In this document: positions 1-64,000 of the stretch, in pieces | Layout: each line of letters begins with the position of its first letter | Numbering within the stretch: position 1 is the stretch's first letter | Assembly (NCBI GenBank): GCA_034439575.1 | Contig: JAWXAQ010000007.1 | Location: 32,001-96,000, forward strand | From: Leptospira sp. | Lineage (GTDB): Bacteria > Spirochaetota > Leptospiria > Leptospirales > Leptospiraceae | Direction: 5' to 3' | Length of the DNA: 64,000 bases | Notes under the pieces: model-generated | What the model was told of the DNA's origin: nothing | Database searches by the model: none | Seen by the model: the letters and a program-made list of their open reading frames with translations, nothing else | Position numbers and translations under genes: made by a program

Positions 1-3000
1 TCATCGGGATTCTATCGATTTTCTTTCTCACACTAAAAGATAAAACCCAATCAACCAAACACCTTGGATTAGCATGTTTCTTCTTGTCCCTTTTTCAATT
101 CGGTTATTTAGTCGGTGCCTTTTATTACCATCCTATTGCTGCCTATCATAGATGGTTTACAGGTGGATTTATTTTATTTGGCATCATTCACTTCGGTCAA
201 TTTTTCTTTCGTTTTCCCAACAACGAAGATAAAAAAATTGCAGATATACTATTATATATAACATATGCGATCGCATCGATCGTTGTTATATGGTTCTTAA
301 TCCAAACATCTTCTTCAGAAAAAAAATACCACTTCACTGCACACCATTGGGATTTTAACGCAGAAGGTGCGAGTAAACTTTTAGGAATATGTATAGCATT
401 GTATTCTTTTAAGACATTCATACTATTGCCAGGTTATCGGCTAATAAAAATGGAAAAGGGAAAAAGACGTGCACTAACAACCCTTACTTTAGCCGCTCTT
501 GTTGCAGCGATCGTGCCTAACATAACAAACGTTATGAGTCGCGATGGAGCGATGGAAAGATCTACTTACCTTACAGCTGTAGTTCTCTTTTTCACTTTAG
601 CCTTTTTCTTAATTACTCTGGTATTCATCAATGTTAGTACAGAACGTACTACGTTTATGGTAAAGATAGTTGGTATTTCATTTGTAACGATGCTTTTGAT
701 CATGCAAGCATTCAGTTTCCTTGTAGATAGAGAAAAAGAACTAGCATTTGATAGTTATTCGATTCAAAAATCTCTTCGTGCCCTAGAAGGGGGGGAAAAA
801 TCGCCGGACATATTGTTTATCTTAGAATATGACAATGCATCACAATCAATTAAAAAGAATCTATACCCAGAAAATATAAATATTGAATTACCTTTAGCCC
901 AAGTTGACTTATATAATACAGAACTATACATTCAAATAGCAGAGTTACCAGAAAATGGTTTTAGAAAATCACTGACTGATATTCTGAACAAAACTCCTTA
1001 TTATTTTGCAGGTTATAAAAATTTTATCATCGGATTCCTCGAAGAAAATCCAGACATAGAAAATCAAGAACTGAAAGTTGCTATCAATGTTCTATTTGAT
1101 AAACTCAATAAAAGTTCATTCATTAACCACAATAAATTATCTGATATTTCACCTAACAATTTTTGTGAAGAGGGTGCCGCTTATATCAATAAAGTGAAAA
1201 ATGTAAATCCATTTCGCGATGCTATACTTTCTCATTTTAACGAATGTAAATGGGACGATAAAGAAATCTCTCAACATGATCTACGAATTGAATTTTTGAA
1301 ATTCTTTCGCTATTTTAAACCTGATCTTACACGTCACTATAGAAAAGATTTGGATGGCCTGAAACATTATGTTGCCTATATGTCATATGATTCCAAGAAA
1401 AAGGTAATTCGTGAAGTTGGATACGATTATCGCAATTATCGCGAATATATGCATAAGTCGGCGAAACTTGAAATAATCATTCTAGGTGTTGTGCTCGTTG
1501 TCCTATTAGTTATTTTTCCTTTATTCTTCCGCGCAACTCTCGTTAATCCTTTATATAGTTTGCTTGCGGGAGTGGAAAAAGTTAACCAAGGAAATATGGA
1601 AGTTGAAGTTCCCATCCAGGTAAACGATGAGATCGGTTATTTAACTGAGTCTTTCAATGGCATGGTAACATCCATTCGCGATGCCAGAAGAGAACTTCAA
1701 GATTATGCCGAAAATTTGGAAGAAAAAGTCAAAGAAAGAACCAAAGAACTGCAAGAGAAAATGGATGAGATCCATCGCTTGAAAGTACAACAAGATGGTG
1801 ACTACTTCCTTACTTCCCTTCTTGCAAAACCTTTATTTTTTAATGCGAATAAATCATCTAACATCAAATCAGATTTTTTTGTTCATCAAAAAAAGACATT
1901 TGAATTCAGAAATAAAACTGGGGATTTAGGCGGGGACATTTGTATTACTGGAAATTTAAAATTAGGTAATCCTGAAAATTTTACGCGTTATACGATGATC
2001 ATGAACGGTGATGCCATGGGTAAATCCATGCAAGGTGCCGGTGGCTCCCTAGTTATGGGTGTCGTGATGAATTCTATTATGGCACGTTCCGCTGGTAACA
2101 AACGAATTCTCAATCGTACACCAGAAGAATGGCTAACAGACGTTTACGAAGAAGTAAACATGGTATTTAAGTCCTTTAGTGGAACTATGGTTATTTCTGC
2201 AACTATCATGTTGATAGACGATGAAACCGGAAAAATTTGGTATTTCAATGCAGAACACCCTTTTAGTATCCTTTATCGTGATGGTAAAGCCTCCTTCATT
2301 GAAGATGAACTCAAACTTAGAAAACTAGGATTGGATTCAGAATATCCATTCGAAGTGCAAACATTTCAGTTGTTACCTGGTGACAAATTGATTCTGGCAT
2401 CGGATGGTCGCGATGATATCGACCTTACACCTGATGAAGATGTTCGTACTATCAATGAAGATGAATTTTTAGTATTAAAATACGTAGAAGAAGCTAAAGG
2501 CGATATTTACGAAACAGAACGTCTTTTAAAAACTTTAGGGGAACTAACGGATGATATGTCCATGTTATGTATTTCCTTTAAAGAAGAAAAAGTAATCGGA
2601 AGTGGTGGAAAATCAAGCGCATCCAAAATTGAAAAATCTTCAGAGAGTTATTTTGAACCGCCAAAAGACAATTGGGATACTTCCTTAACGGCCGCTGGTG
2701 CTTTTGAAGAAGGTAAAGTATTTTATCAAAATGGTGAAATCGAAAGAGCTATCTCCGTAATGAAAAAAGCTTTTGATGGAGATGCATCAAATCAAAAACT
2801 AAATAAATTTTTAGGTTTAGTGAGTTATAAAGGGAAAGATTACGAAATCGCTTCACAAGTATTAGCTGAATTTTTGAAAGAGAATAGTTCCGTTTCTGAA
2901 TATTGGTATTATCTTGCTATGTCTGAAAAAAAGCTAGGGAATTATGAGAAGGCTTTAAATGCGGCACATGAAGCATTCAAACTTGATCCAGATAATCTAC

Positions 3001-3152
3001 AAAATTTAGTAAATCTTGCAGATGTTAGTAGGTTAATGGGGAATTTTGATCGATCCCTTACCTATGTGACCAGGGCTCAATCGATAGATCCAGAAAATAA
3101 AAACGTACAAAAATTAACAAAATTATTAGAGAAGTCATCTAGCCTCAATTAG
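1..3152 (+). CDS. Membrane SpoIIE/PP2C-family phosphatase with HAMP domain and C-terminal TPRs (5'-truncated by the window)
   Basis: Frame is open back to the window edge ([14 protein letters not shown]...). N-terminal TM helices, HAMP ([32 protein letters not shown]), PP2C motifs GGD, GDAMGK, SDG, DD, and TPR-like helices at the C-terminus. Confidence 0.9.
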
Positions 3153-4594
3153 TTGAGGAGTTTGCTATTCTCTTGAATAGATTTGTTTTCTAAATAAGTT
3201 AAATACTCGTCAAATACCTTGGCGAGCATTACAAATACATCCTGAAGTTTAGCCCTTGCTGTTTTGATTTTTACGTTATCACCAGCCAAGATACCGTCTC
3301 GTATTTCTATTGCAGATTCATGTAAAACTCTGTGTGGTTCTTCGAGTTTATTGTGAATGTATTCTTGGTCTTTATCCAAAACTGAACTTTGATAGTACCA
3401 TAAACCCATTTTGCAAAGTCTATGATTTAGCTGTGGCATGATTACAACATCATTTGTCTCAATGGCCTTATCAACTGCCCTTACCCAATTTATATGATCA
3501 ATGCGTCTTGCAAAAATAAATTCCAATAACCAAATTGAATTTTGGTTCGTCACCATTTTGACTGTATCTTGGATTTTTCCAAATATATCATCAAAATCCT
3601 TTTTAGTTTCCTTACTTTGATCGGAGAGTGATTGCACTTTATAAGAAATACTTGTAGAATCATTGGCTATGTTAGACGATGCCTGTCCCACTTCTTTCAA
3701 TTTATATTTCAATTCATGAAATTCTTGAATCAAATCTTGAATTTTCTTATATGTCGTATTTGATTCATTTTGGTTATCAGAAATTGCAAAATTAATTATT
3801 TCTATCTTTGAGATAATGTTGTTAATAGCTTCGATTCTTTTTTGTGCATTCTCTTGCCAGGATAAGAATCTATTTTTTATATCATTCGTGGAATCTTGAA
3901 TCGTTTTAACAGCTGTTCTAGTATTTTCCGCTAGTTTGGAAACTCCATCAGCGACAACGGCAAATCCCCTACCTTGTTCACCTGCCCTTGCCGCTTCTAT
4001 TGAAGCATTTAATGCAAGTAAGTTGGTTCTATCTGATATATCTTTTACAAGTGAGACATTGTTCGCGATTTGTTCTAAATCTTTAAATAAAAGATTAAAC
4101 TCACTTTGATTTTTTTCATTTTCTTTTTTGATAAATTGGGATTCGGATGAAACTGTAGAGACTTCCTCCGCCGTGACCCCAAGACTATCGACTAAATCTT
4201 TTGTATTTTTACCAGTTTCATCAAAGGTATTAATCGCAGAGTTAACTTGTGAAGCGATACTTTGCAAAACTGCATCTAGCTCTTCAGCACTACTTGCGAG
4301 GTTCAAAGAGATATCACTGAAATTCGTAAGTGATGAAACAAAATTATTTTGAAATTTCTGAATATTTTGCAGGCTGTGGGAACAACCGAGTATGGAAACA
4401 GATATAGAATCTGCAGATTGGACGATATGTTCTCTTAATTTTTTCTGCAATAAAAAGTATCGCTCAACTTCAATCGAAGGAAGAGTCTCGTTAAATTCAT
4501 TTCTGATCAATTGTTGGTTGAGTCGGGTGCGATTTTCTCTTAGATAAGGAGTGAGTTTATCTCTTTTGAGAAAGTGGATGAAGTTCATTAACAT
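3149..4594 (-). CDS. Soluble methyl-accepting chemotaxis protein with C-terminal CZB zinc-binding domain
   Basis: MCP hairpin [33 protein letters not shown] motifs [21 protein letters not shown]; no TM segment. Confidence 0.92.
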
Positions 4595-4676
4595 AGGAGA
4601 CTCGTGAATTTTGGAAAATATTACAAAAATTAGAAAGTTTCAAAATTCAGGACCACCAAAAGTACAAAAAACCAGC

Positions 4677-4705
4677 TTGCCATACTTTTGGCATTTTTGT
4701 ATGAT
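4677..4705 (+). promoter_or_regulatory. Sigma70-like promoter for the DUF2147 gene
   Basis: TTGCCA (4677-4682), 17 nt spacer, TATGAT (4700-4705), about 35-40 nt upstream of the ATGs at 4740/4746. Confidence 0.6.
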
Positions 4706-4745
4706 ATGGGAATCAAAAAACTCAAAAGATGAGCTAAGGATGAGT

Positions 4746-5270
4746 ATGAATTTTAAACATGCACTTTGTATCGGAATAATCGCGATTGGTTTTTCCCAAT
4801 CGATTTCTGCCCAAGAAGCGGATGCGGCCGTGGGAAAATACATCCCACCTGAAAAAGACTCGGTGATAGAAATTTTTAAATGCGGTGATAAGTACTGCGG
4901 TAAAACGATTTGTATCAAAGACAACGCTTATCCAGAAAAGGACAAAGATAAAGGGGTTCCAGGAACACCTTACTTAGACCACAACAATGAAGATCCAAAG
5001 CTTAGAACTAGACCAAACCTTGGTATGGTTTTCATCACTGGATTTGAATACGTTGGCGAAGGCGTTTATAAAAATGGAAAAATTTATAATCCACGCGATG
5101 GTAAGACATACTGTGGAAAGTTCACTACTTTAGAAGGTGGAAATAAACTGGATTTAAAAGGAACTCTATGTTCACTTTCATTTATCGGAAAGACAAACTC
5201 TTGGGTAAAATTAGCGGGTGTTAACCTGGATGAACCTAGATGGGATTGTGTAGGCAAAGCAAAAAAATAA
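4746..5270 (+). CDS. Secreted DUF2147-family protein
   Basis: Signal peptide (..SQSISA-QE); motifs IEIFKCGDKYCGK, D.NN.DP.LR.RP.LG, GKIYNPRDGKTY. Start moved to ATG 4746 (AAGGA upstream, promoter position); 4740 also possible. Confidence 0.88.
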   Translation: MNFKHALCIGIIAIGFSQSISAQEADAAVGKYIPPEKDSVIEIFKCGDKYCGKTICIKDNAYPEKDKDKGVPGTPYLDHNNEDPKLRTRPNLGMVFITGFEYVGEGVYKNGKIYNPRDGKTYCGKFTTLEGGNKLDLKGTLCSLSFIGKTNSWVKLAGVNLDEPRWDCVGKAKK

Positions 5271-5280
5271 ACTTTTCTAC

Positions 5281-5310
5281 TCTAACCTGGAAATAATCTT
5301 CCAGGTTAGA
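5281..5310. terminator. Hairpin between convergent DUF2147 and dcd genes, likely a bidirectional terminator
   Basis: Perfect 12-bp inverted repeat TCTAACCTGGAA-N6-TTCCAGGTTAGA. Confidence 0.65.
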
Positions 5311-5316
5311 TCATCT

Positions 5317-5835
5317 TCACTCAAAATCTTTATAAAGTAATGAGGGTTGGATGCCTTGGTTTGCTTGGTATTTCCCCGATTTGTATTCTTCAATAGCACC
5401 TTCCACTGTATGATAAAAAATCTGGCAGATTTGAACTCCTGAATAAACCCGCAATGGATGTATGACTTGAATCTCAAGTGTCCAAAATCCTTTAAATCCT
5501 ACATCACCAAAACCAGCAGTAATATGTACAAACATACCTAATCTACCAATTGAAGATCTACCTTCTAACATCGGTACGACGTTATGTGTTTCTGTATATT
5601 CCAATGTTCTTCCCAGATAAAGCTTTCCTGGTTCTAACACCAAACCTTCGCTAGGTATTGTGAGTTTTTCTGTAGGATTTGGTTGTTTCATATCAAGGGG
5701 GAATTTTGTATAAACTAACAAATCTTCATGCAAACATAAATTATACGAATTTGGATTTAATAACTTTTCATTGTACGGTTCGATCTTAATGTCATTGCCA
5801 AGGCGTTTTAAAATTTCTTTTCCAGTTAAAATCAC
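5317..5835 (-). CDS. dcd: dCTP deaminase
   Basis: NPNSYNL, EGRSSIGRLG, TAGFGDVGFKG.WTLEI, ICQIFY, KYQ motifs; GTG start. Confidence 0.95.
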   Translation of the reverse strand: MILTGKEILKRLGNDIKIEPYNEKLLNPNSYNLCLHEDLLVYTKFPLDMKQPNPTEKLTIPSEGLVLEPGKLYLGRTLEYTETHNVVPMLEGRSSIGRLGMFVHITAGFGDVGFKGFWTLEIQVIHPLRVYSGVQICQIFYHTVEGAIEEYKSGKYQANQGIQPSLLYKDFE

Positions 5836-5838
5836 AAA

Positions 5839-6612
5839 TTATTCTCCAAGAAAATTTGGTTTTCTTTTTTCTTTAAATGCAAGTAGTGCTTCCATTCTAT
5901 CTTTCGTGCGAATGGTGTCAAAATAACAAATTCGTTCCCAATCAAGACCACTTTCAATTTCTAAACTCATGGAACCTTTGATCGCTTTTTTTGCCGCACG
6001 GACGGCAATTGGGGCGGATTCCGCAATGTCTTTCGCAATCTTTAACACTTCCAATTCACAACTTTCCGCTGGGAAAATTTCTAAAAATAATCCTTTTTGG
6101 TATGCTTCATGACTAGAAAGTTTTTTACCTCGAAAGATCCATTCCTTAGCGGTTTGCAAACCTACTCTTTGCGCCAATCTTTGCGTTCCGCCAGCACCTG
6201 GTATAATGCCCAATTTGGTTTCTGTGAGACCAACGATCGCATTCTCCGAAGCATAGATCAAATCACAGGAAAGTGCCAGTTCAAGGCCCCCACCAAAGGC
6301 AAAGCCATTCACTAAAGCGATGCTCGGTATGGATAAATTTTCTAAATCTATTAAACAATTTCGAAACTCATTTAAAAAAGCAACGACGTCACTTTCACTC
6401 CAACCAGACCTTTCTTTCAGATCCGCCCCTGCAGAAAATGAATCCCCAGAGCCTTGGATCACCAAAACTCGTGCCTTGGATTTTCCGACAGATTTAATAC
6501 AACCAGCAAATTGAGTTAATAATTCCCTTGATATGGCATTCTTTGCCTCTGGTCGGTTGAATCTTATCAATGCGACATAATCATCAATTATTTGTAGGCT
6601 TACTAGTTCCAT
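5839..6612 (-). CDS. Enoyl-CoA hydratase/isomerase (methylglutaconyl-CoA hydratase-like)
   Basis: FNRPEAKNAIS, FSAGADLKE, GFAFGGGLELALSCD, ETKLGIIPGAGGTQRL. Start taken at MELVSL; the ORF track starts at 6654. Confidence 0.9.
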   Translation of the reverse strand: MELVSLQIIDDYVALIRFNRPEAKNAISRELLTQFAGCIKSVGKSKARVLVIQGSGDSFSAGADLKERSGWSESDVVAFLNEFRNCLIDLENLSIPSIALVNGFAFGGGLELALSCDLIYASENAIVGLTETKLGIIPGAGGTQRLAQRVGLQTAKEWIFRGKKLSSHEAYQKGLFLEIFPAESCELEVLKIAKDIAESAPIAVRAAKKAIKGSMSLEIESGLDWERICYFDTIRTKDRMEALLAFKEKRKPNFLGE

Positions 6613-6687
6613 AGATTTCCATTCCATTGAAAAAATAGAAATGAAATCGTCCAATGAATTCCGATAATTGGATAGGCTCTACCAAAA

Positions 6688-7377
6688 ATGAAGAAATCAA
6701 TTTACTATTTCCTAATTTTGTCCTTTGCCTTCACTGCCTTTTGTTCCAAGGGTAAAGAAGATGATGCACTTGCTGCCTTACTCGTGAGCGCCCCAATTTT
6801 ATCTTCTGTTTCACCTCAAATTGGAACCCCACGTCAAAACAATGAGAATGGAGTTTATGCCGCAACGGATGTCGTCATTAAAGGATCTAATTTTGGAATA
6901 GATACCGTGGTTAGGTTTAATGATGTGGTAGCGACCATTACGGCCAATTTGGGTACGGAACTTTATACATCTGTCCCAGACAATGCGATCTCAGGATACG
7001 TCACTGTATCTAAAAGCGGAGGATCTTGTGTTTCAGGTACGGCCTCAGGACTAAACTGTACAGGCTCTGAATTTTTTATCGATTGTTATACGGCCACTGG
7101 CAAACAACACGGAGACGAAATTGAAATCAAACAAGGCGAAAGTAAAAGTATAGTTTTTAGTGGAGTGCAGACAAAAGCCTTTCGCACAGATCTCATATTA
7201 GGTGCCGCAAATCTAACGATTGGTTGTGATAGTGTAGTTACTGTTCGGTTATTTAGTCCAAGTTGCCAAGCAACAGATTATATTTTACAAAAAGATCCGA
7301 CGATCACTCTAAATCCGAATTCCACATCTCAGTTTTATGTTACCGCTGGCTCAGCCACTTGCGGCTTAACTATCTAA
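6688..7377 (+). CDS. Putative lipoprotein with IPT/TIG (Ig-like) domain
   Basis: Lipobox-like FTAFC; PILSSVSP..G...V.IKGSNFG...V.FN...VP..A.SG.VTV IPT pattern; Cys-rich C-terminal part. Confidence 0.75.
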   Translation: MKKSIYYFLILSFAFTAFCSKGKEDDALAALLVSAPILSSVSPQIGTPRQNNENGVYAATDVVIKGSNFGIDTVVRFNDVVATITANLGTELYTSVPDNAISGYVTVSKSGGSCVSGTASGLNCTGSEFFIDCYTATGKQHGDEIEIKQGESKSIVFSGVQTKAFRTDLILGAANLTIGCDSVVTVRLFSPSCQATDYILQKDPTITLNPNSTSQFYVTAGSATCGLTI

Positions 7378-8885
7378 ATAGATTTATTTTTCACAAACCT
7401 TTTAAATACTATAATGTTGGCCGCACCCATCCAATGATTCATATTTTCTCTAAATAATTCATCAATTCGCTTTGATGCTTTTATTTCTGGGGAAAGTTTT
7501 TCGTATTCAAGCATTGCACGTGCAGAAGCTTCTTTGTATTTTTCTAAGACGACTTCGGCGATTCGTTTAAGTAATGCTAGGTTATTTTTTTCTTCACCAA
7601 CATTTGGTAAAATAATTTTAGTCCAATAGTCAATGACATGTTTCTTAACCACTTCCCCAGGAATGATTCGTGTTACTTTTTTGCCATCTGTAGACTGTAC
7701 ATGCAGATAACCAGTATTAACTTCCATCAGAAATTTTTTAGCGACCATATAAAAATGCGAAGGCCCAATATGAAACAAAAATACCCATTTAAGTTGATTT
7801 GGGATACCAAGGTTCATCATTATAATATTTTCAATAAAATCAAAAAAGTTATTTAAGAAGGTCAAATAATCTATTTCGTATTCTTCTGGAGATTTTAATT
7901 TTCTTTTGATACTAGACATCGATTTAATTAATTCAGATCTTAACATCTGTTCATCGGCACCTAGGTGAATGTCCATACTGATAGTTTGTTTAAAAAAAGC
8001 CTTTTCTGTTAGGTATTTATCAATTTCAAATCGAAAATAGTAATGTTGATCAGAATTCCATGTGTATTTTCCATAAGCTTGGATAAAATTCACGATACCA
8101 TTATTTGGTTTTTCTTCTTGTTTCGGTGGTGCTTTAACGATTGATTTTGCGGCCTTTTCTCTAGGTTGTATATGTTCGTTTTCATCATCCATTATAAATG
8201 GTTTTGAAGGAACTGGGCTCTCATCTTCTTGACTACTCGCGAGATTACTTTGGTATAAATTTTCAGAAAAAACTGCTGAAAGTTTATATTGTACATTTTC
8301 ACGGAACTTCGGTTTGGTGCTTCTTGATTCAAAAATAGATTTTGTATTTTCAATCCCTAATACAAATCCCATTCTCTTAACAAAAATTGCCAAATGTTCT
8401 AATCGCTCCAAAAATGGGTTGATGCGAAAATTTAACAATGCTTCTTCTTTAAAAATTGGATCTGTAAATTTCGCTTCTATAATGGATCTTTTGATATCAG
8501 ACCAACTAGCCTTGGAATCGATAGTAAAGTTTCTTAACATCTCAAATATCAAATGGAATTGGACAAAGTCGGTGCGCGGACCATCCACATAACCACCTTG
8601 GAAATAACGTGAGTATTCCTTTTTGACCATAGGATACATATGCTTTTCATCTAAATTGAAAATGATATCTTTCAGTCGTTTTTGACTGGAATTCAATTCG
8701 ATATCGATCGCCTTGCGATAAGGAAGAAGATCGCGTTTATTTTGTTCGGAGATGCTACCAGCAGTGACGAACTGGAGAAAACTAGCTATAAGGGTTTGGA
8801 GGCTTGTGAGAAAGTAGACGTATCCTTTGCGGAAGTCTTTAATAGATTCTAGTTCAACCGTGTCCTCTTGGGTTGCTTCGTGCAT
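7374..8885 (-). CDS. Hypothetical cytoplasmic protein (503 aa, two helical regions joined by a low-complexity linker)
   Basis: Long ORF with typical composition; no motif recognised. Confidence 0.7.
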   Translation of the reverse strand: MHEATQEDTVELESIKDFRKGYVYFLTSLQTLIASFLQFVTAGSISEQNKRDLLPYRKAIDIELNSSQKRLKDIIFNLDEKHMYPMVKKEYSRYFQGGYVDGPRTDFVQFHLIFEMLRNFTIDSKASWSDIKRSIIEAKFTDPIFKEEALLNFRINPFLERLEHLAIFVKRMGFVLGIENTKSIFESRSTKPKFRENVQYKLSAVFSENLYQSNLASSQEDESPVPSKPFIMDDENEHIQPREKAAKSIVKAPPKQEEKPNNGIVNFIQAYGKYTWNSDQHYYFRFEIDKYLTEKAFFKQTISMDIHLGADEQMLRSELIKSMSSIKRKLKSPEEYEIDYLTFLNNFFDFIENIIMMNLGIPNQLKWVFLFHIGPSHFYMVAKKFLMEVNTGYLHVQSTDGKKVTRIIPGEVVKKHVIDYWTKIILPNVGEEKNNLALLKRIAEVVLEKYKEASARAMLEYEKLSPEIKASKRIDELFRENMNHWMGAANIIVFKRFVKNKSI

Positions 8886-8928
8886 GCCAAAAGGACAATA
8901 AAGGATGTTTTTAAAAAATCAACACGAA

Positions 8929-9279
8929 TTAGTTTTCGTAATAAATCTCTATTAAATTTTGGCTAGGGTCTGTGAAGGTTAAACTTTCGCCGTTATCAGT
9001 TCCTTCTGGTCCCTTAACGATTTTTACGTTTTTCTCTTCTAACTCAGAGATAGCTTCCGTGAAATCGTCCACATCCATCACAAAACTGATGACAGGCATA
9101 GACTGATCTTTTGGCGCAGTTTTTACCAGGCGAATTTTGAATGAATCTAAAGATAATATGGCTTCAGAATCTTTCTTAGTTTCCACCTCGAAATCAAAAA
9201 TTTCCCGATAAAACTCTATCGATGCTTCGAGCTGGGAAACGGGAATATTGACGTGGCCTATGCCTTCTACGATGATCAT
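8929..9279 (-). CDS. VOC/glyoxalase-family protein
   Basis: GIGHVNIPVSQLEASIEFY..IFDF ... F.DPSQNLIEI. Confidence 0.9.
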   Translation of the reverse strand: MIIVEGIGHVNIPVSQLEASIEFYREIFDFEVETKKDSEAILSLDSFKIRLVKTAPKDQSMPVISFVMDVDDFTEAISELEEKNVKIVKGPEGTDNGESLTFTDPSQNLIEIYYEN

Positions 9280-9421
9280 GTTCTTTCTATACCTTGATGG
9301 ACTTTTCTGTCATCATGCTTGAAAATCCGGCTTTGTCGAGAAAAAAGCAATAGTAAATCTTCTCGGAAACAACTTAAAAATTAGGTTCCAAAGCCTTGGT
9401 ATATATTTTTTGATAAGAAAA

Positions 9422-9892
9422 ATGAAAGTTTTTTCCCTTCTTTTATCAATTTCGCTTTTTTTTCTCGGATCTTGCGGCAAAAAAATTCAACCAATTACCG
9501 ACGAAGAATTGGCCTTAATCTCAAAAATTTTTATAGAAAATCAAAAAGTGCACGAAGATCTTCTAGGTGATCCTCCTAAGATTTCTACGTTGTTACTCAA
9601 ACAGAGCATAGACGAACTTCTGAAATCCAAGAATGATAGAATTTTGGAATGGCATAAAAAACTAAGCGTTGCACTTCCTAAAGAGACAAAAGTTTTGGAT
9701 GATTCATTTGAAGGACTTTCAAAATTTGCGATAGTCCTCACTGAAATCAAAAAGGAAGTAAATCTTCCAGAAAATTACCAACAATTTTACTGCCCTATGG
9801 TTGATAAATACTGGGTTTCAAAAGATCAAACGATTAGAAATCCTTATGCGCCTGAAATGCGTGATTGTGGCGAAATTATCACAGAACAATGA
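9422..9892 (+). CDS. DUF3347-like lipoprotein (heavy-metal-binding-type C-terminus)
   Basis: Lipobox FLGSC; C-terminal FYCPM...W.S....IRNPY...M.DCG. Confidence 0.8.
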   Translation: MKVFSLLLSISLFFLGSCGKKIQPITDEELALISKIFIENQKVHEDLLGDPPKISTLLLKQSIDELLKSKNDRILEWHKKLSVALPKETKVLDDSFEGLSKFAIVLTEIKKEVNLPENYQQFYCPMVDKYWVSKDQTIRNPYAPEMRDCGEIITEQ

Positions 9893-9901
9893 TTAGAATA
9901 A

Positions 9902-10861
9902 ATGGATAAATGTTTTCTTGACATTTCTTTAAGTGAAGCATGCGCGAAAAATTGCAAATCGTCTTTGCCTTTACTTACAACAAATGAAAAAGAAAAAATG
10001 CATTGTTTAGCTACCGAAAAGTTAAATTTATTTTTAGAAGAAAAAGTAACTTTTCGTGTGGGGATCTCGGCCTTTCACCAAGCACGCCCAGCATTACTTG
10101 AAGAATTTTTTTCAAAATCACAAGAGAACCGAGAGTTAATCACTTATTTTTTATATATCAATGATCCACCATTAGTTAAGGAGATCATAGAAAATTTTAC
10201 ACCGGCTACTCTTGCTATTTTATTTCGATCAGATTTTCAATCATATAAATCAATACTTGCTTCCACAAAAGATAGACGAAACAAATCTTTATTTAAAGTA
10301 AAGAGTTATAGATATTGGACTTATATAAATTTTCAAAAAATTTGTGATACGATAGCTTATTTTGTAAGAGTGAGCAAAGAACCCGAGTTAGCTTCTCAAT
10401 TTTTAGTTATATTGCCTTCTACTATAGTTTCAAATCTAAAAGATTATACTGGCTTCACACCCGAAGAAGAAAAAATATTATATCAAGCATTAGGTGATGC
10501 AATTTATGAACTGCCAATTCAATCACCAAAAATCTATGATCATATGCTGACCTTATTTGCCGATGATATGGAAATTTTTATGATTCTTTCCACTATGGAA
10601 GAATTGATCAAAAGACAGCAACAAATCCTAGATTTAACCGAAAAACTATTGATTTATACAGAAAAGAATCGAATCGATTTAAATATTCAATATATCTTTT
10701 CGGAACTCAATGGCATAGAATTGGGCACTGCATCAGAAATTTTGAACCAATTGTTAGAACGCCAAATCATCTCATTATCGCAAAGGGCTCTAATTTTAAA
10801 TTTCCTCGAAAACGGGAACCTTGATATATTAAAACCCTTAAAGATCGATTTACTTCGATGA
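9902..10861 (+). CDS. Hypothetical all-helical protein
   Basis: 319-aa ORF, Leu/Ile/Glu rich, four Cys near the N-terminus; no family recognised. Confidence 0.65.
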   Translation: MDKCFLDISLSEACAKNCKSSLPLLTTNEKEKMHCLATEKLNLFLEEKVTFRVGISAFHQARPALLEEFFSKSQENRELITYFLYINDPPLVKEIIENFTPATLAILFRSDFQSYKSILASTKDRRNKSLFKVKSYRYWTYINFQKICDTIAYFVRVSKEPELASQFLVILPSTIVSNLKDYTGFTPEEEKILYQALGDAIYELPIQSPKIYDHMLTLFADDMEIFMILSTMEELIKRQQQILDLTEKLLIYTEKNRIDLNIQYIFSELNGIELGTASEILNQLLERQIISLSQRALILNFLENGNLDILKPLKIDLLR

Positions 10862-12097
10862 TGGGCCGTCTGCTATTTTGATCTTTGATGCTAGATAAAC
10901 ACTGAATAACAAACTAAATACGGCAAGCATCCCCACATATTCAAAATTCGTCAAACTTCCGTTTGATTCTTGAGTTAAAATTAAACCAGAAATAAAAGAT
11001 GCTGCACCAGAAGCAATCTGTTGTATTGAGGAATTTATAGACATGAAACTCCCGCGTATTTTTGGTTCAACTGTAGATGTCACCATTGCAAATGCTGGTA
11101 CCATTCGACCAGAAACGATAATCATAAATATAGTCGTTAAAATCAAAACTAAAGGCAGTGATGTTTTGCCAAGGCTTGCGATGATAGAAACTGGGATGAC
11201 GGAAAGTGTGGCTAACACGGCATATACGGGGTATTTTCCATAACGATCTGAAAGTTTTCCGATGATTCGACTTGTAAAAAAAGTAAACAATCCACCAAAA
11301 AAATAAATGTAGGGCAATTGTTCTTTGGTCAGACCTACATTAGAAACTAAATAGGGTGCCAAAAAAGGGATGATGGTAAATCCCCCAAACATTAGAGCAA
11401 TCATAAATGCAAAAGAATAATAATGTGACTTTCTTGTTAGTACAGTTTGTATCGCATCCCATTTTTTATCAGTATCTTCTCTTTGATCCAAATGAATTCT
11501 AATTTCAGGTAACACGCGATAGGCTATTGGTAAAAGCAGGAAACTTAAAATGGCCAAAGCTAAAAAAGGAAAATGCCATCCGTATAAATTTGCAAAATAT
11601 AAACCTACAGGTACTCCGATGACGGATGAAACAGAAAACGCAGACATCACGACACCAGTCGCAACTCCACGTCTAAAAATGGGAATGATGTCGCCAATGA
11701 TAGATAAAACAAGAGCCCCAATCATACCACCAAACCCACCTGCTATGATCCTAGCGATAAGAAAGGTATTATATGAAGGAGCAAAGGCACAAAGTAAGGT
11801 GCCGAGTGCAAAACCAAAATAAACAGTTAACAAGGCATACTTTCGATCAAAACGATCTAAAAAAAAGGCACCAATAAAACCGAAAATTCCAGCGCTAAAC
11901 GTATAGGCTGAAACTAAAAATCCAAACTCAGCTGATCCGATATGAAAGTTTTCCATAAAAACCGGCCCAAGTGGCATCATAATGACAAAATCTAAAATAT
12001 GTAAAAATTGCAAACAGGCGAGAATGAAAATGATGGCTCGTTCTTTTTTTACGGTATGGAGAGGGTGATGGTCATAATGATTTGAGACGTTTTCCAT
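10850..12097 (-). CDS. MFS transporter
   Basis: About 12 TM helices; motif A-like FLDRFDRK and GKLSDRYGK. Confidence 0.93.
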   Translation of the reverse strand: MENVSNHYDHHPLHTVKKERAIIFILACLQFLHILDFVIMMPLGPVFMENFHIGSAEFGFLVSAYTFSAGIFGFIGAFFLDRFDRKYALLTVYFGFALGTLLCAFAPSYNTFLIARIIAGGFGGMIGALVLSIIGDIIPIFRRGVATGVVMSAFSVSSVIGVPVGLYFANLYGWHFPFLALAILSFLLLPIAYRVLPEIRIHLDQREDTDKKWDAIQTVLTRKSHYYSFAFMIALMFGGFTIIPFLAPYLVSNVGLTKEQLPYIYFFGGLFTFFTSRIIGKLSDRYGKYPVYAVLATLSVIPVSIIASLGKTSLPLVLILTTIFMIIVSGRMVPAFAMVTSTVEPKIRGSFMSINSSIQQIASGAASFISGLILTQESNGSLTNFEYVGMLAVFSLLFSVYLASKIKIADGPSSK

Positions 12098-12189
12098 TCT
12101 GCCATTCTTGACTGACTGGTCAAAAAAGAATCAAAAAATCAAATCAATATAGATTTTCGTAATCCAATTCTAATCGTATCATTGTAAAT

Positions 12190-13389
12190 ATGTCCGATTT
12201 TCATTTTTCCAAACGATTCCAAGATATAGAATTAGGAGAGGAAGAAAATGAACTTTCAAAAATCAAAAATGAAAAATTAGAAAAGAATATAACAGTTCTT
12301 AATTTGATCGAAACCAATCCCACATTGACAGGTCTAGAATTTCCAAATCATATTTATTCGCATAACTTTAATCATCCATCAATAACAAAGTATGAACCAA
12401 ATCCCAAAGGACTTATAACAGCGAGATCTTCCATTTCTGAATACTATGCTCATCTCAAAATTAAAATAGATTCTGAATCTCTGATACTCACTTCAAGTAC
12501 TTCCGAAGCTTTTTCTTACGTATTAAAACTATTAACAAATCCCGACGATGAGATTCTGATTCCAAGCCCAGGCTATCCTTTGTTTTCATATCTAGCACTA
12601 TTTGAAAATGTAAGAACCATTGAATATCCATTAGTTGAAACAGTAGAAGGATCATGGGAATACTCATTAGAAAAAATAAAATCTTTGGTTTCCACAAAAA
12701 CAAAACTGATTATCATTGTTTCACCATCAAATCCCACAGGTTCTATGATTTCGCAAGATGAATGGGAAAAAATATTAGAGTGGTCTTACCAATCCAATAT
12801 CCCGCTTCTTATTGATGAAGTTTTTTCACCATACATTTATGATTCTAATGAAATTCATTTAGCTTATCCAACTTCAAATACGGCACCTGTATTTGTGTTA
12901 AATGGTATATCGAAATTTTTGGCCTTACCACAAATGAAACTTGGCTGGATTCATGTGCAAGGGAAGGAAAAGTTTGTAAAGGAGGCTTTATCTGGCTTGG
13001 AATTAATTTCTGATACTTACCTTTCCGTCAATACTCCGATTCAAATCATCTTACCAGAACTATTAAAATGGACTTCTATGATCCAAGGACAAATCAAAAA
13101 ACGAATACAAAGAAATCTTAATTATGGAAAAGAATTGTTTTTACAAAACAAAACCATAGTTTGGCGAAATGGAAAAGGTGGATGGTATGCTTGGATAGAA
13201 TTATTAGAGCCAAAATATGATTCATCTTATTCTCTCGCCAAATCATTATTAAGCAATCATGATATATTTGTTCATCCTGGAGAATGGTATGGATTTTCAG
13301 AGAAAAGAAATATCATACTTTTAAGTTTAATTGTTTCAGAAGATCAATTTTTTGCAGGATTAAATGTGCTAATGTCTCTTCTCAAATAA
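12190..13389 (+). CDS. PLP-dependent aminotransferase class I/II
   Basis: SPSNPTG, IDEVF, NGISK..ALPQMKLGW (PLP Lys), VHPG.WY. Confidence 0.9.
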   Translation: MSDFHFSKRFQDIELGEEENELSKIKNEKLEKNITVLNLIETNPTLTGLEFPNHIYSHNFNHPSITKYEPNPKGLITARSSISEYYAHLKIKIDSESLILTSSTSEAFSYVLKLLTNPDDEILIPSPGYPLFSYLALFENVRTIEYPLVETVEGSWEYSLEKIKSLVSTKTKLIIIVSPSNPTGSMISQDEWEKILEWSYQSNIPLLIDEVFSPYIYDSNEIHLAYPTSNTAPVFVLNGISKFLALPQMKLGWIHVQGKEKFVKEALSGLELISDTYLSVNTPIQIILPELLKWTSMIQGQIKKRIQRNLNYGKELFLQNKTIVWRNGKGGWYAWIELLEPKYDSSYSLAKSLLSNHDIFVHPGEWYGFSEKRNIILLSLIVSEDQFFAGLNVLMSLLK

Positions 13390-14339
13390 TCCAAAATCTC
13401 AGACTTTCTATCTTCTGTGTCTTTTTTGCCCAGTTCATATGTATCTCTGACGCCAACTGGATTTGTATAATCAAAAGAAGAAATGGGCAGTTTCTTTGAC
13501 GGTTTTATCAAAAAAGATCGTTTCAAAAGTTCAGGATCTTTTCCAACAATCGTCGATGGTTCATAATAAATGCCGATGATTTTAGCGTTAGGTGAAAATT
13601 TTTCTATCACTAAATTATTTGTCAATCCACCGTCTAAATAATATTCATTATTCACTGATTGAAAGTCTACTATCGGTGGTATGGATGAAGAATTTAAAAT
13701 AAATTGTTCAATGTTTTCGGAATTCGTAAAATCTTTTTCAGTAAAATCTACTTCTTCCATATTCCATTTTTTTAATATTTCGCTCATTCGGTTCGCAGGT
13801 GTACCTTCTGAACGATCCCTGTCATCTTGGATAAAGGCTCTGCCTGTTTCACTAATGAGTCTCGCCAAACGAAACTTATTCGTAAGAGAATTCTCTTTGG
13901 GATGAGCTCTGACAGTATGAATGATAACCTTAGCACCAGAAGAAAGAATTTTATCAAAACGCATTCCAAATCGAATGCCACGCCTATACATTTCTTCATG
14001 AGGAAACGTTCTTTCGCCTCTTAGCAAGTTAGAAAAATGAAAATTACTAGAATTGCGTTTTGTAATTTCCTCAAAATATTCTACTGTTTCGTCTTCACTT
14101 TCAGACAAGACTGCCATCGCCATTGCCGCTCCTGCAGAAACACCTGAGACTTCATTGAAACGAACTCCCCATTCTCGCAATACCCGACCAACACCTAACG
14201 CATAAAAGGCTTTACAACCACCACCAGCGAGTGCCAAAGAAACTTCAAAGACCGGAATGAATTTATTTAATGTTTGAAAAAATTGGTCTTTAACTTCATT
14301 TAAATTTTTGATGTCTAATCCTCTTCCCAACGGAAGCAT
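13344..14339 (-). CDS. Patatin-like phospholipase
   Basis: LAGGGCKA, GVSAG nucleophile motif, YLDGG. Exact start uncertain. Confidence 0.9.
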   Translation of the reverse strand: MLPLGRGLDIKNLNEVKDQFFQTLNKFIPVFEVSLALAGGGCKAFYALGVGRVLREWGVRFNEVSGVSAGAAMAMAVLSESEDETVEYFEEITKRNSSNFHFSNLLRGERTFPHEEMYRRGIRFGMRFDKILSSGAKVIIHTVRAHPKENSLTNKFRLARLISETGRAFIQDDRDRSEGTPANRMSEILKKWNMEEVDFTEKDFTNSENIEQFILNSSSIPPIVDFQSVNNEYYLDGGLTNNLVIEKFSPNAKIIGIYYEPSTIVGKDPELLKRSFLIKPSKKLPISSFDYTNPVGVRDTYELGKKDTEDRKSEILDYLRRDISTFNPAKN

Positions 14340-14638
14340 AATGTATTATTCTCCCCAAGAAATCTATCAAAGTAAAGACTGCTTCGACAGGCCTTTTCAG
14401 TCGATAAAAAGAAATCATAGCCACCTGCTGGATATTTGATTTTACAACATCCTTTTTTATCTTTTCTATCTGCTGGTTGCCGAACGGACTTATCCTGTCC
14501 TTGCAAATCGGTAACAGTGGGTGGTAACTCAGACTGAGAAAACAAAAATGTGCCCGTACATATGATGATAAAAGTAATAGATAAAGTCAATACGCGGCGA
14601 ACATTTTGCATCATACTATATAGACGGCAAAATTTCAT
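14315..14638 (-). CDS. Small secreted Cys-containing hypothetical protein
   Basis: Hydrophobic signal-like segment followed by KGCCKIKY...C...C. Start could be ATG 14614 or 14611. Confidence 0.6.
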   Translation of the reverse strand: MKFCRLYSMMQNVRRVLTLSITFIIICTGTFLFSQSELPPTVTDLQGQDKSVRQPADRKDKKGCCKIKYPAGGYDFFLSTEKACRSSLYFDRFLGENNTLCFRWEED

Positions 14639-14747
14639 TGGAATGTGTATAATTTTTTGATTTCTGGAACAGTCGCTCTCTAGAATTTTCTTTACTTACT
14701 ATAAAAATCCTATCTGGTTAAAAGCGCATGTCGGCAGGTAAAGCATA

Positions 14748-15704
14748 ATGGAAAACAAACGATTTCTATATCATGGAACAGGACAAGATCTCTTCGTTAT
14801 TTTTTTAAAAAATATTTTTCTGACTATTGTTACACTGGGAATCTATACTTTTTGGGCTAGAACAAATGTTCAAAAATACAACACCTCTCAAATGGAATGG
14901 GGAGGAGAAAGATTTTCCTTTCATGGAACTGGAAAAGAAAGATTTATTGGATTCTTAAAAGCCCTTGTGCTCATCGTTATTGCCTTTATTATTATATTTG
15001 CAATTGGCAAAGTATTGGCATTCCTTCCCAATCCTTATTTAATTCTCGTTATCAATAATATCATTACACTTAGTTTATTACTCGGCATCATACCATTCAT
15101 TGTAGTTGGAAATCGTAGATTTATGACTTCGCGCACTGGGTACAGAAATTTACGATTTGGTTTTGACGGAAAGGTGAAAGAAGTCGCTATTATTTATTTT
15201 AAAGGGATATTCTTAAGTATCATAACACTTGGGATCTATTATCCATGGTTTTTTGCTGAAAAAGAATCTTATTTGGTCAGCCAAAGCAGATACGGAAATG
15301 TAAATATCGGAATGAAACTCGAAGGAAAAGAATTGTTCTTCATTTATCTGAAAGGAATATTTTTATCCATAATCACCTTAGGGATCTATGTTCCTTGGTT
15401 CATGGCAGAAAAACAAAACTACATTTGGAATCATACATCCTTTCAAGGTCATAATTTTACTTCCGATATCACTGGCTTACAAATATTAGGTTATTCAGTA
15501 TTAGCTTATATTCTAATATTTTTTACTTTCGGAATTGGATTTGCTTGGGCTATCGCTTATATGACAAAACTTTTTACAGAGACAATTAGTTTGGAAGCGG
15601 AAATAGACTTCAGTGAAATAATTGCAAAAACAGATATGGGAGCATCAGCAACTTCAGAAGGTTTAGAATCAATTTCCAATGCTCTCGAATCATTTCTTGG
15701 TTAA
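14748..15704 (+). CDS. YjgN/DUF898-family inner membrane protein
   Basis: Repeated L.IIT(L)GIY.PW motif and F.F.GTG.E motif. Confidence 0.92.
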   Translation: MENKRFLYHGTGQDLFVIFLKNIFLTIVTLGIYTFWARTNVQKYNTSQMEWGGERFSFHGTGKERFIGFLKALVLIVIAFIIIFAIGKVLAFLPNPYLILVINNIITLSLLLGIIPFIVVGNRRFMTSRTGYRNLRFGFDGKVKEVAIIYFKGIFLSIITLGIYYPWFFAEKESYLVSQSRYGNVNIGMKLEGKELFFIYLKGIFLSIITLGIYVPWFMAEKQNYIWNHTSFQGHNFTSDITGLQILGYSVLAYILIFFTFGIGFAWAIAYMTKLFTETISLEAEIDFSEIIAKTDMGASATSEGLESISNALESFLG

Positions 15705-15707
15705 TAG

Positions 15708-16895
15708 ATGATTTTTGGCAAAGATTATAATGCTCGTTATTTCAATGGAATATCAGCTATACCGATTTCTGGTTCCGTCCAATTCCATCAAACGAGCATT
15801 ATATTTATTCAAAATTCTATAATAGAAACTTTTTCAATAGATCATTTTCATGACCTAGAAATATTCGATAATGGTGTTAAATTAACTTTTCATACAGATG
15901 AAAACAAAGAAAGCCCAGTCTTAGAGATTATTTGTCAAAAGCATGAAAGCAAAGAAATAGAAAGAAAATGGTTAGAAAACAAAAAAGGAAAAGGTTTATT
16001 TGAATCTTTTAATTTACGAATTCGCCAATTAAATCCTTTGATCTTTATCTCCATCTGTTTAAGTTTTCTATTGCTATTCGGAATAGGCTACTTTTACACC
16101 TTACAGACATTATATGTATTTTTCCCGACTTCAATAGATGAAAAAATGGGTGAGAAATTTAAAGCCCAAATAGAAAAAACTTTTCCAGTATGCAAATCAA
16201 AAGAAGCAGAACAATTTTTTGAAAAGGCCATTGCTAAATTACGTCCCAAAAAATCTCCATTCAAATATAAAGTATCTATTATCAATTTACCAGAGGAGAA
16301 TGCTATATCCATTGCTGGAGGAAATATCTATTTTTTCTCTGAACTTTTAAAAAATAGCAGTAACCAAGAAGAAATTATAGGAGTATTGGCACATGAAATC
16401 GCACATATTGAAAGAAGGCATCACCTACGTAGTGTTATAAAATCGCTAGGTGTGAGCGCAGGCATCGCTCTTTTGGTTGGTCCCGGACTCGGAGATTTTG
16501 AAACAATAGAGACCATTGCTGAACTTGCAAGTACAGTCGCCGTTTTAAAATACTCTCGTGACTTTGAAAATGAAGCGGACACATACTCACATGAGTATCT
16601 GGTTAAAAACAATATTTCCACTAAAGGCATGTTAACTTTTTTAAAACGAGTTCGCAAAAAAGAATTGGAACTCACTCCCAATCAAATGGAAAACAAGATT
16701 CAGAAAGATGATATAAGCAAAACCAATTATCAAATCACTGATTCCATTATAAATTTATTGAGTAGTCATCCTCCAACGGAGGATAGAATCAGAAATATTG
16801 AATCTTTGGAGAAAAATAAAAATAATCAAAAAATGAATCAATTAGTTTCTAAAGAAGAATGGATTCGCATATCAAAGGCTTGCACTTTAAATTGA
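15708..16895 (+). CDS. M48-family zinc metallopeptidase
   Basis: ENAISIAGG, VLAHEIAHIERRH, YSRDFENEAD, SSHPPTEDRI; typical partner of YjgN. Confidence 0.92.
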   Translation: MIFGKDYNARYFNGISAIPISGSVQFHQTSIIFIQNSIIETFSIDHFHDLEIFDNGVKLTFHTDENKESPVLEIICQKHESKEIERKWLENKKGKGLFESFNLRIRQLNPLIFISICLSFLLLFGIGYFYTLQTLYVFFPTSIDEKMGEKFKAQIEKTFPVCKSKEAEQFFEKAIAKLRPKKSPFKYKVSIINLPEENAISIAGGNIYFFSELLKNSSNQEEIIGVLAHEIAHIERRHHLRSVIKSLGVSAGIALLVGPGLGDFETIETIAELASTVAVLKYSRDFENEADTYSHEYLVKNNISTKGMLTFLKRVRKKELELTPNQMENKIQKDDISKTNYQITDSIINLLSSHPPTEDRIRNIESLEKNKNNQKMNQLVSKEEWIRISKACTLN

Positions 16896-17792
16896 TTTTA
16901 TATTTACAATCGATTCAAAAATTTCCTTAAGTGTTTCATCAATAGTAAGTTTTGGAGACCATCCGAGAGCTGACAATTTAGTATTGTCTCCAAAAAGACG
17001 ACTGGTTTCAGCTTTTCTAATTCTTGCTTCATCAATACGATATTCGATATTAACATTCGCAAATTTTAAAAGTTTGTCTGCCATTGCTCGTATGCTTATT
17101 TCTTTGCCTGAACAAATATTATATATTTCTCCAGAAACCCCTTTTTCAATTAACAATAAATAGGCGGATGCGACATCCTTTACATTTAAAAAATCTCTGC
17201 TCGGACTTAAATCACCAACACTTATATACTGTAACTTTTGTTCTATGGCTTCAAGTATTTGATGACAAAAATTGGGAATAACAAATTCTTTTCTCTGCCC
17301 AACTCCTATATGGTTGAAAGGCCTTGCAAGGACGATATTTAGATTTGAATCATATGTCGCGTATTGCCTGCAATAGGATTCAGCAGCAAGTTTACTACCT
17401 GAATATGGATTCATGGGATTTGGATGCAGGTCCTCGCGAAAAGGTACCTGATTTGTATCCTGGCGTCCATATACATCCGCCGAGGAAACATACACCATTC
17501 TTACGGGTTTTTGCAATCGGTGTAGATTTTCGAGTAAATTTAGGGTACCTAATACATTCACACTTTCAGTTTCCCAAGGATCTTCGATTGCTTTGGGAAC
17601 GAAAGCCTGAGCTGCCAAATGATAAACTCGTTCAGGCACAAATTCTTTGATTAAACTACCCAGGACCAATTTGTCTCGAATGTCAGATTTCAGAACCTGA
17701 ATGTCGTAATTCCCCACTTCGTTCAATAGCGAGATGAGATAATTTCCGACGAATCCGGTCCCACCAGTGATTAAAGTTCTTATTTTTGTCAT
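16887..17792 (-). CDS. NAD-dependent nucleotide-sugar reductase/dehydratase (Rmd / GDP-mannose 4,6-dehydratase-like)
   Basis: ITGGTGFVG, HLAAQAFVP, SSADVYG, YSGSK, RPFNHIG.GQ..FV, RDFL.V.DV. Confidence 0.88.
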   Translation of the reverse strand: MTKIRTLITGGTGFVGNYLISLLNEVGNYDIQVLKSDIRDKLVLGSLIKEFVPERVYHLAAQAFVPKAIEDPWETESVNVLGTLNLLENLHRLQKPVRMVYVSSADVYGRQDTNQVPFREDLHPNPMNPYSGSKLAAESYCRQYATYDSNLNIVLARPFNHIGVGQRKEFVIPNFCHQILEAIEQKLQYISVGDLSPSRDFLNVKDVASAYLLLIEKGVSGEIYNICSGKEISIRAMADKLLKFANVNIEYRIDEARIRKAETSRLFGDNTKLSALGWSPKLTIDETLKEIFESIVNIKSI

Positions 17793-17877
17793 AAAACGGG
17801 AATTTTCCTGAATGATTTTAAGATTTTCTTGCCATCATCTCAAATTTTCAAATCCTCTCAACAAAAGAAAGAAATCT

Positions 17878-18903
17878 GTGGAGAACGAACCAATTATAGA
17901 ACCAAGTCCTTTTGTGGAAATTCGCGATTCTGAGATTAACGTCAAAGAAATCGTGCGAGAAATTGAATCTAAAATTCCTCTGCCACCACCAACTCCTGCA
18001 GAATGGGAACGTATCAAGAAGATGCAGTTCCAACCAGAATCTCCAGAAGGTTATCGAAAATTCGATCCAGCAAACACGGCTTTTTTATTTGAAAAGGGTA
18101 TTTCTACTCCAAAATTCACTAACCCAAAATTATGGTTCATTAAAGGACCCATCAAATTTCTTTTTACACGTTTTATAGAATTTTATAGTCTTGTTGATAA
18201 AAAATTATCAGAAAATAGAATCAAAGCATTTTTTTCCGTATTACACGAGTTAATAAGATTAAGTAAACGCATACAGAATCTTGAGTCTAAGTTAGAAAGT
18301 TATTACTCAAAATATTTACTAAGATCTGAAATTAATCAGGACTTTAACCAAATAGATTTTGGTTGGTCAACATTTCAATATTTTGATCAAGCAGGTCAGT
18401 TAAACTTCTGGGAATCGGCCATTGTAGATTTGAAAAAACAAAATGAAATCTGTATTTTATTTCCATCATGGGGTTACCTTTTAAAAGAACTTACTATCGC
18501 AGGCGTAAAATTTCAAGCATATAGCAATATTGATTCAGAAATTTCATTTATAAAATCAAAAATCTCGTCTAACATAGAGAAAATTAAAAGTTTATTTCCA
18601 TTTTCTAATTTTCTAAAAGAAAATTCTAATGTTGTAATATTTATTCCTTTAAATCGGTTTCCATCATTTTTATTAGAAAAAATATTCGCAGAACTCTCTC
18701 TTTCTATGAAATCGGGAAACCATTTGTATTTTTCTATCCAAAATGAAACTGCTTCTGGTGTTTCTCCATTTCAAGATATTGATGTAACAAAAATAAATGT
18801 AAACATTTTACCTTCCTACTTAAAATCGCAAGGTTTCGAATCAGAAAGGAACCTATCAAAAATCAACTCGATTCAAATTTACCGTTATACAAAAAATACA
18901 TAA
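17878..18903 (+). CDS. Hypothetical protein: N-terminal coiled-coil plus degenerate methyltransferase-like C-terminus
   Basis: GTG start preferred; N-terminal EIRDSEINVKEIVREI; stop overlaps the GT4 start. The methyltransferase-like pattern is a by-eye inference. Confidence 0.6.
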   Translation: MENEPIIEPSPFVEIRDSEINVKEIVREIESKIPLPPPTPAEWERIKKMQFQPESPEGYRKFDPANTAFLFEKGISTPKFTNPKLWFIKGPIKFLFTRFIEFYSLVDKKLSENRIKAFFSVLHELIRLSKRIQNLESKLESYYSKYLLRSEINQDFNQIDFGWSTFQYFDQAGQLNFWESAIVDLKKQNEICILFPSWGYLLKELTIAGVKFQAYSNIDSEISFIKSKISSNIEKIKSLFPFSNFLKENSNVVIFIPLNRFPSFLLEKIFAELSLSMKSGNHLYFSIQNETASGVSPFQDIDVTKINVNILPSYLKSQGFESERNLSKINSIQIYRYTKNT

Positions 18904-19964
18904 TGAGAATTTTTCAACACTTAGATGAGCTAAAAGACTCAGATGGTGTAGGCAATGATGCAATCGGGATGCATACAATATTTAATTCTCTCGGTTGGGA
19001 TTCAAATTTCATAACGAGAATTCCACGCAGAGGGAACAACCTAGCGAATGCTAATTTTTATACTCTATCAGATTCTATTAAAATGAATACCAATGATATT
19101 CATATCCTTCATTATGGAGGCCAAGGTTATCCCATTTCAAATTTTATAAACCTAGCTGGAAAAAAAATTTTTAGATTTCATAACATCACTCCAGCAGATT
19201 ATTATAAAAATACCACAACTCCGGAAATATATGCTTCGATGTTCCGCTTTGAATCTCTTTCTTATTTAGAAATTGCTACGCTATCTATTGTCTCGGATGC
19301 GGCTTGGTGTGATTCTCCTTTCAATGCATATACTCTCCAATCATTTAATTTTAAGAAAACTGAAATTTTACCAATTTGTAAAAAATACAATATTTCTTCA
19401 AAAGTTGCAGCTAAAGATAAACAAAATAACATCTGCTTTGTGGGAAGATTTGCACCTCAAAAAAAATGGGAAGACCTCATAACTTTTTTTAAACTATGGA
19501 AGTCAAAACATCCGAATTCAAAATTGTATTGTATCGGATCTATAATAGGTGCCTTCGATGGATACTTTCATCGACTTACAAGCATTACAAAATCATTAGG
19601 TTTGGAAGGTGATGTTATTTTTATGATTGGATTATCTGACGAGCAAGTTTTAGAAAAAATGTCTGAATGCAATGCTATGATTTCGATGAGCGAACACGAA
19701 GGATTTTGTGTTCCTCTGCTGGAAGCCTTCGGCGTCGGATTACCAGTCTTTGCCTATGATGCAGGAGCGATAAAAACTACTTTAGCAGGAGCTGGTTACA
19801 TTTTTTCTGAGAAAAATGATCCATCTTTACTTTCGAATATAGAAAGTATTCTTTTCGACGAGCACAAAAAACAAAAAATGATTCTCAAACAAAAACAAGT
19901 GCTTACTAACTATAATAACATTGTTTGGACAAAAATTATTCCTATGTTGATTAGCGAATTATGA
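18903..19964 (+). CDS. Glycosyltransferase family 4
   Basis: DGVGN, FHNITP, FVGRFAPQK, SEHEGFCVPLLEAF. Confidence 0.92.
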   Translation: MRIFQHLDELKDSDGVGNDAIGMHTIFNSLGWDSNFITRIPRRGNNLANANFYTLSDSIKMNTNDIHILHYGGQGYPISNFINLAGKKIFRFHNITPADYYKNTTTPEIYASMFRFESLSYLEIATLSIVSDAAWCDSPFNAYTLQSFNFKKTEILPICKKYNISSKVAAKDKQNNICFVGRFAPQKKWEDLITFFKLWKSKHPNSKLYCIGSIIGAFDGYFHRLTSITKSLGLEGDVIFMIGLSDEQVLEKMSECNAMISMSEHEGFCVPLLEAFGVGLPVFAYDAGAIKTTLAGAGYIFSEKNDPSLLSNIESILFDEHKKQKMILKQKQVLTNYNNIVWTKIIPMLISEL

Positions 19965-21010
19965 AAACGAATCGTAGAATTTTTCAATTTTCCGCAGGTT
20001 TTCAATTAGGCGATGCAATTTCTCAAGAAATGCTCGAATTAAAAAATAAATTTAATGCCTTTGGATTTGAGAATCATATTTATTCTGAAAACATCAATAA
20101 ACCAGATAGGTCTATCGCGATCAAGTATACAAAAGCAAAAATCAAGCCAGATGATATTTTAATTTATCATCATTCGATTCATACAGAAGTACTTCCCTAT
20201 ATACTGAAATACCAAAATATAAAAATACTAATTTATCATAATGTAACGCCTGCGCATTTTTTTGAACCATACGACTTAAAATTTACTTATCTTCTTTCAG
20301 AAGGAACAAAAGATCTACAAATCATTAAAGAAACATTTAATCATTTTTTTGCCGTATCAAATTTTAACCGACAAGAATTATTACAAAATCAATTTGACCA
20401 GGTCCACTTACTCCCACTCAGTTTAAATTTTTCCAAATGGAAAGCTAATCTTACGCCCCTAACAAAGGCAAATCGCTTACAATTTTTATTTGTCGGCAGG
20501 ATTGCACCAAACAAACGGCAAGATGATTTAATAAGATTTGCAAAACTTTGGAAGGAAAAAACGAATATCCCGTTTAAGTTTAAACTTGTAGGATTTTGTA
20601 ATCCCAACCAACAAACATACCTTGATGAACTTGAATTTATGATCAAGACATACGAATTGACTGAAGAAGTTCAGATTGTTTCGCATGTTGACCTATCTTT
20701 ATTATCACAATACTATCAAGAAAGTCATTATTTTATCTCAATGAGTGAACATGAAGGATTTTGTGTACCTCTAATGGAAGCTATGCAATTTAATCTCCCG
20801 GTCATCGCCTATGATGCTGGAGCCGTATCAGAAACATTAGGTGGAAGCGGTGTATTATTTAAAAATAAAAATTTTTTAGATATCGTAGATATAATTTTAG
20901 AATTAGAATCTTCATTGGACAAAAAGAACTTACTTATCAAAAATCAGTTACAACGAATTGAAACTTATTTAAAATCATCATCGATTCAAAAATTAATTGA
21001 GATACTTTGA
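19961..21010 (+). CDS. Glycosyltransferase family 4
   Basis: GDAIS, YHNVTP, FVGRIAPNKRQ, SEHEGFCVPLMEAM; paralog of the upstream gene. Confidence 0.93.
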   Translation: MKTNRRIFQFSAGFQLGDAISQEMLELKNKFNAFGFENHIYSENINKPDRSIAIKYTKAKIKPDDILIYHHSIHTEVLPYILKYQNIKILIYHNVTPAHFFEPYDLKFTYLLSEGTKDLQIIKETFNHFFAVSNFNRQELLQNQFDQVHLLPLSLNFSKWKANLTPLTKANRLQFLFVGRIAPNKRQDDLIRFAKLWKEKTNIPFKFKLVGFCNPNQQTYLDELEFMIKTYELTEEVQIVSHVDLSLLSQYYQESHYFISMSEHEGFCVPLMEAMQFNLPVIAYDAGAVSETLGGSGVLFKNKNFLDIVDIILELESSLDKKNLLIKNQLQRIETYLKSSSIQKLIEIL

Positions 21011-22203
21011 TGTCTACAAATTCACAAAAACAGAAAATTGCATTTATTTTACCTAGATTTCTTCCCGAAATTGCAGGGGGAGCCGAGAAATTAGCATTAG
21101 ATTATGCATTGATTCTCAAAGAACATTATACTGTAGAAATATTTACTTCTTGTGCGAAAGATTATATAACATGGAAAAACGAACTCTCGCAAGGCACTTC
21201 AAGTTGGAACAATTTACTGATTCATAGATTTCCAGTAAATAAAGAAAGAAATATACAAAAGATGAATCAAGTGTTAAATGATTGTCTAAAGAAAGGAAAT
21301 CAGGTAAATCCAATAGAAGAAGATTTATTTTTAATTGAACAAGGTCCTTATCTACCAAATCTTGTGAATCATTTTATTAAAGTACAATCTTCATTTTCTC
21401 TCGTAATTTTTGTAGGATATCTATATTACCCAATTGTAAAACTTCTTCCTGAAGTAAAAATTCAAAAATTAATTATTCCGACATTTCATGATGAACCTGC
21501 ATTATCACTTCCGATTTATACGAGAATTTTTCTCCCTTCATATATTTATTCGTTTAACGCGCCGGAAGAATTGAATGTTTATGAAAATCAATTCAAAAGC
21601 AAACCCAAATATGATTTGATCGGAACTTATGTGACCATTCCAACTATAAAGGCTCAAGAAATAAATTTCAATAATACAGAATCAAAATTTAATATTCTTA
21701 CGATGGGAAGAATGGAAGTTGCCAAAGGATTCAAAGAATTATTTGAGTATTATCATGAATGGCAAAAACACTATGATACGAAAGATATAAATTGGACGAG
21801 CATTGGTAGTAATCATTTCAAACAAAATGAAATTCCTGATTCCATTCACATCCAAGGTTTTGTTTCCGAAGAAGAAAAGTATCGATTTATATCATCTGCT
21901 TCCCTTGTTATCAATCCTTCACCTTATGAAAGCTTTTCGATCGCAATGATGGAAGCTTGGTCTTATGGAGTTCCTGTCCTAGTAAACGCTAAGTCTGATG
22001 TTATGCGAGGTCATTGCGACAGAAGCCAAGGTGGATTATATTATTCTGATGAATTATCATTTCGAAGGTGTCTGGAATATTTAATCAATCATCCAAATTT
22101 GTGTCGTTCTTTAGGGGCGAATGGAAAAAAATATGTCCAAGCAAATTTCACAAAGGAAGTTGTTGGACATAAATTATTAAATCTAATTAAAAAACTTCTC
22201 TAA
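21010..22203 (+). CDS. Glycosyltransferase family 4
   Basis: GGAEK, GR.E..KG, PSPYESFSIAMMEAW..GVPV. ATG 21010 overlaps the upstream TGA. Confidence 0.92.
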   Translation: MSTNSQKQKIAFILPRFLPEIAGGAEKLALDYALILKEHYTVEIFTSCAKDYITWKNELSQGTSSWNNLLIHRFPVNKERNIQKMNQVLNDCLKKGNQVNPIEEDLFLIEQGPYLPNLVNHFIKVQSSFSLVIFVGYLYYPIVKLLPEVKIQKLIIPTFHDEPALSLPIYTRIFLPSYIYSFNAPEELNVYENQFKSKPKYDLIGTYVTIPTIKAQEINFNNTESKFNILTMGRMEVAKGFKELFEYYHEWQKHYDTKDINWTSIGSNHFKQNEIPDSIHIQGFVSEEEKYRFISSASLVINPSPYESFSIAMMEAWSYGVPVLVNAKSDVMRGHCDRSQGGLYYSDELSFRRCLEYLINHPNLCRSLGANGKKYVQANFTKEVVGHKLLNLIKKLL

Positions 22204-22999
22204 TTATTTGTCCTTCAAATATATTTAGTAAAAGTTCATGTATTTTGCCGTTGCTTGCAAGCAAACTAGGCGTGTACGGATTAAAATCATTTCCATCTAA
22301 AGTTGTCAATTGACCACCCGCTTCCAACACGATTAAACCTGCTGCTGCCATATCCCAAGGTTTTAAACCCATCTCATAATAACCATCAAACTTACCATCG
22401 GCGACCCAACACAAATCAAGTGTAGCCGCTCCTGTTCTTCTTATGCCTCTAGATTTTATAAGAATAGACTTATAATAAGACAATAATACTTCCAAGGACT
22501 CTGTTCTATCATACGGAAAACCTGTGCAAAAAAGTGCGTCTTTCATCGATTTTGTCTTTGACACTGAAATCTTTGTCCGATCACGAAAAGCACCTTGGCC
22601 TTTAATCGCATGATAACAATTCCCAAGCTCAGGGAAAAGCACCATTCCAACTACAGGTTGTTTGGTGCTCTCTAATTCGACAGCTACAGATACGCCATAA
22701 AGAGGAAGCCCATGAGCATAATTCGTAGTCCCATCAACGGGATCAATGATCCAACGATAACCAGTTTCACCCTTTTTCTCTCCATACTCTTCCGATAAAA
22801 AACCATCTCCCGGAAAATACTTTTGTATTTCGTCCAAGATCATTTTTTCAGAAGCTAAATCAGCTTCGGTGACTAAATTGTATAATCCCTTTTCCGAAAT
22901 ATCTAAGTTAGTTGACAAGTGTTTTTCAATTAAAAATTTCCCAACTTGAGGAAGAAAGTTTAAAAAATGATGTGACCGGTTTTTAAGTTCGGACTCCAT
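22187..22999 (-). CDS. suhB: Inositol monophosphatase (SuhB family)
   Basis: LVTEAD, SEE, WIIDPVDGTTNY, PWDMAAAGLIV.EAGG. Confidence 0.9.
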   Translation of the reverse strand: MESELKNRSHHFLNFLPQVGKFLIEKHLSTNLDISEKGLYNLVTEADLASEKMILDEIQKYFPGDGFLSEEYGEKKGETGYRWIIDPVDGTTNYAHGLPLYGVSVAVELESTKQPVVGMVLFPELGNCYHAIKGQGAFRDRTKISVSKTKSMKDALFCTGFPYDRTESLEVLLSYYKSILIKSRGIRRTGAATLDLCWVADGKFDGYYEMGLKPWDMAAAGLIVLEAGGQLTTLDGNDFNPYTPSLLASNGKIHELLLNIFEGQIIREVF

Positions 23000-23868
23000 C
23001 AATAACCGCCAAATTCGATATTTTTCTTCATGGCAGTAATTTCAACATCTAAGTTCAATGTTTCATCGGCTTTCAATTTGGCGCGGACTTGTTCTGTCGT
23101 TTTGATAACTTCATGCAACAGTTGATTTAATTCACCTTTTCGTTTTTCATTTTCGGCCGCGAGTTGTGGATCTTTTGAAACCCTATTGTATTGAGTTAAA
23201 ATTTTTGAAGTTGTCTCAGGGAAATAATTAATATATTGTTTTGCTTTTTTGTAAGAAAGAGGTTCCTCAGCTAAACGAATTCTTAAGTCTCCCAATGAAT
23301 GCAAAAATTCATTTCCAAGTCCAACTAACGAAGAATCTGTCAATAGTTTCACTTCTTTTTCAATCGTACCTTTATGAGAGTCTAATTTGTCCATAAAGGA
23401 TTTGTATTCGTTAAACTCCACTTTGTCGGAAAATTGTTTTTTTAATGCATTCCAATTTTCTTTGGTGGAACTATTGGCAAATAACATAGGAAAAAAACTA
23501 AATGGATAATGGTGTGGTTTTCCGAGACTGGTTTTAAAAATTCCAAAACCTAACATCAACAAATGGAGAAATCCTACTAAAATATAGGAAAATACTAATA
23601 AAATCCTATCTTCAGAAAACAAATTTCCAAATCCAATATATCCAAACGAAACTAAGGCCTGTAAATATAATGCTTCCAAAGCCTGAATTCCAGAATAGGA
23701 AGATTTTTTACGTGAAAGCCAAATCACAAAAGGAAAAGCCAAAGCTCCCAAAAGTTCAAATGAGAAAGGGAAAGGAAGTAAATAAATAGGATAAGTTAAA
23801 AGTGTACTTAAGTGGGCACGACGCGCCCACTGTTTTTCTTCTGGTTCTACAATTTCATTTTTTTCCAT
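22999..23868 (-). CDS. DUF4870-like membrane domain fused to an XpaC-like (5-bromo-4-chloroindolyl phosphate hydrolysis family) domain
   Basis: N-terminus WA..AHLS..P..IW...K...HYPFS; C-terminus AKQYINYFPETT.KI..QY ... D.TLNLDVEI; adjacent to a TelA-family gene. Confidence 0.7.
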   Translation of the reverse strand: MEKNEIVEPEEKQWARRAHLSTLLTYPIYLLPFPFSFELLGALAFPFVIWLSRKKSSYSGIQALEALYLQALVSFGYIGFGNLFSEDRILLVFSYILVGFLHLLMLGFGIFKTSLGKPHHYPFSFFPMLFANSSTKENWNALKKQFSDKVEFNEYKSFMDKLDSHKGTIEKEVKLLTDSSLVGLGNEFLHSLGDLRIRLAEEPLSYKKAKQYINYFPETTSKILTQYNRVSKDPQLAAENEKRKGELNQLLHEVIKTTEQVRAKLKADETLNLDVEITAMKKNIEFGGY

Positions 23869-23871
23869 TCT

Positions 23872-24942
23872 CTATTTTGCTTCCAATAACTTTTGTTTGA
23901 TGTCTGATTCTATTTTGACTAATTCTTGTTCTGCGTCTTTTCGTTTTCTTCTACCTTCATCTTGAATTTTCAAAGTTTCTGTAATTGTTTCAATCAATTG
24001 TTGATTAACTTTTTTGAGAGTTTCGATTTCGACGATGCCTTTTTCTGATTCCTGAGCAATTTCAATCGTTCCTGTTTTTAACATCTCTGCATTTTTTTGA
24101 ATCAATTCATTTGTTGTTTTGGTCACTTCTTGTTGCGCTGTTAAGGCTTTTCTTTGACGTAACAATCCAAGTGCGATGACAATTTGATTTTTCCAAAGAG
24201 GAATCGTATTTAAGATAGAACTTTGAATTTTTTCAACTAACACCTGATTTCCATTTTGAATCAGACGAATTTGAGGGCCAGTTTGCAAAGAGAGAATACG
24301 ACTAAGTTTTAGATCATGAATTTTCTTTTCAAAACGATCCACCATTTGTACCATATCTTGGTACTTTTGTGAAGCCATAGTATCACCTTGAGCTTGCGCT
24401 TTAGTTAACATTTCTGGTAAAATTTTATCTCTAAGTTCTTTGATTTTTCCATCCCCAGCAGCGATATATACTTGGATCTCTTTAAAGTATTCTAAGTTTT
24501 TTTCATATAAACTTTGTAAAAGAGTTATATCTTTTGTTAGGTTGGTGCGCGCCATGTGCAATTCGTCTACGATCTTTTCGATTTGTGAATGAAGGTCCTC
24601 AAACTTTGCTAGGAACTTTTTGGAAGCATCAAAAATACTTCCGATCAATGGAATTTTAGAAAGAAAACTTCCTTCACCAGAGACACTATCCAAATTTAAG
24701 TCTTTTACTTTAAAAAGCAAATTACTGAGGAGCTCTCCCGCATAACCCGAATCCTTGGTTTTAATTTCTGCTAAGACTTTATCAGCAAATTCCGAAACAC
24801 GAGCTTGGACTGAGGAACCGTATTGAATGATATCGTTTGGATCGTTTAACTTAATTTGGTCAGTTAACTCCTGAACTTTTTTAAGATCATCTGCTGTTAA
24901 TTGCAATTCTGGGTCATTTGATTTAATTTCTAGGGAGTCCAT
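23872..24942 (-). CDS. Toxic anion resistance protein (TelA/YaaN family)
   Basis: YG...Q, LYEKN.EYF, IHDL.LSR....Q..PQIRLIQ..N..LVEKIQSS..NTIPLWKNQ. Confidence 0.93.
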   Translation of the reverse strand: MDSLEIKSNDPELQLTADDLKKVQELTDQIKLNDPNDIIQYGSSVQARVSEFADKVLAEIKTKDSGYAGELLSNLLFKVKDLNLDSVSGEGSFLSKIPLIGSIFDASKKFLAKFEDLHSQIEKIVDELHMARTNLTKDITLLQSLYEKNLEYFKEIQVYIAAGDGKIKELRDKILPEMLTKAQAQGDTMASQKYQDMVQMVDRFEKKIHDLKLSRILSLQTGPQIRLIQNGNQVLVEKIQSSILNTIPLWKNQIVIALGLLRQRKALTAQQEVTKTTNELIQKNAEMLKTGTIEIAQESEKGIVEIETLKKVNQQLIETITETLKIQDEGRRKRKDAEQELVKIESDIKQKLLEAK

Positions 24943-25144
24943 CTGATTTCATTCCTAATATTCTATTTCCTAAAATTAGAGTTTTTATCTACAATGAGGC
25001 AAGCAGAAAATCGAAGGTGCAAAAAGCCGAATAGTATTTCAAAAAATGAAAATTAGTGCCAACTTTCGACAAAAATTCAACCTTCTCATTTAGTTAGATT
25101 CATACAATGCGAGCAAAATGTCCGATATTCTTTGAGAAAAATAT

Positions 25145-25750
25145 ATGTTAAAAAATTTAATCCAATTTCCAATTCCCTCTTCGAACTTAGTCGTAGATTT
25201 AAATTCGTTTTGTTCCCCCTTTTACTCAAATGAAGAAATTAGAAAGGTGCTCTATCATTTTCGAAAACATAATTTTGATCACTATTTGATTGTTAAATAT
25301 TTATTCACTACAGGCGCATCCATTCCTGATCTAATTCATTTTCGGATGATGGATTTTAATTACGAAGAATCCTTTTTAACACTACAGGCTAGATCGCGTC
25401 TCGGTTTTCGAAAGATTTCTTTAGAAAAGGAATTTGCAAAAGAACTGTATCGACATGGCACACAATATTCTGTTGATTCCCCTATTTTTCCCGGCCGAAA
25501 TGGAAATAGAGAAGAGCGCTCGATTCAAAAAATTCTGAAAAAAGCTTCTATTTTGATCGCAAAAGAGATAACTATACCAACGATTCGAGATTCTATTGCA
25601 TTATCCTTCTTTCAGTCAGGGATCTCTGTACCAGAAATCCAAACATACTTAGGACACAGATCGCAAAAATCGACCCGTTATCGCATCCAATCCCAACAAT
25701 ATAGGTTGAAAGACGAGAATTTTAGTCCAATGAATGAAAAAGCAGCTTAA
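25145..25750 (+). CDS. Tyrosine recombinase/integrase-like protein, catalytic domain only, degenerate
   Basis: Box I-like FTTGASIPDL, IFPGR, box II-like TIPTIRDSIA and IQTYLGHRSQKSTRY; canonical Arg and His are missing. Confidence 0.75.
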   Translation: MLKNLIQFPIPSSNLVVDLNSFCSPFYSNEEIRKVLYHFRKHNFDHYLIVKYLFTTGASIPDLIHFRMMDFNYEESFLTLQARSRLGFRKISLEKEFAKELYRHGTQYSVDSPIFPGRNGNREERSIQKILKKASILIAKEITIPTIRDSIALSFFQSGISVPEIQTYLGHRSQKSTRYRIQSQQYRLKDENFSPMNEKAA

Positions 25751-25804
25751 AAATTTCTTGAATGTTATGACAATTCGATGATCCTTGCCGTAAGTAGGCG
25801 CGTT

Positions 25805-26143
25805 TTGGAAATTAAAACCAAAAAAATTGGAAACCACACCCTAGTTCACCTCAATGGCAGACTAGATATTACACATTCTGACGAAGTGGAAGCAAAACTT
25901 GCGGAAGATGTACAAAGTGGTAATGGTGATATCATTATTAACCTGGAGTTGATTTCATATATCTCCTCTTCGGGGATACGAATTTTCGTGGGAATGGTGC
26001 GTGAACTCGACAAACAAGGCCGCAAGCTAAAGTTATGTTGCATTACTCCTCCCGTTAAAAAAGTCTTTGATGTTGTTGAGCTACTTGATCTTTTCGAAGT
26101 TTTCGAAACTGAGCAGGAAGCGGTTGCCTCTCTATCGAAATAG
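25805..26143 (+). CDS. STAS-domain anti-sigma factor antagonist
   Basis: L.GRLD, YISSSGIR phosphoserine motif, VKKVFDVV.L..LF. TTG start at 25805 preferred. Confidence 0.92.
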   Translation: MEIKTKKIGNHTLVHLNGRLDITHSDEVEAKLAEDVQSGNGDIIINLELISYISSSGIRIFVGMVRELDKQGRKLKLCCITPPVKKVFDVVELLDLFEVFETEQEAVASLSK

Positions 26144-26159
26144 CCCGTCTAACCTGGGC

Positions 26160-27605
26160 TTGTTTCCATTCACTCTCTTTCTATTAACTTCCTTTTATTT
26201 TTTCTTCTTTTTTTCGTTAGTTGAAACATTACCGCCAGTATGGCCTGATGAAGTTTTATTTTTTTCACCTTCTTCACAGTTCTCAAATTTTGGAATTTTA
26301 AAAACAGATGTTCTCATTGGTTTGATTCCTGGTATGGAATTAAAAACCCTTTGGATGCCGCCTGGTTATTTATTAATATCCTCCTTATTTTTAAAAATAT
26401 TTCCGCAAACATTATTTACAATACGTTTTGTAAGTTTTCTTACAACATTACTTTCAGCTTACGCATTTATCTTTTTACTAAAGAGATTCAAATTTAGTAA
26501 TATTTCAATTTCAATTGCGTTCGCAACTATACTCTTTGAACCACTTTTGTTTCGCTTCGGTATCCCAGGACGAATGGAAGGAACTACAATATTATTTTTT
26601 CTAATTAGTTTGTTATTTGCCACATCACGTCTAAACAACATTTGGAGAAGTATTCTATCAGGATTGTTTTTAGCTTTTTCAACTTTATCTCACCCATTCA
26701 CAGCTTCACTAGGCTTTGTGGTTCTATATCCTTTGTTAGTTGGGAATGAAAAAAAAATACAAAGCCTTTTACTTTTCACAATTGCAGGATTGTTACCATT
26801 TCTTGGATGGTTGTATTATATTTACCCAGATTGGGAATTATTTTTAATCCAATTCGGATCGCAATTAGTTCGAAAAAAAGCCTTATTTGAAAGTTTTGAT
26901 TTATTAACAAAATTGAAAATTTTCTCATTTGGATTCGCATATTCTAAAATTCGATTATTGATCATCGGATTTCAATTGATCCTTTTAATTTTATTTACCT
27001 ATCAAATTAAAAAAGCTAAACTTTCCATTCCTTATAGATTTAACTTTTTTTGGCTATGGATCATATGTGTTTTTTTCTCGATTTATTCATCTTCCGAAGG
27101 ATGGTACGTAATTCATTTCTTATTTCCATTTGCTTTCGGCATGGCAATACTAAGTGAACAAAAATATATAGGCATAAAACTTGCATTATTCGGCATTTTA
27201 ATTTCAGTTATTGGTTGGTTTTATATTATTAATATACATTATATAAAATCAAATTCTGATTTAATCCTTCAAAATCATTTTCAAAAGATTTATGAATCGG
27301 TAAAAAATTACAAAAAAATATATGTTCAGTCAATACCTGATCCATATTTTTATTTGAAATCAAAAAATCCAAATCAACAGATATTGGAATTTATACCCGG
27401 TGAATTAGAAATTCCATCGGAGGTATTCAAAAATACGATCGCCGAACAAGAGGCCTTTATTTTCTATAACGAAGACTTAAAAAACCAAGCTATTAAAGAA
27501 TTTTTGATTCAAAATCCGGAATGGATTCGAGAAGAATGGGATATTCCTGTTAGTTCTAATCATTGGTTAGCATATAAAACCATTATATATCGAAAACCTT
27601 TATAG
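26160..27605 (+). CDS. GT-C/ArnT-like (PMT-type) polytopic membrane glycosyltransferase
   Basis: WPDE motif after the first TM, MPPGY, R.E, many TM helices. Start moved to TTG 26160 to avoid overlap with the STAS gene. Confidence 0.72.
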   Translation: MFPFTLFLLTSFYFFFFFSLVETLPPVWPDEVLFFSPSSQFSNFGILKTDVLIGLIPGMELKTLWMPPGYLLISSLFLKIFPQTLFTIRFVSFLTTLLSAYAFIFLLKRFKFSNISISIAFATILFEPLLFRFGIPGRMEGTTILFFLISLLFATSRLNNIWRSILSGLFLAFSTLSHPFTASLGFVVLYPLLVGNEKKIQSLLLFTIAGLLPFLGWLYYIYPDWELFLIQFGSQLVRKKALFESFDLLTKLKIFSFGFAYSKIRLLIIGFQLILLILFTYQIKKAKLSIPYRFNFFWLWIICVFFSIYSSSEGWYVIHFLFPFAFGMAILSEQKYIGIKLALFGILISVIGWFYIINIHYIKSNSDLILQNHFQKIYESVKNYKKIYVQSIPDPYFYLKSKNPNQQILEFIPGELEIPSEVFKNTIAEQEAFIFYNEDLKNQAIKEFLIQNPEWIREEWDIPVSSNHWLAYKTIIYRKPL

Positions 27606-27620
27606 AGATACATTGATCCT

Positions 27621-28268
27621 ATGAAGAAAAATTATTTATCAATTCTCTCATTATTTTCCATATTACTTCATATAAATTGTTACAAATCAAAAAAGGATGA
27701 TTTTTATCTTTTGACTTTATTAAATCATAGTGCCAATCCCATCAAAGTCACCGTGCTAGGTGATTCTCTTTCCCAATGGTCTAATACTTTTGGATTGAGT
27801 CAAAAATTACCTTCTACTTATAAAGTTACTGATTTATCTGTGGCTGGATATGATACGGCTCTCTGGATTTCAGAATTATCTAGAGCTGAAATAGTACCGA
27901 CAGATATTTGGATCATTGAGTTAGGAACGAATGACGCGAGTTATTCTGGTACAAATGGATTTAAAGAAAGATATATGGAAATATTGAATCGACTTAAACA
28001 AAGGACATTTTCTTATTTTTTACTTTCGACAGTACCAAAAACAAATCAAAACGGACTTCATCAAAGCATACTTTCAAATAATGAAGTCATCCGTGAACTG
28101 GTTAAGACTGATCCTGCTTATAGATTGGCCGATTTAGAAAAAGTATTTTCTGAAAAATCAGATTCAGTCATCTTATATCCTTTGAATGATCCCATCCATC
28201 CAAATGGGATCGGATATGAACTGATTGGCGAAGAGTATAGAAAACTTTTACTTGGTTTTCAAATTTAA
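27621..28268 (+). CDS. SGNH/GDSL hydrolase lipoprotein
   Basis: Lipobox HINC; GDSLS, AG, ELGTND, DPIHPN. Confidence 0.9.
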
Positions 28269-29048
28269 ATCAGCGAGTATTTTAAGACCTTTTAAAGTTA
28301 ACATCGGATCTATAACATCAAAAACCTTGTTATGCGAAGCGTGAATCGTACTTACCAATCCACCTGTTCCAACAACTATATAATCACCAGGCATTTCTTC
28401 TTTAATCGCTCTCACGATTTCTTTTAAAAGCCCTATCCAACCAAAGAAAAAACCAGATTGGATAGATTCAACTGTTGATCCACCTAACACCTTTGCTGGG
28501 GCACCAAAAACTATGGGTGGCAATTGGGCGGTATTTCTTGTTAAAGCATCCATAGAAATTTTTAAACCAGGGGCGATCACACCACCGATGTATTCTGGTT
28601 TTTCATTGATTACACAAAACGTTGTGGCAGTTCCTAAATCTACTAATATAGCCTTTCTACCTGGATACATCTTGGCACAATAAGCTGCATTCACTAATCG
28701 ATCTGCACCTATTTCAAATGGTCGTGGATAAGTGATACCAAAGTTTAAATTCATTTCATAATGAACTCTTTCGGGGTTCACATTAAACCAGTCCTCTAAC
28801 ATACGCTCAACGATCGGATTTAAAGAAGGAACAACGCTTGAATAAATTGCACGAGTAATTCGTTCTGAATTTACTTTTTCATGGGAAAGAAACCCCTTTA
28901 AAAAAAGACCCAATTCATCTGAAGTTCTATCCCTTCTTGTCACAGTCCTTTTATGAAAATCAGGTTGGTCTTCTCCTTCTTGAAAAATTCCAAATACAGT
29001 ATTTGTATTTCCGACATCGACTACGAGTAAGAGAGGTTTTTCTGCCAT
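28248..29048 (-). CDS. coaX: Type III pantothenate kinase
   Basis: [34 protein letters not shown]. Confidence 0.96.
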
Positions 29049-29804
29049 TTAAATTATCCGAAAACTTGGTGAGGTGTCCATGATCTCAATCTTTTCACCT
29101 TTATCAGTCAGAATTATGAGAAAACCATATTCATCAATTCCCAAAACTTTTCCACGAACAATTTTTGAATCCCATTCTGTTTCTATAACCTTATCTTTTA
29201 AGTAGGAATGTGATTCAATCCAGATCAGTTCGTTTAAAATCTGGCTTGGATCAATAAGTTTGATGATATATGAATTCAAATTTTCAATAAACAAATTTGT
29301 AATTCTTTCTGTCGTTCCTTCAAGTGGAGATAAATCAAAGAGATAAGTAACCTTAGATTTTAAATCATTGGGAATTGTTTTTCCATAAACATTCATACCC
29401 ATACCAATGATAATTGTACAAATGCCTGCTTGTATTTCTGATTCGATTAAGATGCCAGCAATTTTTTTTTCACCACGATAAAGATCGTTCGGCCATTTTA
29501 TGCTCAATTCATTTTCCAAATCTGGATATAAACTTAAAAGGGATTTAAGTAATGCTGCTGATGAAAATATTGAAAAGAGAGGTAGCGAAATTTCAGAAGT
29601 AGGTATTTGTAATTTTCCAGAGAAAATAATATTTTCATCACCTAACGTTTGCCAAACGTTTCCGCCTCTACCTTTTCCATTTGTCTGTTCATCGGCAACA
29701 ATCCACGAACCAACTGGGATCTTTTTATCTTTTAAAAAATCATTCGTTGAACTAACCTTAGATACTCTCTGTCCCTGTTCTTTTTTAAGTAAGTAATATG
29801 ACAT
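29049..29804 (-). CDS. birA: Biotin-[acetyl-CoA carboxylase] ligase (no HTH domain)
   Basis: STND, QTNGKGRGGN.W, KWPND, KKIAGILIE, GID..G.L. Start at MSYY. Confidence 0.92.
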   Translation of the reverse strand: MSYYLLKKEQGQRVSKVSSTNDFLKDKKIPVGSWIVADEQTNGKGRGGNVWQTLGDENIIFSGKLQIPTSEISLPLFSIFSSAALLKSLLSLYPDLENELSIKWPNDLYRGEKKIAGILIESEIQAGICTIIIGMGMNVYGKTIPNDLKSKVTYLFDLSPLEGTTERITNLFIENLNSYIIKLIDPSQILNELIWIESHSYLKDKVIETEWDSKIVRGKVLGIDEYGFLIILTDKGEKIEIMDTSPSFRII

Positions 29805-29857
29805 ACATAGACTAAACTGAATCGAATTGTATTGACGAAACAAAAAAAAGAATTTTG

Positions 29858-30685
29858 ATGAGGAGTGTGAAAATAAAAGATAAACAAATACTTGTGACCG
29901 GTGCTGGTATGGGGATAGGGGCTCTCATTTGCGAAGAATTAGCAAAATCTGGGGCAGATACAATTATCGGTGTTGATATACTTAAAGAATCTTTAGCTGA
30001 GACACAATCAAAAGTAGAATCACTAGGTTGTAAATTTATCGGATTGTCTTGTGATCTTGCCCGTGAGGACCACATAGATCTGATGCTTAAACATATTCAA
30101 TTGCACAATATTAAATTTCAAATTTTAGTAAACAATGCAGGCATTGCACCATCGGGAGCGTTTGCCGAAGCAGATTTTAAAGTTTGGAAAAAAGCCATCC
30201 AAATCAATGTTATAGGTTTAACAAAACTAACACATGCTTGTTTACCAATATTAACTTCATTCCCAAAGTCTCATATTGTTAATCTAGCAAGTATTGCTGG
30301 CAAATTTGGATCGGAAGGAACCGTAATTTATTCGGCAACAAAACATGCCGTAGTAGGATTTTCACAAGCTCTTCGCATGGAATACTATGAGAAAAATTTA
30401 GGTGTCAGTTGGGTTTGTCCAAGTATGGCCAAAACAAGAATGATCGAAGGAGTGAAACCCTCGATTTTTACACCCATAATCGAACCGATTCGTGTCGCGA
30501 AAGCAGTTAAACATGCAATCCTTAAAAATAAAGCTGAGGTGATGGTTCCAGGCTATTTACGTATATCCGTTGTGATTTTACCCACATTGTTTCCTAGGTT
30601 ATTTCTATGGCTTGCTGTAAAAACAAAAGCCTCAAGAGGGTGGCTACTTGCAAACAAGGGACTTGAGAAAAATATTCCCGAATAA
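29858..30685 (+). CDS. Short-chain dehydrogenase/reductase
   Basis: TGAGMGIG, NNAG, S, YSATK. Confidence 0.92.
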   Translation: MRSVKIKDKQILVTGAGMGIGALICEELAKSGADTIIGVDILKESLAETQSKVESLGCKFIGLSCDLAREDHIDLMLKHIQLHNIKFQILVNNAGIAPSGAFAEADFKVWKKAIQINVIGLTKLTHACLPILTSFPKSHIVNLASIAGKFGSEGTVIYSATKHAVVGFSQALRMEYYEKNLGVSWVCPSMAKTRMIEGVKPSIFTPIIEPIRVAKAVKHAILKNKAEVMVPGYLRISVVILPTLFPRLFLWLAVKTKASRGWLLANKGLEKNIPE

Positions 30686-30697
30686 AACCTTGTCATC

Positions 30698-31582
30698 ATG
30701 CACATTTCCGAAGTCCTAGATAGAAATAAAACTGCCATCAGCTTTGAGTTTTTTCCTCCCAAAAATGAAGAAGCCTCTTTGGATTTGTTTAAAACTATCC
30801 AGGAACTCTCCTCCCTCAACCCCGCGTATGTGAGTGTGACGTATGGTGCAGGTGGTTCTACCAGGGACTTAACTCATGACCTAGTTGTTAAATTACAACA
30901 ACAAACGGGGCTAACTATTGTTAGTCACTTAACCTGTGTTGGTGCTACAAAATCAGAAATTGCTGATATTCTAAAGCGTTATGAAGCCTCTGGCATTCAC
31001 AATATCATGGCACTCAGAGGCGATCCACCGAAAGGACAAACAGAATTTATAAAATTTGAAAATGGTTTTGAATATGCCGGCGAACTAGTTTCATTTATCA
31101 AACAAAATTTTCCAAAGATGGGCATCGGCGTAGCAGGCTTTCCTGAAGGACATCCATCTACACCTAACAGGCTCAAGGAAATTGAATTTTTGAAATGGAA
31201 AATAGACCAAGGTGCAGATTATATCTGTACTCAATTATTTTTTGACAATAATGATTATTACGATTTCGTAGAACGATGTGAGATTGCTGGTATAAAAGTA
31301 CCTATTATCGCAGGCATCATGCCTATCACTTCAAGGAAAGGTATGGCAAGAATGGCAGAACTTTCTCTTGGTTCCAGATTTCCAGCGAGGTTACTTAAGT
31401 CTTTGTCTAGAGCAGATGACGATGCTTATGCGGAAAATGTGGGCATACATTGGGCAACAGAACAAGTGCGTGGTCTACTTGATCACAAAGTCGCTGGCAT
31501 TCACATGTACACACTTAACAAATCAAAGGCGACGAGAAAAATTTACGAGGCACTTGGAATAAGAAATTTTAATTCAATTTGA
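30698..31582 (+). CDS. metF: 5,10-methylenetetrahydrofolate reductase
   Basis: SFEFFPPK, SVTYGAGGS, HLTC, ALRGD, TQLFFD, H.YTLN. Confidence 0.97.
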   Translation: MHISEVLDRNKTAISFEFFPPKNEEASLDLFKTIQELSSLNPAYVSVTYGAGGSTRDLTHDLVVKLQQQTGLTIVSHLTCVGATKSEIADILKRYEASGIHNIMALRGDPPKGQTEFIKFENGFEYAGELVSFIKQNFPKMGIGVAGFPEGHPSTPNRLKEIEFLKWKIDQGADYICTQLFFDNNDYYDFVERCEIAGIKVPIIAGIMPITSRKGMARMAELSLGSRFPARLLKSLSRADDDAYAENVGIHWATEQVRGLLDHKVAGIHMYTLNKSKATRKIYEALGIRNFNSI

Positions 31583-32224
31583 TTCCTTCAGATTTGGATC
31601 TCGCATTCCTAAATAAGAATTATTTTTCCAATAACCTTCATGAATGATATTGCCTTTTGCATTTTTTGTAATCGATTTACCTTCTAGCATATTATTTTTC
31701 CAAATCCCTTCGAGGATGCTCTTATCAGAAAAAATATACTTTCCGAATCCATTTCGTTTCCCATCAGCATACTTTCCTTCAAATCTATCTCCATTGGGAT
31801 AAATATAAACTCCCGTTCCTGATCGTTCCCCACTTTGATAATTTCCTTCGAATAATTCTAACTCGGAATAATGAAAACGCCCTTTACCGTGACGTTTATC
31901 GTTTTCAAAATTCCCTTCGTATCGATTGCCATTTATATGATTGTAAATACCGGATCCTTCTCGTCTTCCATCAACAAATTCACCAACAAAGGTATCTTGA
32001 TTTTTATACAATAATTGGCCTTTTCCATTCCGGCGAGCTTCATAAAATTCACCTTCGTATTTGCTACCATTTTCGGTAGTTTGAATTCCTACTCCATTAT
32101 CACAATCACCTTCAACACAAACAGTTTGAAGGGTATGGCATTGAGCAAAAATCGTTATAATATAGAATAACAAAATTCCTGTTGATCTTTCTTTTATGGA
32201 ATTGTAAAACTTGATAACGATCAT
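31574..32224 (-). CDS. MORN-repeat protein (secreted or lipoprotein)
   Basis: C..GDC.NG.G then about 6 repeats of YEG.F....R.G.G...Y..G; start at MIVIKF chosen. Confidence 0.88.
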   Translation of the reverse strand: MIVIKFYNSIKERSTGILLFYIITIFAQCHTLQTVCVEGDCDNGVGIQTTENGSKYEGEFYEARRNGKGQLLYKNQDTFVGEFVDGRREGSGIYNHINGNRYEGNFENDKRHGKGRFHYSELELFEGNYQSGERSGTGVYIYPNGDRFEGKYADGKRNGFGKYIFSDKSILEGIWKNNMLEGKSITKNAKGNIIHEGYWKNNSYLGMRDPNLKESN

Positions 32225-32277
32225 CTTGTTCCCATGGCAATTCATAGATGTATTATTAATTTTAAAAAGGTATAAAA

Positions 32278-32646
32278 ATGTCATCTAAAAAGGTTCTTCT
32301 AGTGGACGATAGCACTGTCACTAGATTGATGATTAAAAAAATTATCAATGATTCAAAATTAAATTGCGAATGTTTGGAAGCGGAATCTGCGGACAAAGCA
32401 CATGATTTGATTATGACTTTGAATCATTTGGATTTTGCTACTATTGATCAAAATATGCCAGGTACACTTTCTGGTTTGGATTTCGCAGAAATCTTACTTA
32501 AAAAATTTCCCAATATTCATATAGCGCTCGTTACTGCAAACATTCAAGATGCAATCAGAAATAAAGCAAAATCGATAGGCATTGATTTTATTGAAAAACC
32601 TATCTCAGCCGAAAGACTTAATCCATTTTTAGAAAAGGTTCAATAA
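32278..32646 (+). CDS. Single-domain response regulator (CheY-like)
   Basis: VDDS, IDQNMPG, VTAN, EKP. Confidence 0.92.
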   Translation: MSSKKVLLVDDSTVTRLMIKKIINDSKLNCECLEAESADKAHDLIMTLNHLDFATIDQNMPGTLSGLDFAEILLKKFPNIHIALVTANIQDAIRNKAKSIGIDFIEKPISAERLNPFLEKVQ

Positions 32647-33254
32647 TGAATCACCTAACAGAATTAGAAGAAGATGCGTTAGGAGAATTATTTAATATTA
32701 GTTTGGGTGGGGCAGCCAAATTATTAAGTGAAATGATCTCAAATGAGATCCTACTTACAGTTCCGAGTTTAAAAATAATAAGTATAGAAGATGCTTTAAA
32801 ATTAGAATCTCTTGCCAATAAAGACATATGTTCTATAGAACAAAAGTTTAATGGAGGACTCGGGAACGGATCTGCATTTATATTATTTCATAAAGATTCC
32901 AGTCTAGAAATTGTCAGGATGATGATTAAAGATTATGTAGAAATAAATGAAGTATCTCATTTTGAAAAAGATGCTCTTAGTGAAATTGGAAATATTATTT
33001 TAAACTCTATACTTTCCAACTTAGCGAAGATGGCGGAGAAAAAAATCGAAACAAATATTCCCGAATTTTTTATCGGGAAATATGAAGATATCCTTAGAGA
33101 TGACCTCTATCAGTTAAAAGATATCAATTCAATTCTAATGGCATTTATAGATTATCATTTAAAAGGAAAAGACATCCAAGGTTATATATTTTTCTTACTT
33201 GAATTTGAAACTATAAAAAAACTATCTAATGTTCTTATAGAAAGACTGAAATAA
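32646..33254 (+). CDS. CheC-family phosphatase
   Basis: Two ExxN motifs: DALGELFNI and DALSEIGNI. Confidence 0.88.
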   Translation: MNHLTELEEDALGELFNISLGGAAKLLSEMISNEILLTVPSLKIISIEDALKLESLANKDICSIEQKFNGGLGNGSAFILFHKDSSLEIVRMMIKDYVEINEVSHFEKDALSEIGNIILNSILSNLAKMAEKKIETNIPEFFIGKYEDILRDDLYQLKDINSILMAFIDYHLKGKDIQGYIFFLLEFETIKKLSNVLIERLK

Positions 33255-33255
33255 A

Positions 33256-34908
33256 TTGGAAGATTTAAATTTCGACAATCTCCATACAATCGTCGACAAA
33301 TCTGGGATTGGGATTATTATATTAAACAATGATGAAAAAATTATTTTATCAAATCAATGGTTTTATCGTTATTCTGGATTTGATTTTTCTTCTTTAAAAG
33401 ATAAATTATTTTTGGATGTTTTTCCTGAATTTAAAAATTCACGAACTCACACTTCTATCAAACTATGTTTAGAAGATCAACAATATTCTATTCTCACACA
33501 TACCCTAAACCCATTCCCATTTCCTTTATATGAAAATTCTAGGGACAGACTTGAGGATAAAAGAATATATCAATATTTGCATATAATACCCATTCAAATT
33601 ACTACTTCTGAGGGATGTTTATGCATGATTCAAATTTCAGATGTGAGCCAACAAGTTACTAGAGAAAATATGTTACGTGAGCAGATGAACATTGCTACTT
33701 CTATTAAAGAAGAGGCGATTCGTGCTTCAAATGCAAAGTCTGTTTTTTTGGCCTCAATGAGTCATGAAATCCGCACTCCTTTAAATGCGATCTTAGGTAT
33801 GACTGAAATATTAGAGGAAACCAATTTAGATGTAGACCAAAGAAAATATTTAGATGTTCTGCGAAACTCTGGCAAAGCCTTATTTAATTTGATCAATGAT
33901 ATTCTTGATTTTTCAAGAATCGAAGCAGGAAAACTAGAAATTGATAATCATCCCTATTCATTGTTAAGTGTCATTGAAGAAACACTTTCTCTATTTTATT
34001 TAAGGGCCAAAAATAAAGGTGTTGTTTTAGAATCTTTTATTTTTCCAGGGCTTTCAACTTCTGTATATGGAGATCCAATTCGCATTCAACAAATTTTGAT
34101 TAATCTTTTGGGCAATTCTATAAAATTTACGCAAAAGGGAAAAATTTTACTTCGCATAACACATATCTTCGATGAGGATACAAGACGTGAAATGATGGTA
34201 ATAGAAGTTTCCGATACAGGTATAGGTATCCCTCCAGATAAAATAGATAAAATCTTTGACAGTTTTACACAAGGAGATAGTTCTACGACGAGAAAGTATG
34301 GCGGAACGGGACTTGGTTTAGCTATTACAAAAAAATTAGTAAATTTGCTAAATGGTAAAATAAATGTAAAAAGTGAATTTGGAATTGGTTCAACATTTAC
34401 TATTCAGCTTCCATACCTTCCTTATTTAGAAACAGAACTACAATTACAAACTACCTTTGATGGCATTGATGTTCCTGAACCTTCAAAATTTCCCAAATTA
34501 AAACTCTTGTTAGCCGAAGATTCTCCTGAAAATATTTTTTTAGTTCAAACAATATTACGAAAATATCCCATTGAGATAGATGTTGCTGAAAATGGAAAAA
34601 TTGCTGTTGATAAAGCAATGTCTAACAAATATAATGTGGCCTTAATGGATATGCAAATGCCAATTATGGATGGCAATGAGGCAATTAAATTGATTAGGGA
34701 TAATGAAAAAAAATCTAAAATTCCTACATCAAAGTCTTTGCCTATCATTGCACTGACAGCTAACGTATCTAAAGAAGATATAAAAAAGAGTTTCGAAGCA
34801 GGATGTAGTTCTTACCTAACAAAACCAGTCAGAAAAACTGATTTAGTCAGATTGATATATTTCTATACTACTTCGGAAAATGCTCTGATTTTAGATAAGC
34901 ATAATTAA
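33256..34908 (+). CDS. Cytoplasmic PAS-type hybrid sensor histidine kinase/response regulator
   Basis: MSHEIRTPLN H-box, NL.GNS.KFT, DTGIG, GGTGLGL, receiver EDS/MDMQMP/ALTA/KP; PAS-like N-terminus. Confidence 0.93.
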   Translation: MEDLNFDNLHTIVDKSGIGIIILNNDEKIILSNQWFYRYSGFDFSSLKDKLFLDVFPEFKNSRTHTSIKLCLEDQQYSILTHTLNPFPFPLYENSRDRLEDKRIYQYLHIIPIQITTSEGCLCMIQISDVSQQVTRENMLREQMNIATSIKEEAIRASNAKSVFLASMSHEIRTPLNAILGMTEILEETNLDVDQRKYLDVLRNSGKALFNLINDILDFSRIEAGKLEIDNHPYSLLSVIEETLSLFYLRAKNKGVVLESFIFPGLSTSVYGDPIRIQQILINLLGNSIKFTQKGKILLRITHIFDEDTRREMMVIEVSDTGIGIPPDKIDKIFDSFTQGDSSTTRKYGGTGLGLAITKKLVNLLNGKINVKSEFGIGSTFTIQLPYLPYLETELQLQTTFDGIDVPEPSKFPKLKLLLAEDSPENIFLVQTILRKYPIEIDVAENGKIAVDKAMSNKYNVALMDMQMPIMDGNEAIKLIRDNEKKSKIPTSKSLPIIALTANVSKEDIKKSFEAGCSSYLTKPVRKTDLVRLIYFYTTSENALILDKHN

Positions 34909-35535
34909 TTATTTAGCAACCATCTCGCGCCACCAATTTGGTGTAGATGAAATAACTCCAGGTTGTCCATATAATGAATTTGCAATGTTTAAGGATGAGG
35001 CACCCGCTTCCGTTTCAATTTCATAATAATTTTTTCCCTCTATCTCTAACTTCTGTTTAATTCGAAGTCCCTTACCTCCGAAAAAAACCTCTGCTTGTTT
35101 TTGGTTCATGGAAGTTTCAAGTTCTACAATGATATTGCCAGGCAATGCAAGTAACGTGGAACCTTTAACAGTTTTAAATACCGGCGAATAACCTATATTA
35201 CCTGAAGAATTTAAACTTTTGGAGACTCCAATTGATCCATCTTTTCCATTTGTTTTCCAAAGATTCACTATCCCCTTTGAAGTTACTAATTCTGCACTTT
35301 GATCGACTTTCTGAACTGGCGATTTTGTATTTCGGGATGATTGGTTTCCACCACCGAATTCAGCAACGAGACCAGATTCCAAAACGAGAAGTATTTTTTG
35401 GTTACCTTCATAGAAATAGAGGTCATTCGGTGAAATGTCTTGTGAATATGAGGGTCTAGATACGCATGCAGTTGCTAATATAGCAAAAATAAAACTAATT
35501 GAATGAGATTTTTTTTTATACAATATGTGGTTCAT
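34909..35535 (-). CDS. Exported protein resembling a stand-alone subtilase propeptide/external chaperone
   Basis: Signal/lipobox-like LATAC; C-terminal PGNIIVEL...YYEIET..SL.IAN.LY..PGV....PNW pattern resembling subtilase pro-regions; directly downstream of the S8 gene. Confidence 0.6.
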   Translation of the reverse strand: MNHILYKKKSHSISFIFAILATACVSRPSYSQDISPNDLYFYEGNQKILLVLESGLVAEFGGGNQSSRNTKSPVQKVDQSAELVTSKGIVNLWKTNGKDGSIGVSKSLNSSGNIGYSPVFKTVKGSTLLALPGNIIVELETSMNQKQAEVFFGGKGLRIKQKLEIEGKNYYEIETEAGASSLNIANSLYGQPGVISSTPNWWREMVAK

Positions 35536-35562
35536 AATTTACTCCTATATTTACCGTCTAAC

Positions 35563-37362
35563 TTAATTGGCACGCCCACGAACTCGTATGCTCCATGATG
35601 AAAGAGTATGATCTAAATTAGCAATATTTTTCGAAGTTGAATATACAAAACTGGATCCAGTTTGTGTATATCTAGATGTCGCATCACAGGTATAATTTGA
35701 AGTACCAGCTCCGCCAACCGCTTTAGTACAAACGTCTGCTACTCTTAACTGCCATGTACCGTTGGCAGACTCATCCACAAATGTCGTGGCACCAAATGTC
35801 CATGCCGTAAAATCATTGCAGAACGCAATAGAACCGTTAGAAGTACATATCCTAGGGACAGCGAGTCGAGCTTTAGTTCCAGCAGGTGATATCAATTCAA
35901 CATAAAGATCGCCTGCATCATCATTGGTGCCTGTTTGAACGGTCATCGTAACTTCGACAAATTCAATTTTACCTATACCAGTGTTTGATAGAGTTGCTGA
36001 ATTTAATGCACCTGTTTGGTTGTTATTTGGAATATTTGAATTTGTTGTTGAGCCAGTTTGAGTCGAAGTGAGGAGAGATCCTATCAAAGTCCAAGAATCT
36101 GCTAAAGTCAAAGCATTCCCAACATGAACGGCACCAAATCCATACTTATGATTAAAATTGAGACCAGCTCCATTGGTCACCCAATCTGAATCGGTCGAAT
36201 CGTTTTTTCTAGCCGCTCTTGCTAAAATAACTCTCACGTCTCTAGATGTTAAATTTGAGTTTCTTTCGAGAATCAAAGCCCCAACGCCGGCAGCTAATGG
36301 AGAAGATGCGGAAGTTCCATTAAAGCTGTTTGTATAATTAGTATTCGAAAAATTAGGTGATGCGCCTGTTGTGTTATAACCACCACTGCTAGCTATATCT
36401 GTTGTAGCAATGGCTGGACCTCCACTCAAACCTTGTGAATGTGCTGAAATTAATAAATTAGCACCTTCTTCTGAATAATAAGCTCTTTTTCCATCATTAC
36501 CTATGGCCGCAACAGCGAATGTATTATAAAAATTTGCTTGTCCGTCATGATTGGAATTATCTCGTGTGGCAGTCCCTGAAGAAACGATGCCACTAGTGTT
36601 AGACGATGTTAATAGTTGCCCACCATTTCCAGCCGCCCAAAAATAGATTGTCCCTTTTCCATTTCTTCCAGAAGTGAATCCAGAATTCACTCCAGATTGC
36701 CATAATGATCCACTGGATGCAAGTCTACCTGTATTGTCTGCAGCACCCCAACTATTATTTGAAACCCAAACTTTAGTTGAATTTTGGCTCATGGCACTAC
36801 TAGCATTTGAATCTGTACTGTTAACCAAAACGTTTCTAGCACCAATTTTTGATCTCGGTGCGATTCCACTTAATCCAATACCATTTGAATCACGAGCTGA
36901 CATAATCCCTGAAACAGCTGTTCCATGACAACCAAGCCCAGTTGTGCTACAATTTGAGTAATTGAAAAGTCCACTCTCACCTGAAGATGAATAGGTAATA
37001 TTCAGACTATTATCATAATTACTTTTGAGATCTTCATGAGTATAATCCATCCCATCATCTACAGTAACTATATTGACTCCATTGCCTTTACATCCTTTTT
37101 CCCATGCCGAATTGGCATTCACATCTTCACCACTTACAGCTCCACTTGTCGTTCCATCATTGTTTAAATGCCATTGATTTGTGTACAATGGATCTGAGGG
37201 AACGCCTGTCGTAGAACACGAACTAGCAACCGTCGACTGATTCTGTAAATAATTCAGAATCGCAAATAAAAGAAAAAGTTCGGTAGTTTTGTTATCTTCC
37301 TTTTTACAGTTCACTTGCAAAAATAGAAAAATAAATAATACACAGTAGTTTAAAAAACGCAC
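35563..37362 (-). CDS. Kexin/furin-like S8 serine protease lipoprotein with P-domain
   Basis: Lipobox LQVNC; DPLY..QWHL; catalytic DDG, HGT, AAGNGG, GTSASSP; FNHKYGFG; P-domain GDL...L.SP.GT ... E...GTW.L.V.D. Confidence 0.93.
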   Translation of the reverse strand: MRFLNYCVLFIFLFLQVNCKKEDNKTTELFLLFAILNYLQNQSTVASSCSTTGVPSDPLYTNQWHLNNDGTTSGAVSGEDVNANSAWEKGCKGNGVNIVTVDDGMDYTHEDLKSNYDNSLNITYSSSGESGLFNYSNCSTTGLGCHGTAVSGIMSARDSNGIGLSGIAPRSKIGARNVLVNSTDSNASSAMSQNSTKVWVSNNSWGAADNTGRLASSGSLWQSGVNSGFTSGRNGKGTIYFWAAGNGGQLLTSSNTSGIVSSGTATRDNSNHDGQANFYNTFAVAAIGNDGKRAYYSEEGANLLISAHSQGLSGGPAIATTDIASSGGYNTTGASPNFSNTNYTNSFNGTSASSPLAAGVGALILERNSNLTSRDVRVILARAARKNDSTDSDWVTNGAGLNFNHKYGFGAVHVGNALTLADSWTLIGSLLTSTQTGSTTNSNIPNNNQTGALNSATLSNTGIGKIEFVEVTMTVQTGTNDDAGDLYVELISPAGTKARLAVPRICTSNGSIAFCNDFTAWTFGATTFVDESANGTWQLRVADVCTKAVGGAGTSNYTCDATSRYTQTGSSFVYSTSKNIANLDHTLSSWSIRVRGRAN

Positions 37363-37390
37363 GATTTAACCTCTACGGAATTCCCCTAAC

Positions 37391-37427
37391 ATTGCCTGCG
37401 AATTTTACTCTCGCAAGCAATTTTTTT
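37391..37427. terminator. Hairpin immediately after the prfA stop codon
   Basis: ATTGCCTGCGA-N9-TCGCAAGCAAT (one mismatch, a G-U pair on the minus strand); T-run at 37421-37427 on the + strand. Confidence 0.5.
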
Positions 37428-38489
37428 CTATGCTTTTGCTTCTGCTAGGCGTTTTGATCTATCATCTTGCACAAGTGCATCAATTAATTCTTCCAAATCA
37501 CCTTCCATAAGTGCAGGTAAATTATGGCTCGTATAACCAACTCTATGGTCTGTGCAACGCCCTTGTGGATAATTGTATGTCCTAATTCGTTCTGAACGAT
37601 CACCAGATCCTACTTGGGCTTTCTTTAAAGCATCAGCGCTTAACTTTGCGGTTTCAGCTAACTGATCTGCGATTCTGGCACGTAACATACGCATGGCTTT
37701 GTCACGATTTTTAATTTGAGACCTTTCTTCTTGGGAAGCTGAAACAATTCCGGTAGGGATATGTGTAATACGTACAGCAGAGTCGGTAGTGTTTACGTGC
37801 TGACCACCAGCACCTGACGAGCGATATACGTCAATTCGAAGATCACTTTCTCTTATTTCTATTTCTTTTTCTTCTACTTCCGGCAATACGGCAACTGTAA
37901 CAGCTGATGTGTGAATTCGCCCGCCAGATTCAGTTACTGGAATTCTTTGTACGCGATGTGTGCCAGATTCAAATTTGAATAAGTCATAGGCACGTTCATC
38001 ATCTAACGAAAATACTATTTCTTTATAACCACCGATACCCGTTTGGCTCATATCTATGATTTCAACTTTCATCCCCATTTTATCGGCGTACTTATTGTAC
38101 ATACGAAAGAGATCAGCACAAAATAAACCAGACTCTTCTCCGCCAGTTCCAGCACGAATTTCCACAAGAATGCTCTTACCTGAATTTGGATCCGGAGGTA
38201 ATAACATAATTTCCAATTCTTTTGAGAGAGCTTCTAACCTAGCTTCGCCTACTTCTATTTCAGTTTTTAACATCGTATGCATTTCCGGATCACTTTCTGA
38301 TCCAAGCATACCTTTCGCATCCTCTATATCTTTCATGATACTTAAGTATTCATTTGCCTTGGTATAGACAGGAGTTAGGCGAGACCTTTCTTTTGAAAGA
38401 TCTTTTAGTTGATCGGATTGAGTTGCCTTACCTAGCTCATCTTCGATGCGAAGGTATTTTTCTTGTATTTTTTTCAATCTGTCTATCAT
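37428..38489 (-). CDS. prfA: Peptide chain release factor 1
   Basis: RF1 PxT motif (QRIPVTE), [26 protein letters not shown]; start MIDRLKK. Confidence 0.97.
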
Positions 38490-38509
38490 GTCTATGGAAA
38501 GGATAGAGA

Positions 38510-39175
38510 ATGCCTGATTTTGATAAACCAAAATCTAATTCTATTGTGTTTAAGGTGAACGAAAACGACTCTCCACAACAAATAAAAAGCTTTTTAGAGA
38601 GCCTAATCGACCTCTTTGCAGGCCTAGAGGAATACAAAAGCCCCTATGCACCGACGATCCAGCCTCCGAAACTATTAATCGATGAACTCGTCCAAAATGC
38701 TTCTTTCAAAACAGCACTCATCAGTGGGACGTGTTCACTTCCCCCAGGCCCCTTAGGTCTAATCAGCATTCTACCTGAATTATTGATTATTTACCGTATT
38801 CAAGGCCAATTGGTATTAGACATTGCTGCTTTGCATGGAAAGGAAGTCCATGTTACAAAAGAATTGTTATTATACTGCATCTTCAAACATGGCAGTGCTC
38901 AAATTTTCAGAAAAATCATCGAAGAGTCATCTTTAAAAATCCTCATTCGCCCAACTACAGTTAGATTATTTCAGGTAATGCTAGAAAAATTAGGTCTAAT
39001 GATTACACACAAAGTCATCCGAAGGCAATTTGCGCGTTGGATTCCGTTAGGTGGCGCTTTTGTTACAGGAACCATAGCCTATTTTGATACAAAAAAAGTA
39101 GGCAATACGGCCCACTACCTATTTTCAAAAGAATTGGTTGTGATAAATGAGATTACTGGATTGGAAAGTAAGTGA
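38510..39175 (+). CDS. EcsC-like protein
   Basis: LPPG.LGL..I.PEL......Q..LV.DIA...G and RWIP..G......AY.DT..VG..A. Confidence 0.7.
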
Positions 39176-40293
39176 AAATTCTTGTATTAACATTTTTAAT
39201 TTTTCTAACTAATTGCAAAACAGAACACGAAAATTTAGTTTCAGAAATCGAAGATTTAATTTCAAGAGAGAAATACGAAAAGGCACTCATACTTATTTCA
39301 GAAAGACTTTCAGCAACAAGAAGTACAGCCGAAATTTTATCAAAGTCAAAACCGAACCAACCCCGCTTACTACAGTTATCCGAAGATCGCAGACGTGTTG
39401 TCTGGACGGAAAACAAAACTATTTATTTTAGAGATTTAATTACTGATAAAGCGGAAAACATAGAATTAAAAATTCGTCCTGAGAATTTTCAGATTTCAAA
39501 TAACGCTGAATATGCGATATTACAATATCCACTAAAACAAAAGGGTGGCTGTGCCATCTATGCATATTCTTTATTAAACATTACCGTCGAATACGAATCA
39601 GGTGTTCATATTCCTTGCAAAACCGGGATGGGTATAACACAAAAAGGTGATAAGATATTATACTTTTTTGAAAACAATCTATATGAAGAACGGACTAGCC
39701 ATCCCAAAATTCCGAAAAAAGCTGTATCCTTTGATTTATTCCCTCCCCCTTTTCCAAAATTAAAAACAAATCTACAATTGGCAAGTTTAGGAGAAGACTG
39801 GCTGATTTGGTCAGGAGCCGGTGGAGCTTACAATTTATATTTTTTGCAAAGTAAGACGATGAAAATTACGTTCTTGAGTAAAGATATTGTATTGCCAAGG
39901 ATTACATATAACAATGGTTCTTCGGCTTATGTAGTTGGTGGTAAAGTTGGCGATTTATATCTTAGAGAAATTGAATACTCGCAAAATAGAATTCCTTCCT
40001 TACATCGGGGAATTCCTGTTTCAACACGTGAGGCTACTTCTTGGAAACTAACAGGTAAAGATGAATTTCTTACTGGAAATCAAAACGAACCTTTGCAACC
40101 CATGAAATGGAAAGTCCTCGGCAAAAAAGAACATTTACCATTTTTTTTGGAGAGATTTTGGGTGATTACGGGTGATCGAATTATCTATGAGAACAAAGCA
40201 GGCGAGCTGGTTCTGGACAATTTAATATTTGGCCCAGAAGATTTTGTGATGTTGGATTATTATAAAAAGGTTAAAAAATCATCTGACGGCTAA
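39172..40293 (+). CDS. Hypothetical lipoprotein, beta-rich (propeller-like)
   Basis: Lipobox FLTNC; beta-strand-rich repeats (S.D...VVW, S.N..YAI). Confidence 0.7.
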   Translation: MKILVLTFLIFLTNCKTEHENLVSEIEDLISREKYEKALILISERLSATRSTAEILSKSKPNQPRLLQLSEDRRRVVWTENKTIYFRDLITDKAENIELKIRPENFQISNNAEYAILQYPLKQKGGCAIYAYSLLNITVEYESGVHIPCKTGMGITQKGDKILYFFENNLYEERTSHPKIPKKAVSFDLFPPPFPKLKTNLQLASLGEDWLIWSGAGGAYNLYFLQSKTMKITFLSKDIVLPRITYNNGSSAYVVGGKVGDLYLREIEYSQNRIPSLHRGIPVSTREATSWKLTGKDEFLTGNQNEPLQPMKWKVLGKKEHLPFFLERFWVITGDRIIYENKAGELVLDNLIFGPEDFVMLDYYKKVKKSSDG

Positions 40294-40491
40294 TTAAGCC
40301 GCCTGTTCACTTTCTTTTCTATTTAGATAAAAATTGCAGTTTTTATATTTTTCAGTAACACAATATGATGTTAGATTCAACATATCGCCGTCTTCTAGCC
40401 TGTCCTTTGCACTCGGGCATACTTTTAATCCCTTAGAATATAAAGGACATTTTATATAGAATTCATGTGTCGAGTGCGTTTTCTTAGACAT
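40294..40491 (-). CDS. Small four-Cys hypothetical protein
   Basis: CPLY....VCP ... YC.....KNC.FY; fills the gap between genes. Start 40491 or 40524. Confidence 0.55.
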   Translation of the reverse strand: MSKKTHSTHEFYIKCPLYSKGLKVCPSAKDRLEDGDMLNLTSYCVTEKYKNCNFYLNRKESEQAA

Positions 40492-40588
40492 AGCTTTCAA
40501 AACTTTTTTGATTTTTACATTCATGTCAAACTGATTTTAGAACATAGGAAAAAATAAAAAAATAATTAAGTCTCTAATCCGAATTAAT

Positions 40589-41779
40589 TTAGAAGTATAG
40601 ATTTAAGATTCTCGGTTCATTATCCGATTCAGAAACATTTATATTTACAAAGTCACGTAAGTTAAATGTCCGTCCTGACGTTTTAAATCCGAATAAACTT
40701 CCATGCATAAACACTTGCACAGCATCAATGGCACGAGTTGTTTTTATATTTTTTGCTAATCCAAATTTTTCCCAAATTTCATTCTCGCTTAACTGGGATA
40801 AGTCTTCATTTGGCAAAAAGGATTTAATTTTTTCTTGATCTAATTTTTTAAATGAAACGGAAGGAGAGACCAATCCATCTAATGGTTTGCCTTTCAATCT
40901 ATCATACAAAGCAGTATTGAAAACTTCTTGACCAATAAATACTGCCACCTTCCAACCTGGTACTATCCAAGTTCTATCTTGAGTCAATTCTCCAGCTTCA
41001 ATAAATGAAGACTCTTCGTCTGTAATCAAAGTTTTGCGAACCAATGGATCCATGACTTTTCCTTCAGCAGAAAATGGAACAGAAACATTGTACAATTGTC
41101 CTTGTGGATCTACGACAAGCACACCTTTCACTACTTTAGGCGATGGCAAAATAATTGATCCGGCAAGTATCGGCACTTTGTATTCTTTTGCTAATCTAGA
41201 AAAAGTCTCTTGGTAAACCTCTGCCATACGCAATGATTTATAACGAAATGATGCCTCCCATTTCGAATTAGGTTTTTTAGAATTTTCTAAATAAGGGGCG
41301 ATTTCCGTCGCATGTTTAGAAACAAAATTATCTATTAGAGAATTTATATCCCCTTCTTCAAAGATAGATTTTTTTTCATCAACGAACAATAAACCAGTTC
41401 CAATATGTTCCGGGAATATAACGATTGTCTTGCGATCATAGATATTCTTTTCTTTGCCTGATTTTAATAACTCTTCAATCCTTTCAGACCACCATTCTGG
41501 TTTGGCAAAGTCATTCGCTCTCAAATAAACTTGCATACCCACCATATTTCCATACTTTCGATCTGTTCCATTAGTATTTATCGTGATCGAAGACCAAGTA
41601 GGTTCTACTTTTAAAGGTTCGCTCTCTTCTATAGATTCTGTTTCTGTTTTTGCAATTGTAATTTCAAACTTGGGAATCGGGACGTCTTTGCGAAGTAAGG
41701 CTTGCGAAGCAAATCCTGTGATGAATAGAAAAACAATAAAATAGAGAATCTTAATTGGAGGTACGTATAAATTATGCAT
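40589..41779 (-). CDS. Membrane-anchored carbon-nitrogen hydrolase (nitrilase)-fold protein
   Basis: N-terminal [27 protein letters not shown]; the usual IC.D motif reads IGQE. Confidence 0.72.
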
Positions 41780-42194
41780 GTTCTTTTAAATATAAGGAAA
41801 TCGTATCTAACATATATTCGGTGAAAAGAGGTGTAGGATTATAATTTTTTATATCAACCCATTCCATATAGTCATGCTCATCTGACATCTGAATTTTTCC
41901 AGAAATCAATTTTGCATGATAAGCAAGAATGATACACGGAACATTCTCTTCGTTTACTCTGTGTTTGTGAATCAAAAATGGTTTCGGGTTTAAGTCTATC
42001 TTAATGTCATTTCCCAATTCTTCAGAAATTTCTCGTTTGATACTTAAAGTCCAGTCCTCAAAAAACTCATGTTCGTCCATCCGTCCACCAGGCAGATCGC
42101 CTAGACCAGATTTTTTATCTCGCATAACAAGAAGTCTATCGCCATCGCGTAAAAAAACTTTTTGGGTGATTTGAAAAAAACCATGTTTACTCAA
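41772..42194 (-). CDS. NUDIX hydrolase
   Basis: [10 protein letters not shown]-x10-REISEELG (Nudix box with a 3-residue insertion); SDEHD..EWV. Confidence 0.9.
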
Positions 42195-44644
42195 ATGGAT
42201 TCACCCCATTGGTTTATTTGATGATCAACTGCGTATAATTTGGGTGAAGGAAGATTGTTATTTTTAAATTGATGAACCATACCTAGTGCTGTGCTTGTTA
42301 ATTGTGATATAATTGGATCCATAGATTCAGTAGGTACCCCAAAAAATAAAAAGTTGATCGGGCTACCGTCACTGAGTAAATAAATAGATTTTTCTATCAT
42401 TTGATCTTGGTATTGAAATTCAAAGTGAATTTTTCCACCTAAATCCATTTGCGTTTGCGGATCCAATATCCTACTAATTTCCAGTTTAACTATGTCGGAA
42501 CCTATCATCGGTTGTGTGGTAGAATTCAATTGGTTCATCCAATCTATAAAATCGCTAAATTCAACTGTTTTGGTCGAACCTGAAACTAAAAATAAATGTG
42601 GTTTTTTACTATTTAAAATCCAATTTTCGAAATTCTTTTGCTTTAATACACTATCGCCTGTTACACCAATGATCAAATCTACATTTAAAAATTCTTCATT
42701 ATCCACATCTGTAAAAGCTTTATAAAGAAATGGTTCATTCGATAAAATTTTTAAATCCACACGAATTAAATCGAGGTTGGATTCATGCAAACGTCCACCA
42801 ATCAAATATTTATCTAAAAATGTTCCGATATTTCCATGAGATCCGAGTAACATAATTTTACGTTTTGAAATTACCTTACCGAGACCATGCAAAGTGTTTT
42901 CGATGGCATTTAAAATCGAATATGCGACCTCTTTAGATTCCTCTTTGGATTTTTCTTTAGAAATCGCTATAGAATAAGCGGTTAGTGCAAGGATATTTGA
43001 TTCACCACTCACTTTAAGTAAACGATCAAATCCATTTCGAGTATGTTCTACTGTTCCGATCACTCGAGATAGTATAAATTCTTTTAATGATAGATTTTGA
43101 AATTCAATAGGACATTCAATCCAGAATTCTTCACAATACTCTAACAAAGATTTGTTTTCTAAACAGCGTTGATTTAATATTGGAGCGATGTATCCTCCAT
43201 CTTCAATGAGCAAAAATTTTTCTGAAGGCGATTTCAAAAAGAATAATTTATTTAAAAATAGGAATGTTGCGAGATAACGCATAGCATCATAAAATCCAAA
43301 TTTTGCTTCTTCCAATTTTTCTTTAAATTTGTTATGTTTCGCAAAGTCACTGTATAATGGCGATACACCATAATAAGCTTTGTTATTTTTTGTTAGCTTA
43401 AATTCGAGTCCAGCCATATAGAATTGTTCAGTGGGAATATCCAACAAAACATCCAAATAAATCGGAGGGATATTTCCTCCGTATTTAACAAAAGCTACAT
43501 CGATACTTTTTGCCTTTAATCTGCGAAATGTTTCAATCAATGAAATAATTTCCGATGTTATGTGGTGAATTAAAAAAATATTTATCCCTTCAAAACTAAA
43601 TTTATGATTATTACTATTAGCAATTTGTTCTAAAAGAATCATTCGTTTCAAATAGAAACTCGAATCGATTTGAGTTCTTCTTTTGTTAAAACTAAAATTT
43701 AATACTCGATCTAGTCTTGATAAATCAATATAAACTTCTGATCTTCCTAATTTAGCGAGAACAGTATTACCGTCTTTGATTACATTCGCAATATCAGTAT
43801 CTTCTAATATTAAAAATAATTTTTTCATTAGCGGGAGTGCATTTTCTATGCTTGAGGCTAACAATATTTGTCGAAATTGATCTTCCCAATAAAAATTAAT
43901 ATTCGTTAAACGACCGAAAGGAGTTTTCTCGATTTGTTCAAAAACTTTATTGAAATGCCTATTTTCTTCTTCAAAAAATGTTTCACCTTTTTGAGCCGCA
44001 CTCAATATACTATTTGCAAGTGACTCACTAATTTTTGATAAACCCGCTATATAGGTTCTGCGACCGATCTCATCTACTCGTTCATGATTAATTTTAAGTA
44101 AATCGAGAGTAGAATCAGTATTTGAATCTATAGTGATTCTTAAAAAAAATTCTCCGCTATGACTAAGACTCGTTACACGCTCGAGAAGTATCTGATAATT
44201 AACTGTCGTTTCTTTATCAATTTCATAAAATGGAAACAACAAACCAACAGATGGGTTAGTTCTTGCATCTTCGCCGTAAAATTCAGGATGTAATTTTCTA
44301 GCTATAGATTGCCTTTGAAACGTTCCCAAAACAATTCTTAAATCATCTTCAAACTGAGATCGATATAAGATCCAATCATTCAATACACCGGCTCTTGCAT
44401 AAACTTGCACATGTTGAATGTGCATATCAGTTAGTTCATGATTGATACTCGGATTTATTTTATATAAAAAGGAAACATCACCCGGAGCAGAATGCAATTG
44501 GTTTCCTATTTCTTCTGCCAATGACCTCGAAAGTATGGAAAGTCCAAAAAAGATTCTGAGACTTGATAAATCAATTTCCCAATTTCCTTCTGAGATTTTA
44601 AGTAAAGGCGGTCCAAGAGATGTTTGAATTTCTAATTGAGACAT
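42191..44644 (-). CDS. 817-aa protein with a C-terminal divergent S-adenosylhomocysteine hydrolase-like domain
   Basis: Motifs in AhcY order: [61 protein letters not shown]...MD. Confidence 0.7.
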
Positions 44645-44652
44645 GATTTTAA

Positions 44653-46095
44653 TTAGTCAAAATGTACAACGACTTTGACTGAGTTTGGATCTTTTGCGGT
44701 TTGGTATGCGTCTTGTAAATTTGCGAATTTAAAATTATGGGAAATTATATTTTCTGAAAGTGATTTTACCACATCGTCATTTTCTTTTAGCAATTTCATG
44801 GCATAATGAAAATCACCGCACCGAGAAGAATGAATCGTTTTTCCAGATTTAAAGAAGTCGTAAGTTTGCTTTGCTTCACCTAACCAATGACGGGGATTGT
44901 CCGTGTCGATTAAGATAGCACTGCGCGGTCGAACCATTGAATTTTCATTTCCAGGAATGGGTCGAATGGCTGATCCAATTTCCGAAGGTGTAGAAGCAAT
45001 TACCAAGTCGAACCTTGGAACTTTGTTTTTAAATTCGGAAGAGACTAGTATTTTTTCAGCATCTTCTATCGAACCTGTAAAAACCTTTATACCTTTAGGA
45101 ATCAATTCTTTCCATTTCGCATAACAAGAAGGAAAAATATAAATTGATTGATTTTTGCGAGTTTCTTTTGGCCAAACTAAATTTAAATTTGTAACTGTAG
45201 CTGGTATAAGTGACAATTCATCCACCACAAGTTCCGTTAGATGGCTGATTCCGCCCATAACTTGACCATTTGTAGTCTTCAAATGAACTTCTCGTTTCGC
45301 TAACTCCATAGCTGATAAAAATCCAGAAGGAGTGCTCGTTGTATCATAGACTATATCAAATTTTTCAAGTAACGAAGTTATAGGTGTTTTTCGTAAATCA
45401 ATGGCTTCGTCGGCACCCATTTTTTTTGATAATTCCATTAGATGATCATGGCGAGTGATGGCTGTAATGCGAAAATTTACCTTTGAAGATTGTCTATGTG
45501 CTTTGAGTGCTGATAGTATTAAACTCCCCAATCTACGCGGACCAAGTACTGCGACATTGTCTCCGTTTTTCGGAGGTGAGGCAATGATCGCTTGTAAGGC
45601 GGCCGCAAAGGGTTCCATTAGGACTGCTACTTTTTCTGGTATATCGGTAGTTTCAATGGCTGCGAATTGTGGCGCTAAAATATAAGGACCAAAACCACCG
45701 GGCAAACGATCGATACCAAGAACCTTTCTTTCTGGCGAATGAGTCGGAATGCCTTCTTTACAAAATTCATCTTTAACTTTATCACCGCGAGCTTCAAAGG
45801 TATCATTGATTTCTATGACGAATTGTTTTACTGGAGTCTCACCTATAGATTCAGCCAAAACTTCATGACCAATAATTTGAGGGAGTGGATGAGGTAAAAA
45901 CCTTCGATCAATGTCAGTCGAACACACACCACAGGCTTTGGTTTTAAGAAGTTTATAACCTGGCCCGACTTGCAAATATGGTGATCCATTTCTAAGGATT
46001 TTCCAACCCTCTTCCTGGCTGCCCAAGTATTCATACTCTGACGCTTCAAATTCATCATCTGAAGTATAATCAAGAGCTTTAAATTTAATCTGCAT
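44653..46095 (-). CDS. Atypical zinc-binding MDR alcohol dehydrogenase-like protein
   Basis: CGVCSTD, GHE, EIN, VLGI...GGF, EPFAAA, SRCGDF; longer than a typical MDR. Confidence 0.85.
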   Translation of the reverse strand: MQIKFKALDYTSDDEFEASEYEYLGSQEEGWKILRNGSPYLQVGPGYKLLKTKACGVCSTDIDRRFLPHPLPQIIGHEVLAESIGETPVKQFVIEINDTFEARGDKVKDEFCKEGIPTHSPERKVLGIDRLPGGFGPYILAPQFAAIETTDIPEKVAVLMEPFAAALQAIIASPPKNGDNVAVLGPRRLGSLILSALKAHRQSSKVNFRITAITRHDHLMELSKKMGADEAIDLRKTPITSLLEKFDIVYDTTSTPSGFLSAMELAKREVHLKTTNGQVMGGISHLTELVVDELSLIPATVTNLNLVWPKETRKNQSIYIFPSCYAKWKELIPKGIKVFTGSIEDAEKILVSSEFKNKVPRFDLVIASTPSEIGSAIRPIPGNENSMVRPRSAILIDTDNPRHWLGEAKQTYDFFKSGKTIHSSRCGDFHYAMKLLKENDDVVKSLSENIISHNFKFANLQDAYQTAKDPNSVKVVVHFD

Positions 46096-46755
46096 CTATC
46101 TATTGTTGATAAAAAATAAAAGAATGATCGTCAATGTAAAAAATGTCAGGTTAATTAGAAATCCCTGCTGAATCTCTTTTCTCTCTCTTTTACTTAAAAA
46201 ATATGCTGTGATGAAGACAGAAAAAAATCCTCCGAGATGTGCCCAATGAGCGACTGAATCTTTTGCAAATAAATTTGTGATATCAGAATAAATACTCATC
46301 CATGCAAAAAGAAAAACAGGAAAAGGAATCTGCTGTGTTTTTGTGATCGGAAAACGAAAAGGGGAAAGCAAAGCCGCTACACAGGCCAATCCTGAAATAG
46401 CACCACTTGCACCTACTACGGGCGTTGTATCTCCTAAAAAAAATCCTCGGACGATCCAATCACCAAATACTGATAAAAACCCAGCCATAAAATAAAAAAG
46501 AAGCCACCTAACTTTACCAATTCGATTTTCAACCACACGACCAAGAATCATAAGATAAAAAATATTTGAAAATAAATGAGAGAAAGAAGCATGAAAAAAA
46601 GTACTTAAAATCCAATTGAGAGGTTGGAACTCACCTGGTGTAGCTATAAAGTATTGGTCTATAGCTCTCGGAAAAAAAGTAAGCATAAACGGAAAAAGCA
46701 AAATCATAAATATCGATATGCTAGCAGTTAATGGAAAAGCCCAAATGAATGACAT
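46096..46755 (-). CDS. Rhomboid-family intramembrane serine protease
   Basis: FFH...HL.SN, E..IG, VGASGA, AH.AHLGG. Confidence 0.93.
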   Translation of the reverse strand: MSFIWAFPLTASISIFMILLFPFMLTFFPRAIDQYFIATPGEFQPLNWILSTFFHASFSHLFSNIFYLMILGRVVENRIGKVRWLLFYFMAGFLSVFGDWIVRGFFLGDTTPVVGASGAISGLACVAALLSPFRFPITKTQQIPFPVFLFAWMSIYSDITNLFAKDSVAHWAHLGGFFSVFITAYFLSKRERKEIQQGFLINLTFFTLTIILLFFINNR

Positions 46756-46764
46756 ATTTTATTT

Positions 46765-47616
46765 TTAGTTAGCTGGTGGAGAAGTTTTCGGGGGCTTCAC
46801 TTCTTCTGGAATACGAACATATGCGGGATCATAATTTGGAATCGGATTTGCCAATTCGTGGAGATCGGGTTGTTTCCAAATACCATCATAATAGCTGATT
46901 TCCGAATAAGAGTCAAAATTACTGTCATATAAAAATTTTAAATATTTTTCTTTGTCATTTAAAATAATTCTATTTACTTCTTTAACAAGTCCTTCGAAAG
47001 ATCTAGATTCCCGATTAAATTCGTCAACGGAATCGTGTAACAAACCTAACATTACGATAAATTTTTCGGCCTGTTTTAAAGATTTTAATGCATAAGCAAA
47101 TTCTTGTAATTTCATTAAATACAAATAAGGTCGCGTGTTTTTTCCAATAAGAAACTTTTGTTTGGCGACAGCGATTTCCCTGTATCCTAATCTAAGATAT
47201 AATTTGGTTTCGGTTTTTTCTTTGCCATTTGCCAATTTAGCCAATCTTCCAAGTTCGACTTCTAGATCCGTAATTTCTTCTTCTAATACTAACACAAATA
47301 AATGAATGAGTAAACCTTGTGTCCTTCGGAGCTCAGCATAAGATCTACCTAGATCCATTTGCAAATGTAAAATCTCAGATTCAATATGATGTTGAACACA
47401 TCGTTTGAAATATTGTTTTTGAACAGCAGTTCCTCGGTTTGTAATCGTTGAACTGAGTATTTTTAGAAATTCATAATTATCTTTTAAGCCGTAGCTTACC
47501 CGAATCAGCTGTGTGGCTTTCGAACTTGATTGGTCTGGAATTGTTTCCGTCCAAGCAAATAAGAGTAATAATAATATAGAGCCGATTCTTAGCACTGTGT
47601 CCCTATCTTCGGTCAA
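46765..47616 (-). CDS. Helical exported protein, OmpL37-like family
   Basis: Signal-like hydrophobic stretch; helical protein with YL.LGYR and EL..TQ patterns recalled from leptospiral OmpL37-like proteins; start uncertain. Confidence 0.55.
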   Translation of the reverse strand: MTEDRDTVLRIGSILLLLLFAWTETIPDQSSSKATQLIRVSYGLKDNYEFLKILSSTITNRGTAVQKQYFKRCVQHHIESEILHLQMDLGRSYAELRRTQGLLIHLFVLVLEEEITDLEVELGRLAKLANGKEKTETKLYLRLGYREIAVAKQKFLIGKNTRPYLYLMKLQEFAYALKSLKQAEKFIVMLGLLHDSVDEFNRESRSFEGLVKEVNRIILNDKEKYLKFLYDSNFDSYSEISYYDGIWKQPDLHELANPIPNYDPAYVRIPEEVKPPKTSPPAN

Positions 47617-47690
47617 CTTTGAGATTCATTAACAAGATAAAAAAGAAAAGACAATGTAGTATCCTTTCATAAGATTATGTCTAAAAGTCT

Positions 47691-48302
47691 ATGCCCTCGA
47701 CCATGAATTCTTTACCTTCTTCGCCTTTGGAAGCCATCGAAGTCTTAAAATCTGAGATGGATTCACCCCTATGGGAGACTCGTCTTTTGGATCTGATGAA
47801 ACTGGCGGCGAAAAATGATAAAAATACTTGGGCACTTATTTACCAATTAGTAAGAGAAGCAGACTCTGGAAGATTAAGCTGGGGATATCACAAGATCATA
47901 CTTAGTGGCTTAGTATATCTACTATCCTATGTCGGTGACAGCAAAAGTTATAGAATACTTGTAAATTATGTAAAATCATTGGATCGACCGATTCCTATAG
48001 GAGCCTTGGAATTAATTTCAGATATGTTACCAACCTTTCCCGAATTGGACATGAAAGAAATTTTTGAGATAGCAAAGAACAGTGACGAATTAAAATCTGC
48101 TTTTGGTGTGATGGCTCTCACAAAACTCGCGTTAGAGAGCCGGTTAAGTGAAGAAGAAAAATCTCAAACAAGAGAATTTTTATCTACATATAAAAATCAC
48201 AAATATTACTTACAAGATATTATAGAAACCACACTCGAATTTTTATCAGAAGAAGATCACTCTCCATCTGATTTTTTAAATGATCTAGAAGGAATGTTTT
48301 AG
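47691..48302 (+). CDS. Hypothetical helical-repeat protein
   Basis: 203-aa ORF; stop overlaps the downstream ADH start. Confidence 0.7.
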   Translation: MPSTMNSLPSSPLEAIEVLKSEMDSPLWETRLLDLMKLAAKNDKNTWALIYQLVREADSGRLSWGYHKIILSGLVYLLSYVGDSKSYRILVNYVKSLDRPIPIGALELISDMLPTFPELDMKEIFEIAKNSDELKSAFGVMALTKLALESRLSEEEKSQTREFLSTYKNHKYYLQDIIETTLEFLSEEDHSPSDFLNDLEGMF

Positions 48303-49339
48303 TGAAAGCTGCTGTACTTCATTCAGGGGATCGTGAACTTAAAATTGAAAATGTAGCTATACCGACTCTCCTACCTAAGCATATAAAAGTTAAAGTCAAA
48401 GCTTGTGGTATTTGTGGTTCAGACATCCATCTAATCTTACATGGAAAAATGAAAGCTTCCTATGTACCTTGCATTCCTGGACATGAGACTTCAGGCATAG
48501 TATCCGAATTAGGCGAAGGAGTGACAAAATTTGTCGTCGGTGATAGGGTCGTAGTCAGTGCAGGAACTTCTTGTGGAAAATGCGTTCACTGTTTGGCGGG
48601 AAAAGAAAATTTATGTGATCAAATCGGTGTGCTTGGATTTAACCAACAAGGTGGCTTTGCAGAATATTTAGTTATTGAAGAACGATACTTACACAAATTA
48701 CCAGATTCTATTCCTTTTGAACAAGGTGCTATATTGGCGGATGCCGTTTCTACTCCTTACCATGCAATTAAATACCAAGGGGAATTGAAAGAAGGAGAAA
48801 CGGTTGTTATCATAGGATGTGGTGGCCTTGGAATTCATGCTGTCGCCATTTCTAAAGCCTTAGGTGCAGGTCATATAATCGCTGTGGATATTGACCGTGG
48901 TTCTCTCGACAATGCCTTATCATACGGTGCGAATGATGCGATTCTTCTCGAAAAAAATACCCAACTCGGAAAAGTCTTAAAAGAAAAAACCAAGGGAATT
49001 GATCTCATCGCTGACTTTTCCGGACATATGTCAAATATAGAAAGTAGCATTCGTGCCATGAACCGAGGGGGAAGGATCGTTTTGGTCGGTATCGGTCGGA
49101 GTAAATTAGAAATTCCTATGCCTTTTTTTCTTATAGAAAGGCAGATTCGCATAACAGGATCATATGGTTCAGATAAAAGGGCGATTCCTGAACTGATTGA
49201 TTTATATATTAATAAAAAAATTGATTTAACTAAGTCAATTAGCGGTGTTCACAAATTGGAAGATGCGAACGAATATTTACATGCTTTGGAAGAAAAACGG
49301 GGTAACCCGATCAGATTCATATTGAATCCAGAGCTCTAA
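48302..49339 (+). CDS. Zinc-dependent alcohol dehydrogenase (MDR)
   Basis: CGICGSD, GHE, structural Zn C..C..C.......C, GCGGLG. Confidence 0.94.
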   Translation: MKAAVLHSGDRELKIENVAIPTLLPKHIKVKVKACGICGSDIHLILHGKMKASYVPCIPGHETSGIVSELGEGVTKFVVGDRVVVSAGTSCGKCVHCLAGKENLCDQIGVLGFNQQGGFAEYLVIEERYLHKLPDSIPFEQGAILADAVSTPYHAIKYQGELKEGETVVIIGCGGLGIHAVAISKALGAGHIIAVDIDRGSLDNALSYGANDAILLEKNTQLGKVLKEKTKGIDLIADFSGHMSNIESSIRAMNRGGRIVLVGIGRSKLEIPMPFFLIERQIRITGSYGSDKRAIPELIDLYINKKIDLTKSISGVHKLEDANEYLHALEEKRGNPIRFILNPEL

Positions 49340-51255
49340 TCCAATATTTCAATTAATATATAAGAAACATCATCATCTTGGTGTTCCCAAGATCTGGAAT
49401 AATTTCTGAATTCCTTTTGTATCAATTCATGATACTTTTTGAATTCTTCTTCTTTATGTTCCCATAATAATTGACGAAGTCTTTCTTCACCAAAGGCGCC
49501 TAAGGTGGGATTATTCAAATCAGGAATTCCGTCAGTGAATAAAAACAATCTATCTCCCACTTCCAAACTCAATTTACCTACAGAATATTCTGAATCAGCA
49601 AAAATTCCTAGAGGTCGCCCTTTTGTTTTATATTCTAATAAATAGGGAGACGATTTCCTTATTAAGAAAAAAACAGGATGGCCTGCATTTACATAAGATA
49701 AAACTTTTGATTCCGTATCTATATAAAGATAAGATGCGGTAATAAACATACCCCGATTTTTGCCATATAAATTTCGATTCATGGAATTGAAAACTTTTGC
49801 CGGATACTGTATGTAAGGTGAGGTTGCAGTGAAGGCCATTTTTGACATCGCAGCCACTACGGCTGATGAAATACCATGACCGGCAACATCGCAAATCAAT
49901 ATCCCCCAATTTCCCATACTGTCGTTCACATAATCAAAATAATCGCCACCTATCGAATGCAAGGAGTGATTAAAACTAACAATATTTAAATTTTGATCTC
50001 CTTTTTCTAAATCAGATAATAGGGATTTTTGAAGTTCTTTTGCCAAAATTAAGTCTTTATCTATGGCAACCAATCTCTCTAATTCTTTGTTTTTCGAGAT
50101 TAGAATCTGATTGTACTGATCTAGAGATTTTATAATGTCTAAATAATATTTGAAAACATAATATGAAAACGCACTGACCCCAATCCAAAATCCGATATGA
50201 ATAATTGAAAATTTATAAGGTAGTATTTCCATATCAACAAGGCTATCATGTGAACCTGCAACAACTAACGAAAGTAATCCGAATGATATTAAATTTAATT
50301 TATATTGTTTTCTCCAAATAATATATAGAGCAGAAAATAAAACAAATGTAGCTTCAACAATAACCCACCAGATAAAATCCCATTCAGCACATAAAAACGA
50401 TGCTTCCTTATCGTAATGTTTTATAAAATAAAAAATATATAAAATTATATGTATGCCACTTAAAATGCGAAATACATTTTTAAAAAAAGGAGGAAATACT
50501 TCACCCAAAAATAACATAAGGAGAACGGGACAAATCGTATAATTTAAATATTGGATAGAAGCCATAAGATTGGAATTTGATTGGAAATAGTAACCGAGAA
50601 AACCGTTTGTTCCTTCAATCAAAGAACTACTTAACAATAATAATGCGAAGTATAAATTGATTTTTATCTCAGGTCGTAAAAAATATAGTCCTATAAAAAT
50701 AAAAGATAGGAAAAACAAAACGGGAGTCAGGCATAATCTAAGTAAATTTTGAGAAAGTAACTCCATCAATGCATCATGGTATTCTAATATCTTGATGGAA
50801 TGATCAAGGCCGATATATGCTTGGTATTTCCCTTTACACTTAACATATATATATCCACTGCCTTCTCTTTTTAAAGGAATCAGATGGGGAAAAACATAAT
50901 CTGTTTTTTCAAAGTCATATACGAGCTCGTTTCCATGAAAAACTTTGATTTTCTCCAAAGCGATTTCTATAAACAAAATAGGATTTCTAAAATGGGAAAG
51001 ACTGGAATCAGGAAAACGAATCCACAAATCATGACCCGAAATGGGTAACGTTCCAATCTGATCTGATGGAAAGCTACTCCAAGCAACTGGACTCAATTGA
51101 GCAGGGTCATTGATTTCTTTACTGGATTCTATCCATAAAAATTCTCTAAGATCGGAATAAACAGAATGTGCCTCGGTAATAGGAAAATTATTTTCACTCT
51201 GAAATAGACAATTTTGTAGGCCAAATATGATGGTAAAAGTGAAAATTCTTAGCAA
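49336..51255 (-). CDS. Membrane (7TM-DISM-like) SpoIIE/PP2C phosphatase
   Basis: Extracellular domain, about 7 TM helices, GGDYFD, CDVAGHG, NAGHP, FTDG, DDD. Start uncertain (TTG 51255 chosen; ATG 51339 possible). Confidence 0.88.
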   Translation of the reverse strand: MLRIFTFTIIFGLQNCLFQSENNFPITEAHSVYSDLREFLWIESSKEINDPAQLSPVAWSSFPSDQIGTLPISGHDLWIRFPDSSLSHFRNPILFIEIALEKIKVFHGNELVYDFEKTDYVFPHLIPLKREGSGYIYVKCKGKYQAYIGLDHSIKILEYHDALMELLSQNLLRLCLTPVLFFLSFIFIGLYFLRPEIKINLYFALLLLSSSLIEGTNGFLGYYFQSNSNLMASIQYLNYTICPVLLMLFLGEVFPPFFKNVFRILSGIHIILYIFYFIKHYDKEASFLCAEWDFIWWVIVEATFVLFSALYIIWRKQYKLNLISFGLLSLVVAGSHDSLVDMEILPYKFSIIHIGFWIGVSAFSYYVFKYYLDIIKSLDQYNQILISKNKELERLVAIDKDLILAKELQKSLLSDLEKGDQNLNIVSFNHSLHSIGGDYFDYVNDSMGNWGILICDVAGHGISSAVVAAMSKMAFTATSPYIQYPAKVFNSMNRNLYGKNRGMFITASYLYIDTESKVLSYVNAGHPVFFLIRKSSPYLLEYKTKGRPLGIFADSEYSVGKLSLEVGDRLFLFTDGIPDLNNPTLGAFGEERLRQLLWEHKEEEFKKYHELIQKEFRNYSRSWEHQDDDVSYILIEILD

Positions 51256-51337
51256 ATTGTTTCTGCAAAAGGCAATTGTATTAAGTTTGACTTCTAACAA
51301 ATTTTTAATCCATGATAGCAAAGCAGGATCAATGTAC

Positions 51338-51628
51338 ATGAACTCGTTTCGATTCCTAATCTTTTTTTCACTTACTTCACTTACCCTGTTTTTTTCGCTC
51401 AACGCACAAGAAAACCCTAGCCCGAAAGAACTCATCAGCCAAGACAAAATGGAATGTTATTCCATTCCGACTGAAATAGATAACTTAGACTACCAAAAGT
51501 CTGTTAAATGCATCACAAAAGATGCTATCTGTTATATTATCCAAGGATTTGCGATGAGTTGCATTCCCCGTTCAGGAAAATACCCTGCAGAGATTCCCGA
51601 CCTAACGCCGAAACCTGTTTATCCATAA
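51338..51628 (+). CDS. Small secreted four-Cys hypothetical protein
   Basis: AGGA upstream; signal peptide ..FFSLNA-QE; four Cys; stop 5 nt before the next gene. Confidence 0.65.
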   Translation: MNSFRFLIFFSLTSLTLFFSLNAQENPSPKELISQDKMECYSIPTEIDNLDYQKSVKCITKDAICYIIQGFAMSCIPRSGKYPAEIPDLTPKPVYP

Positions 51629-51633
51629 TCATT

Positions 51634-52575
51634 ATGAAAATCAAAACAAAAATTACCGAAATGCTGAAGATAGATCTTCCTATCATCGCAGCACCGATGT
51701 TCCTCGTATCCTATCCAGAACTAGTTGTAGCCGTATCAGAAGCAGGTGGGATTGGATGTTTTCCTTCTTTAAACTATAGGACACCCGAACAGCTGAAAGA
51801 TGGATTAGAAGAAATTCGATCCAAAACAAAAAAACCGATCGGTGTTAATTTAATATTACATAAAGAACACAATCCAAATTGGGCAAAACAATTTGAAGTC
51901 TGCATGCAAATGAAAGTAGAGCTCATTATCACAAGTCTTGGGACACCTCGTACCATTGCTAAAGAAATTAAAGCGAATGGTTCGACTTTATTTTGTGATG
52001 TGACAACCCTCAAACATGCAAACATCGTCGCCAAATCAGGAGCAGATGCACTCATCGCCGTCGCACAGGGAGCAGGTGGCCATGCTGGTAATATCACTCC
52101 TTTTGCTCTCATTCCCTATCTCAAAAAAGAAACAGGACTTCCCATCATTGCAGCGGGAGCTATTTCTGGCGGAGAACAGATGGCGGCAGCTTTGTCTCTA
52201 GGAGCAGATGCAGTTTATATCGGTACAAAACTTATCGCTACCACGGAGTCAAGAGCCCAAAACGATTATAAACAAATGTTAATCGATTCTGGTCCAGAAG
52301 AGATCGTTTATACGGAAAAAATATCAGGTATTCCTGCGAATTGGTTAGCAAAATCAGTAGAGAAGTCGCCCGACTTACTTGAATCAAGTACTAGAAAAAT
52401 CGCCGAAGGACATGCTGGAGGCGAACAAGCAATAGAACAAGAATACAAACGATGGCGAGATATTTGGTCTGCAGGTCAAGGCGTAGCACAAATTAAAGAT
52501 GTTCGTCCAGCAAAAGATGTGATACATGAAATGGTGAAAGAATATTTAGATGTGATTAGTAAACTTCCCAGATAA
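51634..52575 (+). CDS. Nitronate monooxygenase/FabK-like flavin oxidoreductase
   Basis: PIIAAPM, AVSEAGG.G, GAGGHAG, IAAGAI, LGADAVYIGT, WSAGQG. Confidence 0.92.
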   Translation: MKIKTKITEMLKIDLPIIAAPMFLVSYPELVVAVSEAGGIGCFPSLNYRTPEQLKDGLEEIRSKTKKPIGVNLILHKEHNPNWAKQFEVCMQMKVELIITSLGTPRTIAKEIKANGSTLFCDVTTLKHANIVAKSGADALIAVAQGAGGHAGNITPFALIPYLKKETGLPIIAAGAISGGEQMAAALSLGADAVYIGTKLIATTESRAQNDYKQMLIDSGPEEIVYTEKISGIPANWLAKSVEKSPDLLESSTRKIAEGHAGGEQAIEQEYKRWRDIWSAGQGVAQIKDVRPAKDVIHEMVKEYLDVISKLPR

Positions 52576-52585
52576 GCAGATATTG

Positions 52586-52618
52586 AATAGTTTATTATTA
52601 GGTAAATAATAAACTATT
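52586..52618. terminator. Hairpin between convergent genes, likely a bidirectional terminator
   Basis: Perfect 14-bp inverted repeat AATAGTTTATTATT-N5-AATAATAAACTATT (AT-rich). Confidence 0.6.
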
Positions 52619-52653
52619 GAAATTTTGATACCTAACTCATGCTAAGCGAAAGA

Positions 52654-53940
52654 TTAGTTTCCTTTTAAATTTTTAATCATTTCATCAGTAGCCATATAAT
52701 CATTTGTTTTAAAAATCATATTTTCTTTTGTATCGACTATTAAAAAGAATGGCAATCCGATTTGTAATTCGGGATATCTCGGATCTAAAGAATATGATTC
52801 AAAAATTTTATCAGTATCATAAATTTTCCACAATATTGCATTCTCTTTTAAAGCCTCATTCAATTTAGAATCTGAAAGAGTCAATTTTTGAAATTCTTTG
52901 CAATTCGTACACCAATCTGCATAAAAATCAATAAACACTTTTTTGCCTTCAGCATTTGCCTTTTTAAAAACTTCGTCTTTGTTTCTATACCATACCAAGT
53001 TTCCCGAAATTTCATTTTCCAAGATTTTGGGATTGGACTCTAAACTGTTCACATAACTATACTTTGGTGCAATGACTAAAAAAAGTGCAATACTTAAAAG
53101 TATATTTGTGGCAATAAGTACAGCCTTTTTCATTCGTATGGTGATAAAATCTGAATTACTTTGGATATAAAACGATGCGATTACAATGAGTATCCAAAGG
53201 CCAAAGGCTTTAATGGTGGTTACATTGTCCCATCCCCAAACACCTGCTGCTTTTTGTAAGTAAGTATAGGAAAAAAATAAAATAAGCCCTGCGAGTACGA
53301 ATTGCACATAACGCATCCATTTACCCGACTTTGGCAATGATATCCCAAATACACCAATAGCAAGAAATGGTAAACCCACTCCTAGACCAAAGGCAAACAT
53401 CTTTAGTGCTGTGGCTAGAATTGAAAGAAAACCAATCGATCCATCTGATGAAGAGATAACTTGTAATAAAATAGAAACAACCACAGGGCCAACACATGGC
53501 GAGGATAATAATCCTGCACCCATGCCTAAAAGGAAACTTCCAAAGAAACTTGCAGAATTATGATTTGTTGACCTCTGTGTAAAAATAGGAAGATGTAAAA
53601 ATTCTGCAGATGACAAAGCTAATACAAACAATACATAGGCGAGAAATAAATTTGTTTCTGGATGGCGAAGAATTGAATTGAATATCCCTCCTGTAAAACC
53701 AGCAATGATCCCAAAGATCAAATACATGCTCGCTAATCCAAAATAATAAATAATTGGATGTAACCAACGAATTTTATCAGTTCTGGATTTTAAGATACCC
53801 GCTGTGATCGGATATAAGGGATATACACAAGGCAAAAGACTTGCCAGAAATCCACCTAATACGAGCAAAACGAACAAAAATGGTTGAAATCCATTTCCAA
53901 CTAACTGTGATTCAATATAAGATTGTAATTCAGAATACAT
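52654..53940 (-). CDS. DsbD/CcdA-type transmembrane disulfide reductase with C-terminal thioredoxin domain
   Basis: LLPCVYPLYP and SSPCVGP membrane Cys pair; LPKSG.WM; FIDFYADWCTNCK; no N-terminal Ig domain. Confidence 0.92.
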   Translation of the reverse strand: MYSELQSYIESQLVGNGFQPFLFVLLVLGGFLASLLPCVYPLYPITAGILKSRTDKIRWLHPIIYYFGLASMYLIFGIIAGFTGGIFNSILRHPETNLFLAYVLFVLALSSAEFLHLPIFTQRSTNHNSASFFGSFLLGMGAGLLSSPCVGPVVVSILLQVISSSDGSIGFLSILATALKMFAFGLGVGLPFLAIGVFGISLPKSGKWMRYVQFVLAGLILFFSYTYLQKAAGVWGWDNVTTIKAFGLWILIVIASFYIQSNSDFITIRMKKAVLIATNILLSIALFLVIAPKYSYVNSLESNPKILENEISGNLVWYRNKDEVFKKANAEGKKVFIDFYADWCTNCKEFQKLTLSDSKLNEALKENAILWKIYDTDKIFESYSLDPRYPELQIGLPFFLIVDTKENMIFKTNDYMATDEMIKNLKGN

Positions 53941-53944
53941 AAAA

Positions 53945-55348
53945 TTAGAAAATTAAATTTGCTTTAAGGAAAAAGGATCTTTCGAGTTTTCCATATTCTG
54001 AAATGAGGGGAGCCGAAGGAGTGGAAAATTGAGATCTATAGTCAGAAACTGTCCTTTCATTAGAAAGATTGTCAATATAATACTTATTTGGTGAGCCCTT
54101 CGAATCATACGACCTGGTTTCCATATAACCAAGACCTATACGAGTACTTTCTGAGAAAAAGTATTCCCAATAAACTTGTTTTGAGACATAATATGATTTA
54201 TCGGAGTAAACTGGATCTTTCACGCTATTTAGACTGGAAAGTCGCACCCAAGGCTCTTCTTGAGTCGTTTCTGTGGTCTTTAAGCCAGGATTTGGGCCTC
54301 CATTGGCAATTTCACCCCGAAACACCCAGCGAATAAGTTTAGTGCCCAAACCAAGCCAAGCATAAGCCCCGCGTCCTAATGTTTCATTTATAGGAATAGC
54401 AAATTGAGTTGGTGCCAAGGCATCTGTATATTCGCCACTGAATTTTTTTTTCACCATTCCACCTAGGCCTAAATTCACATATTGTTTCCAAATCACATTA
54501 CCTTCGACTGCATACGTTTGATCTTGTGATAAACGTATGTTTCCACGTAGTTGAGTGTTGGGATTGTTATCAGTGGGTAAACATTTTGTTTTTCCCTCAT
54601 AACATTCGTTACCCGCATAACCAAAGGCATTTCCACGTCTTCCGAGAAAGTGTAGTCCTGTTTTCAGTTCATCTGTCCATTTCTCTTCCCAACTGATTCT
54701 GGCAATGGCATCATACCCAGAATTTGAAGAATTTTGAAGACTTTTATAACCATCTCCATTAACAACCGCTATATGAGTTGATAAAGATTTCCATTGTGCT
54801 AAATAGGACAATCCTAAGTCCACTGGATCGGCTGAAAATGCTAGCGATTCCAAAGGTGATCTATCCATATAACGCCAATCATAATATCCACCCCAAACAG
54901 AGTGCATATGAGGCAGTTCTTGCATTCCGAAAATAAGTCTATGTTGGAAGGAACCTAATTCCCAAAGTTTTTGCACATTGGCACGGCGAATGGTAAATAT
55001 ATGAGGATTTGATTTTGATCCACCTTCTGCATTTGTGTCTGCAGATATGGAATTGCTTTTTACTATTTCACCCCAAAATTCTACTTTGATGCCCGTATTT
55101 TCCCATTCCTTGGAAATCATAAGCATTGTCCAGGGCATAGAAAATCCGGTTTTGTCAGATTGGCTGGTATCAGAAACGCCTGAGGCTTTATCGCGTACTC
55201 GATAACCAAACGTCGGTGTTAAGATAGCACCTACTTTTAATCCATAATAGCCATCTGGTTCATCTTTTTTTGTGGTGATAACCTCATCTGCAAATAACGC
55301 AAATGAGGTGAAGAGAGATGCAAATAAAAGTAAAAAAAATCTAATCAC
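53945..55348 (-). CDS. Putative outer-membrane beta-barrel (porin-like) protein
   Basis: Signal peptide ..FALFA-DE; amphipathic aromatic strands; IRRANVQ, NGDG; C-terminal FFLKANLIF ending in Phe. Confidence 0.72.
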   Translation of the reverse strand: MIRFFLLLFASLFTSFALFADEVITTKKDEPDGYYGLKVGAILTPTFGYRVRDKASGVSDTSQSDKTGFSMPWTMLMISKEWENTGIKVEFWGEIVKSNSISADTNAEGGSKSNPHIFTIRRANVQKLWELGSFQHRLIFGMQELPHMHSVWGGYYDWRYMDRSPLESLAFSADPVDLGLSYLAQWKSLSTHIAVVNGDGYKSLQNSSNSGYDAIARISWEEKWTDELKTGLHFLGRRGNAFGYAGNECYEGKTKCLPTDNNPNTQLRGNIRLSQDQTYAVEGNVIWKQYVNLGLGGMVKKKFSGEYTDALAPTQFAIPINETLGRGAYAWLGLGTKLIRWVFRGEIANGGPNPGLKTTETTQEEPWVRLSSLNSVKDPVYSDKSYYVSKQVYWEYFFSESTRIGLGYMETRSYDSKGSPNKYYIDNLSNERTVSDYRSQFSTPSAPLISEYGKLERSFFLKANLIF

Positions 55349-56046
55349 TATTTTCCATATTTTTCATCTGCTATACGATCTTTTGCTTCCCAACCAATTG
55401 GTTTGTGGCAAGAAAGACAACTAGATAGCATAGGAACAGTTTTCATTTTTTTCTGAAAATCAAGTGTAGCGCCGTCTTTGGTAATTAAACCCTTATATTC
55501 ATTTTTCTCAATATCAGACATACCTTCAGTAACGCCAGCACCGCTTCCTTTTTCAAAAACAGAACCATTCACATCTACTTTGCCTTCGCATACACAAGTG
55601 TAGGTTTTCTTTTCTTTTGCTATAAAGTAAACGCCAAATGCTGTTCCCCTAACGCCTGCTGTTGATGTTGGTGAAGATACTTCAAAGTTTCCTTTTTTGA
55701 AATCTTTGACTTTAAACCAAGCGGAACCATTTTCAACAAATGCTTTGGATACTTGTTTTTTTGTGTCCCATTCTTTTAAAGCAAAAGTTGTGTTTGGTTG
55801 GATGCGGAATTCTGTTTCTTTATAAATTAAGTCTACTTTGGATCCGTTTCCAGTCTTAAGAGTATCACCAGGTTTGATGACATCATTGACTTTGAAAGCT
55901 TTCCAAAGTTTGGAAGTATCACCCGCCGATAAAACTGTGACCTTTCCTTTTACAAAGCCTGCTATAGCATAGTCCTCAGCATTGAGACTTGTTAATCCAA
56001 TGCTGATTGCGAATATTAATTTAAATCCGATTAGTTGGTTCTTCAT
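55348..56046 (-). CDS. Secreted FecR-domain protein with C-terminal CxxCH motif
   Basis: Signal peptide; GD.LKTG..S, G.AWF.V, F.V.SP...AGVRGTAF, VCEGKV.V; CLSCH at 55405-55419. Confidence 0.88.
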   Translation of the reverse strand: MKNQLIGFKLIFAISIGLTSLNAEDYAIAGFVKGKVTVLSAGDTSKLWKAFKVNDVIKPGDTLKTGNGSKVDLIYKETEFRIQPNTTFALKEWDTKKQVSKAFVENGSAWFKVKDFKKGNFEVSSPTSTAGVRGTAFGVYFIAKEKKTYTCVCEGKVDVNGSVFEKGSGAGVTEGMSDIEKNEYKGLITKDGATLDFQKKMKTVPMLSSCLSCHKPIGWEAKDRIADEKYGK

Positions 56047-56112
56047 GAAGTGTTATCCTACAAAGAACTTAACAAACTTATCAAGAAATTTTTTCATCTG
56101 CATTTTGCTATA

Positions 56113-57039
56113 TTATGTCCAAGGGATCGGGAAACCGAGATGTACCAGTTTTGACTCCAATTCATCACGTTCTCGACTCTTTTTACTCGTACTACCATTT
56201 TCATCCAGTAGTCCAAATTCTTTTGCGGCGGCGATGGCACCTGACTTGCCTGATTGATTGTATGCAGAAATTATTTTTTTGTCATACTGTGTGAGAAAAA
56301 GAGATTGAACTCTGTAATCCAAAAAAGCTTCCCAAGCATAAGGAACCCATTTACTTACAATTTCATCTCCGATAACTGTAGCAAATTTTCGTATCTCTAA
56401 TTGCGCATGATCATCCATTCGAAGTGCGAGAAAATGAAATAAGTTATGAAGGTCAACTTTCCAATAAGCTTCAGTGTATGTTGCTAATGGTAAATCTTTC
56501 CTTGCTTGTTCTCTCGCAACACCGAGATCCAAACGTTCTTGGTACAAAGAATTAGCTAACGCTTGTAATTCGGTTTCTTTTTTTGTAAGCAGAGTTCCTG
56601 TTTCTAAATTTAAAAATCCATCACTACCTTGTTTATTTCCAACTGATTGAACTCTCCACTCTGATGGCTTTGTCGTTTGTGCAGAATCAATTGCTACAGA
56701 ATACCTTGTAGAGTATTCATTGACATTTGCAGTCCTATGTCGTATCCACTGACGCCATGTATCCATGGGAACTCTTACATGAAATTTGATTTCACACATC
56801 TCGAAGGGAGTGCTATGTCGATGACGCATCAAGTAACGAACCAAACCTCGATCTTCATTTACTTTTTTTGTTCCTTTTCCGTACGAAACGCGCGCGGCTT
56901 GAACAATCGATTCATCTGAACCCATGTAATCAACAAGTCTGACAAAACCATCGTCCAATACAGGAAAGGCTTTTCCCAGGATAGAATCTAGGGAAGGTAC
57001 GGAAGCTCGAGAAATAGGTTCAAAATCAGTTTGTTGCAT
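56113..57039 (-). CDS. thyX: FAD-dependent thymidylate synthase
   Basis: AARVSY, H.TPFE, RQWIRHRTANVNEYSTRY, REQAR..LP, HAQ.EIR. Confidence 0.96.
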   Translation of the reverse strand: MQQTDFEPISRASVPSLDSILGKAFPVLDDGFVRLVDYMGSDESIVQAARVSYGKGTKKVNEDRGLVRYLMRHRHSTPFEMCEIKFHVRVPMDTWRQWIRHRTANVNEYSTRYSVAIDSAQTTKPSEWRVQSVGNKQGSDGFLNLETGTLLTKKETELQALANSLYQERLDLGVAREQARKDLPLATYTEAYWKVDLHNLFHFLALRMDDHAQLEIRKFATVIGDEIVSKWVPYAWEAFLDYRVQSLFLTQYDKKIISAYNQSGKSGAIAAAKEFGLLDENGSTSKKSRERDELESKLVHLGFPIPWT

Positions 57040-57117
57040 ATATCTTTATTTTTTAGTTCCAAGCCTCCTGAAAAGTCGAAAATAGGTAAAAGCGATCATA
57101 GTTTAGAAGGATGCTGA

Positions 57118-58998
57118 ATGGCCCTTGAAGAAATTCCCTTTTGGGAAGACCGACAGATCAAAAATTCCTCACGAGATTCGAGTAAGAGTCTGATGGTGAG
57201 CCCCGATAAAATATTTATATTCCCTGTCACCAAACCAGTATTTCAATTTTTAGAAAACATTTGGCAATCCTTTACAAATAAGATGGTTTCACTCGTTCAT
57301 TTTGATGATGAACCGGTGTTTAGTTTTTCTATCTTTGAAGTGATTGACCAAGACCAGATGAAAATCGTCGCTACGGCAACTCACTTCAAATTAAAAGAAA
57401 TCGCGGAAAGAAGAAAGATCCCTGGCATAGATGAATATATGGAAAAAGCTCGGCCAATTCCATTAAGTGATCCACGCAACGAATCTGCTCGTTTCCTTCA
57501 AAAAGCGATCATAGATTACAACAAAGGTTTAAGACCTGAAATTCAAATTGTAAATCTCAAAGAATCCGAAATTCATCCAGAGAAAAAAGTTTTGCTTTCC
57601 GAAACTATGAATTTTGCAGTCGGCTTACCATTGTTTGTAAATGATACTCCTATTGGTATCTTATGGGGCATCACAAAAGATCCGATCCCAGAGGACAAAA
57701 TTCGTCCTCTTATGCTTCAGTTATATTCTCTCTTTGATGTCATAGATTTTGTCGTCGGTAAAGAATCCGATGCAGGCAATGATTATTATATTGCTCAAAA
57801 GAATATAGAGAAAGCAGACACAGTTTCCAATTCGCGTAACTTATTTTATACGACAACAAAAGACCAAAAAGAACCTGTTACTTCCATTATTTTCAAATCA
57901 CATCAGTACAATATGGAATATAGGATGGATGCATCCTTTATCATTCCAACAACTGAAGGTTATGCGGTTTCTTTAAAAAGTTTTACACCTGAAAAACTAA
58001 ATAATACAGGAAAAAATTTACTCTTGATTCCAGGATTTTTCTGTCGCAGATCTGTGATGGACAAATTGGGCAAAGAACTGGCGTTAAAGTATGGATTTCG
58101 TGTATTTCTTATGGATATGCGCGGTAGATCCAGACAAACTATGCCTAGGCATGGAAAAAAAGAAGGTTGGACGGTAGACAATTATATCCAAGACGACTTT
58201 CCTGAAGTATTGCGATGGATCCGTTGGCATTATCGAAGTGAAAAGACTGTTGTTATAGGTCATAGTATGGGTGGCATGATCCCCCGTTTTTATGCATCCT
58301 CTTATGATATCATTAAAGACATCAAGGAAGAATTCAATCTCCCGAGACCTGAAGATCACATAGCAGGTATTGTTTCGATTACTTCGCCTAACTATATTAG
58401 TCTCAAATCAAATTTTATCGGTCTAGATACAATCAAAAAAGGTTTTGGTTTAATGCCGCACAAAATGATCTCTGATATGATATTGAGCATGGCATCATTT
58501 TCCATGCAGGCAACAATACAAACCATTGACTTAAAGAAGTTTTTTAAATTTTTACTAAACTTACATTCTAGCCTTAGATCATTTAGTTACAATTTGGGAA
58601 CTCGAGTGCTCACTATCAAAGACTTTGTGGGGTATAAAGAAATTACACCACCTGAATGGTATTTTCTCATGGAAGACGTGTTTTGCGAAGAATCGGTTTC
58701 CGTGATTATGCAATTTTTCCAAAGCCAAATTTCTAATGAGAGAAGTTTTCTATCTAATGATGGTAAGATCAATTATACAAAAAATTTCATCGATAATTTT
58801 AATCTACCGATTTACAGTGTGATCGGAACTGTCGATCAAATCTGTCCCGAAGATTCCTTGGAAGATTTGGGTATATTGAAATCTGAAAATAAAGTGATCA
58901 CCAAATACGAGCAAGGTCATTTAGGAATTATTTTTCATAATGAAACAGTTCGTAAAATTTGTGAAGGTGTGAACGATTGGATTTTAAAGTTAAATTAA
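57118..58998 (+). CDS. Alpha/beta hydrolase with an N-terminal GAF-like region
   Basis: LLIPGF, DMRGR, GHSMGG nucleophile, G.VD.IC, GHLG; N-terminal AVGLPLFVNDTPIGIL is GAF-like. Confidence 0.85.
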   Translation: MALEEIPFWEDRQIKNSSRDSSKSLMVSPDKIFIFPVTKPVFQFLENIWQSFTNKMVSLVHFDDEPVFSFSIFEVIDQDQMKIVATATHFKLKEIAERRKIPGIDEYMEKARPIPLSDPRNESARFLQKAIIDYNKGLRPEIQIVNLKESEIHPEKKVLLSETMNFAVGLPLFVNDTPIGILWGITKDPIPEDKIRPLMLQLYSLFDVIDFVVGKESDAGNDYYIAQKNIEKADTVSNSRNLFYTTTKDQKEPVTSIIFKSHQYNMEYRMDASFIIPTTEGYAVSLKSFTPEKLNNTGKNLLLIPGFFCRRSVMDKLGKELALKYGFRVFLMDMRGRSRQTMPRHGKKEGWTVDNYIQDDFPEVLRWIRWHYRSEKTVVIGHSMGGMIPRFYASSYDIIKDIKEEFNLPRPEDHIAGIVSITSPNYISLKSNFIGLDTIKKGFGLMPHKMISDMILSMASFSMQATIQTIDLKKFFKFLLNLHSSLRSFSYNLGTRVLTIKDFVGYKEITPPEWYFLMEDVFCEESVSVIMQFFQSQISNERSFLSNDGKINYTKNFIDNFNLPIYSVIGTVDQICPEDSLEDLGILKSENKVITKYEQGHLGIIFHNETVRKICEGVNDWILKLN

Positions 58999-59022
58999 AT
59001 TTAATTTAAAGTCTAAGTGAAT

Positions 59023-59553
59023 TTAATTTTTAATTCTCTCTCGCACAAAATTTCTTAAAAAATCAAGTTCTTGTTGGAGAGTACTATCTCTTCCAGCAAG
59101 AAAAAAGGCTCCTCTAAGTAAGGGGCTAACGATCTCAGTTTCCTCGGTGACTCTCACAAGAGCATTTCCATTTTTGTTTGTTAATTCATAAGTCCATTTG
59201 CCTAGCATCTTATAACTAGATTCAAATAATATGACTTCCAGTTTTACATTGGGGACAAATTCCCCTCTTCGAAATTTCATATAACCACCCATATCAGGTA
59301 TCTCTTTCCAGACGGAAACCAAACCTTGTGGGTCCTTTTCAATGATCTCAACAGAGACAACTTCCTTACGACGATTCGGGATTGATTCTACATCTATCAA
59401 ATAAGTCCAAATTTGTTCCGGTGTCGCATTAAATACCTCCTCAACGGAATTTTTGTATTTTGTATCCTGGGCGAATCCTAATCCCAAAAATACAGCAACT
59501 AAACCAATCAATGCAAAGGAAATTCCGAGTGAAAATTTTAATGTTCGAGGCAT
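59023..59553 (-). CDS. SRPBCC/START-like protein with N-terminal membrane anchor
   Basis: NATPEQIW..L.D....P..R..V, G.W.YEL......VRVTE. Confidence 0.8.
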   Translation of the reverse strand: MPRTLKFSLGISFALIGLVAVFLGLGFAQDTKYKNSVEEVFNATPEQIWTYLIDVESIPNRRKEVVSVEIIEKDPQGLVSVWKEIPDMGGYMKFRRGEFVPNVKLEVILFESSYKMLGKWTYELTNKNGNALVRVTEETEIVSPLLRGAFFLAGRDSTLQQELDFLRNFVRERIKN

Positions 59554-59604
59554 GATTTTTATTCTTGCAGAATCTTTTTTCTGGCAACAAACTTAATATC
59601 CACA

Positions 59605-60081
59605 ATGCACTCTAATGAAGATTTAATCACAAAATTTTATACGGCTTTCCAAACAAAAGATGGAAACACTATGGCAAATTCATACCACGCAGATGCGACT
59701 TTTTCTGACCCTGTTTTTAAAGACCTAAAGGGAAAAGAAGTAGGTGCTATGTGGTTAATGTTAGTTGAAAAAAGTCAAAATTTGACAATTCGATTTTCTA
59801 ATGTGAAAGCTGATGACACAAAAGGATCCGCGGATTGGGAAGCGGATTACAGCTTTAGCAAAACGGGTAGAATGGTGAACAATAGAATCCATGCAGAGTT
59901 TACATTTTTAGACGGAAAGATTAAAACACATAAAGACAGTTTTAGTCTATGGAAATGGGCAGGCATGGCAATGGGTACAGTTGGTACATTCCTTGGATGG
60001 CTACCATCTGTTCAAAACAAAATCAGAAAAGAAGCCATGACTGGTCTTGCGATGTATATGAAACGCAAAAAAATCAGCTAA
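59605..60081 (+). CDS. NTF2/SnoaL-like protein
   Basis: FY.AF...D...M...Y..DA.F.DP.F, W.A.Y.F..TGR.V.N, F.DGKI..H.D.F. Confidence 0.9.
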   Translation: MHSNEDLITKFYTAFQTKDGNTMANSYHADATFSDPVFKDLKGKEVGAMWLMLVEKSQNLTIRFSNVKADDTKGSADWEADYSFSKTGRMVNNRIHAEFTFLDGKIKTHKDSFSLWKWAGMAMGTVGTFLGWLPSVQNKIRKEAMTGLAMYMKRKKIS

Positions 60082-60097
60082 ACGAAAGTAAGGTGGT

Positions 60098-60451
60098 CTA
60101 TTTGGGCATATTAGATAGGCCACCAGCATTTGTAACGTCTGTAAATCCAATAGATTCTAAATATGATTTTGCGCTTCCACTTCGCCCACCTGACGCACAG
60201 TAAACGATAATTGGTTTATCTTTTTGTCCAAATTCGTCCAATCTTTTTTCTAATTGGTCCACTGGGATGTTTAATGCTCCAGGATAATGCCCTGATTGGT
60301 ATTCGGCAGGCGTCCTGACATCCACAACCAATGCCCCCCCAGAAATTTTTTCTTTAACTTTGCCAGTATCTATACTCAATACAGATTTAAATCGATTGAA
60401 TAATAAAATCACGAGAATTAAACCCAGCGCGATAAAAAAATATTTATTCAT
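60098..60451 (-). CDS. Rhodanese-like protein
   Basis: VDVRTPAEY..GH.PGA.NIP, YCASGGRS; N-terminal TM. Confidence 0.93.
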   Translation of the reverse strand: MNKYFFIALGLILVILLFNRFKSVLSIDTGKVKEKISGGALVVDVRTPAEYQSGHYPGALNIPVDQLEKRLDEFGQKDKPIIVYCASGGRSGSAKSYLESIGFTDVTNAGGLSNMPK

Positions 60452-61056
60452 ACATCCTCTACTTTATTCTTAAATACGAATGAAGGTTCTTTGTCTTTGT
60501 ACATTTGACGATAAAAACAAGAATAATACCCAGTATGGCAGGCCGCACCCAGCTGTTCTGTTTTATAAATGATATAAAATGGGGAAGTAGAAAGCACAAT
60601 AGAACGAAGATTTTGAAGGTGTCCTGACTCCTCTCCTTTTACCCATTTTTTGTTCCTTGAGCGACTATAATAAGTACCATGTCCTGATTCAATTGCTTGC
60701 TCGATTGATTCAGGTTTTCCCCAGGCTAACATCAAGGGAGAGCCATTCAAATCAATAGCAAGAATGGGAAATAGAGAAGGTGCAATTTTTATAAACGAAT
60801 TTATCTCATCTTCTGCTATTGATAATGTTTTGTTTTCCCAAAGAGTAACCAATGCATCAGCTATAGCGAGATTTTCTCTTTGAATTAAAAACGTATCATC
60901 ATCACAGTCTGCAAATATTTCAGAATTTACATTCTCGATAACACTTGTTAACTCTCGTTTTGCATCGTCCTCATTAAAAACTCTCAATCGAAATGCTCCA
61001 TTAGCGTCTTTTTCGATGATTGTTATATCAGTATTTTTAGATAACTTTAGTTCCAT
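60448..61056 (-). CDS. hisI: Phosphoribosyl-AMP cyclohydrolase with N-terminal duplicated half-domain
   Basis: LMLAW, YYSRSR..W.KGE.SG..Q, ACHTGYYSCF; DCDDD lies in the N-terminal extension. Start MELK, just after the upstream stop. Confidence 0.85.
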   Translation of the reverse strand: MELKLSKNTDITIIEKDANGAFRLRVFNEDDAKRELTSVIENVNSEIFADCDDDTFLIQRENLAIADALVTLWENKTLSIAEDEINSFIKIAPSLFPILAIDLNGSPLMLAWGKPESIEQAIESGHGTYYSRSRNKKWVKGEESGHLQNLRSIVLSTSPFYIIYKTEQLGAACHTGYYSCFYRQMYKDKEPSFVFKNKVEDV

Positions 61057-61057
61057 A

Positions 61058-62350
61058 TTACAGTGATTCAACGGCTATTATTTCTGTTTGTTTACTTTTT
61101 CCTCTGAGGGAATGGTTTCCTAAGGGAATAAATTTCGCATTTATGCTGTTCAATTCTGGGATTTGGTTTAATAGTTCCCTTGAGACCAAAAAGGAGCGTT
61201 TCACTTCTTTGCCCAAAGCTTCCAATCGACTAGCAACATTTACCGTATCACCTATCACAGTATATTCGAGTCTCATAGCTATGCCGACATTGCCGACAAT
61301 CGCCGGTCCATAGTGAATACCTATACGAATAGAAATTGGTTTCAGATTTGACTCTATCCTTTTTATATTCCATTCATTTAACTTTGATTTCATGCCAAGG
61401 CCTGCCAGAATAGCATTTTTAGCATCATCTTTTGTAGAAGTTGGCGTTCCAAAAGTAATAAGCATTCCATCGCCAATAAATTTATCTAAGGTGCCTCGAT
61501 TTTTAAATATCTCATCCAACATCAAAGTATGATATTCGGAAAGTGTCTTAATCGTTTCCTCTGGGCCTATGGATTCGGAAAGTTGTGTAAATCCTTCAAT
61601 ATCACAAAATAAGACTGCTACGTTTTGTTCTTTCCCCCCAGGGGTAAAAAAACTTTCATCAGCAGAACTAATTTCATCAACGACATTAGGCGAAAAATAA
61701 CGGGAAAGTTGGCTTGATTTTAATTCGTTGGCCACGGCAGAAAAAAGCGTAGTGCGAACAAGATAAGTTAAGTATGCCAGAAAAAAACCAAGGATTCCAA
61801 CAATCGCCATACCCAATATATAACTATTTACATGTGCTGAATTTCCGAGCAAAGCTTCCTTAAAACTCTCTGTACTCTGAAATCTAGGATCGGCTTGGGC
61901 ATAAAACAAAATGAAACCCTGTCCGATTACAACCCCTAATGCATATAACAACGGATAAATAGGTTGAATTGTAAAAGCACTCATTGGCAAAATCTCATAT
62001 ATAAAAGTATGGGTATATGTTTTAACGAGATATGTCCGTGGAACCGTATCACCGCCGACAGAATTGTACCAAATAAAAGGTAAAATTGTAATAATGGCAA
62101 TGTCGATCAAAACACATAAAATTCCAATGGGCATAACAAACTTTTGTTTACGCAATATTTTCAATAAAATATACAAAACAAGAATAGACGTTACATTGAG
62201 AATTGTTACCCATACAATTTCGTTTAATGAATTTGCAATGAAGAAAGTTAGTATTGTGGAAAGGCTAGCCACAAATATCTTCCCATAAAGACTAATTGTG
62301 ATTCCTTGAACTTCTTTCTCTCTGAGTATAAGCTCTGTTTTGCTAGCCAT
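61058..62350 (-). CDS. Membrane-bound class III adenylate cyclase
   Basis: About 6 TM helices; LFCDIEGFT, LDKFIGDG, RIGIH.G, YTVIGDTVNVASRLE (Lys/Thr adenine specificity). Confidence 0.92.
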   Translation of the reverse strand: MASKTELILREKEVQGITISLYGKIFVASLSTILTFFIANSLNEIVWVTILNVTSILVLYILLKILRKQKFVMPIGILCVLIDIAIITILPFIWYNSVGGDTVPRTYLVKTYTHTFIYEILPMSAFTIQPIYPLLYALGVVIGQGFILFYAQADPRFQSTESFKEALLGNSAHVNSYILGMAIVGILGFFLAYLTYLVRTTLFSAVANELKSSQLSRYFSPNVVDEISSADESFFTPGGKEQNVAVLFCDIEGFTQLSESIGPEETIKTLSEYHTLMLDEIFKNRGTLDKFIGDGMLITFGTPTSTKDDAKNAILAGLGMKSKLNEWNIKRIESNLKPISIRIGIHYGPAIVGNVGIAMRLEYTVIGDTVNVASRLEALGKEVKRSFLVSRELLNQIPELNSINAKFIPLGNHSLRGKSKQTEIIAVESL

Positions 62351-62355
62351 AATAT

Positions 62356-64000
62356 TTATTTTAACAGATCACCAGGATTAGCGTCTCTATCAGGAACAAA
62401 CAATGACAAGGTGCTATCTTTTCCAGAAGCCAATAACATAGCTTCTGAAAGACCGAATTTCATTTGTCTGGGTTTTAAATTTGCCACTACGACTACTTTC
62501 TTTCCGAGTAAGTCTTCTGGTGAATAAGCTGATTTGATGCCAGCAAATACATTTTTTATACCAATGGCACCTAGATCGACCTTAACGTTTAAAAGTTTAT
62601 CTGCACCTTCTACATGATTCGCTTCTTTAATCAATCCAACTCGCAATTCGACTTTTGCTAAATCGTCGATAGTAATCGTACCTGATTCTGAAATTTCTTT
62701 TACTTCCACTTTAGCTGTTTCCATTTGATTTTTTTCGAAGGCCTCTTTGGTATCTTGGATCATAGTCGCGATATTTTTTTCATCCACCCGTTTAGACAAC
62801 ATTTCGTAATTTGATAGTGAAATTTCTTCTATAGAAGTATCAATATTTGAAAAATCTAATTTGTCCAAATTGTATAATTTTCTAATTTGTTCGCTGATGC
62901 CAGGTGTAACAGGCGCTAAGTAAGTGAATAGAACTTTAGCACAATTGCTTGAAACGGTAACCACTTCTCTTGCTTTTTCAGGGTCAGTTTTAATGAGATT
63001 CCAAGGCGCATAATCATTCACATATTTATTGACCTTGTCACCAAGAGATGTAATTTCCCTCATCACTTTTGAATAATTTCTAGATTGATAAGCATCTGCG
63101 ATTTCTTGTTTTTTGGAAAGCAATTCACCAACCATGATTTTACCTTCGGATGAAAGTTTACCCAGTTTGCGATCTAACTTATCTAATATAGACGTAGACA
63201 CTCTTGAAACCAAATTTACTAAATTTCCAATTAAATCAGAATTTACCCTAGAAACAAAATCATCAAAAGAAATATCCACATCTTCCATACCAGAACCAAG
63301 TCGGCAGGCCAAATAAAATCTGAAATGTTCAGGATCCAGATATCGAATAAAGGTCGATGCATTAATGAATGTTCCACGAGACTTTGACATTTTTTCGCCA
63401 TTCACAGTTAAAAATCCGTGAACATTTAATTGGTCAGGAGTTTTATATCCCGAGCCCATTAACATAGCTGGCCAAAATAATCCATGAAAATATAAAATAT
63501 CTTTGCCTATGAAATGAACAATTTCCGACTTTCCATCTTTCCAATATTCATTAAATATTTTTTCATCTTTAAAAAAATTCATAGAAGAGGCCATATAACC
63601 AACAGGAGCATCTAGCCAAACATAAAAATATTTATTTTCTTCACCTGGTATCGCAAAACCAAAGTAAGGTCCATCACGACTAATATCCCATTCTTGTAAT
63701 CCTGAGTGAAACCATTCTTGTAATTTTTTTTGTGCTCCCTCGTTTAACCTTTCACCCACTTCCATCCATTCTTTCAGTTTGGATTGAAAATCTTGTAATT
63801 TAAAAAACAAATGTTTTGATTCTTTGAGAACTGGTTTATTATTACAAATTGAACAATAAGAATCTTTGAGGTCTTTGGGAGAATAACTAGTGCCACAAAC
63901 TTCACAAGAATCACCATACTGATCTTTTGCGCTACACTTCGGACATGTCCCTTTAATAAACCGATCGGGCAAAAACATTTTGTCATGTTCGCAATATGAT
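62356..64000 (-). CDS. metG: Methionine--tRNA ligase (5'-truncated by the window)
   Basis: Zn knuckles, WDISRD.PYFG, YVWLDAP, GKDI.YFH, KMSKS, C-terminal tRNA-binding domain (VANLKPR.MKFG.SE.M); frame open to the window edge. Confidence 0.98.
   Translation of the reverse strand, partial: SYCEHDKMFLPDRFIKGTCPKCSAKDQYGDSCEVCGTSYSPKDLKDSYCSICNNKPVLKESKHLFFKLQDFQSKLKEWMEVGERLNEGAQKKLQEWFHSGLQEWDISRDGPYFGFAIPGEENKYFYVWLDAPVGYMASSMNFFKDEKIFNEYWKDGKSEIVHFIGKDILYFHGLFWPAMLMGSGYKTPDQLNVHGFLTVNGEKMSKSRGTFINASTFIRYLDPEHFRFYLACRLGSGMEDVDISFDDFVSRVNSDLIGNLVNLVSRVSTSILDKLDRKLGKLSSEGKIMVGELLSKKQEIADAYQSRNYSKVMREITSLGDKVNKYVNDYAPWNLIKTDPEKAREVVTVSSNCAKVLFTYLAPVTPGISEQIRKLYNLDKLDFSNIDTSIEEISLSNYEMLSKRVDEKNIATMIQDTKEAFEKNQMETAKVEVKEISESGTITIDDLAKVELRVGLIKEANHVEGADKLLNVKVDLGAIGIKNVFAGIKSAYSPEDLLGKKVVVVANLKPRQMKFGLSEAMLLASGKDSTLSLFVPDRDANPGDLLK

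What the first reader, a model, noticed from the sequence alone, without database searches (positions are those of the whole stretch)
52654..56046. FecR-domain protein with CxxCH, porin-like barrel and CcdA/DsbD-thioredoxin in one operon
Seen: three co-oriented genes (1-nt overlap, 4-nt gap). The exported FecR-like protein has no cytoplasmic anti-sigma part, carries CVC, and ends in MLSSCLSCHK (55405-55419). Known: CxxCH in exported proteins is the c-type haem attachment motif, and DsbD/CcdA supply the reductant for haem ligation or periplasmic thiol reduction. Inference: an undescribed envelope module in which a haem- or thiol-redox-active FecR-fold protein works with a dedicated outer-membrane barrel and its own reductant supply, for redox sensing, metal handling or electron transfer. 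No ECF sigma or TonB-dependent receptor is adjacent.
Basis: partly seen in the sequence, partly recalled or inferred. Interest (0 to 1): 0.72.

Follow-up and report, generated by a model that had tools for sequence, protein, structure and literature searches.

The report
Exported FecR-fold CxxCH protein with porin
A Leptospira gene pair encodes a secreted FecR-fold protein carrying an invariant haem-type CxxCH motif and an outer-membrane pore, probably an undescribed envelope redox or metal sensor, while the DsbD gene beside it is the cell's general reductant supplier and not a dedicated part.

Summary
On the minus strand lie a 232-aa exported FecR-fold protein ('fecRcyt', CVC at 151-153, CLSCH at 210-214), a 467-aa 16-strand porin-like barrel ('mid467', no Pfam or NCBIfam family) and an alpha-less DsbD, with a 1-nt overlap and a 4-nt gap.

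C151, C153, C210, C213 and H214 are invariant in 51 of 51 full-length family members, including proteobacterial MAGs.

The conserved unit is the pair fecRcyt + mid467. They are adjacent in 93 of 107 Leptospirales genomes that hold mid467, in two gene orders, L. interrogans included. Where mid467 is not adjacent, Alginate_exp or Porin_6 barrels often are. Other neighbours are CHASE2 cyclases, LytS-type kinases, PCuAC/SCO1 and OsmC.

DsbD is the genome's only DsbD_TM protein. The genome has Ccm system I. DsbD adjacency is confined to one genus, so 'its own reductant supply' is not supported.

Best reading (about 0.5): a periplasmic cofactor-bearing FecR-fold sensor or handler working with an outer-membrane pore. 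The cofactor is most likely covalent haem c with Cys/His ligation. A Cys4(His) copper/zinc/thiol site is the main rival. Covalent haem is untested. No paper describing this was found.

The parts
55348..56046 (-). fecRcyt: 232-aa exported, soluble FecR-fold protein with a CxC motif and a C-terminal CxxCH motif
   Evidence: ORF. PF04773 E 1.6e-12. AF2 pLDDT 85.3. Foldseek finds 4m0n/4m0h (putative anti-sigma BDI_1681, E 3.6e-8) and 6ovk (PupR C-terminal domain, E 1.7e-5).
55588..55596 (-). CVC motif (C151, C153), in predicted beta-strand 147-154
   Evidence: Invariant in 26/26, 22/22 and 51/51. Strand assignment.
55405..55419 (-). CLSCH (C210, C213, H214), a haem c-type CxxCH motif at the end of predicted helix 205-212, 18 residues from the C-terminus
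   Evidence: Translation. Invariant in 22/22 and 51/51. Block pLDDT 79-85.
53945..55348 (-). mid467: 467-aa outer-membrane porin-like beta-barrel (about 16 long strands) with a signal-like N-terminus, invariant C249/C256 and a C-terminal Phe
   Evidence: No Pfam or NCBIfam family. AF2 pLDDT 78.1. Foldseek finds VhChiP, AlgE, PorB, OmpT and OprO/P at E 1.9e-11 to 1e-7, TMq 0.41-0.47. Invariant columns.
52654..53940 (-). DsbD lacking the N-terminal alpha domain (membrane beta domain plus C-terminal thioredoxin gamma domain, WCTNC); the only DsbD_TM gene of the genome
   Evidence: PF02683 E 1.3e-25 and PF13899 E 4.3e-12. NCBIfam PRK00293 matches model positions 171-549 of 574, at 176.6 bits against a cut-off of 330. 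Single PF02683 hit in the genome.
56055..56084 (-). Promoter-like site TTGATA-18-TAGGAT in the 66-nt thyX-fecRcyt spacer (tentative)
   Evidence: 9 of 12 matches; the region as a whole has no more such sites than shuffles do. Sequence. Two RNA-library contigs end at 56050, 5 nt downstream of the -10-like hexamer. This is a weak hint only.

Best explanation
fecRcyt is a Sec-exported, soluble periplasmic protein. Its FecR beta-sandwich carries a cofactor or redox site built from two Cys on one face of a beta-strand (CxC) and a C-terminal helix ending in CxxCH. The most likely cofactor is a single covalently attached haem c. It would be matured by the genome's Ccm system I, with reducing power from the adjacent and only DsbD, and with Cys151 or Cys153 as the likely sixth ligand or thiol switch. 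The protein works together with an outer-membrane 16-strand pore (mid467) as a two-part envelope module that senses or handles a small redox-active species (gas, peroxide, metal) entering through the pore. In relatives the same protein is wired to inner-membrane signalling proteins (CHASE2 cyclases, LytS-type kinases, a chemoreceptor), so sensing is more likely than bulk electron transfer. DsbD is a general housekeeping reductant supplier that happens to be co-located, and probably co-transcribed, in this genus. Shown: gene structure, folds, motif invariance, pair synteny, single DsbD, presence of Ccm. Inferred: haem attachment, physical contact with the barrel, the signal, and the downstream partner.
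For: Motif: C151, C153, C210, C213 and H214 are invariant in 22/22 sequences spanning Leptospiraceae, a Leptonemataceae MAG, a Rhodanobacteraceae MAG and a deltaproteobacterial MAG, and in 51/51 full-length members. In that set no other His or Met column reaches 50%, and 44/51 have exactly 4 Cys in the mature part.

Of the best 150 cluster representatives from 1.84 billion proteins, 77 are at most 300 aa. Of these, 53 have both motifs, 1 has CxxCH only, 9 have CxC only and 14 have neither. None of the 73 longer FecR proteins has CxxCH.

The His is as conserved as the Cys, and the two residues between the Cys are free to vary, as in haem c sites. The motif sits at the C-terminal end of a helix.

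Maturation: CcmA, CcmC, CcmE and a CcmF/NrfE-like protein are present. 20 ORFs carry CxxCH. DsbD is essential for system I in E. coli (PMC3601427, passages read).

Precedent: a Cache sensor domain that acquired CxxCH and has Cys/His-ligated haem c (PMC12889525, abstract and passages read).

Pair: fecRcyt is found in 134/156 Leptospirales genomes and mid467 in 107/156. They are adjacent in 93 of those 107, in two gene orders (coordinates compared by hand). L. interrogans has the pair.

Where mid467 is not adjacent, other barrels are: Alginate_exp in L116, L119, L120 and L124 (= L034), and Porin_6 in L114. The L034 Alginate_exp barrel shows no detectable homology to mid467 (hhalign probability 0.7%).

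Signalling neighbours: a CHASE2-cyclase directly downstream in 3 of 3 proteobacterial loci; a LytS-type kinase in L037, L041, L111, L112 and L118; an MCP in L123.

The fold matches the PupR C-terminal domain, solved as the entry 6ovk.

RNA-library contigs bridge the fecRcyt/mid467 junction (X2 55038-55461, X3 55250-56050). Contigs cannot prove a single transcript.
Against: No haem was measured, and no cytochrome c family matches above noise. The tail gives only sub-threshold motif-level hits: Paired_CXXCH_1 E 0.06-0.07, MtrC/F 0.16, ExtKL 0.089.

Only 5-25 residues follow CxxCH, so there is little chain to enclose a haem.

A paralogous class keeps CxC (as CHC) but replaces CxxCH with an HxHS-type motif: 8 of the 9 'CxC only' representatives, plus L050, L060 and L070. 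That looks like Cys2His2 versus Cys4 variation of a metal site.

Weak cupin-like hits cover the CxC strand.

PCuAC/SCO1 copper chaperones flank the gene in L115, L118 and L041.

The pair is unlinked in 14 of the 107 genomes. fecRcyt exists without mid467 in most of family f2: fecRcyt is in 25/42 genomes there, mid467 in 1/42.

Genomes of one genus are kin, so 93/107 is far fewer independent events.
Confidence: 0.5

Rival explanations
1. Non-haem site. The four Cys, with or without H214, bind a metal ion (Cu(I) most likely, or Zn) or act as a thiol/disulfide switch. fecRcyt would be a periplasmic copper or thiol-redox sensor or chaperone fed through the outer-membrane pore, with DsbD keeping the Cys reduced.
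For: The CxC is on one face of a strand and CxxC is in a helix, a geometry suited to a tetrahedral site. A paralogue class has CHC plus HxHS in place of CxxCH. Weak cupin-family hits fall where cupins carry HxH metal ligands. PCuAC and SCO1 are adjacent in L115 and L118, and SCO1 in L041. OsmC thiol peroxidase lies directly downstream in L027, L031, L122 and L125. 44/51 members have exactly four Cys. That the Cox11 copper chaperone uses a CFCF motif on a beta-sandwich is recalled, not tested here.
Against: A Cys4 site does not explain the absolute invariance of the His immediately after the fourth Cys (51/51). In an organism with Ccm system I, a Sec-exported CxxCH is expected to be a substrate for haem attachment (established knowledge; PMC3601427 read in passages). 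The PCuAC/SCO1 neighbourhood is also typical of respiratory cytochrome loci. Only 3 loci from 2 genera show it.
Confidence: 0.3
2. One reading: a dedicated three-part module in which DsbD is the private reductant supply of the FecR protein, possibly a porin-cytochrome-like conduit for electrons across the outer membrane.
For: The 1-nt overlap and 4-nt gap imply co-transcription in this genome. The order fecRcyt-mid467-dsbD is kept in 15 of 16 loci of the genus. The barrel-plus-CxxCH-protein pairing resembles porin-cytochrome clusters (PMC4245776, abstract only).
Against: DsbD is the sole DsbD_TM gene, and Ccm system I needs DsbD. One genome of the genus has thyX-dsbD adjacent and the pair elsewhere (L092, L101). 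In L. interrogans and L. haakeii DsbD is on another contig. No locus outside the genus has DsbD within 7 kb. One haem cannot span a membrane. Neighbours elsewhere are signalling genes.
Confidence: 0.1
3. Ordinary member of the expanded leptospiral LipL45/Lsa33-like FecR family. The Cys would only form structural disulfides that staple the C-terminal helix to the sandwich, the protein would be an envelope or surface adhesin, and adjacency to the barrel would have no mechanistic meaning.
For: NCBIfam gives weak hits to Lsa33, Lsa19 and LipL45 (E 2.8e-15 to 3.3e-9, far below their cut-offs). There are six further FecR paralogues in the genome. FecR-domain proteins of L. interrogans are reported as host-binding outer-membrane proteins (PMC13719327, abstract and passages).
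Against: The family is not Leptospira-specific. The invariant His is not explained. Three unrelated barrel families and several signalling genes recur as neighbours. There is no lipobox.
Confidence: 0.07

Closest known systems
FecR/PupR-type anti-sigma factors (periplasmic C-terminal cell-surface signalling domain; PDB 6ovk, 4m0n)
   Same: Same beta-sandwich fold (Foldseek E 3.6e-8 and 1.7e-5) and the same Pfam family. Both are periplasmic FecR-fold modules that work with an outer-membrane barrel protein.
   Different: No cytoplasmic anti-sigma domain and no membrane helix. No ECF sigma factor or TonB-dependent transducer nearby. The partner barrel is a porin-like 16-strander without plug or signalling domain. 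Carries invariant CxC and CxxCH motifs, which none of the 73 longer FecR proteins among the best 150 has.
Haem c-containing Cache sensor domains (DUF3365/Tll0287, GSU0582/GSU0935; PMC12889525)
   Same: An extracytoplasmic sensor fold that carries one strictly conserved CxxCH. They are often stand-alone proteins. Cys/His axial ligation is documented for Tll0287. They are associated with kinases, MCPs and cyclases.
   Different: A different fold (Cache versus FecR sandwich). Here the motif is a C-terminal appendage, not an insertion. Haem binding is not shown here.
FecR-domain proteins encoded next to CHASE2 sensors (for example the LysM-FecR / CHASE2 kinase operon of Burkholderia; PMC5192318)
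   Same: In 3 of 3 proteobacterial loci the CxC/CxxCH FecR gene lies directly upstream of a CHASE2-guanylate cyclase. The window's genome has two such cyclases.
   Different: Those described proteins have LysM and no CxxCH, as far as the passages read show. In Leptospira the adjacent partner is a barrel, not a CHASE2 protein.
Porin-cytochrome modules (Pcc, MtrAB, Cyc2; PMC4245776 abstract; Cyc2 and MtrAB recalled)
   Same: An outer-membrane barrel gene paired with a gene for a periplasmic CxxCH protein.
   Different: Those use multihaem chains or a fused cytochrome-porin. Here there is one CxxCH on a FecR sandwich and no extracellular cytochrome, and the context is signalling.
DsbD / CcdA-thioredoxin reductant transporters
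   Same: DsbD_TM with Cys-bearing membrane segments plus a C-terminal CxxC thioredoxin domain.
   Different: Lacks the N-terminal alpha domain (the match starts at model position 171, below the NCBIfam cut-off). It is a single copy in the genome, so it is the general supplier.

Membership tests
Pfam FecR (PF04773) | Match to the family model above the gathering score | tested here: met
   48.2 bits against a cut-off of 24, E 1.6e-12, residues 61-157. The fold agrees.
FecR/PupR-type transmembrane anti-sigma factor | N-terminal cytoplasmic anti-sigma domain and a membrane-spanning helix | tested here: not met
   The protein is 232 aa with only a signal-like N-terminus before the FecR domain.
FecR/PupR-type transmembrane anti-sigma factor | Adjacent ECF sigma factor and TonB-dependent transducer | tested here: not met
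   The neighbours are thyX, a hydrolase, a nitronate monooxygenase and a PP2C phosphatase. A TonB-dependent receptor is seen a few genes away only in L027, L035 and L122.
c-type cytochrome (haem c protein) | CxxCH motif conserved in an exported protein | tested here: met
   51/51. The signal-like N-terminus is read from the sequence; no predictor was run.
c-type cytochrome (haem c protein) | Cytochrome c maturation system in the same genome | tested here: met
   CcmA, CcmC, CcmE and CcmF/NrfE-like and DsbD. ResB is absent. CcmG and CcmH were not searched.
c-type cytochrome (haem c protein) | Covalently bound haem | not testable with these tools
   Needs haem stain, pyridine haemochrome or mass spectrometry.
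c-type cytochrome (haem c protein) | Significant match to a known cytochrome c family, or an identifiable sixth ligand | tested here: inconclusive
   Only sub-threshold motif-level hits. There is no conserved His or Met besides H214, and C151/C153 are the only candidates.
Outer-membrane porin-like beta-barrel | Signal peptide, closed barrel of amphipathic strands, C-terminal aromatic residue, structural match to solved porins | tested here: met
   About 16 long strands. F467 is invariant. 240 PDB matches at E <= 0.001, led by VhChiP, AlgE and PorB. TM-scores are modest (TMq 0.41-0.47).
Any named porin family (Pfam/NCBIfam) | Match to a family model | tested here: not met
   No hit at E <= 0.1. 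hhalign against an Alginate_exp neighbour gives probability 0.7%.
DsbD (three-domain protein-disulfide reductase) | Membrane domain with redox Cys plus C-terminal thioredoxin domain | tested here: met
   PF02683 E 1.3e-25 and PF13899 E 4.3e-12. The LLPCVYP, SSPCVGP and WCTNC motifs are visible in the translation.
DsbD (three-domain protein-disulfide reductase) | N-terminal periplasmic alpha domain | tested here: not met
   The PRK00293 match covers model positions 171-549 only, at 176.6 bits against a cut-off of 330.
Porin-cytochrome electron conduit (Pcc/Mtr type) | Multihaem periplasmic and extracellular cytochromes with the barrel | tested here: not met
   There is one CxxCH in fecRcyt, and no other CxxCH gene in the locus.
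Copper chaperone of Sco/PCuAC/Cox11 type | Family model match or demonstrated Cu binding | tested here: not met
   The Pfam scan of fecRcyt at E <= 0.1 gave no SCO1 or PCuAC hit. These families appear only as neighbours in L041, L115 and L118. Cu binding is not testable here.

The most novel reading that the evidence does not exclude
A new class of cofactor-bearing periplasmic sensor. A FecR beta-sandwich acquired a C-terminal CxxCH and holds a Cys/His-ligated haem c, with a CxC thiol switch. It docks to an outer-membrane pore, and three unrelated barrel families have been recruited for this in different lineages. It relays a redox, gas or metal signal to inner-membrane CHASE2 cyclases or LytS-type kinases. 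It is a core envelope component of Leptospiraceae, including pathogenic species.
Probability: 0.3. Interest if true: 0.78.

Novelty: new variant of a known kind. Interest (0 to 1): 0.6.

Why it matters
FecR-fold domains are known as cofactor-free periplasmic signal relays. A family with an invariant haem-type motif would add a cofactor-bearing branch, parallel to the recently described haem-Cache sensors. The gene pair is nearly universal in Leptospiraceae: fecRcyt in 108 of 113 other genomes of the family and mid467 in 105 of 113. It includes L. interrogans, where both products are annotated only as 'FecR family protein' and 'hypothetical protein'. It therefore marks an unstudied envelope function in a genus whose environmental survival and host adaptation depend on redox and metal sensing. 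Recruitment of three unrelated barrel families next to the same periplasmic protein is a clean, testable case of non-homologous partner replacement. The work also corrects the tempting reading that the DsbD is a private reductant supply.

Tried and rejected
- Complex prediction (fecRcyt + mid467 + haem) was not available, so nothing was folded and binding is untested.
- Coordinates of the AF2 models are not exposed, so Cys-Cys distances and a haem cavity could not be measured.
- I tried to derive the L. interrogans locus tags by arithmetic from recalled accession/locus pairs. That was wrong: LIC11213 is MreC. A second guess found no paper. Only the accessions AAS69833/AAS69834 and AAN49996 are reliable.
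- Searches for those accessions and UniProt ids found no paper.
- The ESM Atlas gave only FecR clusters.
- The promoter/terminator scan found no more sites than shuffles (13 against 15.2 promoter-like sites).
- The family model found nothing further in a sample of 300 genomes of the class of G006 or 251 of its order, beyond the two genomes already known. The family is sporadic there in those searched.
- hhalign of mid467 against the L034 Alginate_exp barrel and against the 453-aa ORF upstream of fecRcyt in L121 showed no relation.
- RNA-library contigs gave no cover over the mid467/dsbD junction. That says nothing either way.
- An Fe-S cluster reading was considered and set aside, because most members have Sec-type and not twin-arginine signals (sequences; one of the two L041 copies has a TRRRF-like N-terminus).


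Full report
**1. What is in the sequence**

One search lists three co-oriented minus-strand ORFs:
- 56046..55348 (232 aa), here called fecRcyt
- 55348..53945 (467 aa, GTG start), here called mid467
- 53940..52654 (428 aa)

thyX (57039..56113) lies 66 nt upstream on the same strand.

Searches show the junctions letter by letter. The stop TAG of the first gene shares its G with the GTG of the second. TAA-tttt-ATG lies between the second and third genes. One search translates 55405-55434(-) as PMLSSCLSCH.

Composition is about 35% G+C. Every close relative is a Leptospira.

**2. The three proteins**

*fecRcyt.*
- PF04773 FecR covers residues 61-157 (E 1.6e-12).
- The N-terminus is hydrophobic, ends LNA/ED and has no Cys. 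I read this from the sequence as an ordinary signal peptide with no lipid anchor.
- There is no anti-sigma domain or membrane helix.
- The AF2 model (26-row alignment) has pLDDT 85.3.
- Foldseek finds the putative anti-sigma factor BDI_1681 (4m0n/4m0h, E 3.6e-8 to 2.6e-7) and the PupR C-terminal signalling domain (6ovk, E 1.7e-5).
- C151 and C153 lie in strand 147-154, so both side chains point to one face.
- C210 and C213 lie at the end of helix 205-212.

*mid467.*
- No Pfam or NCBIfam hit.
- Its AF2 model (pLDDT 78.1) has about 16 long strands.
- It matches porins and AlgE (E 1.9e-11 downwards, TMq 0.41-0.47).
- C249, C256 and the C-terminal F467 are invariant in 28 homologues.

*The third protein.* It is DsbD_TM plus a thioredoxin domain. 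It matches NCBIfam DsbD from model position 171 on, so it lacks the alpha domain.

**3.

CxxCH is kept in 24 of 26 homologues. The two without it are the weakest, shorter hits. It is kept in 22 of 22 in an alignment that adds L. interrogans, a Leptonemataceae MAG, a Rhodanobacteraceae MAG and a deltaproteobacterial MAG.

A profile search of 1.84 billion representatives gave 46,851 hits at E <= 0.001. I examined the best 150:

| Class | Count |
|---|---|
| At most 300 aa | 77 |
| - with both CxC and CxxCH | 53 |
| - with CxxCH only | 1 |
| - with CxC only | 9 |
| - with neither (several are fragments) | 14 |
| Longer than 300 aa | 73 |
| - of these, with CxxCH | 0 |

I re-aligned 51 full-length members (190-300 aa, both motifs, the window's protein included). 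The invariant columns are G107, W110, T135, F137, C151, C153, G155, C210, C213 and H214. No other His or Met column reaches 50%. 44 of 51 have exactly four Cys in the mature part. Only 5-25 residues follow the motif.

In this genome CxxCH occurs in 20 of 2601 ORFs of at least 200 aa. Composition predicts 2.3e-4 per protein of this size. The motif is not chance and is not lineage noise.

**4. Which genes really belong together**

*Loci from the public genome collection.*
- 16 loci of the window's clade (L008-L023) all have fecRcyt followed by mid467.
  - 15 of 16 then have dsbD (not L010).
  - 14 of 16 have thyX upstream (L010 lacks it; L022 starts at a contig end).
- 7 loci (L033, L035-L040, including L. 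haakeii and L. sarikeiensis) have the reverse order, mid467 then fecRcyt, with no dsbD within 7 kb.
- 10 Leptospiraceae loci (L024-L032, L034) have fecRcyt alone or in tandem.

*Census of 156 Leptospirales genomes.*
- fecRcyt was found in 134 at E <= 1e-25.
- mid467 was found in 107.
- Comparing the two coordinate tables by hand, the genes are adjacent in 93 of the 107:
  - genus g1: 41/41, in the order fecRcyt then mid467
  - g12 22/22, g13 24/24, g4 5/5 and g11 1/1, in the reverse order
- They are not adjacent in 14: g14 0/8, plus G615, G608, G599, G600, G614 and G597.
- These genomes are kin, so the independent events are few. Still, adjacency survives a swap of gene order.

L. interrogans has the pair (L103, 40% identity, CTCEG and NCLSCH kept). 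Its products are AAS69834 and AAS69833, named 'conserved hypothetical protein' and 'FecR family protein'.

**5. DsbD is not a private supply**

- PF02683 hits exactly one place in the 99.98%-complete genome, and that is this gene.
- The genome has Ccm system I: a CcmF/NrfE-like protein and CcmE on contig 33, CcmA and CcmC on contig 27, and no ResB. DsbD is essential for that system in E. coli (PMC3601427, passages read).
- In the genome of L010, which belongs to the same genus, the hydrolase gene, thyX and dsbD are directly adjacent (L092) and the pair sits elsewhere (L101).
- In L. interrogans and L. haakeii the DsbD orthologue (51% and 47% identity) lies on another contig.

The two-gene cassette therefore lies between thyX and dsbD only in this genus. 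Co-transcription there is likely from the 4-nt gap, and it would be sensible for a Cys-dependent protein. It does not define a three-part machine.

**6. Other neighbours of the family**

| Neighbour | Loci |
|---|---|
| Alginate_exp barrel (PF13372) | L116 (4-nt gap, same strand), L119 (37-nt gap, same strand), L120 (1.3 kb, convergent), L124 = L034 (upstream) |
| Porin_6 barrel | L114 (convergent, 46-nt gap) |
| CHASE2-guanylate cyclase, directly downstream | L046, L052, L081 (3 of 3 proteobacterial MAG loci) |
| LytS-type histidine kinase, mostly with a LytTR regulator | L037, L041, L111, L112, L118 |
| Chemoreceptor, two genes downstream | L123 |
| PCuAC and SCO1 | L115, L118 |
| SCO1 alone | L041 |
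| OsmC, directly downstream | L027, L031, L122, L125 |

The L034 Alginate_exp barrel shows no detectable homology to mid467 (hhalign probability 0.7%). So barrels of three families, with no sequence relation detected between the two that were compared, sit beside the same periplasmic protein in different lineages. I take this as the strongest argument that fecRcyt works with an outer-membrane pore.

The window's genome has two CHASE2-cyclases of the same architecture, neither beside a FecR gene.

Outside Leptospirales the family is sporadic in what I sampled. It was found in 1 of 300 genomes of the class of G006 (G006 itself) and in 2 of 251 of its order.

**7. Haem, metal or disulfide?**

*For haem c.*
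- The His is as invariant as the Cys, and the two residues between the Cys are free to vary.
- The motif ends a helix, as I recall it does in class I cytochromes.
- Export is of the Sec type.
- Ccm system I is present.
- There is a close precedent: a Cache sensor family that acquired CxxCH, with Cys/His ligation in Tll0287 and stand-alone members (PMC12889525, abstract and passages).
- With no other conserved His or Met, C151 or C153 would be the sixth ligand or a thiol switch.

*Against haem c.*
- No cytochrome family scores above noise.
- The tail after the motif is very short.
- A paralogous class (L050, L060, L070 and 8 of the 9 'CxC only' representatives) keeps the strand motif as CHC and replaces CxxCH with an HxHS-type motif. 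That reads like Cys4 versus Cys2His2 variants of a metal site.
- Weak cupin hits fall on the CxC strand.
- Copper chaperones are neighbours in three loci.

I could not read model coordinates. The complex and ligand predictor was unavailable. The question therefore stays open. My odds are about 55% haem c, 35% metal or thiol site and 10% disulfides only.

**8. Expression**

Contigs from RNA libraries of wastewater communities, at 95% likeness or more, cover fecRcyt and bridge its junction with mid467 (X2 55038-55461; X3 55250-56050). Contigs cannot show a single transcript, and DNA may be present in such libraries.

Two contigs (X1 and X3, from two studies) end at 56050. That is 5 nt after the -10-like hexamer of a TTGATA-18-TAGGAT site and 4 nt before the ATG. 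The X1 contig carries an adapter-like loose end. This is a weak hint of a near-leaderless start.

**9. Literature**

Full-text searches were run for:
- Leptospira/FecR/CXXCH
- the accessions
- CHASE2/FecR
- FecR with cytochrome and haem-motif terms

None found a description of a FecR-fold protein with a haem motif or of this gene pair. Subscription-only papers are not covered.

FecR-CHASE2 operons are described without CxxCH, as far as the passages read show (PMC5192318). FecR-domain proteins of L. interrogans have been studied as host-binding proteins (PMC13719327, abstract and passages). Those are other paralogues.

**10. Verdict**

The most likely function is a cofactor-bearing periplasmic sensor or handler coupled to an outer-membrane pore. 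The cofactor is still to be shown.

Noticed in passing
window 56050-56084 (-): A TTGATA-18-TAGGAT site lies in the thyX-fecRcyt spacer. RNA-library contigs from two studies end at 56050, 4 nt before the ATG, and there is no Shine-Dalgarno-like sequence. fecRcyt mRNA may be nearly leaderless.
   Followed up: partly
L050, L060, L070 and representatives P0166, P0186, P0219, P0261, P0263, P0264, P0268, P0272: A sister class of about 230-250-aa exported FecR proteins keeps the strand motif (mostly as CHC) and has an HxHS-type motif (for example HDHS, HNHS, HAHS) in place of the C-terminal CxxCH. In L. ilyithenensis (L050) it lies after a hybrid histidine kinase and an EAL response regulator and before Nramp-like and Na+/H+ antiporter genes. 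It looks like a metal-binding variant.
   Followed up: partly
G620:C36:26175-27622: In one genome of genus g12 the mid467 orthologue next to fecRcyt is split, with an internal TAA. It may be a pseudogene or a sequencing error.
   Followed up: no
L041, L118, L027, L024, L028; G708/G709/G710: Tandem duplicates of fecRcyt occur in Leptonemataceae and in one Leptospiraceae genus. Both copies keep CxC and CxxCH where I read them (L041).
   Followed up: partly
window 49336-51447 (-) and L010:2638-5373: Large membrane-bound PP2C/SpoIIE phosphatases (7TMR-DISM type in L010) recur near the locus. They are typical leptospiral signalling genes and were not linked to the finding.
   Followed up: no
L026:4831-5562 (-): A 243-aa ORF in a Leptospiraceae MAG gives a Pfam hit to the ATLF family (anthrax lethal factor N/C domain, E 3e-7), next to laminin-G-like ORFs. 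It is probably a metalloprotease-like domain.
   Followed up: no
G000 contigs C2, C8, C15, C33, C36: The genome's small set of CxxCH proteins includes four 290-400-aa ORFs with two motifs each and a 233-aa ORF with two. By their size and motif spacing alone I guess they are di-haem peroxidase/MauG-like and cbb3-type proteins. They show that c-type cytochromes are made in this organism.
   Followed up: no
L107:203-1444 (+): One of the genome's two CHASE2-cyclases is preceded by an overlapping gene for a 414-aa Peptidase_M48 protein rather than by a FecR protein.
   Followed up: no
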